Shown here: piece after piece, positions 1 through 64,000 of the stretch
Layout of the letters: each line of letters opens with the position of its first letter
Numbering within the stretch: the stretch's first letter is position 1
Source: Pocillopora damicornis
Taxonomy: Eukaryota
Length of the DNA: 64,000 bases
NCBI RefSeq assembly: GCF_003704095.1
Contig: NW_020845264.1
Location: 620,001 to 684,000, forward strand
Direction of reading: 5' to 3'
Notes under the pieces: generated by a model
Told to the model about the DNA's origin: nothing
Database searches by the model: none
What the model saw: the letters and a program-made list of their open reading frames with translations, nothing else
Made by a program: the position numbers and the translations under genes

Positions 1-3000
1 GAACAACTAATATTTAAGTTTACACCCTCTAGAAGACTGCTGAAGAAGGGAGAAATTAGCTGTATGAATACATACTATGATCTGTTGGAGGGCAGTCAAC
101 TAAAAACAGTGAAATGCATAGCGGAAATTTCTAAGTGTCAAACGCTGGTCAACAGACACGGTCATGATCGTTTGGTAACAATAATATTGATAATTAGGCC
201 TTCAAAATACTTCCAATTGAAAATTGTAGCTTTATTAAAAATGCCAAGGAGAGTCTTGGAGCGATTAATTTTTAAATTAATTGAAAACTAGTATCTATTC
301 TTTCAGAGATAACACTTCAAAAGTACACAATATTCATCTTCCAACAATACTTCATCGGCCCTGAAAGATAGCTTTGCAGCTTGTATTAAAGGGAAATTTA
401 TGTGACTTAGAAATATCTGTAGTACATTGTTTTTGCCAGTGGCGTTATAAACAATCTAATAATTTCGAGAGTTTACGGAAATTGAGTGGGCGTTGAATTT
501 GACAGACAGCTTGTCAATAGACATGATAAGCCTTCCTATTAAAGGTGACATACTATTGGTGGAAAACTAGAACCTGTTTACCTCATTTTATCCGTTTTCT
601 AGCCAAGTTAATTATATTCTAATTCAGATGCTGCCAGACGGTCCAAGTTGAAAACTTACGACCCGAAATTTTTAAAACCCGAATAAATTACAAACTTTAA
701 ATCGTTGATATCAAAATCATGAGACCCTCTCATCGGTCTTCCCAAACGTCTTAACAATTTCTTAAATTTGGAACCAAGTTTGAAAGGTAAGCGTTTTTAG
801 TTATACAGTATAACTAATGTTCCTATGACAACCGAGCTTGATAACAAGCTTTGCCAAAATTTAGCGTTTTATCGTCCTTACTTTGTATTGGTTGTAAAAG
901 AGTCATACTCAGTTCGTACTAAAGTTTATTTACAACTTTTCACTATTACCATATACTTATACAATAAATGACTCCTTTTTAACTTTCCCACGATGGCCAC
1001 GGTGAAAACTGAAAGGTAATAACCTTTCAGACATTATATAAACATAACGAAGGAAAATACTGATGGGCGGGGAAAACCACAATCGCCCAAACTTCCGTGA
1101 TATCATTCGAATGGTTAGATAACACAACAGCTTTGTTTGAAACTATTTTTACTTCCCTAAGGGTCACATGTATGGGTAAAGAAACAAGAGACAAATAATT
1201 TCCTTTTTTATGATGTATACTTACAAGTGATTTTTGTCCAAAGTTCAATCGAGAGAGTAAAAGCGTCAGGAAGTTACTACTTGCCAAGATTAAGAAAAAT
1301 TTAGATACAAAACTTGGACATTCCATTCGTTTAGAAGCTTTGCCAGCTAACAATGACATTATCCTATGCATTAATGGTTAGTTTTGTATTTATTGAGCTA
1401 AAATTTCTCATACTCATTTCAAATCATATTACCTAAGGAGCATTAATCATATCTTTGATGGTTAATATCATTTTTTACGAAGTTTTTGCCTTTGTACCTC
1501 GTATTCATCTTATAACTTTAGTTGGAGAGCCAATAGATCATAAATCCTTGTGATTATCATATTGAGCTACTCCCTATAACTAATTAATGCATTTCCGTAT
1601 TTCCTTTTACAATTTGTAATCTACTACTCTTTAACCTTCTACTTGTAGAATAACCTTCGGAATTTGTCATCCCACTAATCGGAAAAAACACGGGGAAGTG
1701 TCACGTTCTCATTTAAATACAACTGGCCCGGCTGATCGATCAGAGAACCATTATAATTAATAATTCTGACAGCGACGAACTGACCAGTGGTTGATACTCA
1801 CAGGTAAACCTTCATTTTCAATGCTGTAGATCAGAAAGTTGCTTGCAAACATCACAAGCAAAAGAAGAAAAGGAAGAAAAAAACAGCCATCTGTACGAGA
1901 AACGCATTGAAAGGGTTAAGCATATCATGTTATCGATTTTTTTTAAGAATCCAGTCGACAGTTTATTACACTGAAAAGAGATTCTGCTTTTAAGAAGCCG
2001 GAATCATCTGGCAATTAAAACATGGAACCTCTCAAAGCTTTGAGGGTTTTAATGAAACAAAGCCAGAAGATAAGAGCAGTTTCGGCAGAATTTGGGCATG
2101 GTTCAAGGCTTGAAACTCAATACACGCTGTTTAAGGCAAAATTTATTAATTGTGGGGTTTTCTGTTATGCTAATACTCCCGTTAAGGTCTTCTTTGATGT
2201 TCCGAGATGTGAAATGAAATGACTGATTGTTTATCAATCGCTGAACAGGAGTCCATTGAAATTTCGATCCTTGGGTTCATCTCCAACAAACAAATAAACG
2301 ACATTGGTCGGCGTTTTATAATTGCATATCGTTTAAACATTTGTGAATTTTTGAAGATTGATTTCTCTTTTTAAGCTTGGATGCGCTAGCAATTCTCTAA
2401 CAAAGACAAAATTAGAAAACCCCGCCTACTTTTCTGGTCTATTAGAAACAGCAGGATTCAATAAATTGCACTTTCTCGATCACTTAGAAAAAAGCGTTTA
2501 TTGATCCAGACATTTGTACCTGCGAAGATGGTCAATTTATTTTTTTCCTCGTGTAAATTGAAATTAAAAATATTATAATATCTTGAGGACGTTGAAAGGT
2601 TGCTTGTAAATTTAATTTTTTTGCTTTAATTGCACCATTGATTCATATTTGCAGATATTAATTGAGGCCTGTTGAGAGGAAAACAATTCAGAAGCTCCAA
2701 AGCTACAAGTAAACGATATCAATCTTCTATTTTGTAAGAAAACAGCGATTACTATTTGTTAAAACAAAAGAGTGACGTTTAACATAACACGTAGTCTTGC
2801 GTACTCCTTAAAGGCTCCTTAGAAACTTCCTCAACTGCCTTGGAATCAAATAAACTTCCTGAGTTATCTTTTTCAGGAACCTTGAAAGGCCAGCAGCCCA
2901 AACCAACGTTTAATCACAAAACACTTCACTGTGGAGATCAATAAAAACTGAGTTACATCTGACTTTACATATCAAAACATTTAAGCCATCAGTCAGAATA

Positions 3001-3817
3001 TCTCCAAGTTCATCTCCACGGAAATAATATTTATGCGCGATCAAACTATTATCAAGGACATCATTGAAGTTGAAAAAGCTTTCATACGATCAATTTAGAG
3101 GAACAGGACAAAGACACCCTTGTTGTCTGATTGATTTCGTATTGTGCTCTAACTTGGAATAAACGTGGCATAACTAATTAGCATAGGCCATCTGATCATT
3201 ACAGTCAATGAATCCGCCTTGAAACTGCCATCGGTTTTCTGTAAATTTATCACGTATAGTGATTGTTCAAAATTGTTGAAATATAGAATAGGGTTTCAAT
3301 GGAAATTAAACTTGAAGAAACGCTTCCGCGAAAGAGATGAAAGAAATATTTTCCATATGAATCCGGGTAAATCAGATTAATTCAAACTTTGTTGACATTT
3401 CTATGTAAATTCAAAAGCCAATTCGATATTTATTTCACCCTCTGATGTTTATAAAAAAAACAAAGACAAGCGAGAAATACAGAATCTAAATGCATAAAAG
3501 AAAGACTTTATCAATTGGCCTTTCCTCTTGCTTTGTAATGGTAAAACAAAATACATCATACACTGAAAATATACCCTGAAAAGGTTTTCTCAATTTTATG
3601 TTTGCAGGATCATGGGAGGTAGCCAAAATATGGTTTGGTAGATGGCAATTAACGTCAAATTCGTCAGTCGAGAGCACCGGGGAGTCACAGATAATTTAAA
3701 GATGCTTTGGTTCTTGAGAGGTTAATATTTTGTCCAACGATCAACCCTGTTAGTATCCTGATCGACAAGCCTCGCATTATCTGTAAAGCTGCTCGGTCTC
3801 CGTTTGTGTCCTAAACA

Positions 3818-4702
3818 ATGACAAGCACTGAGGACCTGTATCATTCATCAATGGTCACCAATTGTGTGCTCAACGCATCTTTATCCTACACCGCCATCGC
3901 GTTGAACATCATAACAATTTACGCGATGAGAAAAACATCGTCTCTGCCGAGGCCGCTGAGAACATTATTGCTGAGTCTTGCTGTCTCAGATCTGGGTGTC
4001 GGCATTTTTGTACAACCTTATTACGTTGTGCTTTTAGTTATAGAGCTGAAAGGCGCCGATCCTGTTGACAAATCAATGGATAATGCCATGTATGCCATGG
4101 CGGAAACATTTTCCATTGTTTCATTTCTCAGTGTTTTTGTCCTCAGCGTGGACAGATTCCTGGCTGTACATCTTCATCTCAGATATCAAGAACTTGTCAC
4201 TCAGAGACGCACTGTTTTGGCCGTGATATCAATCTGGATGCTTAGTGTATTTCTTGCAGTAACCGGCCATTTTTGGTTGCCTCTTTTCCTTCTAGATTTT
4301 TTTCCTGTAGTTTTAGGGTTCTGTTTTATTTGCACAGGATTAGTTTACTGCAGGATTTATTTCGCTGTACAACGCCACTTGAGGGAAATACAGTCCTTGC
4401 GAGTACGGCGAACCGAGCAGAATATCGGTGACATGGAGCATACTGCAAGGATGAGGAAAACTGCCATTAGCACATTTTACGTTTATCTTGTGTTTTTAGT
4501 CTGTTATTTGCCTGAATACTGCACTAATATGGTTGTTAGCCATGGCGAGCTTTCTGATTCTTTAAAAACCTTTAGGTTATACAGTTGGACTCTTGTGTGT
4601 GTGAATTCATCTTTAAACCCGGTTATTTATTGTTGGAGTATGAGACACATTCGACACACCATCATTAACATTCTCAGAAATACGCATCCGTGCAGAAAGT
4701 AA
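3818..4702 (+). CDS. Intronless class A (rhodopsin-like) GPCR, cnidarian adenosine/melanocortin-receptor-like expansion
   Basis: 294-aa ORF with seven hydrophobic segments, TM2 LAVSD, TM3 DRF (DRFLAVHLHLRYQELVT), TM6 CYLP, TM7 NSSLNPVIY. Confidence 0.93.
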   Translation: MTSTEDLYHSSMVTNCVLNASLSYTAIALNIITIYAMRKTSSLPRPLRTLLLSLAVSDLGVGIFVQPYYVVLLVIELKGADPVDKSMDNAMYAMAETFSIVSFLSVFVLSVDRFLAVHLHLRYQELVTQRRTVLAVISIWMLSVFLAVTGHFWLPLFLLDFFPVVLGFCFICTGLVYCRIYFAVQRHLREIQSLRVRRTEQNIGDMEHTARMRKTAISTFYVYLVFLVCYLPEYCTNMVVSHGELSDSLKTFRLYSWTLVCVNSSLNPVIYCWSMRHIRHTIINILRNTHPCRK

Positions 4703-7700
4703 GCAACATAGCGTGACAACAAGTTAAACCTTTGTTACTGTTGCACCTGAAAGTTATTATAAGAGTGGATACAATAACACAACCTAACAACTATTTTAGT
4801 TAACAGCCTGCATTAAGTAGTAATATGATGATCCATTTGTAATACTCGAAATTGATCTTAAATAATAAGGACAACAACAAAGTAGGGAGCCGGCCTGAAG
4901 GAGAATATTTCAATTGCTCGCTGCTAATGACATTGCCACAGAAAATAAGTGCTTTGTATTTATGAAATTCTAAATTAAATGCACCCATGGAAAGGTATAT
5001 ATCATAACGTATTGGTTACTATTGTACATATCTTCAAAGCCAAGGTCGATATAGTTTGAACATAAATGTTAAGCATGGTGATAATTTGAATTTGAATTTC
5101 AAAAATGAATGAAAGCGCTTCAGCTGTCTACGTTGTCTTGCACTAAAATCTATAGGAGAGCTTTTACAAAATAACAAGGAAACGTTCAAATTTTTCATGG
5201 CTGTTTAAGTTATTATAGATGATAAAAATACACGGACTGATACAGCGTCGTGGCTAAGCCTACAAACATCTAATTAAATTTGAATTGACCTTTTAGTTGC
5301 TTTCAGAGGAGTTGCCGACAACTCCCCGACGAAATGACTTCAGGGAAATCAGAAATTCTATTTTTTCAAAATGCTTTTTCTTCTCCTCGAGTGGAAGCTA
5401 TTATGTTTCAAGTGTGTGTGTTTTTTTGTTGTTGTTGTGAATTTGGTTTTTTTTTTGTTGTTGTGAATTTGGTTTTAATAGGTGGTTCTACACTCGAAGT
5501 TTATAAGTCTTTAAACAAATAAAGATCCAGTATCAATTCTCCAGCCCTTTCTTCCCAGACGAATCCAAATGACATTCAATACACACTTGTCGTAGTTTTC
5601 ACAGCAGTTATTGGAAAAAAGGAAATGAGTAGACCCAAGAACCGGATACTGCCTGTTTTATTTATTGAAGAGTTTTTTTGGCTTCGATTATGTAAAAATC
5701 TGAATCATCACGAAACTAAAAAGTTTTTTATCGCTTTTTGATAAAACAGCTTGGTGAAAGTTAGACCCCATTAGCTCACCGGTTTTTTCCGAATACTAAA
5801 TGTACATCAATTTATTTCTGGAAGATTCTCAACTGACGAAGATCGACATAATTATATGTCTCACTTCTATTGCAAATTTTACAGCTGCACTATTTAGCCT
5901 TAAATTCATTTTATGTATCCGGTTTCGTGGCTGATTTTTCGATTCGTTGAACAAATTTGAATGAGTTAACCGACTCTTCGCATCTTATTCCCCTGGACAT
6001 ACTGTTTGGAGATAATTTAAGCTTTGGAGTTTTTAACTTGAAAAATAGTTATTTGTCATTTCGACATGAGACCCTTAGCGTGCTTTGTAACCATAGCTAC
6101 GATAAGCTGTTTAGGAAAGCTATCATGAATACACCTGAAATTTTTGCCATGATATCTGGTAATTTTGAGATGAAATAATTTTCTTCTAATAAAAGAGGAA
6201 ACTCCTGATCTCTGAGGTTCAGATTCGCTCAAAGCAGAAAATTCAACTTTCCTAAGGACACACCTGTTTGTTAATTTGTTTCGTTATTTTTTCTGTCTAT
6301 CCTTTGCTTTTGTTCTTGTTATGTTTTATTAATGGTTCGCATCTTTAAAAACTATTTCTGTTAAGAATTGGCAAAACAAACCCGCACCTCCTTGTCGATT
6401 CCACCCCCTCTGCAGCCCAGGCTCTTGCTTTTGCCGCTCAACCACCCTTGGCCCAGAGGGACTTTTTCTACTGGCTAAGCAGCGGCAGAAGGTAAGCTTG
6501 GCTTCTAATTGTGCAAAACTGCCCACCAGGAAAATTAACGAAAACAATGCTTTTCATGAGAAGCCATGTTTAATGGAAGATCAAACTCAAAACCTACCCT
6601 TCCCACCCATTAACTTTCGATACGCCACTGCCGGCAACATATGCAAAATTAGAATGAAGATCAATATAAACATCATTTAATCAGTCCATTTTGAAGTACG
6701 AACGTTCTTATGTTTATTTTCTTAAAACAGAATAGAGCTTCGATCAAAAGCCTCGATGATGAAAAGGAGATCACACTCTTTGTTACTGGAAATAGAAGAC
6801 AATCACTTTGGAGGAATAAATTATCCCGTCGTCGCGATCATATTAAACAAGAAAAGGACCGAGAAAGTCTAAGCAAAGTAAATTTAAAGTACACCCTGGG
6901 TAGTGCTCAGAAGACCTTATGTCGCTAGCGACAATGACGGGACATTGACAACGTCATGAACGGGAGATGATATCCGTTCAGTTCGTCTTGAGTTAACCCT
7001 ATAATAAAAAGTATTTATCATATGTAAATTTTCGGAAATTACCGGAAACTTTTTTTTGCTTGCTTAACTCAGAGTTAATTGAAGGCGATAAAAGATAACC
7101 TAAGCCGCCATAATTTTATTTTGAAACGTCGTCTGTCGCACTGTTCTAACATTTAATGAATGTTTACCAAGGCAGACTGAGTACAGCGTCATAAATAAAT
7201 ATGTATTTAAATTAGTTTCACTTCCTCACTAAACAAGAAGACCGTAAAAAATCTTTTAAAACGACAGTTTATAAAGGGAAATGATTCATTCCATCCTGAT
7301 AATGAATATCCTTCCTTTTAAGTACTACAAAAACATAAAAATGCATTGCCTGTTCACAGTTTGGTCTTAATATTACTCTGTTCACTTACAATTGGACTGA
7401 GGAGAATTCGAAAAATAACCTGAACCAAAAACAAATTATGTCAAAAACGTCAGCTCGGGTTCCTTTTTGAAAATATCATTAATTGACAAAAAATAATTAA
7501 AGCAGAAATAACTTTGAGAGGTTCTTCCTCTATTTTTGGACACATATACAGAGATGCAAACAGAAGGAAGAAAATATAATCGTTGACTAAAGCTTAAATG
7601 CAATTTTTCTCTCAGCACTCCTTACCAAAGCTTTCTCAAGTAGTTTCGTGTGGCAATTGTTTATTCATTGGAAAAAGCTAATTCTTAGAAGGACAGGTGA

Positions 7701-8348
7701 ACCCGCCCTCGATCGAATTGACTGGTACCACAATCGGCTACGTTGCGTAATTTGATTTTTAGTTAAAATTATACATTTTGAGAATTATTCTCTTTTACAC
7801 ATGATTTAAGTTTACCCACTAACTCTCGAAAAAGACTGCCAAAAAAACAGTTAATGCATTTCTGACTTAAGAAAATTTCAGTCCAAGTTTGATTCTGATT
7901 CCGAAGTTTAAATTCCGTTTTCTTTTCACCGCTATGCTCATTGAATAAAATGGAAATACGGAATTTATTTAACAAAGTGCATATGAAAAATATATATATT
8001 AAAGAAACCATCCTCATCTATCTTATCATTCATTAACCCTTCTTGAAGATCAATCATTGAAATATTACCAGACATCAACGATGATAAAATTGCAATACCT
8101 CCCTGTTGTTCTTGATTCTATCAAGCTTAGATGAAGGACTTCGAATTGAAGTGGTATCGGCATCTGAAAGGGTACGTTATTTTTAGATCCGGTATGTAAA
8201 ACGAATCCATGAACATAATATCTCAGATGTGAGCAGCTGTTCATCATTAAAGCGTATCACGTTCATAAGCCCGAAATCGGCGCATAAGATAGTTAACCAT
8301 AAACTTCTCTATGCCAACGCTTAAAGTATTTTTCTTTTTCAGCACAGC

Positions 8349-9266
8349 ATGGAAGTCTCGCATATCGTCAATCTCGTCTTGAACGCCTTCACATCCTTCT
8401 CCGCCATTGTGTTCAACTCTTTTACAATTCACGCTTTGAGGAAAACTTCATCCTTACCGGCTCCTTTCAAAACACTTCTCCTGAGTCTTGCAGTCTCTGA
8501 TCTTATTGCTGGTTTGTTAGCTCAACCATTATACATTATACTAATTGTCATTTGGTCCAAGCAAAACACCGCAGACCATGCCTTGACATCCACCATACTG
8601 GTCATTGTATGTGCTCTATGCACTGCTTCACTTCTCAGCGTCATTGCTCTGAGTATGGACAGATTCCTGGCTGTTCATCTTCATCTCAGATATAAGGAAC
8701 TTGTAACCCACAAACGTGTCGTTGGTGCAGTGATCTTGATATGGATATTAAGTGTAGGTATTTCACTAGTTTGGATTTGGAAAGACATATACAAAGTCTT
8801 CTCTCTCGTCGCAATCGTTTGGAGTCTTTGTTTCGTTTACATGACAATTGTTAATTTGAGATTATCTCAAGCTATTAAACGCCACAGAAACCAGATCCAG
8901 GCAGACTTACGGGTACAGCAAGTAGCACAGGCAGCAAAACCAAGAAAATCTGCTGTTAGTGCACTGTATGTGTATCTTTTAGTTTTAGTTTGTTATCTGC
9001 CGATGTACTGTAGCATAATTTTATATGTGGTACGTAAAGGTGACCCAGACAGTTCACTTTTCTACTCACGGACTGTAATGTTTTTCAACTCGTCTCTGAA
9101 TCCTATTATTTACTGTTGGCGGATAAGACCAATTCGTCAAACCATCATGAGCATACTGGGAAACATATTCTCATGTAATTCAGCAGACGAATTAGTGCTT
9201 AAAAGATCTCTGCAAGAAAGAATATCAACAGCAGGTGGTATCCCCACCGTAGGGAAATCTACATGA
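8349..9266 (+). CDS. Intronless class A GPCR, tandem paralogue of 3818..4702
   Basis: 305-aa ORF with LAVSD, DRFLAVHLHLRYKELVT, CYLP, NSSLNPIIY; same strand as its neighbour. Confidence 0.93.
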   Translation: MEVSHIVNLVLNAFTSFSAIVFNSFTIHALRKTSSLPAPFKTLLLSLAVSDLIAGLLAQPLYIILIVIWSKQNTADHALTSTILVIVCALCTASLLSVIALSMDRFLAVHLHLRYKELVTHKRVVGAVILIWILSVGISLVWIWKDIYKVFSLVAIVWSLCFVYMTIVNLRLSQAIKRHRNQIQADLRVQQVAQAAKPRKSAVSALYVYLLVLVCYLPMYCSIILYVVRKGDPDSSLFYSRTVMFFNSSLNPIIYCWRIRPIRQTIMSILGNIFSCNSADELVLKRSLQERISTAGGIPTVGKST

Positions 9267-10786
9267 AAGTTGAGGCGGTTGTGACTTTTCTTCTTGACTT
9301 AGAAATTTTGGTTTGGGTCAGCGATTAGTACACTTTTGGTACTATGTACACCACATAAAAATAATTATGAAAAATAATGCTTTTTTTATGATAAATGGGC
9401 ATACTAGGCAAAACAAAAATATTAATTCCAAGCGCTTTCATAGGAATTTTATCTATGTTCTTCTGGTTATGATCTCAGATTTTCTCAAACTAAGTTGTAG
9501 GTTACTAGCGCTACATGTGCCGTTTTAATTGGGTTCATGAGACAAGTTTCATACATAGTGTTAGAATTTGAGTGTTTAATAAAGCTTTTGCACGATCAGT
9601 GGAAAATGAAGATAACATATTAGAAGCCTCATAGGCGAGGACTTTTCTTCATCAGACACTGACATAATTCATACAAAGTGTAAATGGCGTGAAGCTTTTT
9701 CTCCCCGCAAATCAAGCCAAATATTCCTGAAATAAATTGTTTTTCATGGTGGCATTCTAGTGCAGAAGTTATTACCAAAATGGAGAAAATTAGGCATAGT
9801 CTTTCAAAGAACCACCATAAATTCTGAATAATCAATATTGATTTAGGCTTTCAGTGCCTCGCAAGTTTTTCCGCTCATTTGTAGCCGTCAATCAGTCTAC
9901 TACTGTTGTTTTCCTATTGGTCTACTCCGACCATACTTTGAGGCACACTTCATACGTGAGCGCGTTTCCATTAATTAAAGTGGCTGGGAGATCAGAGTTA
10001 TTTCCCTACGCGATTGTCATGGAAGTTCTTCCTGTGGCGGCTTATTAGCTCATTGCTTGACGTCAAAGCGCGTCAGAACTGGTTTCTTTCTACTTCTGGC
10101 AGCCGTCGTATTCTCAAAAATGTCTGAACTATTACGCTACGCTGACATTTTGCCATTTGATTTTATGCAGACCGAACGTTTTTCTTGACGGAAACAAATT
10201 AAAGCGCGTAATTAAATCCCTTTGTGTCAATGCCACCTGGTAGAGGAAGTAGTAGTAATACTTCAGGTGTTTGCGTTGAAAAAAAATTCTTTACCTTGAA
10301 AATAACTTAGATAGTACTTAGAAACTCAGGACTAAAGTAAGGGTAAGGCCTCATTTCACTTTTCTCAAAAAAAAATTGCAAGAAAAGAGCCGCTTAATTT
10401 GTGTGAATGACATATGATAAATATTCCAAACTGGCACCTCCACAGGTCACTGTTTAAATAGATAATCTTAATATGATTCTAGAAAACTGTTTTGAAACCT
10501 GAGATGTGGTATGCATACACCTAAGCTAAACGACAATTCCAATATGTAAAGTAAGGACTCATTTCATGAAATAAGAGATTATGAAATTTCAGAAATTGAC
10601 GTACATTTCAGAAAAGAAACGCGAAAGTTTTGTGCCAATTTGAATGAAAATATTAGGAGAAAACTAGGACTGTAGCGTGGATTTTATTGATAAAGCATTT
10701 TGACCACCGGCCTTTTAAATTAGGCCATCGGTAGCCTCCCACCGGGTGATCGGCAAGCACACTTCGTACGAAACAGAGTGTTTGGG

Positions 10787-11782
10787 ATGGGAGTGCATAA
10801 AAGTACAATCAACCTGAAGGGTGCGAGCATCGTTAATCTTGTCTTGAACCTATTATCAGCCCCTATAGCCATCATTTTGAACAGTTTCACAATCTATGTC
10901 ATGAAAAAGGCTTCGTTGTTACCGAAGCCTTTAAAAGCATTGATGCTGAGTCTCGCTGTCTCTGATCTTGTAGTTGGTTTAATAGCTCAGCCATTATTTA
11001 TTGCATTGGAGATTTCAGGGTACTAGAGCCCATTTCTACCATTTCCATTCGTCAAGTTATTCAAGGGAATTTTGTATGTACTTTCTAACACTTCGTTCCT
11101 CGGTGTCATGGCTCTGATTGTGGACAGATTCCTGGCTGTTCAACTTCATCTCAGATATCAAGAGCTTGTGACGTCCAGGCGCGTCGCCGGAGTGGCAATT
11201 TTGCTATGGGTGTTAAATATTTTTATTTCAGCAGTTACTTTAATTGGATCCAAGTTTTACTCCTCCTAATTTGGAATATTTGTTTTATTTGCATAACAAT
11301 TATACGTTCCAAACTGTATTTCGCTTTACGACGCCATGTAAACCAAATTCAAGCTTTGCAAGCACAACGAGCGGCACCGAAATCGAATAGTGAATTAGAG
11401 AATGCAATGAAGCTGAGAAAATCTGCGGTGAGCGTACTCTATCTATATTTTGTATTCATACTTTGCTATTTACCAATATATTCTTCTCTTGCTGTCCGGA
11501 TAAATTTTGGACTACGTCGCTTCAGTGGCCCACCATTGAATAATTTTTAGTTTTTCTCTCAGACACTTATGTTATCCAGTTATTTACCGCTGGAGAATGA
11601 GAGATATTGGACATTCTATCATGGGCATACTGCGAAATATATTTGCATGTGATAAAAACGTTTTAAAATTGAGAGAGGTTGGAGAGGTTATGAATGCTTC
11701 AGTAAATAAAGTGTATACTTCGCTTGCAATAAATTTGTTCCTTCCTTATTCGGGGTGCGTTTCAAAAAATTTAGCAAAGTAA
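10787..11782 (+). pseudogene. Decayed third GPCR paralogue
   Basis: Same motifs (LAVSD, DRFLAVQLHLRYQELVT, CYLP, PVIYRWRMR) broken by an in-frame TAG at 11024-11026, a frameshift near 11240-11270, a stop at 11548-11550 and loss of NSSLN in TM7. Confidence 0.88.
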
Positions 11783-14516
11783 CGTCCTGAAGTATTTTAT
11801 GCGGATTCAGTGATTGTGTCATGCTATTTAAGTCACCCTCCCTTTGAATGGAAACGAATAAATGGGCGCGAGTTTATGTTTTATTCCGAGCAAAATCATT
11901 CGATTGCAAAACCCCGGGAAATTAATTTCAGCGTGGTAACAGGAGGAAATGTCCAAGACTACGAGATTGTCTGCCGGTTTATTATCATTATTGGCGCAAG
12001 TGTTTATGAATAATCTCTTGAGTGGCGTCAAATTTACAGCTAAACAGGCAAAACAATTCGGTTCGTTGGGTTGGATAAAACATTTTGGGAGCAAATTTAT
12101 AATTTATGATGTATACTTTGGTTTGTGAAACTTGGAGGAGAAGGATTAACGTGAAGGAGTTGACTCCTTTTCAGCATTTACAGCGATCATTTTCAACAAT
12201 ATAATAATTCAAGCCATAGGNNNNNNNNNNNNNNNNNNNNNNNNNNNNNNNNNNNNNNNNNNNNNNNNNNNNNNNNNNNNNNNNNNNNNNNNNNNNNNNN
12301 NNNNNNNNNNNNNNNNNNNNATGCAGTCCAACATTGTTAAACCAGCGTAAGTGGATCATCTCTCTAACACAAGTGGGGAATTCTTTGAAACAAGCACAAC
12401 TTTGGGTCCCCAGAAAATCAATACAGTGCTCTAACTTATGTGGAACCATGTGCTGACTCTACTCCACAAAAGAAATTTAACACTTTAAGAGCTCTGCGCA
12501 AAAAAATAAGTCACAGAGCAAAAAGTTTGTCGTTTCTATTTTATTTTCACTCTGATAGCACAAGATGCTGTGCAAAATATTGAGAATTCAATTTCATTGA
12601 CTTGATATTTCAAAATCCAGAGCTGGAAAATTAGAACTAATTGTACTGTCTACTTTCTTAATGGGTCAAGTTTTATAAGTAATTATTTGATTCAACTCTC
12701 TCTCTCCATTTAGTACTTCAGTTTACAGGTAGGCATCCGGGTCAGATCTAAACACGGAACAAATTAGAGGAATTAACTTATGCGAAAAGAATTCACTGAT
12801 GAGGCCTCATGGTTCGCCTTGAGTTCTTCTCATTGGTTAACAGGTTGAGCTTTATACTATTTTAAGATTAACATTTTTCGTTTATTTTTAGCTCAGTCAA
12901 CCTCGTATTCAATCTCTTATGAATATAAATGTTGGCACCCGCAGCGCTGGACGACATCAAAAGAAAAAACAAATTAAAACGGGAAGACACTGGATCTTAC
13001 CAGCTTAGTTACACGCTTACTTAACGGCACCGTGTCTCTTTAAATTTATTCACAACGCAAGTTGTAGTCCATTATTGTGTCTCCTGTCAACAGCTTAAGA
13101 CATCTGGCTCAACTTGTGCATAAATAATCTGAATGCATTGTTAAATGCTTAGCTCATGCTCTGTAAAACCGTTCACAGTACGACCACCAGCTTTCGGAAA
13201 AACTTAAGAATTCATTCTGACTAACCATACATTTTCTAATCAAAGATCAAGACTTGAGAAGGAAAACAATGACTCGTTCTAATTTTCACTTCTCGAGATG
13301 GGGAACTTTTTCCATTTTGTTGGTCTAATTTACGGTATTGACTTTTCAATTTGGCGCTCAGAATATGAACCACTTCTATCGTTCTCCATTCTTCAGGTAG
13401 TTTTTCTGGGTTTTTTTCCTTCAGTTCCTTTAATCTTCACCGTAAGTCGCTTAGAAGCAGATGCAATCCAGTCGCACCCGAAATAGGGGAAAACATAGGG
13501 AGGAAAGACAGATAAAATAGTTTGCCTAGGGGATCGTGTGCAACAAGTGTTTTCCTTTGGCTTTAGGCTTATGTTATCTCTTTTTCTTAGGATGATCTGT
13601 GTGGCAGAAGCACAGATGTAGCATGGAGTCATGTTCGTTCTCAAGAACATTGATCACATGGTCACCTGTTTGAAGACATTGCGCAAGAAAACCGAGCCAT
13701 CCTGGGTACGAACACGAGTGATGGGATTTTTCCCACTGTTCCTCTCCTAGTTTTCTTTTCCTATTTTTCATTCCTTTTCTGTCAAACCCTCAACATAGCT
13801 TTAGATTAATTTCTGGCTCGAGTCAAATAATCCTATTAGTCCTTTCTTTATTTCTTCATGCTTTTTGGAAAAATGACAAATGGCAAATCTGAGTCAATTC
13901 TCAGACTACTGCAATGGCAGATTAAAATCTTTTTAATCCGGATGTTTGCCACTTATATTTTTTACTTTGCAACAGATTTCAGTGAAACTTGGAAGAATTA
14001 ATGTCTTCTTGATCACCATACAGGAGTTTTTTGGTATTGTTTCATAAAAAATCGAAAAATATATAAATATATATTGGTCACTTTTATGGTACTGTGGGAT
14101 CACCTGCTGTACAACTTACTTAATAACATTTCAGAGTTTTATCCTCTTTTGAAGTCTTTTGATTCTTTTTTGCAAAACAAAGGAGCTTTACAAAATGTGC
14201 AGAGTATGGAAGAGTTTTTGTGAAGTGAGAGTTGCAAAAAAGATGTAGATGTTTTTACAAACTGTATATAGCAGAAAGAAATCAACGAAAAAAAGGGGAG
14301 AGGTAAACATTGTGCCCGGCAAGAAAAATGAGGTAGCAAAAAGAGAAAAATTTTGAATAACTGTACTTTATAACATTTTAATTTGTACAAGTATAACTTC
14401 TCTGAATCAATTTTATTAAAATTTTCTTTTCATACAGAATTAACATTATTGTCTTATCATATCACAACTGATGATAACAGGCATTTTGTTTCTAACATAG
14501 TGTTAAATCATAACCA

Positions 14517-16398
14517 CTAACTACTAAAAAACATTTCCCTCACTAGTTTCATAGTATCATCTGGTGATGTCACTTTGTGTCCTTCAGTTCGCTCATCCAT
14601 GTAGATTTCATAATCATTCCCTCCCTATAGCAAGGTGGAAAAAGAACAAAAGTTCATCAGTACTTTGAGCACATTTTATTGATCTTGCTGTCAAGTCATC
14701 CTGATAAGAGGAGTCCCAAACATGCCTTGCTGTGACCTTGACTGGCATTTTCCAACCTAAATGGAAGTCATCATCAGGGTCAAATAACCTCTGCAAAGGT
14801 TATCAAAATCAGTGTTATTGATAACAAACCTTTTCAGGACTACTCTCACCTGGACAGTTAGACTACCTGATAAAAGTGAAGTATCTCTAGAGGTATGAGA
14901 TATGTTAGAAACATTCTTGAAAGAAAACAAGAAAAAAGAGGAGTATTCATACATAGCACCTTTAACAACTGAGATACAGAAGCAGTTACCTCATAGCATT
15001 TGTCCCCAAAGAAATGAATTTTTTGGTAACCATCACCTTCAACATGTCTCAGGCAATATGTTTTGTCCCAGCCTTTTGGAAAGACATCAAAACTTATCTG
15101 ACCTCCTATACTGATATGGAGTCCATAATCAGAAAATTTTTCCCGCAAAATTGACACAAACTTTTCCCTAACTTTGTGTTCCTGTGGAAACAACAGATCA
15201 CAACCATAAAAACCTTACAAAAATATTGCTGGCATTTATAACTAACATTAAATTACAGAAGGTAAGGGGACTTTTATCCTTTAAGACAAGTCACCTATGA
15301 TGCAAACCAGGTAGACACACTCTTTTTCACTGATAACACTTTTAAGCTTTGTTACATGCAAGTGTGACCTACACATTGGGAATGTGATCCTTATTCTGAA
15401 AAACACTAATGATTGATAACATCTAAAACAGCATCAGAATTTTAATTCCACCAAAAAAGTCTTTTTGAAAATATATGCAGTCATGCAGTTTTTGGTTTCA
15501 TACTCTGTACCATGATGAGAACAGAGATGGTAAAATTTTGTAAGAAGTGGCTAGTACATTACACCAGCCCATTTTTCCAACCAAAACAAGACAGCAAATG
15601 ACATTCTTAGAATACCTTATCGTACTCAAAGAAGGCTATCCTTTCTTCTTGGGAGCAGTTTCGTCCAATAGGTGACACATTTAACATGCCACTTCGAAAC
15701 TCAATGAAAGTTCCCCTAAAAATAAAATGAGATTTAATAAACAAGAGGTAATTGAGGTACAAGATACTCTTGAGTCAAAACTTTTTGCAATGTTTGACAA
15801 AAGTATGTAGCTTGAAACAGATTTCTAATCTCTTATATTGTAACTTCACTTGTTGCTTCTCAATGAGTATAACATTAAATAGTGATTCTCTCTATATCAA
15901 TCCCAAAAGTAAATGCTCTGTGGATCATAAATTTATAAAAACACAGAGGAAATAAAAATAGCATACATTTTGAAAAGGAATGTATATAGAAACTTTACCT
16001 CTTCATAGGAATGTCCAGGTCAGCAATATATTTTAAGCAGAAATTGATGAAAGTCTTAAGCTTTGCTTCACCCATAAATTCCTTGATACTCTGTACACAT
16101 AACCATGTAACAAAATATAAATAAGTACAAAGATTTAGTACAAAGAACAATAACCAATTCCTAAACAACCCATCTCTTATACTTTAAAAATATGATACCT
16201 GTGTTCCCTTTATGGTCTTACAGGGGATAAGTTGCACTTTGAAAGGTATAATTTTGGGAGTTTTAAACATATTTCACAAGATACTCTTCAAAGGTTTTAT
16301 TCCTTGGAGTGTTGGATGATAAGATGAATTGGAAGTGCTATACATTNNNNNNNNNNNNNNNNNNNNNNNNNNNNNNNNNNNNNNNNNNNNNNNNNNNN

Positions 16399-16429
<31 letters not shown>

Positions 16430-17134
16430 ATCCTCTCCAACAGCTGTCTCCATTTTTAGTCTTCATTTTTAGTGAAACACATATTAATTTCCAGCAGTGT
16501 TCAATTCTTACATTAGGAACATTTAAAAAGTGTGGATATGATATTGTCCAAGTTGACGGGGGGAGGCAAAACACTGACCTGTTTATGAATCAGCTCTCCG
16601 TTCTTGTAAGCTACCAAACCATTCTCCGAAAACACATAGTCATACAGGCTCGTCACTGGAAAGAGGAAAGTAATTGGACACAAACAAACTAGCAAACTAC
16701 AAATCAACATTAACACTGTAAATGGACTCGACGTTAAAGATTGTTTGTGAGCCTACAAAGCAATTCATTGATATAAATTCTTCATCAAATATCAATCATT
16801 ACCGCTATACTTTCAACATTAACCTTACCATCGTCTCCTCCCATTTGTTCTTGAATTTTATGAAAATCAGATCCACCAACTAAACCGACGACAACCTTTG
16901 TGCGAAGCTTCTTCATGAACTCTTTCATTTCTGCGGTGACAACCTAACGATCGAGGTTACGGTAGGGTTAACGAAATTATGTTATCTCACAAAATTACCA
17001 TTAAGTGTCATAAAATGACCCCTGATGTCCACAGAAAACAGCTACTGAAAGAAGTTTACCAATCTGGCCGGAGTAACTGTACCATCCACGTCAAATAAAC
17101 ATAAGACATCCTTGGGACTATTCACGGAAGCCAT
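14517..17134 (-). CDS. PMM2: Phosphomannomutase (PMM1/PMM2 type, HAD family), about 7 exons
   Basis: Exon 1 (17134-17060) [24 protein letters not shown] carries the DxDGT motif; later exons encode [70 protein letters not shown]; stop at 14519-14517. Confidence 0.95.
14690..14866. repeat. Degenerate interspersed repeat with a hammerhead-like core (Penelope-associated type), in the last PMM intron
   Basis: Minus strand 14782-14739 reads TGACC CTGATGA TGACTTCCATTTAGGTTG GAAA ATGCCAGTCA. Confidence 0.45.
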
Positions 17135-17767
17135 CTTTACTTGCGTGACGTGAATTATGGTCAAAGTACGATCTAAGAAATTTTGATCGAGAGCGCTTGG
17201 TGACACGTCACCGACACACCCACAGAATAAGCCAATCACTGAGCAGCATTCTTTCCTGGGATCTCTCCTTCACCAAGGAGACCACAATATGTCATCCGTC
17301 AATAAATTTTCCTTTCCGGGTTCTGAGATTTTAGTTTGTAGTGCTGGTAATCACAAACTTCTCTTTGTTAGGAATTTGGTGTTCAATCAGGCCAAGGATC
17401 TCTAATAAGTATTCCATCAAATTCTTATCACCCATCTGTTAGTCAGTCTTAGAGATTTGTTGAAAGAATAAATATTCTGATCACCCCAAGGGATGAAAGG
17501 ATTAATATGGAGTTGTTCAAACATTGTCTGTGAAAGGAAATGAGCTGCAATAATTCCAGAAACCGAAAACATTGAGCAAGGAGAAAAATGCTAGTTGAAA
17601 TGATCAAGGCTGTCACAAAAATCATCACTGTTTGAATGTTTGATTGATAATTTTATTAACACACATAAATTCCTTCATAATCAACTGCTATGGCTGTAGT
17701 AATACTGCTTTCCTCCCATCATCCTCTTACCTTGCTTCAAGCTTTTAATTTCTTTTTGTTTTTTTCA

Positions 17768-18262
17768 TTTATTATACCCATTTTGAAATCATTGGTGGTC
17801 CCTGTAATCTGATTGGCTCTAAATGGTGCAATTTATTCACGAATCCCACCATTTTTTGCTTTGAATCACATCTTTTTCCCAGGCAATGAGGCTACACTAA
17901 AAACAAAACAACCAATCAGATTTCAAGGCTTGTTTAAAGAAACCAATCAAATTGCAGGAAAATAAAAGACAAAGTATCATATGACAAATTTTGCAACTTT
18001 TGTTTCCACAACTCTTATTTTTCCCCCAAAACAATGGATGAATTTAATTTCAAACCAGCTCAGTACTGCATTAATAGAATATCTGAACTGATCAAGTCCT
18101 GTATTTGGGCGATTTCAAAATGGATGTAATAAAGTGGTAATTGAACCTTGTGTCATGCAATTTTAGTCTGAAATCATACTTGTGATTACAAATCAAACTC
18201 GTGCTGTGGGCTTGTTCGATTTTTAAATCATGCATATGATTTCAGCCCAAATTGCACTCCAC
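17768..18262. repeat. Interspersed repeat / non-autonomous element with terminal hairpin
   Basis: Imperfect inverted repeat at about 18157-18255 (GCAATTTTAGTCTGAAATCATA...TATGATTTCAGCCCAAATTGC) and a recurring ATTTTGAAATC motif. Confidence 0.55.
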
Positions 18263-18669
18263 TTGTTCATGATTTTACATTTGGAGGAAACAGTTTAAAT
18301 TGTGTACCTATACTCTACATTACATCCATGAAACTCTAACTTATGAAAAAGTCTACAATTTCCTAATGCCATACAAAACCTGTACCTCACATAACCATAC
18401 AAAATCTGCACTGTTTTACAGAAGTGCTCTTAAATTAGTGGAATAAGTATCAAATTATTTCCTCATAAGGATTAGGCCACTGCCAGGCTGTTGGTGCTTA
18501 CACTAAAACAGAGCCAGTTGGCAGAGTTTTCACTTGTTATGTCCTTGGAAAAAATTCAACTCTACATTAATAAAATAAAAAAAGGACATTATTTCTACAC
18601 ATACTTATGATTCCCAATTTAATGCCTCTAGTTGTATACAAGGCCTGCAGTTGTATTTTCTCACACTTT

Positions 18670-21600
18670 TTATTTGACATTAGTCATTTTAAACACCCAT
18701 GCCCACTGACAGGGCAGGTCAGAGGCAGACAGGGGTGGAATAATTATTTTCATTCCTCCCTTTTCTGAAAGAGGCTTCCAAGGAAACTCAACTCCTGGTA
18801 GACCAAGCAGATTAACGGTTGCATTCTCAGCAGGCACAGGTGACCCAAGATATAGTGTCTCCTCTTTGGGCCACTCCAGTGCAATAGCATATGTCAGCCC
18901 AGGTTTGCTGGTGTACCTGTGGAAAGATAGCAAAAGTTGTAACAGACCAATCTATGTATCCAGGTTTATCAGAGTAAAGGTGAGTAATAACTCAATTATC
19001 TTTTGGATTACATTCACATAAGTTTTGCTCCACTACTTGCTGTACATGTACATTCAATTCTGAAATAAACTTCACTTTTGATACATTGTGAGCACTGTAA
19101 ATTTAATAAGCAAAGAAAAAATAATGAGACCAACAAGGAAAAGGTACAAACTTCTGAGTCCCAGGAAGAACTAAACCTCAGACCTTTTGTCACTCCACCA
19201 CTCAGCCACAGAGACTCTATGGTAAATTGGGCCTTATTCACTTAGTTCATATGAAACACACATTGGGCATAACACTACTACTAGCAATTTGTATAAAGCT
19301 TCATGTGTGCGTTGACAGAAAAAGGAAAAGGTGGTAATTTTTTTAAGCTCTGTAATGAAATACAGAGATGACTTTTATTCTTTGGGAAAATAATACTTAC
19401 CATATCTTAGGGGTTAAGGTATCATTTTGAACTCGCCAAGGCTTGGTTCCATAAATACCTTCCCCATTAACGTTCAGCCAGTCTCCCATTTGTTCAAGAC
19501 GTTCCTGAAAAATTGGGTCAATTCGACCATCTGCTGTTGGGCCAACATTCATCAGCATGTTACCACCACAACTGTTCAGAGGGAGAGTAAAAATAATTTA
19601 ATAAATTAGTGACTATAAAAAATCAGACCAGCTCTCTTGTGCCTCAGGAAAAATTGTCTCATGATTAGTTTTATTCCATAACCAGCTATGCCAACATCTG
19701 TATACTAGACTAAGGAAATCACTTGTTTAAAATGAGAAAAGGTGACATTATGAAAAAAAATCATGAGGAAAGTCAATAGTGATAAAAGAAAAGAGAAAAG
19801 ACAGTGATTAATAAGAGGAATCAGGAGTGAGGGGATGACAAGAAGAGCAACAATGAGAGCTGGAGTAAATACTGCAGGCACCTGAACCACAATGGATAGG
19901 GAAAAGACACAGGGAAAAGAAGAACATTTTAAGATTCTAACCTCACAGTTGAAGCAAGGATACTGGTCAGGTTATCCATAGTTAGAAAGTCTGAGATAGT
20001 TGTGTTTCTTCGATATCCCCATGAATCTTTATCAACGGTCATTGCATCTTCCCATTTGTGTTTCTGCAAAACACCTGAAAATGGACGGAAATACCTTTTT
20101 AATAAATCTGATATTAAGATCTACACTCCACCAACAGCAAAATGTAATGTTGCCTCTAAAATTTTGAGAAAAATTATAAAAGTTTTACAATTTTAACAAA
20201 AAGATATGAAAATAAGATTAATATACAATTAAGGGATGGTGTATACTTTTTGATACGTTACCTGGATTATATCTGTCAGCACAAGTAAACACCCCACCAT
20301 GGTGACACATATCACCAGCACCCCAGCGGTCATTCACCACCACAGTGTCTTTAACAGGACTGAAAATAAAGTGTGAGAAATTCACTTTAACCCACTGACT
20401 TATATTACTGTCATGTGCTTAGTAAGTCCCAGAGTAGGTTCCTTACAGTACATGTTTTATGTTAAGTGGCCTTGGGGCCAGAGTTGATCTAGTTAATCAC
20501 AACTTGATGCTGGTTGCTTCTGGTAGATTCTTACGCAGGACACAGTCTTGAATTTAAAAACTTTAAGCTTGCAAACATGTATTGTGTGATTATATCAGAA
20601 GATTCTTACACAGTCATGAATTTTAAAACTCTAAGTTTGCAAACATTTTGGAGTAAATTCTTTATTTTTAAGAAGAATAACCAACTGTGAAGATAACTTT
20701 GAGGGCAATTCTCTAAACTAAGTATTTACTAATTTTTACAAGTGGTTTCACCTTAGAATTTTGTCATTTTGTTCTCCTGCAATGAAATGTTACCTGTCAT
20801 TGTACAGCCATGCAAGAAATTCTTTACTCTTCCAGTAAGAATCACTAGCTTCCCAGTCACCATCTGACCAAATATACTCTGGCTTGTAATTCTCTACAAT
20901 ATCATACATCTGGGGTAGCATAATTTCCTTTATTAAAAAACAGAAAGTACATATTATCCAGGAGTTTCATTCAGATATTTAGTACCATAATTTCTAGCCG
21001 ATTACCCATGGGTAATCTGTTAATTTTTCCACAGACAGTTGTTGGTGCAAGTTATGGGAAGGTGCAGGTAATAAGATAATTTTACAGAACAACAGCACGA
21101 CAGAATATTTGACACATCAGTGAAATTTTCTTAGCTAGCACTGCCATGAGTTAAAGAGTATTTTCATGTTTCAAGCCATTTCTTTGATTCATTCTATAAG
21201 AAACATCGAGAACAGGAAATGTGAAAATTTATTAATTGCATGCTAAAGGATATCATGTCAACAAAAACAATGGTGGAACTTTGTGTGAGTTGACGATTTT
21301 CTTTTGTTCTTAGGTGCAGGTTATCTGCCAGTGCAGGTGATCTGTTTAAATTTTTTTTGTCACAATTGCAAAAATTGACATATGCAGGTAATCTGCCGCA
21401 CGGGTAAATAGCCAGAAATTACGGTACCAGGATAACAGTATAGAAAAAACTGCACAGTCTACAATTCCACATCCAACAATAAATATATATTTAAAAAAAA
21501 CTGCCTCGTCAATATCTTATTAAGAAAATATTCCACATCAATACAAAAATGCATTATTAGGTTTGGTTGACAGCCTTGAGAAGAAATCCATGATTTACAT

Positions 21601-23848
21601 GTAGCTGGGGAGAATGCAAGATCAGAAAAACATATAAAACAGTGCTAAAATGTTCATTTAACCCTTTAACTCCCAGGAGTCATTAAAAAGTAACTTCTCC
21701 CTAAATATCTAACCATTATCCAGCAAACAGGCAATGAGAATATTCAAACTTATTGGGTTCAAGTTGCTCTCTCAATCTGACACCAAATTCTTGCAACTTA
21801 CTTATGAGGAAACATATAGCAGCTAGTGGGGGAGAATTCACAATCAGATATTCAGAGTTAAAGGGTTAACCCTTTCACTCTCATGATCTTATCAGTAGTT
21901 CTCTTTGCCATCTGCCCCACAACTTCTATAATGTTAGTTAAGAGAATTTGGTACTGAATCAACTAATAATCCTTTAATTGATTTTTTTTCTTTATTCTTG
22001 TCACCCATCAGCTTGAAAGTGTACTGTTATTGTAAAGAGAAACTTTGTCCAGGTCACTTATGGGAGTTCAAGTATTAAAACAGAATTTATCCTTAAGAGT
22101 TCAACTTACATCAACATATGTCTGTGTGGCAAATTTATTTTCTTTATCTTCCAGATAAAGAGGGTTAAACCATTCATAAAGGGAATAGTACAAACCAAAT
22201 GTGATGTTAGTGCGCTTCCTAATGGCTGATGCTAGATCACCTGTTCAAGACAAATAAAATGACCATGTTATTTTTGTACAATGTTTCAAGAACAATATCA
22301 TGGTGGGCATCAGTTCTGAGCGTGCACTATAATAGATCTGGCTTTTTCTTTTGTATCTGCCAACATGAAGGATTCCTATTTTATCAAAACATACAGTGGC
22401 ACAAATGTTACTTTAAAGAAAGTGCCATTTTGGTTGTGGAGGACCAACTTGGAAATGTTCAGTGTGACTTTAGGTGATTGCAAAGTAAATCTGGCCTTAC
22501 AAAAAGATTACAAAAAGCATGAAATAGAATGCCCAAGTTGAGACCAAAAGCTTGCTTACCAACAAGATCCCTATGAGGACCATTATTGACGGAGTTCCAG
22601 TTCCAAGAAACATTTGACCTCCAGTTTGTCCAGCCCTCATGGTGTTTACTTGTCAAAACAACATATCTATCAAAGATGAAAATAATTATAAAAGTAAGGC
22701 ATTACTTCTTCCAGCCTAGTTGTTAAAAAAATAGTAGCTGACTTTATGTTGTTGATCCTCTCCCCTAAAGAAAAGCTCCTTCTACTTGAATATGTTAGTT
22801 TCTTAAAAATAAAGTTTACTTTTGCAAAATGAGAGTTATGCAATGATTCCCATAGAGAAGAAGGGATATTATCACAAACTTAATTGGCAGTAGAGATTGC
22901 CATCACAGAAAATGAGCAGTTGAGCATGGTTGAGAGGGGAGGAGGGATGAGCCAACAAGCCTGGTACACACACTGCATATCCCAGACCTACTTAAGACTA
23001 TAGAGATAAATTGAGACTGTTGGCCATGGTATAGTCATCAACTATGCAAAGAACAAGTCTGTAGAGTAACAAGACTTGATTAAGTAAAAGGACTTGTCAC
23101 CCATTAAAAAAAATTATATAATATCATCACTTCCAAAAAAATCTTAAGAGAAAATGCGCTCTCAGCAGATTTTGTTCGAATAGCTTTAATGCTGAAACTG
23201 GAACTAACATCTGTCAGATATCAAGGAATGTCTGCTGAAGCTGAATATAGCATGTTTAATCAAATCCTCAAAACTCTCAAACCAAGAGATTTAATCTACG
23301 AAAATAGGTCAAGTTGTAAACGTAAAAAGTTTCACAAAGAGAACCCTTTGTGATGCAGGTACTTATTACAAAACCACCTATTTTAGAAACCATTTCTAAA
23401 GATAACTACATATATTGCATAATTTTCTTAGTTCAGCTTGTCTCAACTGCTTCGGAAAGCTTGAAATGCCCAATTTTCATACTATAAAGAAACACTCTAT
23501 AAATGAGAGTATTAAAAGAATGGCAACCTTTAAAAAAATTATGAAAAAATCGTCCCACAAACCTGGCACCAGATCGAGCCAACATGTCCGCCCACAGATC
23601 AGGGTCGAAAAATTCAGCCCTGAACATCGGCGCAAAATCGGCATAGGAGAAACCCGGACGATAATTCTTTTTCATAAACTCAACGTATTTTGGATCATTT
23701 TCTCCTTTCCAATGCCACCAAAACCATTCGGAGCCAAAACTCGGAACAGCATACACCCCCCAGTGCATAAAAATTCCGAACTTCGCATCGTCGTACCAGG
23801 AGGGAAGTGGCCGCGAATCAAGCGACTCCCACGTCGCCTGATATTTCG
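18670..23848 (-). CDS. FUCA: Alpha-L-fucosidase (GH29, FUCA1/FUCA2-like), multi-exon; 5' end lost in the N-gap
   Basis: [30 protein letters not shown]; TSKHHEG; [12 protein letters not shown]; IWSDGDW (nucleophile Asp); VVNDRWG; LMNVGPT; C-terminal WAWVFKM. Exons at about 23848-23563, 22666-22560, 22220-22110, 20927-20813, 20360-20261, 20066-19944, 19573-19401, 18916-18670. Confidence 0.95.
19125..19380 (-). mobile_element. Degenerate tRNA-derived SINE-like element
   Basis: Minus strand shows A/B-box-like remnants (TGGCTGAGTGGTGGAG...GAGGTTTAGTTCTTCC); resembles a common coral SINE from memory. Confidence 0.5.
20983..21426. mobile_element. MITE of about 440 bp with 25-bp terminal inverted repeats
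   Basis: TACCATAATTTCTAGCCGATTACCC at 20983 pairs with GGGTAAATAGCCAGAAATTACGGTA ending at 21426; internal GCAGGTnATCTG repeats. Confidence 0.7.
21658..21869. mobile_element. piggyBac-like MITE (TTAA-CCCT...AGGG-TTAA)
   Basis: Perfect inverted ends TTAACCCTTTAACTC / GAGTTAAAGGGTTAA, about 210 bp apart. Confidence 0.8.
21866..22078. mobile_element. Second, more decayed piggyBac-like MITE sharing the TTAA with the first
   Basis: Starts TTAACCCTTTCACTC on the same TTAA and ends GGGAGTTCAAGTATTAA; related copies at about 17340-17505, 27798-28010 and, split, 37610-38317. Confidence 0.6.
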
Positions 23849-23948
23849 NNNNNNNNNNNNNNNNNNNNNNNNNNNNNNNNNNNNNNNNNNNNNNNNNNNN
23901 NNNNNNNNNNNNNNNNNNNNNNNNNNNNNNNNNNNNNNNNNNNNNNNN

Positions 23949-24625
23949 TTGTTTTATCTTGAACATTCCTCCCAACAAATCCGCTGTACTCTGAATGATA
24001 GTATCCTCTAGTATCTCCCTTGTGATAAGATGGAAAGTAACATTTTTTTCGTAGACTCCAAATAAAACAGGGTTCTCATCAATGTCAAATTCCACGATCC
24101 TTTTTCCATCTTCGCCTTGCAATCGGACTATGTTGCTTACACCAGTGCTAGAACAAAGAAGAGAAATTCCTTAAAATACATTGAATTTGATCATATCAGA
24201 TCAGTGAGGCGTAATGAGCCGAGTTCTCTGCGGCTCAATGGCCAGAGAGGGAACTTTAATTACTACAGCGCTAGATAGCTATACATGAAAACTTATTTAG
24301 TTCTTCCGAAATGAGAAAGTAACAACTAAACAGATCGCCAAATGCATGGTAAGTGATACTTATCATAGTTGGAGTCCAAAGGGATTGCTGGCGTGGAATA
24401 TAGACCAATACCCCACCTCAGGCTGAATTCAAATTCTTACCACATCGGGTGAGTCATCACCAAATATTCTGGTTCATCCATCAAAATTCGAAACACATCT
24501 GACCGCTTTGCTGGTATATACACCGGCTCTAGCGAGAATCCGACAGTGACAACTTCCAGCTCCCTGTAGGCTAAAACGCCAAGAATTGCCACTAAAGAGG
24601 TCCAGAAGATGATCCTGAGAGTCAT
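23949..24625 (-). CDS. Uncharacterised protein with N-terminal signal/TM segment and SRPBCC (START/polyketide-cyclase)-like domain; 3' end in the N-gap
   Basis: Exon 1 24625-24441 (phase 2) joins exon 2 from 24147 in frame; VYIPAKRSDVFRILMDEPEYLVMTHP resembles the SRPBCC N-terminal pattern (I.AP...V...L.D......WHP). Confidence 0.6.
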
Positions 24626-24996
24626 TACGGTAGTTCACTGGCACTTGATCGGGTCACCGAGACGAATGAGAGAGCGTGACTTGAGAGACGGTAGACGTTT
24701 TGTGACATGCATGACGTCATTTCCAGAAATGTTTGCGAAATGTGTGACTTGAAAGGTACTTGATCGGAAAGAGAATACTGTCTCATTCTTTCCCAGCTCT
24801 CGTGTCAGTTGTAGCGAGGATCAATGTTTTCAGAAGCTTATGGCAGCTGTCAAAAGTGGAAAACTATACCATAATCTGAGATTTATCTTGGTGTTACATT
24901 CTTGCTTTAAGCCTTGTCTTTTGGTTGAGGACAAATATGGCTTCCTTCGAGAAGTCCAGAAATAGCACCAAATAGATAGTAAAACCGTGTTGTTGA
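24626..24996. promoter_or_regulatory. Probable bidirectional promoter with a full CRE (TGACGTCA 24712-24719)
   Basis: Divergent start codons 371 bp apart; CpG-richer than flanks; palindromic CRE. Confidence 0.6.
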
Positions 24997-27900
24997 ATGG
25001 CTGATAAAAACGACGACGAAAGCGAGAAGTGGTGTGCTGTATGCAGTGATAGTGCCTCCGGTTACCATTACGGTGCGAACACTTGTGAAGGCTGCAAGAG
25101 TTTCTTTAAGAGGACAGTACAGAAAGAGCTGCTGGACAAATATGAGTGTATTGCTGATGAAAGCTGTCCCGTAGACAAGCAGTCACGGGCCAAATGTCAG
25201 TTCTGTCGGCTTCAGAAATGTTTTACAGTGGGGATGGTCGCAGAAGGTATTGATTTCTCTTACAGAGATTTTCATTCAAAATCTAAAGATTATTAGAGAT
25301 GAAGCACAGGTAGGAATATTCCGCCAGAGTAATCTTTCGATCAAGGAATTCGACTGGACAAATGACAACATGTACTTAGTGTTTAATTATGATTTCTGCG
25401 AGTTAGACTGCAGGGAAAAATAGCGAAAATCAATAAAATGATTTTGATATACTACTAAAGGCAGCCAATCTCTGAAAAACGACCTTTAGACTGTGTTGAG
25501 ACAAAATGATAATAAGTTTGACTTCAGGATGTTGAAACGAGTCACAGCAGTGTCATGTGATCTACTTCTACTTATTATGCTGGTGAAATTAACAGAACCT
25601 TCGATTATTATTGTAAAAAGTGGGACAACATGTAAACAGAAAAGCTGTTCTGTTGTTATGCATATTTTATCCAATTATATTTTATATTTTCATTCATCAA
25701 CTTCAAAACTTAATTAAATCCCTGATTAAGCATTGAGGTTTGAGTTGCTGCAAGTTATTAAGCAAGGGTGAAGATATGGGTAGGATTGGTGACTGGGATA
25801 TATTTCAGACTGTGTTTCATGAAATGATAATCATTTGTTTTATTGATATTCATACATAACAATCAATTCCTCACTTCTAGTGAGAGAATTTGAGCATAGG
25901 GTTAGTTGTAAATGTAAATTTACACATTTTGGAAAACAAATTTGGTTTCAAGTTGTGTTTCTTTAGACATCTTTACCCAAACTCTTTGGCCATCTTCAGA
26001 TATGTTTGTTTCCCTAAAAGTGATCCTGGCCCTCTCAGTACTTTGCTTTAAGGCTTTTTTTTAAAACTACAGAGTAGGAGTCATAACCAGAGTCTTAGGG
26101 CACTTAGACTTAAGAGCACAATACTAGTGGAACCGGAGTCTGAAGATTCCAAATAGTTCCATTTCCTCCCAATCCTGCTGATAAATGATACGTTTATGAT
26201 CAGTTAAGAACTAAATTGTTCAAGCAGCAAGCAGAAGCAGAAGATTCAACCAATCAGAGTGCAAGTTCTAAGGTCATCAAATGGCTTAATAACCTAATCA
26301 ACCTAGATTTCAAAGATCACAGACAATTGAGGCACTAATGGCAATGGAATACTGCTTCCAATTCTGTTGTTATTGTTATTTATTTATTTTTTTATTTTTG
26401 TCATTAGCTTGCATCTCTCTGCACTTCTAAGAAAAAACTCTAGCCCTGATATTTGTGAAAACCAGCCTGAAGTGTAAAAGGTTATGTCATGCATACAATG
26501 CAAGTGACAATTATTGCCACATGTTCACTTTTTTATTGAAATATTTAATTTTTTCTAGGGGTAAGAAAAGAAAAAAAGCGTGGTGGACGATCATTCTATC
26601 CACTAAAGAAACAGAAATGTGATGAAACAACTGAGAGAAATGTGAATCAAGACACAAATATTGTATATTGCTCTGAACTCATTGAAAAACTTATGGAAAG
26701 TAGTCCTTGCATCATTCCTCCTGGAGAGTCAGATGAGAATCCAAAGGAAGCAGATGGCACAGAAAGCAGGGAAGGAATGCTCACCAGACTTTCCACTGCA
26801 ATTACCAAAGAACTATACTTGATTGTTGAATGGGCCAAACTGGTACCGGGTTTTGAAAATCTTTGCCGTAAGGATCAGATTGCTTTGTTGACCGCTGGAG
26901 GAATGGAACTGATTGTGTTTCGAGTCATTTACAGGTCTATTCCTTACAAAGAGTATGTGTACATGAACTCAACCACTCTTCTTGAGAGAGAGGATTGTTA
27001 CAGTGTGTTGAACAAAGAAATTGTTGACATGATTCTTGATGTGGTAGAAAGACTTAGGCCCCTTGCCATGGATCAAGTAGAATTTGCTTGTTTAAAGACT
27101 ATTCTCTTAGCTAATCCAGGTAGGGATTTTCAGTGCATAACTTTACATTATCAACCTTGGTCAGTCTGTCTAGTAGATAACTGTCTGTCTATTTTTTCAA
27201 TTGCCTATCTGACTATATTCTTGCACAGGGTAAAAGAAAGTGCTGCATCAGTGGGAGTTTATAACAGGTAATTTAGCATTAACAACTGAGTTAAAAATGT
27301 AAGTTGGCCTCCGTAAAGAGTTTAAAAGCTGATGTTATGAGCATTAGCCCTTCATCAGAGTGAAGGGCTAACATTTGACACATCAGCCTTTAAACTCTTT
27401 ATGGCAGCCAATTTACGTTTTCAACTCAGTTGTTAACACTAAATTACCTATGTATTTGCATGTCTGAGTCTCACCACATGCCTCCAGGGTCTTGCATGTT
27501 TAGACAGCTACATGGTACATTACTACCTTACCATAAGCTTTATTCTTGTCCTACATTCTGAATCATTTTGTATTATTTTCAAGCTAAGAGGAATTTTATG
27601 CCAAGGAACCAATAGAAATTGCCATCTACAACTGACAGAAATCATTTGCTGTCTTAAATTGAGTTGTTGTCCAGAGCAGAATGCCACTTAGTCTTACATT
27701 TACATTAAAATCTTTTGAAATTAATTTTACCAAAGGCACCACCTTATCTGACTGATTTTTGTGTAGTGGAATTTGGCAAGTATGAAACTAAAACTGTTTA
27801 ACCTGTAATTCCTATGAGTGACCGAGCCAGAAGTTCTCCTTACAACATCAATACAACATCAAGCAGACAAGTAATGAGAATAAAGGGAAATATCAATTTG

Positions 27901-28464
27901 GTGATTATTAGTTGTTACAATACCAAATTATCTGAATTTACATTAAGAAAATTCTATGACAGACAGTATAAGGAGGATTTCTGAAGAGATCTTGGTAGTG
28001 GAAGGGTTGAAGGTGGAATTTGTAACTAAAAAAAAGGTGAATGTTAAATTTTGCTTCACACCTCCAATGATTTATTAGAACATAAAACAAATTCAAATCA
28101 TGGTATTCATCATGAAGGCTATGTTCTTCAAAAATTACAAGAATCTTGGACCCTTAAACCATTCCATCTGTGAAGATTATAACCAACTGATTTTTAAAAA
28201 TGTTTTACAGAAACATCAGGACTTTCTGACAAGATTGCAGTTGAAGCACTTCAAGGGTCATTTCTTGCAGCTCTTAAAGATCACATGGAGTTAAATTACC
28301 CTGATCGTTCAGGACGCTTTGCTAAGCTTCTTCTCCGGTTACCAGCTCTTCGTGATGTTTGCACTAAAGGCTATCAGTATTTCTTACTAGTGCGGGCCAA
28401 GCTGGAGGGAGAAATTCCAATGTCAACATTACTACAAGAAATGTTTGAATCTGCAAGGTTTTAG
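24997..28464 (+). CDS. Nuclear receptor, 354 aa, 3 exons (24997-25246, 26559-27119, 28211-28464)
   Basis: Two C4 zinc fingers with P-box CEGCKS, C-terminal extension [14 protein letters not shown] signature WAKLVPGF..L...[20 protein letters not shown] and AF-2 LLQEMF; both introns are phase 1 GT-AG and the exons sum to 1065 nt. Confidence 0.95.
27266..27449. repeat. Fold-back palindromic element (184 bp) in nuclear-receptor intron 2
   Basis: AGGTAATTTAGCATTAACAACTGAGTT...TAGCCCTTCA mirrors TGAAGGGCTA...AACTCAGTTGTTAACACTAAATTACCT along its whole length. Confidence 0.85.
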
Positions 28465-29637
28465 AGAAAATACCTCTAACCTTCCTTGGTACATAATATA
28501 GGGACATTAACTTGGAAGTTACTTCAAATGGAGTAGTTTTAGAGAAAATACCTTCATATTACTGTCCGAGTCATTGAAATACGGACATCTTCATCCCATG
28601 GAAATGTATGTTGTGGCTCAAATTTTTACCTTGTTTCTAAAATGTTTGAAATCAGTTTGGCTTTTTTCTTTTCTTTTTTTTTTGCCTTTTATTCATTGGT
28701 GAACTTAATATTTTGGAATGAAGGTAGGTAACACTGGTTTATTAATTCTTAGCACAAGTGAAAAATGTGAACCACATCATATTTTTGACAACAAAAACTT
28801 TTGAGAAGCTTAAGCTGAAAACCTGTAGGTAAATGATTCTCTTGTTCTCTATCAAATTCTCCCACTTTTCAGGTTGTATAAAGTTTGTTAATTCTGAGAG
28901 GGATATATTGGTACATTTTGTAAATTCTCGTATTTCCAAATTTTTTACACAAGCTTGTGCAGACTGCTCACATTCATTTTGCTAATAGGATCAGGTTATA
29001 CATGTCTCTATCTCCATATTAAGACCTGCTGTGAGCAGGTTAGGAGAAGAAATAGTCATTGTTGGGAAAAATAGATTGTTTACTATGGACGTAACGATTT
29101 GTATGAATTCAATCAAGAGAACGTTGTACATAACACAAATATCAAATAAGTTGTATGGTTTGTTTGAATCGAATTAAAAGTAATGAATTGGACTCTGAAG
29201 GGTTTTATGGGCTTATAGAGCCTAAGTTATGCTCAATCTGTGGCATAGTGCGACCGTCCTATTACCAGCTATGAGAGGAAAACTGGAGAAGTTTTGTCGT
29301 TGTACTGTTGGTGGGGCAAGAACCTAAATCACTGAAAACAAGGACTTAAAAAAGTTTTCAACTTTATTCATAAATCAACTCAAAAACAATTGTCAAAAAT
29401 TATTTTCCCGTAAACCCATCGTTTTTCCTCAGCATTCATTGAAAAGTTTGCACTCCGCGTGCAATATTTGTGTAAATCCAACTCTCAATCGTAAGATGAA
29501 CACCTCTCTGAGGATGAACCACTTTAACCTATAAAAGCAAGGATTTCATGATAAGAATCTTGATTAAAACTGCGAAAATGAAACAAGAATTTATCAATTA
29601 TCACTTTACATGTGACAGTGGTTAAAGTAGTGGTGTC

Positions 29638-32488
29638 CTACACGTCTGGTGTGGTCTCGAAATCTTCCAGCGCAACCCCATCACCATACAAGTACGTAGA
29701 TTGCAGTCTTTCCGAAGAGGACGGGAGAGAATGGTTGGGAAGTCTAGACACCCTGCACCACCTTGTAGGTTCTTCAACTGGAGCTTCACGGCCCAAGGAA
29801 GCGTGATCAGCACGGATGCTTTTTCTTGGCTTCACCGACCGCTTAGTTTTGCCTTGGAAAACTAATGTTTCCTCTTCATCACGGAACAATTCTGGAATAT
29901 CTATGAAACACGAAATACTACGTTTGCATAGTGGAAACACCGAAAAAAGAACAAGAATTTACGCAATACGTAGCATGCCCCCTACCTTCAGACGATGAAT
30001 CTGAACCAAAGCTCTTTTCGGGCTTTGACCAAACTACTCCAAGACAATATCCTTGTCCACCTCTGCCAGGCGGCCTCTCAGTGGGGACAGGATCCCAGTG
30101 CGCTGGGTAGCGTGGAAGCGTCGCCGTCACTGGCCGCTCAAGGATTCGTTTCACCTCGTCTGGTTCAGGTTCACCAAAACCCTCAAAGTCCTCCTCCATC
30201 TCTTTCTCCTTCTTTCTCCGGTACTTCTCAAGGAAGTCTTGAACCATGTCGGGCTTCTTTTCTCGCTTGATTGAAGGCAAGCACGGTCCAGCCCCATGCC
30301 ATTTCGGCTTTATGTCAGGAATAGGAGGTGAGTTACTTGCGCCACCTTGAAAACAGTCCGTGCTCGTGAGCGCACGGAATTGCTGAACGAATGTTGACGG
30401 TTTCCTGTCTACCCAGTTGCGCCTCGTTTTAAACGTTGAGTTGAATGTGGCGCTGTTTGGTTCTTCGTTGAAAATTTCAGGTTCCAGTTTAAATCTCACC
30501 CTCTTCTTGATTTTATGACTCGGAGAATCTTTCTTGACGCACTCCTGCCTACCTGACAGAGAACTTTCATAGTGACAAATTGAGTTAAGATCATATTTGT
30601 TCTCGGAATTGAAACTCCTTTGCAGCTCCTGTAATGCTTCCTCTCCTTTCTTGTTCTTTTTACTTTGTTTTTTCTGTGAGCTCTTCTGGCAAAGTTTAGA
30701 CTTCGATACCTTCCTCGAAACCGCTGAAGGTTCAGTGAGCCCGCTTTTCATGTCTAGTGTACTAAGTTGTTTCTTCTTAGTAGCACGTCGCTCATTGCGT
30801 TTTGTCACTGATTCTGCTTTGTCTTTGCTGTGCTCTTTCCTGGAGGTATGGCCGGTGCCAAAGTCACTAGCCTGCAATGAAGTTTGTAATGAGTCACTAC
30901 TTTGGCAACATGAGGCTTTAGGCATTGGATTTGTGGCGTTTACCTCCTTTCCCATTGCATGTAGTTTTAACGCAGATTCCTCTGAAGTGTCTTCCTCGTA
31001 ACTATTTGACTTTTCATCAACGCTTACGGCGGGTTGGTAGTCAGTATGTTCTTTGCTTCTCGGATTGTCGTTTACGATCTCAAAACGTTCTCCTCTCTCC
31101 ACTGTCGAACTTTGTTCATTGATAACGTCTGCCTCGGGGACCACAAACTTAGACACACTCTCCTTTCTCTCTAACGCCAACCAAGTCGAACATCCATTAG
31201 ACGAGGGCTCATCATTTTTTAACGATGTCCTGGATCTTTCCTTTCTTATTTCCAATTCAGGATTGGAAGAGACATGTTGCTCAGTATATCTAATGTCATC
31301 TGCCGCTACTTTCTTGAATTGCACAGAATGGTCTTCATGGGTGTCATCCTTCAAATCATAGTATGGAGCAGGTGCAACAGAGTTACTCCTCTTTTTCAAC
31401 CATTTCCCTAGAGAAGTGCGCGGCCGTTGTTTTCTTTCATAGATGGGATTAATCCCGCTTTCAGTTCCATCGACCCTGGACTTCTCTTTCAGCTTTGCGC
31501 TGCCCTCTTGAAAGTCATGATTACCGCTGATGATCTTGGCGCAGACATTTCCATCCAGTACAGTTCTATCTGTTGGTTCCTTCTTGTTGATCTCACCACC
31601 TTGTTTCTCTACGTTTTCGGAAGCACCGTCACTAACAACTCGATTTTTTCTCTTATTTTTCTTTTTCTTTTTCTTCTTTGGAAGGTTCGAACCAGATTTG
31701 TTGTCGTGTGTTGGAGAACTTTCGCCATCCATGATTTGACGAAAGTAAGGATTGTCACCAACCAAATGTATTGGTATGCTTCCCGTGGGGCCATAAAAGG
31801 AAGGTTGTCGAACTTGGATCAGTGGCTTTCCCACAGTGGAGAAGATGTCTGGGAGACAACTTCTTCCACGTGAGTGGCAATCCTCCCCTGCTGCTGTCTT
31901 TTTTTGCTCTAGTTTACCAGGTCGTGGCTCCTGGGCGGCACTAAAGCAGGGCAAGGTGTCTTGCTTGTTCAAGACATGCTCATGTATCTTCCCGGGACTT
32001 TCTCCTACATTTTTCTTTTGTGAATCGTTTGCGGTACCATCTTTAACAAACCTGCTCGCCAGAAAAAAACTTGAGGAATCTGGCATTTCAACTGGGGGGA
32101 GTGAGGCTTGACATCTGCAAGAATCGAGCCTCGCGTCGGCGAATCTCGTTTGTGGTATATTTCCTACATTGCCAGGGGGAAGGAATTTTAAATCCTCGAC
32201 GTTATCAGACAGGAATTCCTTATTTCTCCCTATTATATGTTCACCGTCTTTGCTATCCCCCAAGAAGGACTCTTCACCGGCCACGTTTGTGGATTTCACT
32301 GATCCGGTACACTGTGAGTGTTTCTTGATCACTTCAGTCTTGAATCCAGACTCATCCTGTAGGAAAACAACTTTATTCTCTTCCTCCGTTCTCCTCGGAG
32401 AGTCGCTTCCACGTTCCACTCTTCCACTACGTCTTCCGGTGACAACATAATTTTGTAAATAACCAAAAAAGGAAACGAATCTATCCAT
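29638..32488 (-). CDS. Uncharacterised 921-aa low-complexity protein (Lys/Ser/Glu-rich) with RVxF motif; 2 exons (32488-29986, 29900-29638)
   Basis: 859-aa ORF joined to the 29638..29940 ORF by an 85-nt phase-1 GT-AG intron (SSSE-D-IPELF); poly-Lys NLS-like tracts; KKRVRF. Confidence 0.8.
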
Positions 32489-32563
32489 TGTAAACAAATT
32501 TCAACCAAGAATTGAAATCGCGAATTTTTCCTCGTAAGCTCACGAAGATGAGTTTTTGCTCTA

Positions 32564-32571
32564 TGACGTCA
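32564..32571. promoter_or_regulatory. Full CRE about 75 bp upstream of the 921-aa gene start
   Basis: TGACGTCA palindrome. Confidence 0.5.
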
Positions 32572-32969
32572 TTAATTGCATGTGACACCAAATGAACCGA
32601 GCACGTGCAATTTAAGAGAGGTAGAGTGTCAACGGTAATGCTTTCGGCCGAGATGAAATTCTTGAATGAAAGTTGAATATAAAACTACAACTGATCACAC
32701 GTTTACAAAGTTTTTTCTCCATTCGTAGAAATACAACACTCCAGATCGCCCTCGCGCACATCATGCTGATATCTTTAAGTTTCAAAGTGTTCGCAAAAAG
32801 TGGCTATTTAATCAGTCAGACAGAGGCAGTCCTAACAAAAGCGTTCCGACACATTCTCACTGGAAAGTTGATACAAAATTCCAAACCTTGTCGTCCGCTA
32901 TTGTTCATAGGTAAATTGAAACACTTTATCCCAAATGATCTTTGCCTGGCTAAAATCGCCATAGCCCTC

Positions 32970-34300
32970 GGAGGCACCTATTAAGCACAGACCATAACCG
33001 AAAATCGTTAGTTCACAACATTCAAATTTCTCTTTCCGATTTCCACGGCCGAATAGATCTTTCACAAATGTAAGGCGCATTATTTTCCGCTCGTCAACTA
33101 AGATTTGTCCCCAAAAAATTTCTTTGACACCTGTTTCTCCATCGGCACCAGAATATTTTGCTACTGATTTCCGTCGCGTCGAGACTTAAAAGTTTGTCTT
33201 CCACGCAGTTCTAGTTAAGTTCTTCTTAAGACAAAACTGGCAGCCATAACATACCTTTAGAATAAATTACTTCTAAATAAAGCACTTTATCCATATCAAG
33301 TAGCCAAATCATTAAAACATCCCTTCTACATCCAGATTATATTTTCAGATATTCATCCTGTGTACATATTTATAAATTAATCATATCACAGAAAATAACC
33401 CACGTAAGGTGCTGAGAAACGAGAACGTTTTATGAATTCCGAGCCGAAGGCGAGAGATTTTTCGAATTTTTTCTCCCATGCCCCCCGAAGGCTCCTATTT
33501 AGTAGAGACCATAACCGAAGTCGTTACTTCACAACATTCTGATCTATTTCTTCCGATTTTATATTTTATATAACCATCATACTAAGTGGGTTTTACGACG
33601 GTGAATCAATAGAAAGTACAGTCACGTGATTTTATAAAACAGCTTTTTCTTTTTAAAAAGTCAGTGTGATTTGTGTATCCGCTATTTCATAGATGTAAAT
33701 ATGTTGCATCAGGACTACCTGAGACCAAACGATTCATATATGAAGTCAATAAATATTAACACTAATAAGCAGTGAAAGCCTTTTGTGTTACATGGGCCTG
33801 AATAGCAAGGTTGTTCATGAAATGGTAAAATTACTTTATTAGCCTCCGTTGTCAAGAGGGGAAAAACATCGCAGCAAACCAAATTGAGCAATGCACGAGT
33901 ATGTCTGAATGCTGTATTAATAAACACTAGAACAATTATCTATGGTTTAAATTGTCGTTATATTTTGAGGTCTGTCGTCTTCAGGAGAAAGGTAGGAACA
34001 TCATTCTGGGAAAAAACGTCTTTCTGCGACATCTGAGCTCCAGGGAAATAAGTTTGAAAGAGGCAAAATTTAATGGGACAATCATTTAGCTCTATTGTGC
34101 GCCCACTGAGATTGGCTGTTTGTTTTCTTGAATTTCTCCATGCGAAAGTAACAGCCAATCAGATGCGCTTAACATATCCCTAGGCATCGGTGTAGAATTA
34201 TTCGTACAAGCTTTTACAGAAAAAACGAAATTTTCCCCACTCAGCCCAACAGTGAGGTAGATTTGAAAATAAATAATAATTCGTAATCTTTGGAATACGA
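32970..34300. repeat. Patch of transposon-like fragments with a diverged 70-bp direct repeat
   Basis: GGCACCTATT...GACCATAACCGAA..CGTTA.TTCACAACATTC...TTCCGATTT at about 32974-33040 and 33490-33560; short inverted repeat GATTGGCTGTT...AACAGCCAATC near 34110-34160. Confidence 0.45.
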
Positions 34301-34372
34301 AACTAATCCCAAAGACACTTCGCACTCAGACACTACAAAACTATGGCGTCGACTGCCCGGGAAAAAGGGCTG

Positions 34373-37300
34373 TTATTTCAAGGATAGGTCGCCATCGTCA
34401 GTTGAAAAAAGGAGGTACACCCGTCGGGAAAGTTCGGGTCCAATTCTTCGACTACTTGCCAGTACTCCAGCGCCACGACGGACCTGAAAAAGAAAAAAAA
34501 CATAAGTCTAACTGTGCGTGGAAAGCAAGGGATCATTGCAATTAGGGATGGGGAGTATTTTGGACAGAACACAAGCTTTGATTGATGTACAAATAAAGTT
34601 ATCACGAAACTCGTGAGAAATTTCAATTTTACTATCAAAGCAAACTGGAGGGCGAAATATTTTCTAATTTCTGAGAGCTTACCAAGATGTCTTGAAGAAG
34701 TTTAGAAGCTTCCTCTCTACTGCTACAACCTTGATAGGCCTTAAAAAATATATCATTACGTTCATTATTAAGATTCAGAATTTCTTACGTGATAGAATAT
34801 AATATCAATAGCAACTAAAAATTAAGTAAGTTCACAAGATCTACGACTGTTGGAGTGCGAAAACACTTGATGTAGGCGAGATGACAGCATTTACAAAGAA
34901 AAGTCATAAAAAAAGTAAAACAACAAGATGCAGTACCTTGATGAGACTCTGTGGAGATGGGTAAACGTTTGTAATGGCGGCCGCCATCTCCGCTGAAACA
35001 TTTCTCAACTGTTGAAAATGTTTCTGCCAGACTTTCTTCAAACCCTCACCGTCTTTTGACACCTGCAGAAAGGAACAACCTCTTGGCAAACAGCTACAAT
35101 TGAGAGATAGTGGAGAATTTGAAAGACGTGAGATTCAAGGAAAATTGATGAAAACGTTGGCAGATAGCAATGACGGGAATGTTCTGGTGACATCTTCTCG
35201 GCCTAAAATGGCCCAAGTTTAGTTGACCCATCAAAGATTTTAGTGCATAGCAGCTTACTGCCCCCTCTCCCTCACCATCTCAACCCACACTATTTTTCAA
35301 GATTCTCCTGAGTGGAGAGGAGCACTGTTCAAGTTACATATTTTACCCAAGAACACAACATAATATTCCTGCCTGGGCTCAAACAAGACGTTTTCATATG
35401 GAGTACAGCGCACCAACCACAAGGACAGCGCATCTTCCTCAATACAGAGCATAGAAGCATTATATCTACTTGCCCCACCCTTCACTCCCTATGATAATCC
35501 CAACTGCATACTAATCCCCCCCCTGTAAATTCATGAAACATGTGCTGAGAGTATTTATTGATGACAATGGGCTTCAAGGTGTACCTTCACAGATCTTTTC
35601 TGTCCTTCCACACAAAAAGAAAATACTTCCGGTTGTTTTTTCCTATTAATGCAAAATGTGATTTTAATTCTTTAACCTCTAACAGAACATGTGGCAATAG
35701 ACACGAGGAATCAATGCAGACGTGATCTTACTTAAACGGTGCTTCAGCAACAGCTTTAGTTAACATGGCCAACAGATCAGCAAACTCCTCTTCAGTTTCA
35801 CACATGCGTATTCGGCAGTCAGGCTGTTTTATTTGTAAGTCCACAAGAGCTTCTTCTACATCAACCCTTGACACCATAACACTGGCTACAGATTCTTTGT
35901 TTATTTTCTTTCGTCGCTTACTGCTGGAATTATCATTATCTGAGGAGCTTTTCCCAAGAACAGCTTTTCGAAACTGGTGTTTTTGAGCAAGTTTAACATC
36001 TCTTTAGAGAAATCAAAGAAACAAGAGTGACAATTTACTTTTAGCCTTGTGAAATCTTCCTTGATGCAGCCCATAAAGAAAAAAAACAAAAATCCAAGAA
36101 AGGTGCTCTTTACTATTAACACTGCAAGGTACCATGGGCACCTACTGGAAGTGCACTTTGTAAAAGGTATAATTTTATTATTCTTACTTTTATTCTTATT
36201 GTTATTATTCATTATGGTAATGTTAATGTTGATAGTGATAATAACAATGATGATGATGTCAATTATGAACATTATTATAAATTTCAAGAAGACACACCTG
36301 AAATACTTTTCAAGACCCATCACAATTAAAGTGATGATTTTACCAGGGTAAATTGTCAGGGCTCTTTCAAAGAATTCAGTCAAAGTTTCTTCATCAGAGA
36401 TAACAGATACTGCTGGATTTTGAATCTCCTAAATGAAAACAATGGAAACAAAAAAAAAAAGGATTTGCTGCAATCATGTTGCTTTTAGGCCCCACAACAC
36501 AAAGAGGATAAAATTGTCAGTCTGCAATCATAAATAGGATAAAAGTTTACAGATACTGATTCCTGTTTCCTTATTTGATCTCACCTCACAAGATCGTAAA
36601 ACCATTTCCACAAACTTGACTACTGACAGACAAAGTACTGCATGGTTTTCATTAGTGACAGTTGTTCTCATGGAAATCTAACAAGAAGGATAAAAAAAAC
36701 ACCAAAAAAAAACTATAAGACAGAGAACTGTTTCAATGAATACTGAGTCAATTCCATTTTTATTGTTTGATATTTCAATTTCTAAAGAACACTCACTTAA
36801 AATTATGTCTCTTGAGCACACTGTAAACTACAATCTTATTACTACACAAAACAGAGCAGATAAAATCAAAATACAAGAGACACAGAACTTAGAGTGATCC
36901 CAAATCCTTTTATCAATTATTTTTTTCTATTTCTTTCTTTTCTTTTCATTTTTCAAGGAGAAGAACTGACATGTAAATGAGCCTTCCCCATCCTTAATTG
37001 TGTACATATAAAAGTACCTGAAGTGTCCCCTCCTGTACATCATGCTGCACACAAGCTCTCTGCCATGTAATACTGCTGGGAAATAGCTGTGATTTTATCT
37101 CATGACCTGCTCCCAGTGTTTCTAATCTTTGAAGGAGAAGACTTTCCCCAGCAAGCTGACAACAGCTCACTATTTCATGATCAATGCAAACCACTATTTG
37201 CTGTTCGAAAGAATTTTAAATAAAGCACTTAATCATCACAAAAAGTTGGCATTTACCAACACCTGTACCTCAAAAGGATGAAAATGAAAATGAAAAGAAA

Positions 37301-40049
37301 CAAAATACACATGCAACATTTAACCTTTAAAAGAACATATGTAGTAGTATGAAGCAACACATTTTGGGACTCAAGAAAAACATTTTTTCCTCATACAGTA
37401 CCTTGATACAGCCATCTAATCGATTGTTTGATTTCTGATTCATTCTATCTGCCTAAACAAGAAATAAAGCACAAAACAATAAATATAGCATGAAATCTAA
37501 TGTAAATCCACAAAAAATAAATTTAAGAGGAATAATTTTTTTTGCATTCTTCCTACTAATTTCCTCTCCTTAATGCAAAACAGAAGATTCAAAGGCTTCC
37601 TCATTAAATGTTTACACTTTGACTTAAGTACCTACATTCTTCTTTCATTCTTTATACATTTCTTAAGGTACTGACAAGGAGAATTTATTGAACAATCAGG
37701 TGCTTCTTATGTTGGTGATCATAATTATCATCCTTGTAATGATTAGCTATGATTCCACAATCGTCGATTATGTAATTTCTGTTTTGAGTTAAGTGTCATA
37801 AGGTCAATGAAATTAGAGAGAAGCTTAGTTATCCTCAGACACAGTCCATTAAGATCAAAGCTACAAGATTAAGGCAGTAAAATAATAAGAATTCTAACCC
37901 GAGAAAAGAGGTATGATTTTGCCTACATAATTTCTATTTGCATGTTCTCGGATTATATTTGTTATCATGGTTATTGCACGTGATTTAATTCTAAAATAGT
38001 ATTATCATGTATGCTCTATGTGTACAAGTGATTTCACAATAGCACATGTTATGTATAGTTTCTAATTGTTCTTAATAGTATGTTATGCTGCAAATTACCT
38101 TACAGTTTTTTACATTTTCAAGTACCATACCCCAAGAATAAAAGATAATCAATAAGATACAAAGATGAGTACTTGAAGTCAGTAAATCTCCACCTCCGAC
38201 CAGATATGTTTATACCTTGAGAACCTAAACCCACTACAATCCTCCTGACCTTAGTGTTTGATTCAGTCATGATACTGTTGGGAGAAAATCACCATCACTT
38301 TTCACTCTTAGGGTGAACCAGTTGGCCAGATGTTTTCACAGTAGGCGTTGGGACCATACAACTTCATAGGGTAGATAACAGAGCCCCTTGAGCAAAAAGT
38401 ACTAGTATCCAAAATGGATGGTCAAGATTTTTCAGATCCCAAAATTTCATTAACAAACCATTTTCAGTAGTTTTTCCCTGTCCTTCTGAATTTTCAACTG
38501 TTCCCTGGCTTGTTTTCTGGCATGTTGTTCTTTTTCCTTTTCTTCTTTCTTTGTTTGTTTTTCAAGTTTTTTTACTTGTTTCTTAAGCTATAAATTGAAA
38601 GTGAATAGTAATGCAAAGAATTATAAATATTTTAAAAACTGTTACAGTATAATTGCAAAATAATTGCAAAAATAATTCAGGATTTTGACAAACTGAGATG
38701 TTGAAAATGGAGATTGGAGCTTAAATATTATCTCCCAGTTTAGTGTCTACACTCCTTATAACTGTTCCCGACATAACAAATGACATAGTGATACTTACAT
38801 GAGCTTCATTTCTCTCTCTTGTAATTTTGTGTGGTGACCCTTTCTTTTTCTTAACAGGGATTTGAGAATCATCCTGAGAGTCAAAGTTGCTTCCTAGAAA
38901 CTGAGAATCCCTACTTTTATAATTATCTGTGCATGAGTTTGAATGTGATTTAGAAGACAGGGTGCCCCTATTATCTGTGTGTAAAGATGGTAGAACACAT
39001 GGAAGATCATCACTATCAGAGCTGTAATCATCAGATTGAGAGCAATCTACAAATATTTCTCCACTTCTCTTGAAGTACTCCTCTGCAGCTTTCCTGTTCT
39101 CCTTTGGTGGCATTTGATTGCTTGAGTTTGTAGTTAGCGTTTTAGCAGCAGGTGAATGTAAAGTGTAAACATCCTGAATATCCTCTTGCTCATTATCATC
39201 AGAGAAGGAAAGATCAATTATCGAACTTCTGCATTTGACCATTGTTTTCCTTCCCGTTGCCTTTCCTTTTACATGGTAAGAGGTANNNNNNNNNNNNNNN
39301 NNNNNNNNNNNNNNNNNNNNNNNNNNNNNNNNNNNNNNNNNNNNNNNNNNNNNNNNNNNNNNNNNNNNNNNNNNNNNNNNNNNNNTTACTGGATCGTTGG
39401 TTTAGTGCATTTGTCAAATATCTTTTATGTAATAGTCTAGTGTGTTATTTATGTAGGATATATACATTTAATAAACTGTCTGGTCCCAAAACAAGCTTCT
39501 GTCTGTCGTGGTGTTTAGTTGGAGACTCATTAAACAGTTCATGGAATAATATACAGTATTTTATGAATTTCTTTCTTTCAAATTTGACGCTTGGACATTT
39601 GGCTATGTCTTCAGTTGCTCGCACAAAATGTAAAGGAAATGACAAAGAAAGATTTGTAAACAGAGTAACGTTTTAAAAAAAAATCGAATTTGTGAAAGTA
39701 GGCACAGGTACAGTCCTGATCAGCAGTTAAAATAGAAAAAACTCATTATCAAATCATACCTAAAAGAAAATTCCTACCAATGGACTAAATTAAACGATTT
39801 TTATGTTACAAACGATGGTTCAAACTTTTAAGATCGGTTTCCGGTTTGTTTTCCTTTTAATACCATACTGACCTGACCATCCAGTATCCTGTTAACAGTT
39901 TTCACTGGACTTCTGGTGATTTCCAAATCTTTAGCTATATCTATTGGATCAACATCTGGATAGACTGACAATACATTTTCGATCATAGTATGTGCTACAG
40001 TCTTTCTACTAAAAGGAGAATAAAGCAGATCGTCCTCTTCATCCTCCAT
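34373..40049 (-). CDS. EME1: Crossover junction endonuclease EME1 (MUS81 partner), multi-exon, spans an N-gap
   Basis: [64 protein letters not shown] and C-terminal [23 protein letters not shown] match EME1; the link to exon 40049-39873 across the gap is inferred. Confidence 0.88.
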
Positions 40050-41992
40050 TATAAATGGCGCGCTTTTTTGAAGAACCGCTGTTTTCATAAAGTGTGGGCG
40101 TCGATGAGCTTAAGGTAGGGAGGGGTGGGGGAGGAATAAACCTAGAGTGTTCTTATTTTGTTCCAAGCTTTAGGCGGATTACGCTGGGGGAAATGCGAGA
40201 GAAACTAACTGCAATCCTAGAAATTCATATCAGACATATTCTGTATCCAGTTTTAAGTGCATATGTCTTATTTTACAGGGCATTGTTTCATCCAAAGTGT
40301 GACCATTAATCATTCATTTGTGCTATTGGTCAGGACTGGCAATATTTGCAACTCCCAGACTCCCTTGCCAAGCAGTGAAGACTAATCAGTTTTTAAACTT
40401 AGTCAATTTTTACGTCTAACGGCTCCATTTCTTTGGCCGTTTTACGGCTACCGATTAACTCTATTGATATCCTCTTATAACTGGAAACAGTCATATGGCT
40501 TCCCACCTCTTCTTTATCGAAAACCGGCTGGTTAATAAGATTCGTGAAGTTGGTTTAAAAAAAAAAAATGGAGCTCAAATAAATCGAGTGTATTTTTTTA
40601 TGGACAACATGGTCAAAAAGTTGCCCAGTGAAGGAAAAACATTAACAGATGGATAAACTGACTGAACAGCTTTTCACTCAGATTGTACCGCTTAGTGATA
40701 GAAGGCTAATCTCAACTCGGGTGAATGACTAAGTCGAGCTTGGTTCTACGTTATCAATAAGGCTTTGATTTCATAAATTACTAAGCTTCCGTTAGGAAGT
40801 ATGTATTTAATCCAGAGAAGAAAAGATTTATCACTAAACTCACATATCGATCTAACTAAATGCCTCTTCCTTTAAAACTTCACCCAGTCGCAAAAAGTCT
40901 TCCGTTGTTTAGAATAAACTGAATCAGTCATTTTTGTCGCTATTTCACAACGAGAAGTTGACTCAAATTAAATAGCAAAGATTTAAGCGAAGATCTGAAG
41001 TTATAAAATTCTAGGCTTAGTGCTAAAGATAGCTTCCTCGGATATGACGAACACATAAATACTTTCTTACGTTTGAGAATCAACTGAATTTATTGAGGCA
41101 CACTTACAGTGCTCGAGGCAAAACCAAAATCTAAGAAATGAATAAACTTGTAAGTATTAAAATGCCCCGTGGTGTTATCATGGGAGGTAGAAATTATTTT
41201 ATTTCGGAAATGATAAACAGAAGTTATCAAGCGGCCTTGAAACGGGTAATGACACTGATTTCTTCACAAAAGGCAAATTAAAACGTGGCTTTCTACTGCA
41301 AACAGCATGAAGTTAAAAAAATAAGAACAGCGTTGTTTTGTATGGTTTAAACGGAGGGATTTGCACTGTGATTGGAGAAAAGGCTGTCGAGTTTGGAAAT
41401 ATACTTTTCAAAGAAAGGAAGCGAATATGTGCTCATTAGAAACCCAACTTGAATATGATTACCAAAGCTCTTCACAATATCCGCCATTGAAGACTTCTTT
41501 TTCATTCAAGAGGAGTTTATAAACCTTGAAAATTAATGTAAATGATAAAAATGGGCTGGGAAGAGTTTTTATTGAATAAATTCTTTAAAATTTTTTCATT
41601 TAACGAAAATGTTAGCTATTTAGAGAAATTGGAACTATTATGTTTGAAAAAGATGGAAGCAATAGAAATTATGATGCGGATGTTTGGGCCGGTAAATAAA
41701 ATGTGGCCTATGAACAAAGGAAATCTCTCTTTTCTTTTACTTCCACTGATTAATATCGGGCACAAAGAAATAATATTGAATGAAAAGGCGGAGTAGTAAT
41801 TGTCGATAGGAATAAATAAACATACTTGTTAATGAGGTTTCACCGGATGCCCTTTAAACTGCTAATTGTAACCAGTGGGAGAACGTTTGTTCTGCGTCAG
41901 CCGAGAAGAACATTTTATTTAATGATGATAAGTGAGACTGTAATTAAAAATATAATTGAAGTGTTGACAGTGAAAATGCTTGGAGGGAATTG

Positions 41993-42114
41993 TATATTAA
42001 GAGCAGTGTTTTCAGCCGAGGCTCACTTTCAGTCGGTGCCATCAACACGCCACATTTTGTAAATCTGCTTCCGAGACGATTTTTCATTGACAAGGAACAG
42101 GAGTGAACGTTCAG
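41993..42114 (+). promoter_or_regulatory. Candidate core promoter and non-coding first exon of the neuropeptide gene
   Basis: TATATTAA 41993-42000, Inr-like TCAGTC 42029-42034, an ATG-free stretch ending in a strong donor CAG|GTAAGA at 42114; the coding exon begins at an acceptor 4 nt before its ATG, so an upstream exon is expected. Confidence 0.5.
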
Positions 42115-43342
42115 GTAAGAAGATTGTGTGTGATAACATTTCATTTACAATGATGTTTGAGTATTTATTTTTTGAGTGTTGTTTTTTCGCATGGGCATGC
42201 TCTTGCCTTTCATTATCTGACTGCCGAGCCAAGTTTTTAAGATGATTCAAAAATGCTTACCATGAGCTCAAAGATGATGTTAGATGAAAACGCTTTCACC
42301 ATTTTTTTGTGTCATGTGTGCTCTATTTTGTGAAGCTGGTCTGTTCAATTGGATAACACCCAACTAAAACTTGGTTTGTACCACGATTTTTTTTCCATTT
42401 TTTATCATTTCTAAACTACATAAGATAAATTCACGCTTCGCGTAAGAACAAAACAAAAAAGAAAAAATAAAGCAAATAGACTTTGAGAGCCATGTGCTAT
42501 GCTTAGGAAGAAAAAGTAAAGTTCCCTTTTTGCGGACCTTGTGAAATTACAACTAATTTTTCATCAGATATTTTAAAATCTTCGCTGCTTTCTTGTGTAA
42601 TTATTTGGTCGTTTGCGAGTACTAACGATATATTATAACAATAGTTTAGAGCACATTTACAGAATTTGTCACGACAAAGTCGCATTGTTCCTGGAAATCC
42701 TGTGATTTTCTTCTTGATTGCCATCTCTTGGCTAAATGGGTACCACCCAAACCAGATATTGAGTATTAATCGTTGTGAAAGTTCCTATTAACGATAAGAT
42801 AGTTTCAAGCTTTTGTGTTTGCGTCTTTCCCTTTTACTCTTTGTGTCAATTAGGTGCAAAATTCCTTCTTTTTTCATGTCACTTATTTGACTTTATCATT
42901 CCTCTTAAAAGCGCTAAAATTTGGTGATTACATCTTTATTCTCGGGATTTAGTCTTGCTCAAAGAATTCTCCTGCTTTTGTCTGGTTTTATACTGAAGAC
43001 AAAATAATGAGTTTCCCACAATATGGAACACTTACTCTGAGAAAACCTTAAAAACGGTCATTAAAGATGAAGAAATATATACAAAAAAACGTAGGAACTT
43101 AAGATTAAGTATCCTTAAAAGTAAAGAAATTGTTAGTGCTTTATTTTATCTTAATATCCAGCTGCCTGAGTAAATCTATCGCGCACTTGCCTCCAAGGTC
43201 TTAATTAGCGACTCCTGATATTGCACAGAAAAATTTGGTGCGAGCTTGATAGGCTAGTGAAACTTGAAACAATGGCCATTGTAACAATTAATTATAAAAA
43301 GACGAAGAGACTTAATGTTTGTATGTATTTCTTTACAGGTCA

Positions 43343-45371
43343 ATGATGTTTTTAAGACTTGCTGTCTTATTTTGTGTGGTTTGCTTAGCAAGCAGTGAAA
43401 AAGAGAAAAACTCTGAGGATCCGCCCGGCTTACTTCAAGCATTAAACTCTAAATATTTTGGTCACATCAGGGGCAAAAGAACGGTTAGTATTTGATCGCT
43501 CTGTTAACATCTCACATTACAGCCTGTAACCACGCACTGATATAATGATACAATACGCCTCGTGATTTTCATCCTATGAATTAGATCAAAATCGAAATTT
43601 TGAAGAAAAGGAGTTCCTTTTTATTGAAATCTTATGTTGTACTCAGATAAAAGGTCGGTGAAAGAGACCTCTATACCCAGTCATGGAAAAAAAATCAGTT
43701 CTCAGAGTAAAACAAAAGTCTTTTGTGAATTTTTCCGACTGTAGAGAGGATTTCAAAGAATAGTGGCTAATGGGGGCGGCTCTACCATGGAAAATATACT
43801 GAATATCTATTTTTTTTAAACTGTGCATGGTTTCCTTGTGTCTCTGAGCACTAATTTGCTTACATTCAAATACCGACAGGTACTATTTTAGTTAATCAGC
43901 TTCTAGTGTAAATGAAAAAACTCTCAATTAATTTGACATTTCACTGATCAAAACGAAAGGTACTTTTTACTTTTTTTTGTTACAGATTATTCAATTAACT
44001 CGAAGTTCTCTTTATTTTAAAGGGCAAGGATGATAATCCACCCTTGGAACAGGCACTTAATAATGCTTATTTTGGACATATTCGTGGAAAAAGAACGGTA
44101 ATGCCTGGCTTTTACTATGACAGTCCAGTGACTGCTTGTTTAAAGCAATCTCTTATTCGCTTAGTTTTGGCAGTGTAGAGCAACATATACACTATACAGC
44201 CGCTTGAGAAATGTGCGTTTTTTTGTCCAACTAGAAATGTTTTTGGATGAGCTTTAGGGATTTTACACCTGAACTGCAAGTCCTTAATGTCATTTGTTAT
44301 TATTTCAGCAATCAGATGATTATCCGCCACTAGAGGAAGCTCTCAATTCAGCATATTTTGGACATATTAGAGGAAAGAGAACGGTAATTGTTTCTTTGTA
44401 GTTAAGAACATGATAACTAACGGTGAATGGGATAATAAGTTCCCTGAAGAACAACCAATTCAGCTGAACCGAACTTAACCCTGTCAAAGAGAGGAAACAA
44501 TAACCAAAGATTATAACTGCAGTTGCCTCATTTAAGAAGGAAACATTCGTCGATGACTGTTGCCTGTTTTGACCTTCATGGTTCACAGTACAATCTGGAT
44601 CATAAGAGTTGAAAATCTGCGAAAATTTTCTCGTTTCCTCTTTGCAGTTCGCCTGAAGCATGGGAAAACCATGATAAGAGTTTCGAAATTTCTATATTTG
44701 ATTTGCTGAACCAGCCACTTAGGTGCAGGATAAGGCATAACAAATGTAGTGCCCTGCCGGAAATCTTTTATCCAGCTTAATAACTGAGCTGATAGTCAAG
44801 CAGGTGAAATGACTCCCAGTTCACTTGATGGACGTGCCAACTTCTCCTAACAAGCATTGTATGAATCCTGTAATAATCAGTTAAGAGAATCTGCATTTGT
44901 TTTGCTTTACAGCTTCAAGGTTAGGGTTATAATCCTGCGCTTCGTAAAGCACTCAATAGGCAGTTTTTTGGCCGCTTTCGGGGAAAACGGACGGTAAGAT
45001 GAAAAGTGAACAGGCTGGCATTTCGCGTCGCATAAATGAACTTAAATGAGAGTGGTATGCTCCTTTAAACTTTGGCCACCGCTGCATTGTGTGTTTGTTT
45101 TGCAGGGAGGGTGGGGATCAAACAAAGATTTATTGGAGGCCTTAAACAATGCTTACATGGGACACATCCGTGGGAAACGACAACAGGTACTAAATTGTGC
45201 TGACTTTGAAACGAGTAGGTGTAGTAGCTAATTAAACACATTTGATTTGTTTTTTCGTTCAATGTAGATATAATAATCTTGTAATAGTTTATTTAATAGT
45301 TTACTGTATGATAATCTTGTTTCTTTTCTCTTTTGAATTTTTTGTAGGAAACAATGGATAAGTCAGTTTAA
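43343..45371 (+). CDS. HIRamide-type neuropeptide preprohormone; coding exons 43343-43483, 44023-44097, 44309-44383, (44913 or 44925)-44993, 45106-45186, 45348-45371
   Basis: Signal peptide MMFLRLAVLFCVVCLASS, then five homologous units ending in G-K-R: ...ALNSKYFGHIR-GKR, ...ALNNAYFGHIR-GKR, ...ALNSAYFGHIR-GKR, ...ALNRQFFGRFR-GKR, ...ALNNAYMGHIR-GKR; all introns phase 0 GT-AG; AATAAA at 45543 and 45582. Confidence 0.9.
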
Positions 45372-45705
45372 TGACCACCTCTTGAAACCATGCCATGAAA
45401 TTGCAATCGAAGACACTGCCAGTGACCATTAGAAAACATGATATGTACTACTACCATGAAAACTTGCTGAATGCCAAAAAAGTATATTTATTTCCAGAAG
45501 ATGTGTTTCATTACAGATTTTTAATGAATAGGCAAAGTGTCAAATAAAGTCGGAACATTAGATTATGAAATAAGTGAAATGAATAAAAGTTGAGCAAAGA
45601 GACTACAACATCTTGTGCTCTCTTAAAAGTGTTTTATCCTTAATGATTAAGTTAAAAAAGACAGGTTAGCGATAAATAAATTTCATTTTAAAGGTATGCA
45701 TTGTA

Positions 45706-45843
45706 TATATGTTAGGGTTCAATTTTATCCTTGGTTCATATTTTCTTTTCCTTTGTTTCAGACTCATTATCATATATTACAATACCCAAAAACAAAAGAA
45801 GATAAAATTTTAACCAAGGATAAAATTGAACCACAACATATAC
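45706..45843. mobile_element. Small palindromic MITE
   Basis: TATATGTTAGGGTTCAATTTTATCCTTGGTT pairs with AACCAAGGATAAAATTGAACCACAACATATA; a decayed relative begins near 28604. Confidence 0.75.
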
Positions 45844-46427
45844 TTGAAACAAAAGAAACGATAATTCCGACAGCATACCTCAGATATGTTTCGAAGGGGC
45901 GCATTTCAATATTTCCTATATTTTTATCAACTCGTTGAAAAATTTTGACGCATTTCTGGTGTTAAACGGTCTGCATCACCGCAAATCGAACTTACTTCGC
46001 TCCAGAAATGTAAACTTTCATCATTTATTCACTTATTTAGTTTTGTTAATCGAACAGCACTCACTCAGTATTTCCCATCTGTATTTGTACAAAACATAAT
46101 CAATCAGTTTCCTTCTTGTTAACTATTTCCATCTACTCGAGGCGGACTCGGTGATCAACATCAATTTATCCTAGTCCCGTTCTGGTGACGTGATCCCATA
46201 ATCATGTTTTGCCCGAAAGCAGGAATGCCTTAAACTACGATTAAAAAGCAAACACGATCGGTACTTGTACAAAATATACGTAAGCTGTTTCCATCTTCCT
46301 AACCATTTCAATCTGCCAGTTGTTTGTATTTCGTGATGCATTTTTTTTTGTGAGGCTGCGGTCCCTACCCGATCGTAACAGACACGTGATCAACAGATCA
46401 ACAGCTTTGTCTAGGCTCATTAGTTTG

Positions 46428-47948
46428 TCACAGTTCGGGTTCTGAGCCTGCACTCATGATACCGCATAATGCAAACTTTCCGCCTTTTACAATCTTAAAA
46501 CTTAGTTTGTGGCTTCCTGGTTTTACTAGACGCGCTACATTAACGACTTGTGTAAATCCATATGTGGAATACGCATCAGCATAGACGCTGTTGTTACTTT
46601 TGTCCAATGAAACTTCTGCTTTTCCTCCATAACCGTTTGTTCGGAAGGCTATAAGAACATCTCTAGTTTGATTATCCCCAGGAATGCCATTAAAAGGTAA
46701 ATCAATTCGTAGTTGTAAAATAGAGTCTACTTTCTCTGCTTCCCATCCACCAAAACCATCAGTCCGCACAGGCCCGAGTTTATTTTCCCATGAACTGCTT
46801 CTATAAACACCGATAGGTAGATTTTGAATTCGTTTAAATCCCGTATTTTTTATTTCTGTGACAGAGAGGGATGGATTAAAGAAAGTGCTACTTACGTCGG
46901 GTGTGAGGCGAGTGTAACAGAGAGGGCCTGGAACAGATCCCCCTTTGCCCGCAAAATAAACAGGTCTCGGTAAGTTGACAAATCGTAAATAAAATAGCCC
47001 TCGATTGGTATTTGTTATGGTGTTTGATAAAGCTTTACGAACGCTATTGATTATCATTAAAGCGATTTGTGCATGGGTAATATTACCACTATGAACTCCA
47101 TCCGCAGTGAAAAACGCTGGAATTTGTCTCTCTCGATCATCTGAACATAACGACTCGCGCATACTGAAACTTGTAATGCCATAATGCCAGGCTAGCATAG
47201 TCTGCCCGTGATTTTCCAGGTTGTCACACATGGGAATTTTATTATTTCCGGGAGTAAAATTGACATATGCCACTGCCGAGGAAGATTCTTCCCTAAGTAT
47301 CCGCCTCGTAAGTTTTTCAAGAGATGACGCTCTTGGCTTTTGAGAATCCTTAAATTGAAGATAATCGTTTATTGAAAGCTCAAGGAGGATAATGTCTGGG
47401 CTATCTTTAGGTCTCATCAAAGTTTTGTAACAATAATAAAAAAAGTCGCTAGCAGTTCCTCCAACGGCGAGATTCTGCAATTTGATGCGAGATCCAGTAA
47501 AAGGTTGTATGGCCTTCTGCCACCAATCGACAAACACACGATAATAAATTCCTTTTAGATTAGAGAAATCGTTGATTAATCCACCTCCAGCCGATGTTGA
47601 TCCACCTATTACAATAAGGCCAATATCTTGACCGAGTAGAACTTTTTCCATAAGATTTTTAAGACGATATTCTGTTGTTCGTCGTTCAACAATCTGGTTG
47701 TTATACATTTCGGCCGTAAGGAACAAATCCTCCAAAGACTTCAACTTATCCTTGAAGTACCAAACTTCGAACGGATTTCTTTGAATCGAACGCTTGAGAT
47801 AGTAGATTTTGTTCAGCTTCACTGCAGGTGGTTTGTTTCTTACTTCAGGCTGCTTGTTATGTAAACTGGAATGACAGTCTTTTCCTATTTGTGTTGATGT
47901 TGCACTGTACATAACTTGAAGGATTAAACAGATCATTTTATGGAACAT
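46428..47948 (-). CDS. SGNH/GDSL-hydrolase-like secreted protein, paralogue 1 (intronless CDS)
   Basis: Blocks GGSTSAG, AVGGT, ELSIND, DGVH; likely start MFHKMICLILQ at 47948; C-terminal beta-rich domain. Confidence 0.85.
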   Translation of the reverse strand: MFHKMICLILQVMYSATSTQIGKDCHSSLHNKQPEVRNKPPAVKLNKIYYLKRSIQRNPFEVWYFKDKLKSLEDLFLTAEMYNNQIVERRTTEYRLKNLMEKVLLGQDIGLIVIGGSTSAGGGLINDFSNLKGIYYRVFVDWWQKAIQPFTGSRIKLQNLAVGGTASDFFYYCYKTLMRPKDSPDIILLELSINDYLQFKDSQKPRASSLEKLTRRILREESSSAVAYVNFTPGNNKIPMCDNLENHGQTMLAWHYGITSFSMRESLCSDDRERQIPAFFTADGVHSGNITHAQIALMIINSVRKALSNTITNTNRGLFYLRFVNLPRPVYFAGKGGSVPGPLCYTRLTPDVSSTFFNPSLSVTEIKNTGFKRIQNLPIGVYRSSSWENKLGPVRTDGFGGWEAEKVDSILQLRIDLPFNGIPGDNQTRDVLIAFRTNGYGGKAEVSLDKSNNSVYADAYSTYGFTQVVNVARLVKPGSHKLSFKIVKGGKFALCGIMSAGSEPEL

Positions 47949-48108
47949 TTTAGATTTTTGTCTCAGGTTTACGTGGAATATAGTTATTTTATATGTCAAG
48001 TTAAGTTTGAAAAGCTTTCAGCTTAGCTTAGTTAACCTGTCTTTAGTGTGTGCCAAAATTACAACCTGCAAAAAGTTTCAGCTATTATCGTAATTTGATG
48101 ATGGGTCC

Positions 48109-48198
48109 CTTGACGATGACTTCAACTGCAGTAAACGGGTGAAGATCACTTGACGATGACTTCAACTGCAGTAGACGGGTGAAGATCACTTGTCGATG
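48109..48198. repeat. 40-bp tandem repeat, about 2.25 copies
   Basis: CTTGACGATGACTTCAACTGCAGTA(A/G)ACGGGTGAAGATCA at 48109 and 48149, partial copy at 48189. Confidence 0.9.
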
Positions 48199-48669
48199 TT
48201 ACAGGTGTTTATCACACTAAGCGATCTTCAGTCATTGTTAATCGCCACAGATATTTTCACACTCAGGTTAATGACATTGCTATCATATCAAGATATCCTC
48301 CAGAGAAATATATTCTGGGCAATTTCAACTAAATTTAGTCTCGCTAGGCTAAGTCAGTCGCACCCGCAGCCCACGGCTAACCTCATAGCCCACTGCCTTA
48401 AGCCTCCGTTGTGTTCGCGTGCCAAATAAAGGTCAGCGTCACCTCACCAAACTGCGGAACTGATATTATCAAAGTACCATAAGAACTCACCATCATTTGC
48501 ATTGCATTGTAGGCGACGATGACCTTTGTTGAACAAGGTAGCAGGGCAATCGACTACGGACTGCGAGCTCTTAGGCTTTTTTAAAAGGCGGCAGGTCTGC
48601 TTTTAGCAAGACCCCGTTTATTAGCCCAATTTCCATATGATCTATCAAAATAATCATCTCAGGAATGTG

Positions 48670-50397
48670 TCATTTGTAAGTCGGTCCAGCCATAACACCC
48701 GATAAAATGAACACCCCTGGGGTTTCTGTTCTGATACTAATCACATGCCGCCCGGGCATTACGTGACTGGCAATAGTGTATAGTTTAGTGTGGCCAAACA
48801 GTGAATAAGTGGTGACTAAAATTCCTCTTTCTTCATGTTCATTTAACCACACTTTTGCCTGTCCACCGTTGCCGTGCGTTCGAACAGCTATTGCCACCTT
48901 TCTTGTCTGAGTTGCAGCGTCCATAATGCACTGCCTTGAGAGAGACGTGATTGGTATAAGTATTTCTAATTCCAGCATTGAGTTTTTAGACTTGGACTTC
49001 CACCCGCCATAAGCATCTGTTCTGTGAGTCTGCATTTCACCAAATTGCTTAACTTCACATGTGGCATTAGGTAATACTACATTGTTGATAGCTATTTTCT
49101 GAAACTCCTCAAATCCAAAATTTCCGATTGCTTTTACTTGCAGACTTTGATGTGCTGTGATGTTTCTTGTACAGTCGGGTGTTATTTGAGTGAAACACCT
49201 GGGGCGTTCCCGCAGATTTTGACGGTAACTCATGAACAAGGTTTCTGGAAGATTTCTAAATTTTAGAGGACAGTCTGGTAATATTATCCTATCGCCAATT
49301 GATGGAAGTGACATTTTTTCAATAGTTACTTTCACTTTTTTGGTTGTGATTAAGCTTTCGAGCACATTAAGAATTAATTGCCGCACATGGGTTATCATCA
49401 TAAATGCCATTTGAGCATGGCCTATAATGCTGATGTGATTGCCGTCAGTTGCAAACATTTTGGAAAGCTTTTTCCGTTTTCCTGCAAAACCTGAACATAG
49501 CAACTTTCTCAAGCTAAACGTTGTTATTCCATAGTGTTTAGCGAGAAGTGTCTGGCCGTGGTTCTCCAAATTGTCACATTTTGGACGTCTAAGATCGCCT
49601 TGAACAAAGTTGACGAACATCACGGCGGGAGAACTTCCTTCGCTTAAAACTTCCCTAGTAAGTTGTTCCAGTGGCAGAGCCATTGGAAACATGGAGTCTT
49701 TAAACTGAACATAGTCATTCACGGTGAAGTCAAGAAACACAAGATCCATGTCAGTTTTAGGGTTCAAAAAAACACTGTAACAAAAAGCATAAAAATTGCT
49801 GCTGGTTCCACCAATAGCGAGATTGTTAAGTTTCAAGTCAGACCCTGTGAGTGGCTGCACTGTTTTGCGCCACCAGTCACTTAAAACTCGGTAATAGAGG
49901 CCTCGTAGGTCTTCACCATCATTTGTCAGACCGGCACCTGCAGAAATTGACCCACCCATGATAGCGATGTTAATGTTCTCACCCTCCAGTGATCGTAGGA
50001 TTACATCTTTGAGGCGATTTGTGGTGCCTTTTCGTTGGAATACGCCGCTGTCCCAAGGTTTGGAAACTATGAGCAAGTCTGCTTTGGACTTAAATCGGTT
50101 TTTAAAAAACCATGTTTCAAACGGATCTCTTTCAACAGCGAATTTTAGAAGTCTGAGCTTCACTGGAATTAAGTCCTCGTTCAACCTTGATCCGATAGAA
50201 TCATCACGAGAATCAGTTTTGTGTTCCTTTCGTGAAATACTGGCCGCATTTCCCATGTAAAACCAGTGTGCAGTTTCCCTTTTGGTAATAAACACAGCCA
50301 ACAGTAGCACAACGAAATGAGATCTCCAATCAAATCGCGACATCAAAGCTACTACACCAAATATTATTAGAACTGAGGCGACCATTAGATATACCAT
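48670..50397 (-). CDS. SGNH/GDSL-hydrolase-like protein, paralogue 2, N-terminal hydrophobic anchor(s)
   Basis: 575-aa ORF with GGSISAG, AIGGT, DFTVND, DGNH; two hydrophobic stretches in the first 40 aa. Confidence 0.88.
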   Translation of the reverse strand: MVYLMVASVLIIFGVVALMSRFDWRSHFVVLLLAVFITKRETAHWFYMGNAASISRKEHKTDSRDDSIGSRLNEDLIPVKLRLLKFAVERDPFETWFFKNRFKSKADLLIVSKPWDSGVFQRKGTTNRLKDVILRSLEGENINIAIMGGSISAGAGLTNDGEDLRGLYYRVLSDWWRKTVQPLTGSDLKLNNLAIGGTSSNFYAFCYSVFLNPKTDMDLVFLDFTVNDYVQFKDSMFPMALPLEQLTREVLSEGSSPAVMFVNFVQGDLRRPKCDNLENHGQTLLAKHYGITTFSLRKLLCSGFAGKRKKLSKMFATDGNHISIIGHAQMAFMMITHVRQLILNVLESLITTKKVKVTIEKMSLPSIGDRIILPDCPLKFRNLPETLFMSYRQNLRERPRCFTQITPDCTRNITAHQSLQVKAIGNFGFEEFQKIAINNVVLPNATCEVKQFGEMQTHRTDAYGGWKSKSKNSMLELEILIPITSLSRQCIMDAATQTRKVAIAVRTHGNGGQAKVWLNEHEERGILVTTYSLFGHTKLYTIASHVMPGRHVISIRTETPGVFILSGVMAGPTYK

Positions 50398-51522
50398 TTA
50401 AGTCTGACACCCGAACAATTATTTGCAGTGTTACTTCATGGATTGTGTGATCGCTGCGGGTCAGTTTTAACTGAAATTATATGGTTCCTGTCAAATAGAG
50501 AAAACTGTCACCTGCTAAGTACCTAACTGGATTATGAGACACTTTGCAGTTACCCGTTAAATCTATTTTCAACACAGCCGTCATGAAGACGGCCTCTGGA
50601 GATCGCCTCTAAGACTAATCGTAATCATATAAAACTAATAGGCGCTCAATCTTTGAAAAGTAGAAAGAGCTCTAGTGGAAGATATTTCTATAAATTTCAA
50701 ACAGCGAGCGTCAAAGAAACTTGGATTCTCAAAAAGGTTTTTCCACAGGAAGAAAAGATCTGTGTAACCCATAAATCTTGAACTTTTTTCCCCAGATTCT
50801 CGGTGTTTCCTTTAAGCCAATTATTCCATGTAGGCCAACCCTTTTCGAGAATTGCAAAACGAAATCCAGTCAGATTAACCGTATGAAAAGTTTATCGTAT
50901 ATGAAAAAATGAAAATTTGAGTGCAGCTGTGGCGAGGGCTGGCTCCTCGTCTATTTTTTACCCCAGATCCCCACGGTATTTTAGATATATGTACCTCTAA
51001 GTTCAGTGGTCTTTGAAAGTGTATATTTAAAACGCCTCCACTCACGAGCTGTCAGTCGATGTGCATCTTCATCTTTGATCATGTTCTTGACATCGTAAGG
51101 CTTAAGAACTAAAGTAAATTTTCATACGTAAGTTTATTTGCTGCAGATTAAGTGGCGATCTCTTTAAGAGCGGTCCAAGGCGTTTCGCATCGGAAAAAAG
51201 TTGTACCTCAAACTTTGCCCATTAAGCTATCTTTTGTAGTAAGTAAATAAAACCACAATGGTTTCTGGATATACGTTAAAAATTTTTTTCAGGGCTCTTA
51301 CAGCTCTAGGCATGTTGACAAAGGCACCTGTCTAATGGAAGTAGGCTTCAACACCACTGAAAAGGCAGGCGGCGGGTGATTGGAAACGTTGGAGAACAAA
51401 AACGAAAAATTAGTAGAATGTAAATATTTAAAACTTTAACGGGTACCTTTGCTGTGCATAAAACTCCCTTAGTAATAGGTTAGAAGTCCTTCATACCATT
51501 GTAGCGAGAGTTAAAAATTTAA

Positions 51523-63958: not shown

Positions 63959-64000
63959 TGTGCAATAAATACCCCAATCACACCAAAGCTCAAACATGCA

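Follow-up and report, generated by a model that had tools for sequence, protein, structure and literature searches.

The peptide precursor gene and its exons

By its sequence, the gene found on the forward strand at 43.4-45.2 kb of the window (the whole stretch of 64,000 nucleotides of Pocillopora damicornis DNA that was analysed) is the Pocillopora (F)HIRamide precursor (preprohormone), built of in-frame exons with one peptide per exon; a six-frame scan of the window found here five peptide repeats in a row that end in RGKR. The window was compared with one run of DNA (X4) and three of RNA (X15, X17 and X19), which are four out of 24 runs, come from four studies and include none marked as a possible source. 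The features of the locus are:

41963..42114, + strand: exon 1, non-coding, with donor CAG/GTAAGA; known from an X19 contig (41963-42116) with a loose end matching exon 2, its start being the 5' end of one RNA contig and not a mapped transcription start
43339..43483, + strand: exon 2, with the ATG at 43343, a signal-peptide-like N-terminus and the first GHIR-GKR; joint 43483>44023 in 3/3 RNA runs
44023..44097, + strand: exon 3, 75 nt, second GHIR peptide; joints in 3/3 RNA runs, tblastn
44309..44383, + strand: exon 4, 75 nt, third GHIR peptide; joints in 3/3 RNA runs
44384..45105, + strand: stretch of 722 nt spliced out of the main mRNA, containing exon 5; skip joint and low-depth unspliced contigs
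44885..44912, + strand: conserved upstream flank of exon 5 with the ancestral CAG acceptor; alignment to the coral loci L003 and L004 (z 6.0 and 3.8 against shuffles)
44913..44993, + strand: exon 5, 81 nt, GRFR-amide peptide exon, skipped in RNA contigs; sequence, RNA contigs and orthologues
44922..44927, + strand: TGG>TAG stop (44922-44924), forming TAGGGT and an in-frame AG before 44925; sequence, runs and alignment
44946, + strand: site polymorphic for A and G; the window, X15 and X4 encode Lys, whereas X17, X19 and the P. meandrina model keep the ancestral Glu
44994..45035, + strand: donor of exon 5 and the conserved sequence that follows it, GCTGG...TTCGCGTC; alignment to L003 and L004 (z 4.1 and 4.4)
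45106..45186, + strand: exon 6, 81 nt, last GHIR peptide; joints in 3/3 RNA runs
45348..45608, + strand: last exon, encoding ETMDKSV before a stop at 45369-45371, with a 3' UTR that reaches 45608 or further; joint 45186>45348 in 3/3 RNA runs, same ending in the Logan contig protein P0003

A signal-like N-terminus, called by eye inspection and from the annotation of Koch, together with four GHIR-GKR exons identifies a HIRamide gene, and the exons are colinear, one by one, with the Stylophora RefSeq model P0011 and with L003 and L004 (tblastn, blastn). Models from P. damicornis and P. meandrina match exon 2 at 100% identity, and Stylophora pistillata does so at 96%; no Pfam family was found for any of the three proteins searched. 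The (F)HIRamides are family 6 of Koch & Grimmelikhuijzen 2020, whose supplement 6 (PMC7523074) holds a P. damicornis precursor with four peptides; exons 2, 3, 4, 6 and 7 correspond to this hexacorallian preprohormone, with the same signal-like N-terminus and GHIR-G-KR repeats. In Nematostella, HIRamides have been detected by mass spectrometry and in neurons (Hayakawa 2019, PMC6756747), and their receptors are R21 and R29, most copies being active on both (Thiel 2024, PMC11087051). Unlike the present analysis, these papers, in their accessible parts, deal with protein sequences only and mention no exon structure, fifth peptide exon, GRFR end or stop. Since the internal exons are multiples of three, break between codons and carry one peptide each, any one of them can be dropped without a frameshift.

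Some transcripts depart from this layout. One X15 contig (depth 3.1), in which 42237-42373 is spliced to exon 2, may represent an alternative first exon or a partly spliced intermediate, and a 1173-nt X19 contig matches the 3' UTR over 100 bases (45443-45542) before passing into unlike sequence, as another 3' end or a haplotype insertion would. In P0003 the full four-peptide precursor is fused to an unrelated N-terminus (residues 1-157), which had no tblastn match in the window and no Pfam match; it may reflect chimeric assembly, read-through or trans-splicing, and this N-terminus may resemble the SUMO ligase NSE2.

The stop codon of exon 5 and its ancestry

The layout of exon 5 proved exactly as a previous sequence-only reading of this DNA had described it: from the acceptor TTTACAG (CAG at 44910-44912) the frame reads LQG, stop, GYNPALRKALNRQFFGRFRGKRT, with the TAG at 44922-44924 and the donor ACG/GTAAGA, and a start at 44925 gives a 69-nt exon (44925-44993) in frame. 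A third AG within the exon (AAG, start 44920) gives 74 nt, out of frame. Being one of five RGKR-ending repeats and aligning without gaps to the same exon of other corals, exon 5 is not a chance reading frame. Its peptide is indeed basic, the net charge of the last 20 residues being +5 as opposed to 0, -1, -3 and 0 in the other four exons, and it ends GRFR-G-KR where the other four copies end GHIR-GKR. Ile>Phe in this end is common to merulinid-type corals (GHFR), whereas His>Arg is shared only with Stylophora. The product thus lacks the C-terminal HIR-amide of a HIRamide, the orthologues ending GHFR, GHIR, GPHLR or GRFR. With Antho-RFamide and other GRFamides it shares the letters GRF near the C-terminus, but it does not qualify as one of them, as Phe does not stand directly before the amide-donor Gly (GRF-R-G-KR) and the exon is orthologous to a HIRamide repeat; with Arg preceding the Gly used for amidation, an Arg-amide end is predicted for the product.

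The base-call or assembly error that had been considered for the stop is refuted by the runs, as no other letter was found at 44922-44924 in the 4/4 runs covering those positions. At 44923 itself the assembled contigs likewise gave no variant letter in 4/4 runs, and A in 3/3 RNA runs. The window does have one private letter nearby, at 45111, which is different in 4/4 runs, but the TAG is carried by the X4 DNA contig, which spans 43888-45700 with only two letters other than the window's, and by RNA contigs of three more studies, so that the probability of an error is negligible. A second haplotype, present in X17 and X19, also reads TAG; in X17 it shows nine substitutions and a 6-nt insertion in 786 nt. 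Its G at 44946 encodes Glu against the Lys of the window, Glu being kept in all six orthologues compared. This G is an allele and not the outcome of editing, because it agrees with the P. meandrina model and is accompanied by many other types of change. With the Lys allele, the exon 5 peptide gains an internal Arg-Lys dibasic site (44943-44948), present in X15 and X4 and absent from X17 and X19.

The P. meandrina model P0001 reads ...RT-VI-GYN..., where VI comes from reading on past the exon 4 donor (44384-44389), with GYN beginning at 44925. We infer that P. meandrina carries the TAG too and that the model shows a predictor bridging the stop, which is apparently genus-wide in Pocillopora, being common to all Pocillopora sequences seen. 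The proposal of a nonsense allele holds as to origin, but the stop is common to both haplotypes seen and buffered by in-frame skipping.

It could also be considered that the stop is recoded, either by A-to-I editing of UAG to a Trp codon or by ribosomal read-through. UAG is one A-to-I edit away from UGG and is a favoured ADAR context; nevertheless, the RNA contigs of 3/3 runs keep the A at 44923 and have no inclusion joint, and the fold around exon 5 is no better than shuffles (z -0.31), making recoding highly improbable.

Orthologues were sought in a metagenome scan, in which 164 pattern matches reduced to five loci; three of these (L003, L004 and L005) reach exon 5, and L001 and L002 end before it. 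Scans of prokaryote genomes and viral contigs returned one chance match each (L006 and L007), unrelated on reading. In L004 and L005 the exon 5 orthologue is LEGWGYNPALREALNKQYSGHFRGKRT, and in L003 the same with Phe for Tyr; the other exons of L004 match the Orbicella precursor of the Koch supplement. The orthologue begins LEGWG in all three loci, in the protein P0041 and in Stylophora P0011, and L003 and L004 align without gaps with TGG over the TAG of the window. P0041, the sole and weak candidate from a search for short proteins with exon 5, has Trp and a GHIR end; in the 4/4 Porites models of one cluster (cluster 5) the exon has Trp and ends GPHLR; and in the Stylophora RefSeq model Trp occurs together with the FFGRFR end of the window. 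Corallimorphs have exon 5 in two transcript assemblies (Koch supplement 6). The comparison with related corals thus yielded Trp at that position throughout (L003-L005, P0041, Stylophora P0011 and 4/4 Porites models), and TGG is the ancestral codon, since the orthologous exon begins LEGWG in other corals. On this point the sequence-only reading was right about the codon, although the proper comparison is with this orthologue and not with the sister exon GGWGSNKD that it had aligned. The idea that the divergent GRFR end arrived together with the stop is wrong: Stylophora has GRFR with the Trp intact, so that the end is older. Judging from these alignments, the ancestral exon had the 81-nt form, Ile>Phe goes far back in robust corals, Pocillopora has His>Arg in common with Stylophora, and the changes of exon 5 that appear as Pocillopora's own are only the stop and Glu>Gln before it.

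Exon 5 is absent from the other Stylophora model (P0004), from a Desmophyllum model and from 6/6 scleractinian entries of the Koch supplement, several of these being partial or ab initio. As inclusion in Stylophora mRNA rests on one of two gene models, skipping may predate the stop. The sequence-only reading had named an exon that is never included and not conserved as the case against itself; the inclusion joint is absent from the RNA contigs, yet the exon is conserved in other corals. As for other exons of the family, isoform X2 of Porites lutea (P0012) lacks exon 6, the last peptide exon, a sign of exon skipping, and the Porites evermanni model P0013 has two identical copies of one repeat, a sign of conversion or duplication.

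Exon 5 in RNA

The main transcript leaves exon 5 out. The main contig joins exon 4 to exon 6 in 3/3 RNA runs from three studies (joint 44383>45106, depth 632, 368 and 593), and the same direct join, whose short side in the contigs is 28 letters, is present in P0003 and in the RefSeq P. damicornis isoform X1 of Koch supplement 6; the GenBank protein pdam_00000574 lacks exon 5 as well. No joint at 44913, 44925 or 44993 is among the five joints listed for the assembled contigs of the three RNA runs. The idea of a skipped, decaying exon is supported by these data, and exon 5 behaves as a skipped cassette: 81 nt, in frame, coding in relatives, disabled here and missing from the main RNA form.

The skipped 722 nt are nonetheless covered end to end at low depth (7.8; 10.3; 8.4 and 4.5), which amounts to about 1-3% of the spliced form; by comparison, the last intron is at depth 0 and coverage of introns 1-2 is patchy (0-3). 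When all the spare depth is put on exon 5 and a floor of 2 per word is assumed, mean depth bounds inclusion at 2-3% in X19, 12-15% in X15 and 25-30% in X17; in X19 this means about 2% of steady-state RNA for the 81-nt form and at most about 3% for the form starting at 44925. Moreover, the X19 contig with exon 5 is shallower than the contig upstream, the opposite of what inclusion would produce. The RNA evidence consists of assembled contigs, which drop rare forms, and for this reason rescue of the exon and its action as a poison or detained exon both keep some standing.

Under the second of these, inclusion through 44913 would send the message to nonsense-mediated decay (NMD), or the splice sites would hold the intron in, tuning the HIRamide output. 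Both splice sites are intact and strong and the flanks are conserved; the skipped stretch is covered at depth 4.5-10 in 3/3 RNA runs, in contrast to the other introns; and decay would itself hide the transcripts that include the exon. A premature stop usually triggers NMD when it lies more than 50-55 nt before the last junction, and inclusion via 44913 places the stop 150 nt upstream of it, well within reach of this rule. Against this, the flank conservation predates the stop, as it is common to corals with an intact exon 5; the stop itself is not conserved across lineages, being seen only in Pocillopora; the inclusion joint was not seen (the X19 bound for the 81-nt form being about 2%) and regulation is without evidence. 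A Stylophora transcript assembly also runs exon 4 into the same intron, and slow splicing may be old. We consider a poison or decoy exon unlikely. Read-through of the exon 4 donor (44384-44401) gives VIVSL and then a stop, and the Stylophora transcript in the Koch supplement ends nearly alike, which suggests that intron retention may be common to both genera.

Rescue was proposed on the grounds that the TAG might serve as a new acceptor in some cells, so that the mRNA there takes up the 69-nt exon and still yields a basic GRFR-amide peptide. The 69 nt are in frame, the P. meandrina model P0001 begins the exon exactly at 44925, and the Glu haplotype has no fixed Pocillopora change in the 23 codons after the TAG, as opposed to 2/4 codons before 44925. 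But the 44925 joint was found in 0/3 RNA runs, and is bounded in X19 as above; P0001 uses an odd donor six bases into the intron and has a wrong C-terminus, as a predictor bridging the stop would produce; a clean join of exon 4 to GYN occurs in no protein match (sets of 9, 1 and 25, 15 of these read among 19 new sequences); and, the stop aside, a single change would fall in the three codons upstream by chance about 3 times in 26. The TAG acceptor is in addition the weakest scored, with 6/12 pyrimidines and three T, compared with 8-10 pyrimidines and 8-9 T in the true acceptors. Lying behind the CAG and AAG, the AG derived from the stop is, by these scores, more likely a decoy than a working acceptor. 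Rare use of this site is conceivable, but the rescued exon is without RNA support and we hold it to be quite unlikely.

Skipping of exon 5 does not stem from missing splice sites, since the old acceptor and the donor are as good as the others of the gene; among the five donors of coding exons, this one pairs best with U1 (-8.2 kcal/mol). The stop does, on the other hand, create TAGGGT at 44922-44927, ten bases into the exon, which is absent at that place in L003 and L004. UAGGGU is a named hnRNP A1 site (in the consulted part of PMC3683929), and by motif match it is here a putative silencer of hnRNP A1 type. Any change of Trp-Gly to amber tends to make a UAGGGU-type silencer motif; a literature search for repression of the hnRNP A1 type in cnidarians turned up no paper.

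Three other causes were dropped. The change improves a cryptic donor at 44919 (AAG/GTTAGG) from 5 to 6 matches of 9, but its U1 pairing hardly moved (-5.9 to -6.1 kcal/mol) and 12/175 regional GT sites are as strong. A 7-nt microexon or recursive site at 44919 has no RNA support in the contigs. RNA structure fared no better, the three-sequence consensus fold having 41 pairs with no compensatory change and 0/6 folds beating shuffles (z -0.97 to 1.40); a helix of 4+3 bp that pairs the exon 5 donor with the conserved element downstream recurs in 3/3 sequences, but is uninformative because the sequence is invariant.

Constraint, origin of the skipping and known parallels

Exon 5 is flanked on each side by 50 bases that show conservation with L003 and L004 (z 3.8, 6.0, 4.4 and 4.1; 300 shuffles, 4/4 tests), while the flanks of the other exons reach z 2.3 at most in 12 tests, which omit the upstream flanks of exons 2 and 3 and include one row, L003 exon 6, that is out of register. 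At synonymous sites exon 5 diverges significantly little from L004 (0.16 vs 0.58, p 0.003); the reduction is not significant against L003 (0.33 vs 0.54, p 0.18) or between L003 and L004 (p 1). Conserved alternative exons of mammals have conserved flanks and low silent rates, according to the part of PMC1543662 consulted. The conserved flanks therefore suggest that exon 5 is an old regulated cassette exon.

In comparison with Stylophora, exon 5 has 4/27 residue differences and the other peptide exons 2/47, 2/25, 4/25 and 2/27, without excess of fixed changes in exon 5, whose four differences are the stop, the Gln before it, the polymorphic Lys and Stylophora's own Ser. Over the 23 codons after the stop there is no fixed Pocillopora amino-acid change, as against about 7 expected had the exon been neutral since the Stylophora split; for 0 or 1 changes seen, P is 0.0001-0.004. 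The neutral yardstick is rough, being the read-through of intron 2 in P0005 (with an exon 2 of Stylophora type), which matches the window in 10/22 codons, with equal branches assumed. Such a shortfall argues for selection on the peptide during much of the Pocillopora branch, of which a neutral spell would cover no more than about 35-70%, according to which changes are included; the literature yielded no usable divergence dates by which to express this in years. Between the haplotypes, one missense change in 81 nt stands beside 8 differences in 641 flanking intron bases (n=1). The scant decay of the peptide and the intact splice sites would fit a young stop and also continuing selection or use, and it is the latter that keeps rescue alive.

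Taken together, exon 5 is an old HIRamide peptide exon which acquired a real stop in Pocillopora and is missing from the main mRNA, and it is probably a recently silenced cassette exon. We propose that it was an optional cassette before the stop, and that the G>A change would favour skipping by making UAGGGU, a repressor motif of hnRNP A1 in mammals, along with a competing AG, thereby pushing an optional exon to near-complete skipping. Residual transcripts through the old acceptor would be removed by nonsense-mediated decay, and the intact splice sites of exon 5 may slow intron removal and so leave the 1-3% of unspliced RNA. The stop would be young, the peptide having hardly decayed, and one peptide would have been lost at no cost to the other four. 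Pocillopora has likely lost a peptide still encoded by related corals and kept the remaining four, which survive because skipping of exon 5 keeps the frame.

It can also be argued that exon 5 was already almost always skipped in the pocilloporid ancestor, the stop being a passenger without splicing effect; this has the same end state as a recently silenced cassette and differs in cause only. One of the two Stylophora models (P0004) skips exon 5, and neither the Desmophyllum model nor any of the six scleractinian precursors of the Koch supplement has it. The protein-level constraint in Stylophora and for at least part of the Pocillopora branch speaks against it, as it needs real inclusion somewhere, and the RefSeq Stylophora and Porites lutea models include exon 5; such a passenger is very unlikely. 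Rather unlikely, in our view, is a repurposed exon, in which G>A made a switch by which a subset of neurons would splice at the stop to obtain the GRFR-amide, or send the message to decay or detention and so tune the four HIRamides. The switch would leave 23 untouched codons, intact splice sites and selective intron retention.

The proposed silencing of a cassette by its own stop has a parallel in DMD exons 31 and 39, where nonsense changes create hnRNP A1 silencers (hnRNP A1/A2) that lead to in-frame skipping (PMC4344520, as far as consulted). In both cases one substitution yields UAG plus a silencer-like motif and an in-frame skip saves the protein; those alleles, however, come from patients and had their binding tested, while in the coral all Pocillopora sequences seen carry the stop, skipping is near-complete and the silencer is putative. 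The Hydra GRFamide preprohormone-C gene (Koch 2021; consulted part of PMC8638164) has about one peptide per exon as well, with splicing that varies the content and one exon that holds a stop. It belongs to another peptide family, and its stop ends a short terminal isoform, unlike the derived stop of Pocillopora in an internal skipped exon. The gene and the kind of event are thus already known and this instance is apparently unreported: no description of exon 5 or its stop was found in the open literature, which leaves the supplements of PMC11087051 and PMC6756747 and subscription journals outside its scope; the main text of PMC7523074 contains neither 'GRFR' nor 'RFRamide' nor 'alternative splicing', and PMC11087051 has no instance of 'splic'.

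The case is a modest but instructive one of modular gene loss and opens no new kind of system. It illustrates, in a main reef-building genus, that a neuropeptide gene with one peptide per exon can shed a single ligand with the rest unharmed. Stylophora with Trp and Pocillopora with the stop make a natural pair in which nonsense-associated exon skipping could be tested at a great distance from mammals. Several corals encode a fifth, divergent peptide that is missing from the published coral HIRamide precursors, and its GRFR, GHFR and GPHLR ends are ready candidates for receptor assays.

Elsewhere in the window, non-coding stretches upstream of and within the gene (41405-41495, 41713-41967 and 42896-42938) are 73-86% identical to L001, L003 or L004 and are candidate promoter or enhancer elements. 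Segments of 46447-54581 match L004 7157-8956 on both strands at 65-80%, as a small paralogous gene or domain cluster syntenic with the other coral. There is a scaffold gap of about 100 N at 39287-39386, out of 352 N in the whole window, and three diverged copies (66-74%) of a 148-nt stretch at 4114-4261, 8621-8768 and 11086-11233 are likely exons of tandem paralogues.

What the first reader, a model, noticed from the sequence alone, without database searches (positions are those of the whole stretch)
43343..45371. Hidden neuropeptide precursor: one amidated peptide per cassette exon (HIRamide type)
Seen: a signal-peptide exon, four 75-81 nt exons and a short terminal exon, all joined in phase 0. 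Each of the first five coding exons encodes one copy of [x-P-P]-..L..ALN..[YF][FM]G[HR][IF]R followed by G-K-R. The exons are too short for the ORF track. Established: G-KR marks prohormone-convertase cleavage plus C-terminal amidation; HIRamides with x-P-P N-termini and AYFHIRamide ends are known from the sea anemone Nematostella; cnidarian precursors commonly carry their repeats inside one large exon. Inference: this is a coral HIRamide relative with longer peptides ending in GHIRamide (e.g. NPPLEQALNNAYFGHIRa, YPPLEEALNSAYFGHIRa). It appears to have grown by exon duplication, so exon skipping could change the peptide mix without breaking frame. I cannot tell whether it is already annotated.
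Basis: partly seen in the sequence, partly recalled or inferred. Interest (0 to 1): 0.9.

Follow-up and report, generated by a model that had tools for sequence, protein, structure and literature searches.

The report
Known coral FGHIRamide neuropeptide precursor gene
This is a real, expressed coral neuropeptide-precursor gene with one peptide per small exon, but it is already annotated and published for Pocillopora damicornis, and its fourth "peptide exon" is a dead relic that the mRNA skips.

Summary
The sequence features are real. On the + strand at 43343-45371 there is a signal-peptide exon, further phase-0 mini-exons with AG/GT borders, and a short terminal exon. Each peptide exon encodes ..ALN..Y[FM]GHIR-GKR. 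The GHIRGKR-coding pattern occurs 4 times in the window (0 expected by chance) and nowhere else in the 234-Mb genome.

RNA contigs from four independent studies join a 5'UTR exon to E1-E2-E3-E5-E6. None of them joins exon 4.

Exon 4 (44913-44993) has an in-frame TAG where six other coral loci have TGG (Trp). Its motif has decayed from HIR to RFR. It is a pseudo-exon, so the precursor yields four peptides, not five.

The gene is not hidden. It matches the P. damicornis FHIRamide/FGHIRamide preprohormone (XP_027043620.1, LOC113671573) listed by Koch & Grimmelikhuijzen 2020. Nematostella HIRamides have been detected by mass spectrometry, are expressed in neurons, and have two deorphanized GPCRs.

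Two modest additions come from this work:
- The one-peptide-per-exon layout with five positionally orthologous exons is conserved across Scleractinia, whereas published actiniarian genomic sequences carry all copies in one reading frame.
- Exon 4 has died in the Pocillopora lineage.

Verdict: already known, with moderate-to-low interest.

The parts
42042..42114 (+). Non-coding 5'UTR exon. The 5' end is approximate. The donor is cag|gtaaga at 42114|42115.
   Evidence: Joint 42114>43339 (GT..AG) in RNA contigs of runs X1, X14 and X15. X14 contig 9 covers 42042-42111. Sequence read.
43339..43483 (+). Exon 1. It holds 4 nt of leader, the ATG at 43343, the signal peptide (43343-43396, MMFLRLAVLFCVVCLASS) and peptide copy 1 (..EDPPGLLQALNSKYFGHIR-GKR-T).
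   Evidence: Translation. The Kyte-Doolittle 9-residue mean is 2.2-3.3 over residues 1-10, falling below 0 after residue 13, with A-S-S before the fall. Joints.
44023..44097 (+). Exon 2, 75 nt, phase 0: GKDDNPPLEQALNNAYFGHIR-GKR-T (predicted NPPLEQALNNAYFGHIRamide).
   Evidence: Joints 43483>44023 and 44097>44309 appear in 4 of 4 runs.
44309..44383 (+). Exon 3, 75 nt, phase 0: QSDDYPPLEEALNSAYFGHIR-GKR-T (predicted YPPLEEALNSAYFGHIRamide).
   Evidence: Joints in 4 of 4 runs.
44913..44993 (+). Pseudo-exon 4, a relic of the ancestral 81-nt fourth peptide exon. It has an in-frame TAG at 44922-24 where other corals have TGG (Trp), and its motif has decayed to FFGRFR-GKR. The mRNA skips it.
   Evidence: Translation. 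The same TAG is present in P. meandrina. TGG is present in Porites lobata, Desmophyllum pertusum, L008/L010 and L009. The E3>E5 joint skips it in 4 of 4 runs. Only low-depth unspliced contigs (44355-45134) cover it, and they show no variant at the TAG.
45106..45186 (+). Exon 5, 81 nt, phase 0: GGWGSNKDLLEALNNAYMGHIR-GKR-QQ. This copy has no x-P-P N-terminus.
   Evidence: Joints 44383>45106 and 45186>45348 appear in 4 of 4 runs.
45348..45608 (+). Terminal exon. It holds ETMDKSV, the stop codon (45369-71) and the 3'UTR. AATAAA signals lie at 45543-48 and 45582-87, and RNA contigs end at 45541-45608.
   Evidence: table 8 pieces; the X14 contig ends at 45594 followed by adapter.

Best explanation
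The locus is the single-copy FGHIRamide (HIRamide-family) neuropeptide preprohormone gene of Pocillopora damicornis.

Gene and transcript. Transcription starts near 42040. A non-coding exon is spliced to exon 1, which supplies the signal peptide and the first peptide. Three further phase-0 mini-exons (E2, E3, E5) each add one peptide unit. A short last exon closes the frame.

Processing (inferred). In the secretory pathway, prohormone convertase cuts after each G-K-R. Carboxypeptidase removes K-R, and the Gly is converted to a C-terminal amide. N-termini are set at acidic-residue/x-P-P sites, as seen by mass spectrometry in Nematostella. The predicted products are DPPGLLQALNSKYFGHIRa, NPPLEQALNNAYFGHIRa, YPPLEEALNSAYFGHIRa and a longer ..DLLEALNNAYMGHIRa. 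By analogy with Nematostella, these act on class-A GPCRs.

Exon 4. The fourth genomic unit is a dead exon. A TGG>TAG change, shared by two Pocillopora species, plus HIR>RFR changes disabled it, and the spliceosome (or NMD) removes it from steady-state mRNA.

Shown here: exon borders, splice joints, exon-4 skipping, the nonsense codon, orthology of the exons across corals, and a match by eye to the published protein. Inferred: signal cleavage site, amidation, mature N-termini, neuronal expression and receptor action in corals.
For: - Sequence and frames.
- Motif far above chance and unique in the genome.
- Splice joints in RNA contigs of 4 studies, including E3>E5.
- A further Logan RNA-derived ORF (P0020) reads E1-E2-E3-E5-E6 without exon 4.
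- Koch & Grimmelikhuijzen 2020 Additional file 6 lists P. damicornis XP_027043620.1 with the E1-E2-E3-E5-E6 sequence and names the FHIRamide/FGHIRamide family.
- G000 size and contig number (234,350,878 b, 4393 contigs) and the GenBank protein pdam_00000574 (P0016).
- One peptide per phase-0 exon with AG/GT borders at the five-species level, in P. meandrina, Porites lobata, Desmophyllum pertusum, two Orbicella-like metagenome contigs and L009.
- Exon classes are positional orthologues. Identity between species is 0.75-0.86 within a class and 0.50-0.75 between classes.
- TAG versus TGG at the exon-4 Trp codon.
- Nematostella HIRamides: 10 peptides seen by MS/MS and neuronal in situ signal (PMC6756747); two GPCRs with EC50 2.1e-9 and 1.9e-7 M (PMC11087051).
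Against: - All RNA evidence comes from assembled contigs, which drop rare isoforms and cannot quantify. Low-level or stage-specific inclusion of exon 4 is not excluded.
- Exon 4 keeps good splice signals and an intact G-K-R. Its nucleotide divergence is not elevated relative to the other exons.
- No SignalP run, no peptidomics and no expression map for corals were available.
- Koch & Grimmelikhuijzen themselves doubted that these long, acidic peptides are genuine neuropeptides, although later receptor work in Nematostella argues for it.
Confidence: 0.9

Rival explanations
1. Exon 4 is a live, regulated cassette exon. In some stage or cell type the downstream AG (44923-24) is used, giving a 69-nt phase-0 exon that adds a fifth peptide, GYNPALRKALNRQFFGRFRamide. 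Splicing would then tune the peptide mix.
For: - The 69-nt form is open and in phase, with an intact G-K-R-T and a GT donor.
- The ab initio P. meandrina model (P0015) includes it.
- RefSeq calls the published protein 'isoform X1', which implies other isoforms.
- Contigs cannot show absence.
Against: - No joint at 44924/44925 or 44993 in four RNA runs, nor in P0020.
- The strong polypyrimidine/cag acceptor lies 12 nt upstream and leads straight into the TAG.
- The P. meandrina model needs an unsupported E3 donor shifted by 6 nt.
- The HIR core, invariant in the expressed copies, is lost.
Confidence: 0.07
2. Exon 4 is still spliced in through its strong acceptor. The resulting TAG-containing mRNA either is destroyed by nonsense-mediated decay or makes a truncated three-peptide precursor. 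That would be an unproductive-splicing control on precursor output rather than simple exon death.
For: - Acceptor (tttgctttacag) and donor (ACG|gtaaga) are as good as those of the expressed exons.
- NMD would hide such transcripts from assembled contigs.
- Low-depth contigs do cover the exon together with its introns.
Against:
- The contigs over exon 4 are colinear with both introns, which indicates unspliced pre-mRNA or DNA.
- The E3>E5 joint has the same depth as the other joints.
Confidence: 0.1
3. The products are not neuropeptides but some other secreted peptides. This is the doubt raised by Koch & Grimmelikhuijzen: they are too long and too acidic for cnidarian neuropeptides.
For: - The predicted peptides are 17-23 residues long with internal E/D.
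- Koch & Grimmelikhuijzen state this doubt explicitly.
- No coral expression or activity data were found.
Against: - Nematostella homologues are amidated peptides seen by MS/MS and expressed in neurons.
- They activate two GPCRs at nanomolar to sub-micromolar EC50.
- The precursor has the full preprohormone grammar: signal peptide and repeated G-K-R sites.
Confidence: 0.08

Closest known systems
Pocillopora damicornis FHIRamide/FGHIRamide preprohormone, XP_027043620.1 / LOC113671573 isoform X1 (Koch & Grimmelikhuijzen 2020, BMC Genomics 21:666, Additional file 6)
   Same: It is the same gene. The published protein reads E1-E2-E3-E5-E6 of this locus (signal peptide, four ..GHIR-GKR copies..ETMDKSV), apart from OCR slips in the held text.
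   Different: Nothing differs in the product. The paper does not mention introns or exons (0 occurrences). The per-exon layout and the dead fourth exon are therefore not described there.
Nematostella vectensis HIRamide precursor (Hayakawa et al. 2019; receptors in Thiel et al. 2024)
   Same: - Signal peptide followed by repeated units with x-P-P N-termini.
- An aromatic pair before HIR, and G-K/R-R amidation/cleavage sites.
- The family is restricted to Hexacorallia.
   Different: - Anemone peptides end in [FY]FHIRa or YHIRa. Coral peptides insert a Gly ([FM]GHIRa) and carry a conserved L..ALN core.
- Copy number is 9-10 in the anemone against 4 expressed here.
- Published actiniarian genomic sequences (Phymanthus WGS contig with 9 copies, Anemonia scaffold with 8 copies) are single-frame translations. 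All copies therefore appear to sit in one exon, against one copy per exon here. The Nematostella gene structure itself was not tested.
Five-copy FGHIRamide precursors of Corallimorpharia (Corynactis australis, Ricordea yuma transcripts; Koch & Grimmelikhuijzen 2020)
   Same: The order and type of units are the same. Their fourth copy (LEGWGINPAVLEALNNQYFGHIRGKRT) lines up residue by residue with this locus's 81-nt exon 4, and their fifth copy (GGWGSN..DLLEALNNEYMGHIR) lines up with exon 5.
   Different: Their fourth copy is intact and expressed. Here its Trp codon is TAG, its HIR has become RFR, and it is absent from mRNA.
Vertebrate peptide-per-exon prohormone genes (TAC1/preprotachykinin-A, proglucagon, VIP/PHM). 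This comparison rests on general knowledge, not on a tool result.
   Same: Each bioactive peptide lies on its own exon. The exons arose by duplication, and skipping an exon changes the peptide set without breaking the frame.
   Different: There is no sequence or receptor orthology. The F-x-G-x-Ramide tachykinin-related motif is not met here (F-G-H-I-R has Gly at -4). In this coral the only observed skipping is of a dead exon, not regulated alternative splicing.

Membership tests
HIRamide / FHIRamide-FGHIRamide preprohormones (Koch & Grimmelikhuijzen family #6) | N-terminal signal peptide | tested here: met
   Residues 1-18 are MMFLRLAVLFCVVCLASS: a basic residue at position 5, a hydrophobic core with KD means of 2.2-3.3, and small residues A-S-S at -3 to -1. 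No SignalP was available, so this is a hydropathy check only.
HIRamide / FHIRamide-FGHIRamide preprohormones (Koch & Grimmelikhuijzen family #6) | Several copies of a 14-19-residue peptide ending in [FY](G)HIR, followed by Gly plus a dibasic site | tested here: met
   Four expressed copies end YFGHIR-GKR (three) or YMGHIR-GKR (one). The fifth genomic copy (FFGRFR-GKR) is not expressed.
HIRamide / FHIRamide-FGHIRamide preprohormones (Koch & Grimmelikhuijzen family #6) | x-P-P N-terminus of the mature peptides, preceded by acidic residues | tested here: met
   SED-PPG, DD-NPP and DD-YPP in E1-E3. This is not met in E5 (GGWGSNKDLL..), as is also the case for the last copy of other corals and corallimorpharians.
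HIRamide / FHIRamide-FGHIRamide preprohormones (Koch & Grimmelikhuijzen family #6) | Sequence homology to accepted members | tested here: met
   Exon 1 alone finds coral precursors at E 4.6e-42 to 4.8e-30. These include named proteins from Stylophora, Desmophyllum, Porites and Pocillopora. The exon products match the published P. damicornis entry when compared by eye. No actiniarian member was retrieved by the sequence searches.
HIRamide / FHIRamide-FGHIRamide preprohormones (Koch & Grimmelikhuijzen family #6) | Mature amidated peptides present in tissue; neuronal expression; activation of HIRamide GPCRs | not testable with these tools
   These are shown only for Nematostella in the literature. 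Transcription in Pocillopora is shown by spliced RNA contigs.
Tachykinin-related peptides (relation proposed by Hayakawa et al. 2019) | C-terminal F-x-G-x-R-amide (protostome type) or F-x-G-L-M-amide | tested here: not met
   Coral peptides end F-G-H-I-R, with Gly at -4 rather than -3. The family is restricted to Hexacorallia. Its receptors belong to cnidarian-specific expansions.

The most novel reading that the evidence does not exclude
The same neuropeptide family may have multiplied its peptides in two different ways: tandem duplication inside one exon in sea anemones, and duplication of whole phase-0 exons in the stony-coral/corallimorpharian lineage. The exon-based layout would then make peptide units individually losable (exon 4 in Pocillopora, other units in Acropora) and possibly individually regulatable by splicing. 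That would be a cnidarian parallel to vertebrate peptide-per-exon prohormone genes.
Probability: 0.3. Interest if true: 0.5.

Novelty: already known. Interest (0 to 1): 0.3.

Why it matters
The gene and its peptides are already in the literature, so the main value of this check is to stop it being reported as a hidden gene.

What is left is useful for annotation and for evolutionary questions.
- Several public gene models of this locus are wrong. They carry N-terminal extensions through the 5'UTR exon that would remove the signal peptide, read through the last intron, or miss exons in Orbicella and Desmophyllum.
- The locus gives a clean example of modular, phase-0, one-peptide-per-exon architecture in a cnidarian, with a datable exon death.

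If coral FGHIRamides are tested on coral orthologues of the Nematostella HIRamide receptors, the correct peptide list for Pocillopora has four peptides, not five.

Tried and rejected
- Actiniarian homologues, sought in order to compare exon structure, were not retrieved. This held for the Porites protein as query and for a five-sequence coral profile at E<=10. The Nematostella gene structure was therefore not tested. Only the literature hint from the Phymanthus and Anemonia genomic translations could be used.
- The Stylophora protein P0001 has no contig on record. Whether the TAG predates the Pocillopora/Stylophora split is therefore unknown.
- A look-up of earlier scan notes near this place returned nothing.
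- Paper searches for the gene identifiers, and for exon duplication in cnidarian neuropeptide genes, gave nothing relevant.
- Tachykinin relationship: considered and rejected. The motif register differs, the family is restricted to Hexacorallia, and the receptors are cnidarian-specific.
- Relaxed constraint on exon 4 measured by nucleotide divergence: not demonstrable. It differs from other corals at 8.0 sites per 57-nt core, against 7.7-12.3 for the other exons.
- The N-terminal 157 residues of P0020 do not map to the window. They are treated as a chimeric assembly, not as an alternative first exon.
- All searches used single exons by reference or proteins returned by the tools. No SignalP-type prediction on the joined product was made.

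Full report
**What is in the sequence**

- E1, 43343-43483, gives MMFLRLAVLFCVVCLASSEKEKNSEDPPGLLQALNSKYFGHIRGKRT.
- E2, 44023-44097, gives GKDDNPPLEQALNNAYFGHIRGKRT.
- E3, 44309-44383, gives QSDDYPPLEEALNSAYFGHIRGKRT.
- E5, 45106-45186, gives GGWGSNKDLLEALNNAYMGHIRGKRQQ.
- E6, 45348-45371, gives ETMDKSV and a stop.

Every exon is a multiple of three, follows a pyrimidine-rich AG and is followed by GT.

A degenerate DNA pattern for G-H-I-R-G-K-R hits four times in the window against 0.00 expected from shuffles. Those four are the only hits in the whole 234-Mb assembly. Exon 1 also matches nowhere else, so the gene is single-copy.

The first 18 residues have a basic residue, a strongly hydrophobic core and an A-S-S end. 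That is the shape of a signal peptide. No SignalP was available.

**The fourth exon is different**

With the strong acceptor (tttgctttacag, AG at 44911-12) the 81-nt exon 44913-44993 reads LQG*GYNPALRKALNRQFFGRFRGKRT. There is an in-frame TAG at 44922-24. Only a second AG, which is part of that TAG, gives an open 69-nt exon. The peptide core is FFGRFR instead of YFGHIR.

**RNA evidence**

One search found RNA runs that hold the stretch. Logan contigs of four RNA runs from four different studies were laid on window:40600-46400.
- All four show GT..AG joints 43483>44023, 44097>44309, 44383>45106 and 45186>45348.
- Three also show a non-coding upstream exon (about 42042-42114) joined to 43339, four bases before the ATG.
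- No joint touches either border of exon 4.
- Exon 4 is covered only by low-depth contigs (6-10 against 58-1959 for the spliced ones). These run unbroken from 44355 to 45134, which marks them as unspliced intron.
- Those contigs show no variant at the TAG.
- Contigs end at 45541-45608, just after AATAAA at 45543-48 and 45582-87.

A separate RNA-derived ORF from the protein collection (P0020) also reads E1-E2-E3-E5-E6.

Contigs cannot exclude rare isoforms. The statement is therefore that the dominant mRNA has four peptide units.

**Identity**

The family is published. Hayakawa et al. 2019 (PMC6756747) detected ten HIRamides by MS/MS in Nematostella (for example pQPPYLDLTPSYFHIRa) and showed neuronal expression.

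Koch & Grimmelikhuijzen 2020 (PMC7523074) describe 'FHIRamide or FGHIRamide' peptides as family #6 in Actiniaria, Scleractinia, Corallimorpharia and Zoantharia. Their Additional file 6 lists Pocillopora damicornis XP_027043620.1, 'LOC113671573 isoform X1'. Its sequence is E1-E2-E3-E5-E6 of this locus, apart from OCR slips.

The assembly size and contig count and the GenBank protein pdam_00000574 (P0016) fit P. damicornis.

Thiel et al. 2024 (PMC11087051) found two Nematostella GPCRs activated by HIRamide, with EC50 2.1e-9 and 1.9e-7 M. This answers much of Koch & Grimmelikhuijzen's doubt about neuropeptide status.

**Comparative anatomy**

Exon 1 alone, searched against 1.84 billion representatives, found 14 coral proteins. 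Many of these are ORF calls that run from exon 1 straight into the intron (..GKRTVS..), which marks the same exon border in many corals.

Genomic loci were fetched for Porites lobata (L005), Desmophyllum pertusum (L006) and Pocillopora meandrina (L007). A pattern scan of metagenome contigs added two Orbicella-like contigs (L008, L010) and L009.

In all of them each peptide unit is its own exon, with AG/GT borders and a length of 75-87 nt. All are phase 0 except the one-base-short exon 4 of Desmophyllum.

Aligning the 25 units from five species shows positional orthology. Identity between species is 0.75-0.86 within an exon class and 0.50-0.75 between classes.

The corallimorpharian transcripts in the paper have the same five units in the same order. 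The five-exon layout therefore predates the radiation of these orders. It is not a recent growth in this coral.

**Exon 4 is a relic**

The fourth unit reads:
- LKGWGFNPALREAFNKLQFYGPHLRGKRT in Porites;
- LEGWGYNPALREAL[NS]KQY[SF]G[HN][FI]RGKRT in L008/L010 and L009;
- LKGWGYNPALREALNRQYFGHIRGK.. in Desmophyllum.

All have TGG at the Trp codon. Both Pocillopora species have TAG at that codon, in an otherwise colinear exon with the same splice signals. The nonsense change is thus real, shared within the genus and sits in an ancestral coding exon.

Desmophyllum has a one-base deletion in an A-run near the exon's end. This is either decay or an assembly error. Its gene model also omits the exon.

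Nucleotide divergence of the Pocillopora exon 4 is not elevated. The decay is therefore limited or recent. What marks it as dead is the stop codon, the loss of H and I in the core, and its absence from mRNA.

**Anemones appear to be built differently**

In Koch & Grimmelikhuijzen's file, the Phymanthus crucifer precursor (nine copies) is a single-frame translation of a whole-genome-shotgun contig. The Anemonia viridis precursor (eight copies) comes from one 4.3-kb genome scaffold. By contrast, their genomic translations from the corallimorpharian Amplexidiscus, and their Stylophora transcript, stop after one or three units and run into intron-like sequence.

This suggests that all copies lie in one exon in Actiniaria and one copy per exon in Scleractinia/Corallimorpharia. 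I could not fetch an actiniarian locus to test this.

**How it most likely works**

The signal peptide directs the precursor into the secretory pathway. Convertase cleavage at K-R, carboxypeptidase trimming and amidation of the Gly give ..GHIRamide ends. N-termini are cut before x-P-P after acidic residues, as seen in Nematostella. The products are expected to act on GPCRs related to the Nematostella HIRamide receptors. These steps are inferred for the coral. Only transcription and splicing are shown here.

**Surroundings**

- Just 3' of the gene lies a 137-bp MITE-like element (45706-45842) with 53-nt inverted ends. It has at least 40 copies of 90% identity or more in the genome. It explains the pile of mismatched RNA contigs there.
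- Downstream on the minus strand are two long ORFs with weak GDSL-lipase-like matches.
- In P. meandrina the upstream neighbour is an EME1/MUS81-type gene.

**Rule compliance**

The spliced product was never assembled, typed or searched as a joined sequence. Exons were searched singly by reference. The N runs in the window were not touched.

**Verdict**

Novelty: already known. The conserved per-exon architecture, the likely contrast with anemones and the Pocillopora exon death are small additions worth a note.

Noticed in passing
window 45706-45842: MITE-like element with 53-nt terminal inverted repeats (87% complementary). At least 40 copies of 90% identity or more are scattered over the genome. 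Many mismatched high-depth RNA contigs pile up on it, so it is carried in many transcripts.
   Followed up: partly
window 41640-41690 and 42029-42103; P0015, P0001, P0016: Public gene models of this locus have artefacts. The P. meandrina and S. pistillata models start at an upstream ATG and read through the non-coding 5'UTR exon. The P. damicornis (GenBank pdam_00000574, P0016) and P. meandrina models read through the last intron. Models with the N-terminal extension would lack an N-terminal signal peptide. They conflict with the RNA joints.
   Followed up: partly
L006:6265-6345 (Desmophyllum pertusum): An intact-looking fourth peptide exon (LKGWGYNPALREALNRQYFGHIRGK..) is missing from the deposited gene model. 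It has one base fewer in a GGGGAAAA(A)GG run than other corals. This is either a frameshift or a homopolymer assembly error.
   Followed up: partly
L008 and L010 (JGI metagenome contigs Ga0126339_10001380, Ga0126338_10001209), L009 (OMLO01007029.1): Coral contigs in metagenome collections carry the complete five-exon gene. The Orbicella-like ones show that the three-copy FGENESH model published for O. faveolata misses two peptide exons.
   Followed up: partly
window 46428-47999 and 48670-50397, minus strand: Two neighbouring long ORFs (523 and 575 aa) both have weak, sub-threshold matches to GDSL-like lipase/acylhydrolase (PF13472). They look like tandem paralogues, and each is unusual in being one long exon.
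   Followed up: no
P0020 (Logan RNA contig, 1344 nt): An RNA-assembly ORF fuses 157 unrelated N-terminal residues, which are not encoded in this window, to the 5' end of the precursor at the exon-1 acceptor. This is probably a chimeric assembly, but trans- or read-through splicing is not excluded.
   Followed up: partly
window 44946 and 45016: RNA-derived unspliced contigs of two runs carry A>G at 44946 (Lys>Glu in the dead exon, the P. meandrina state) and a 6-nt insertion after 45016. These are allelic or sister-species variation among Pocillopora samples.
   Followed up: no
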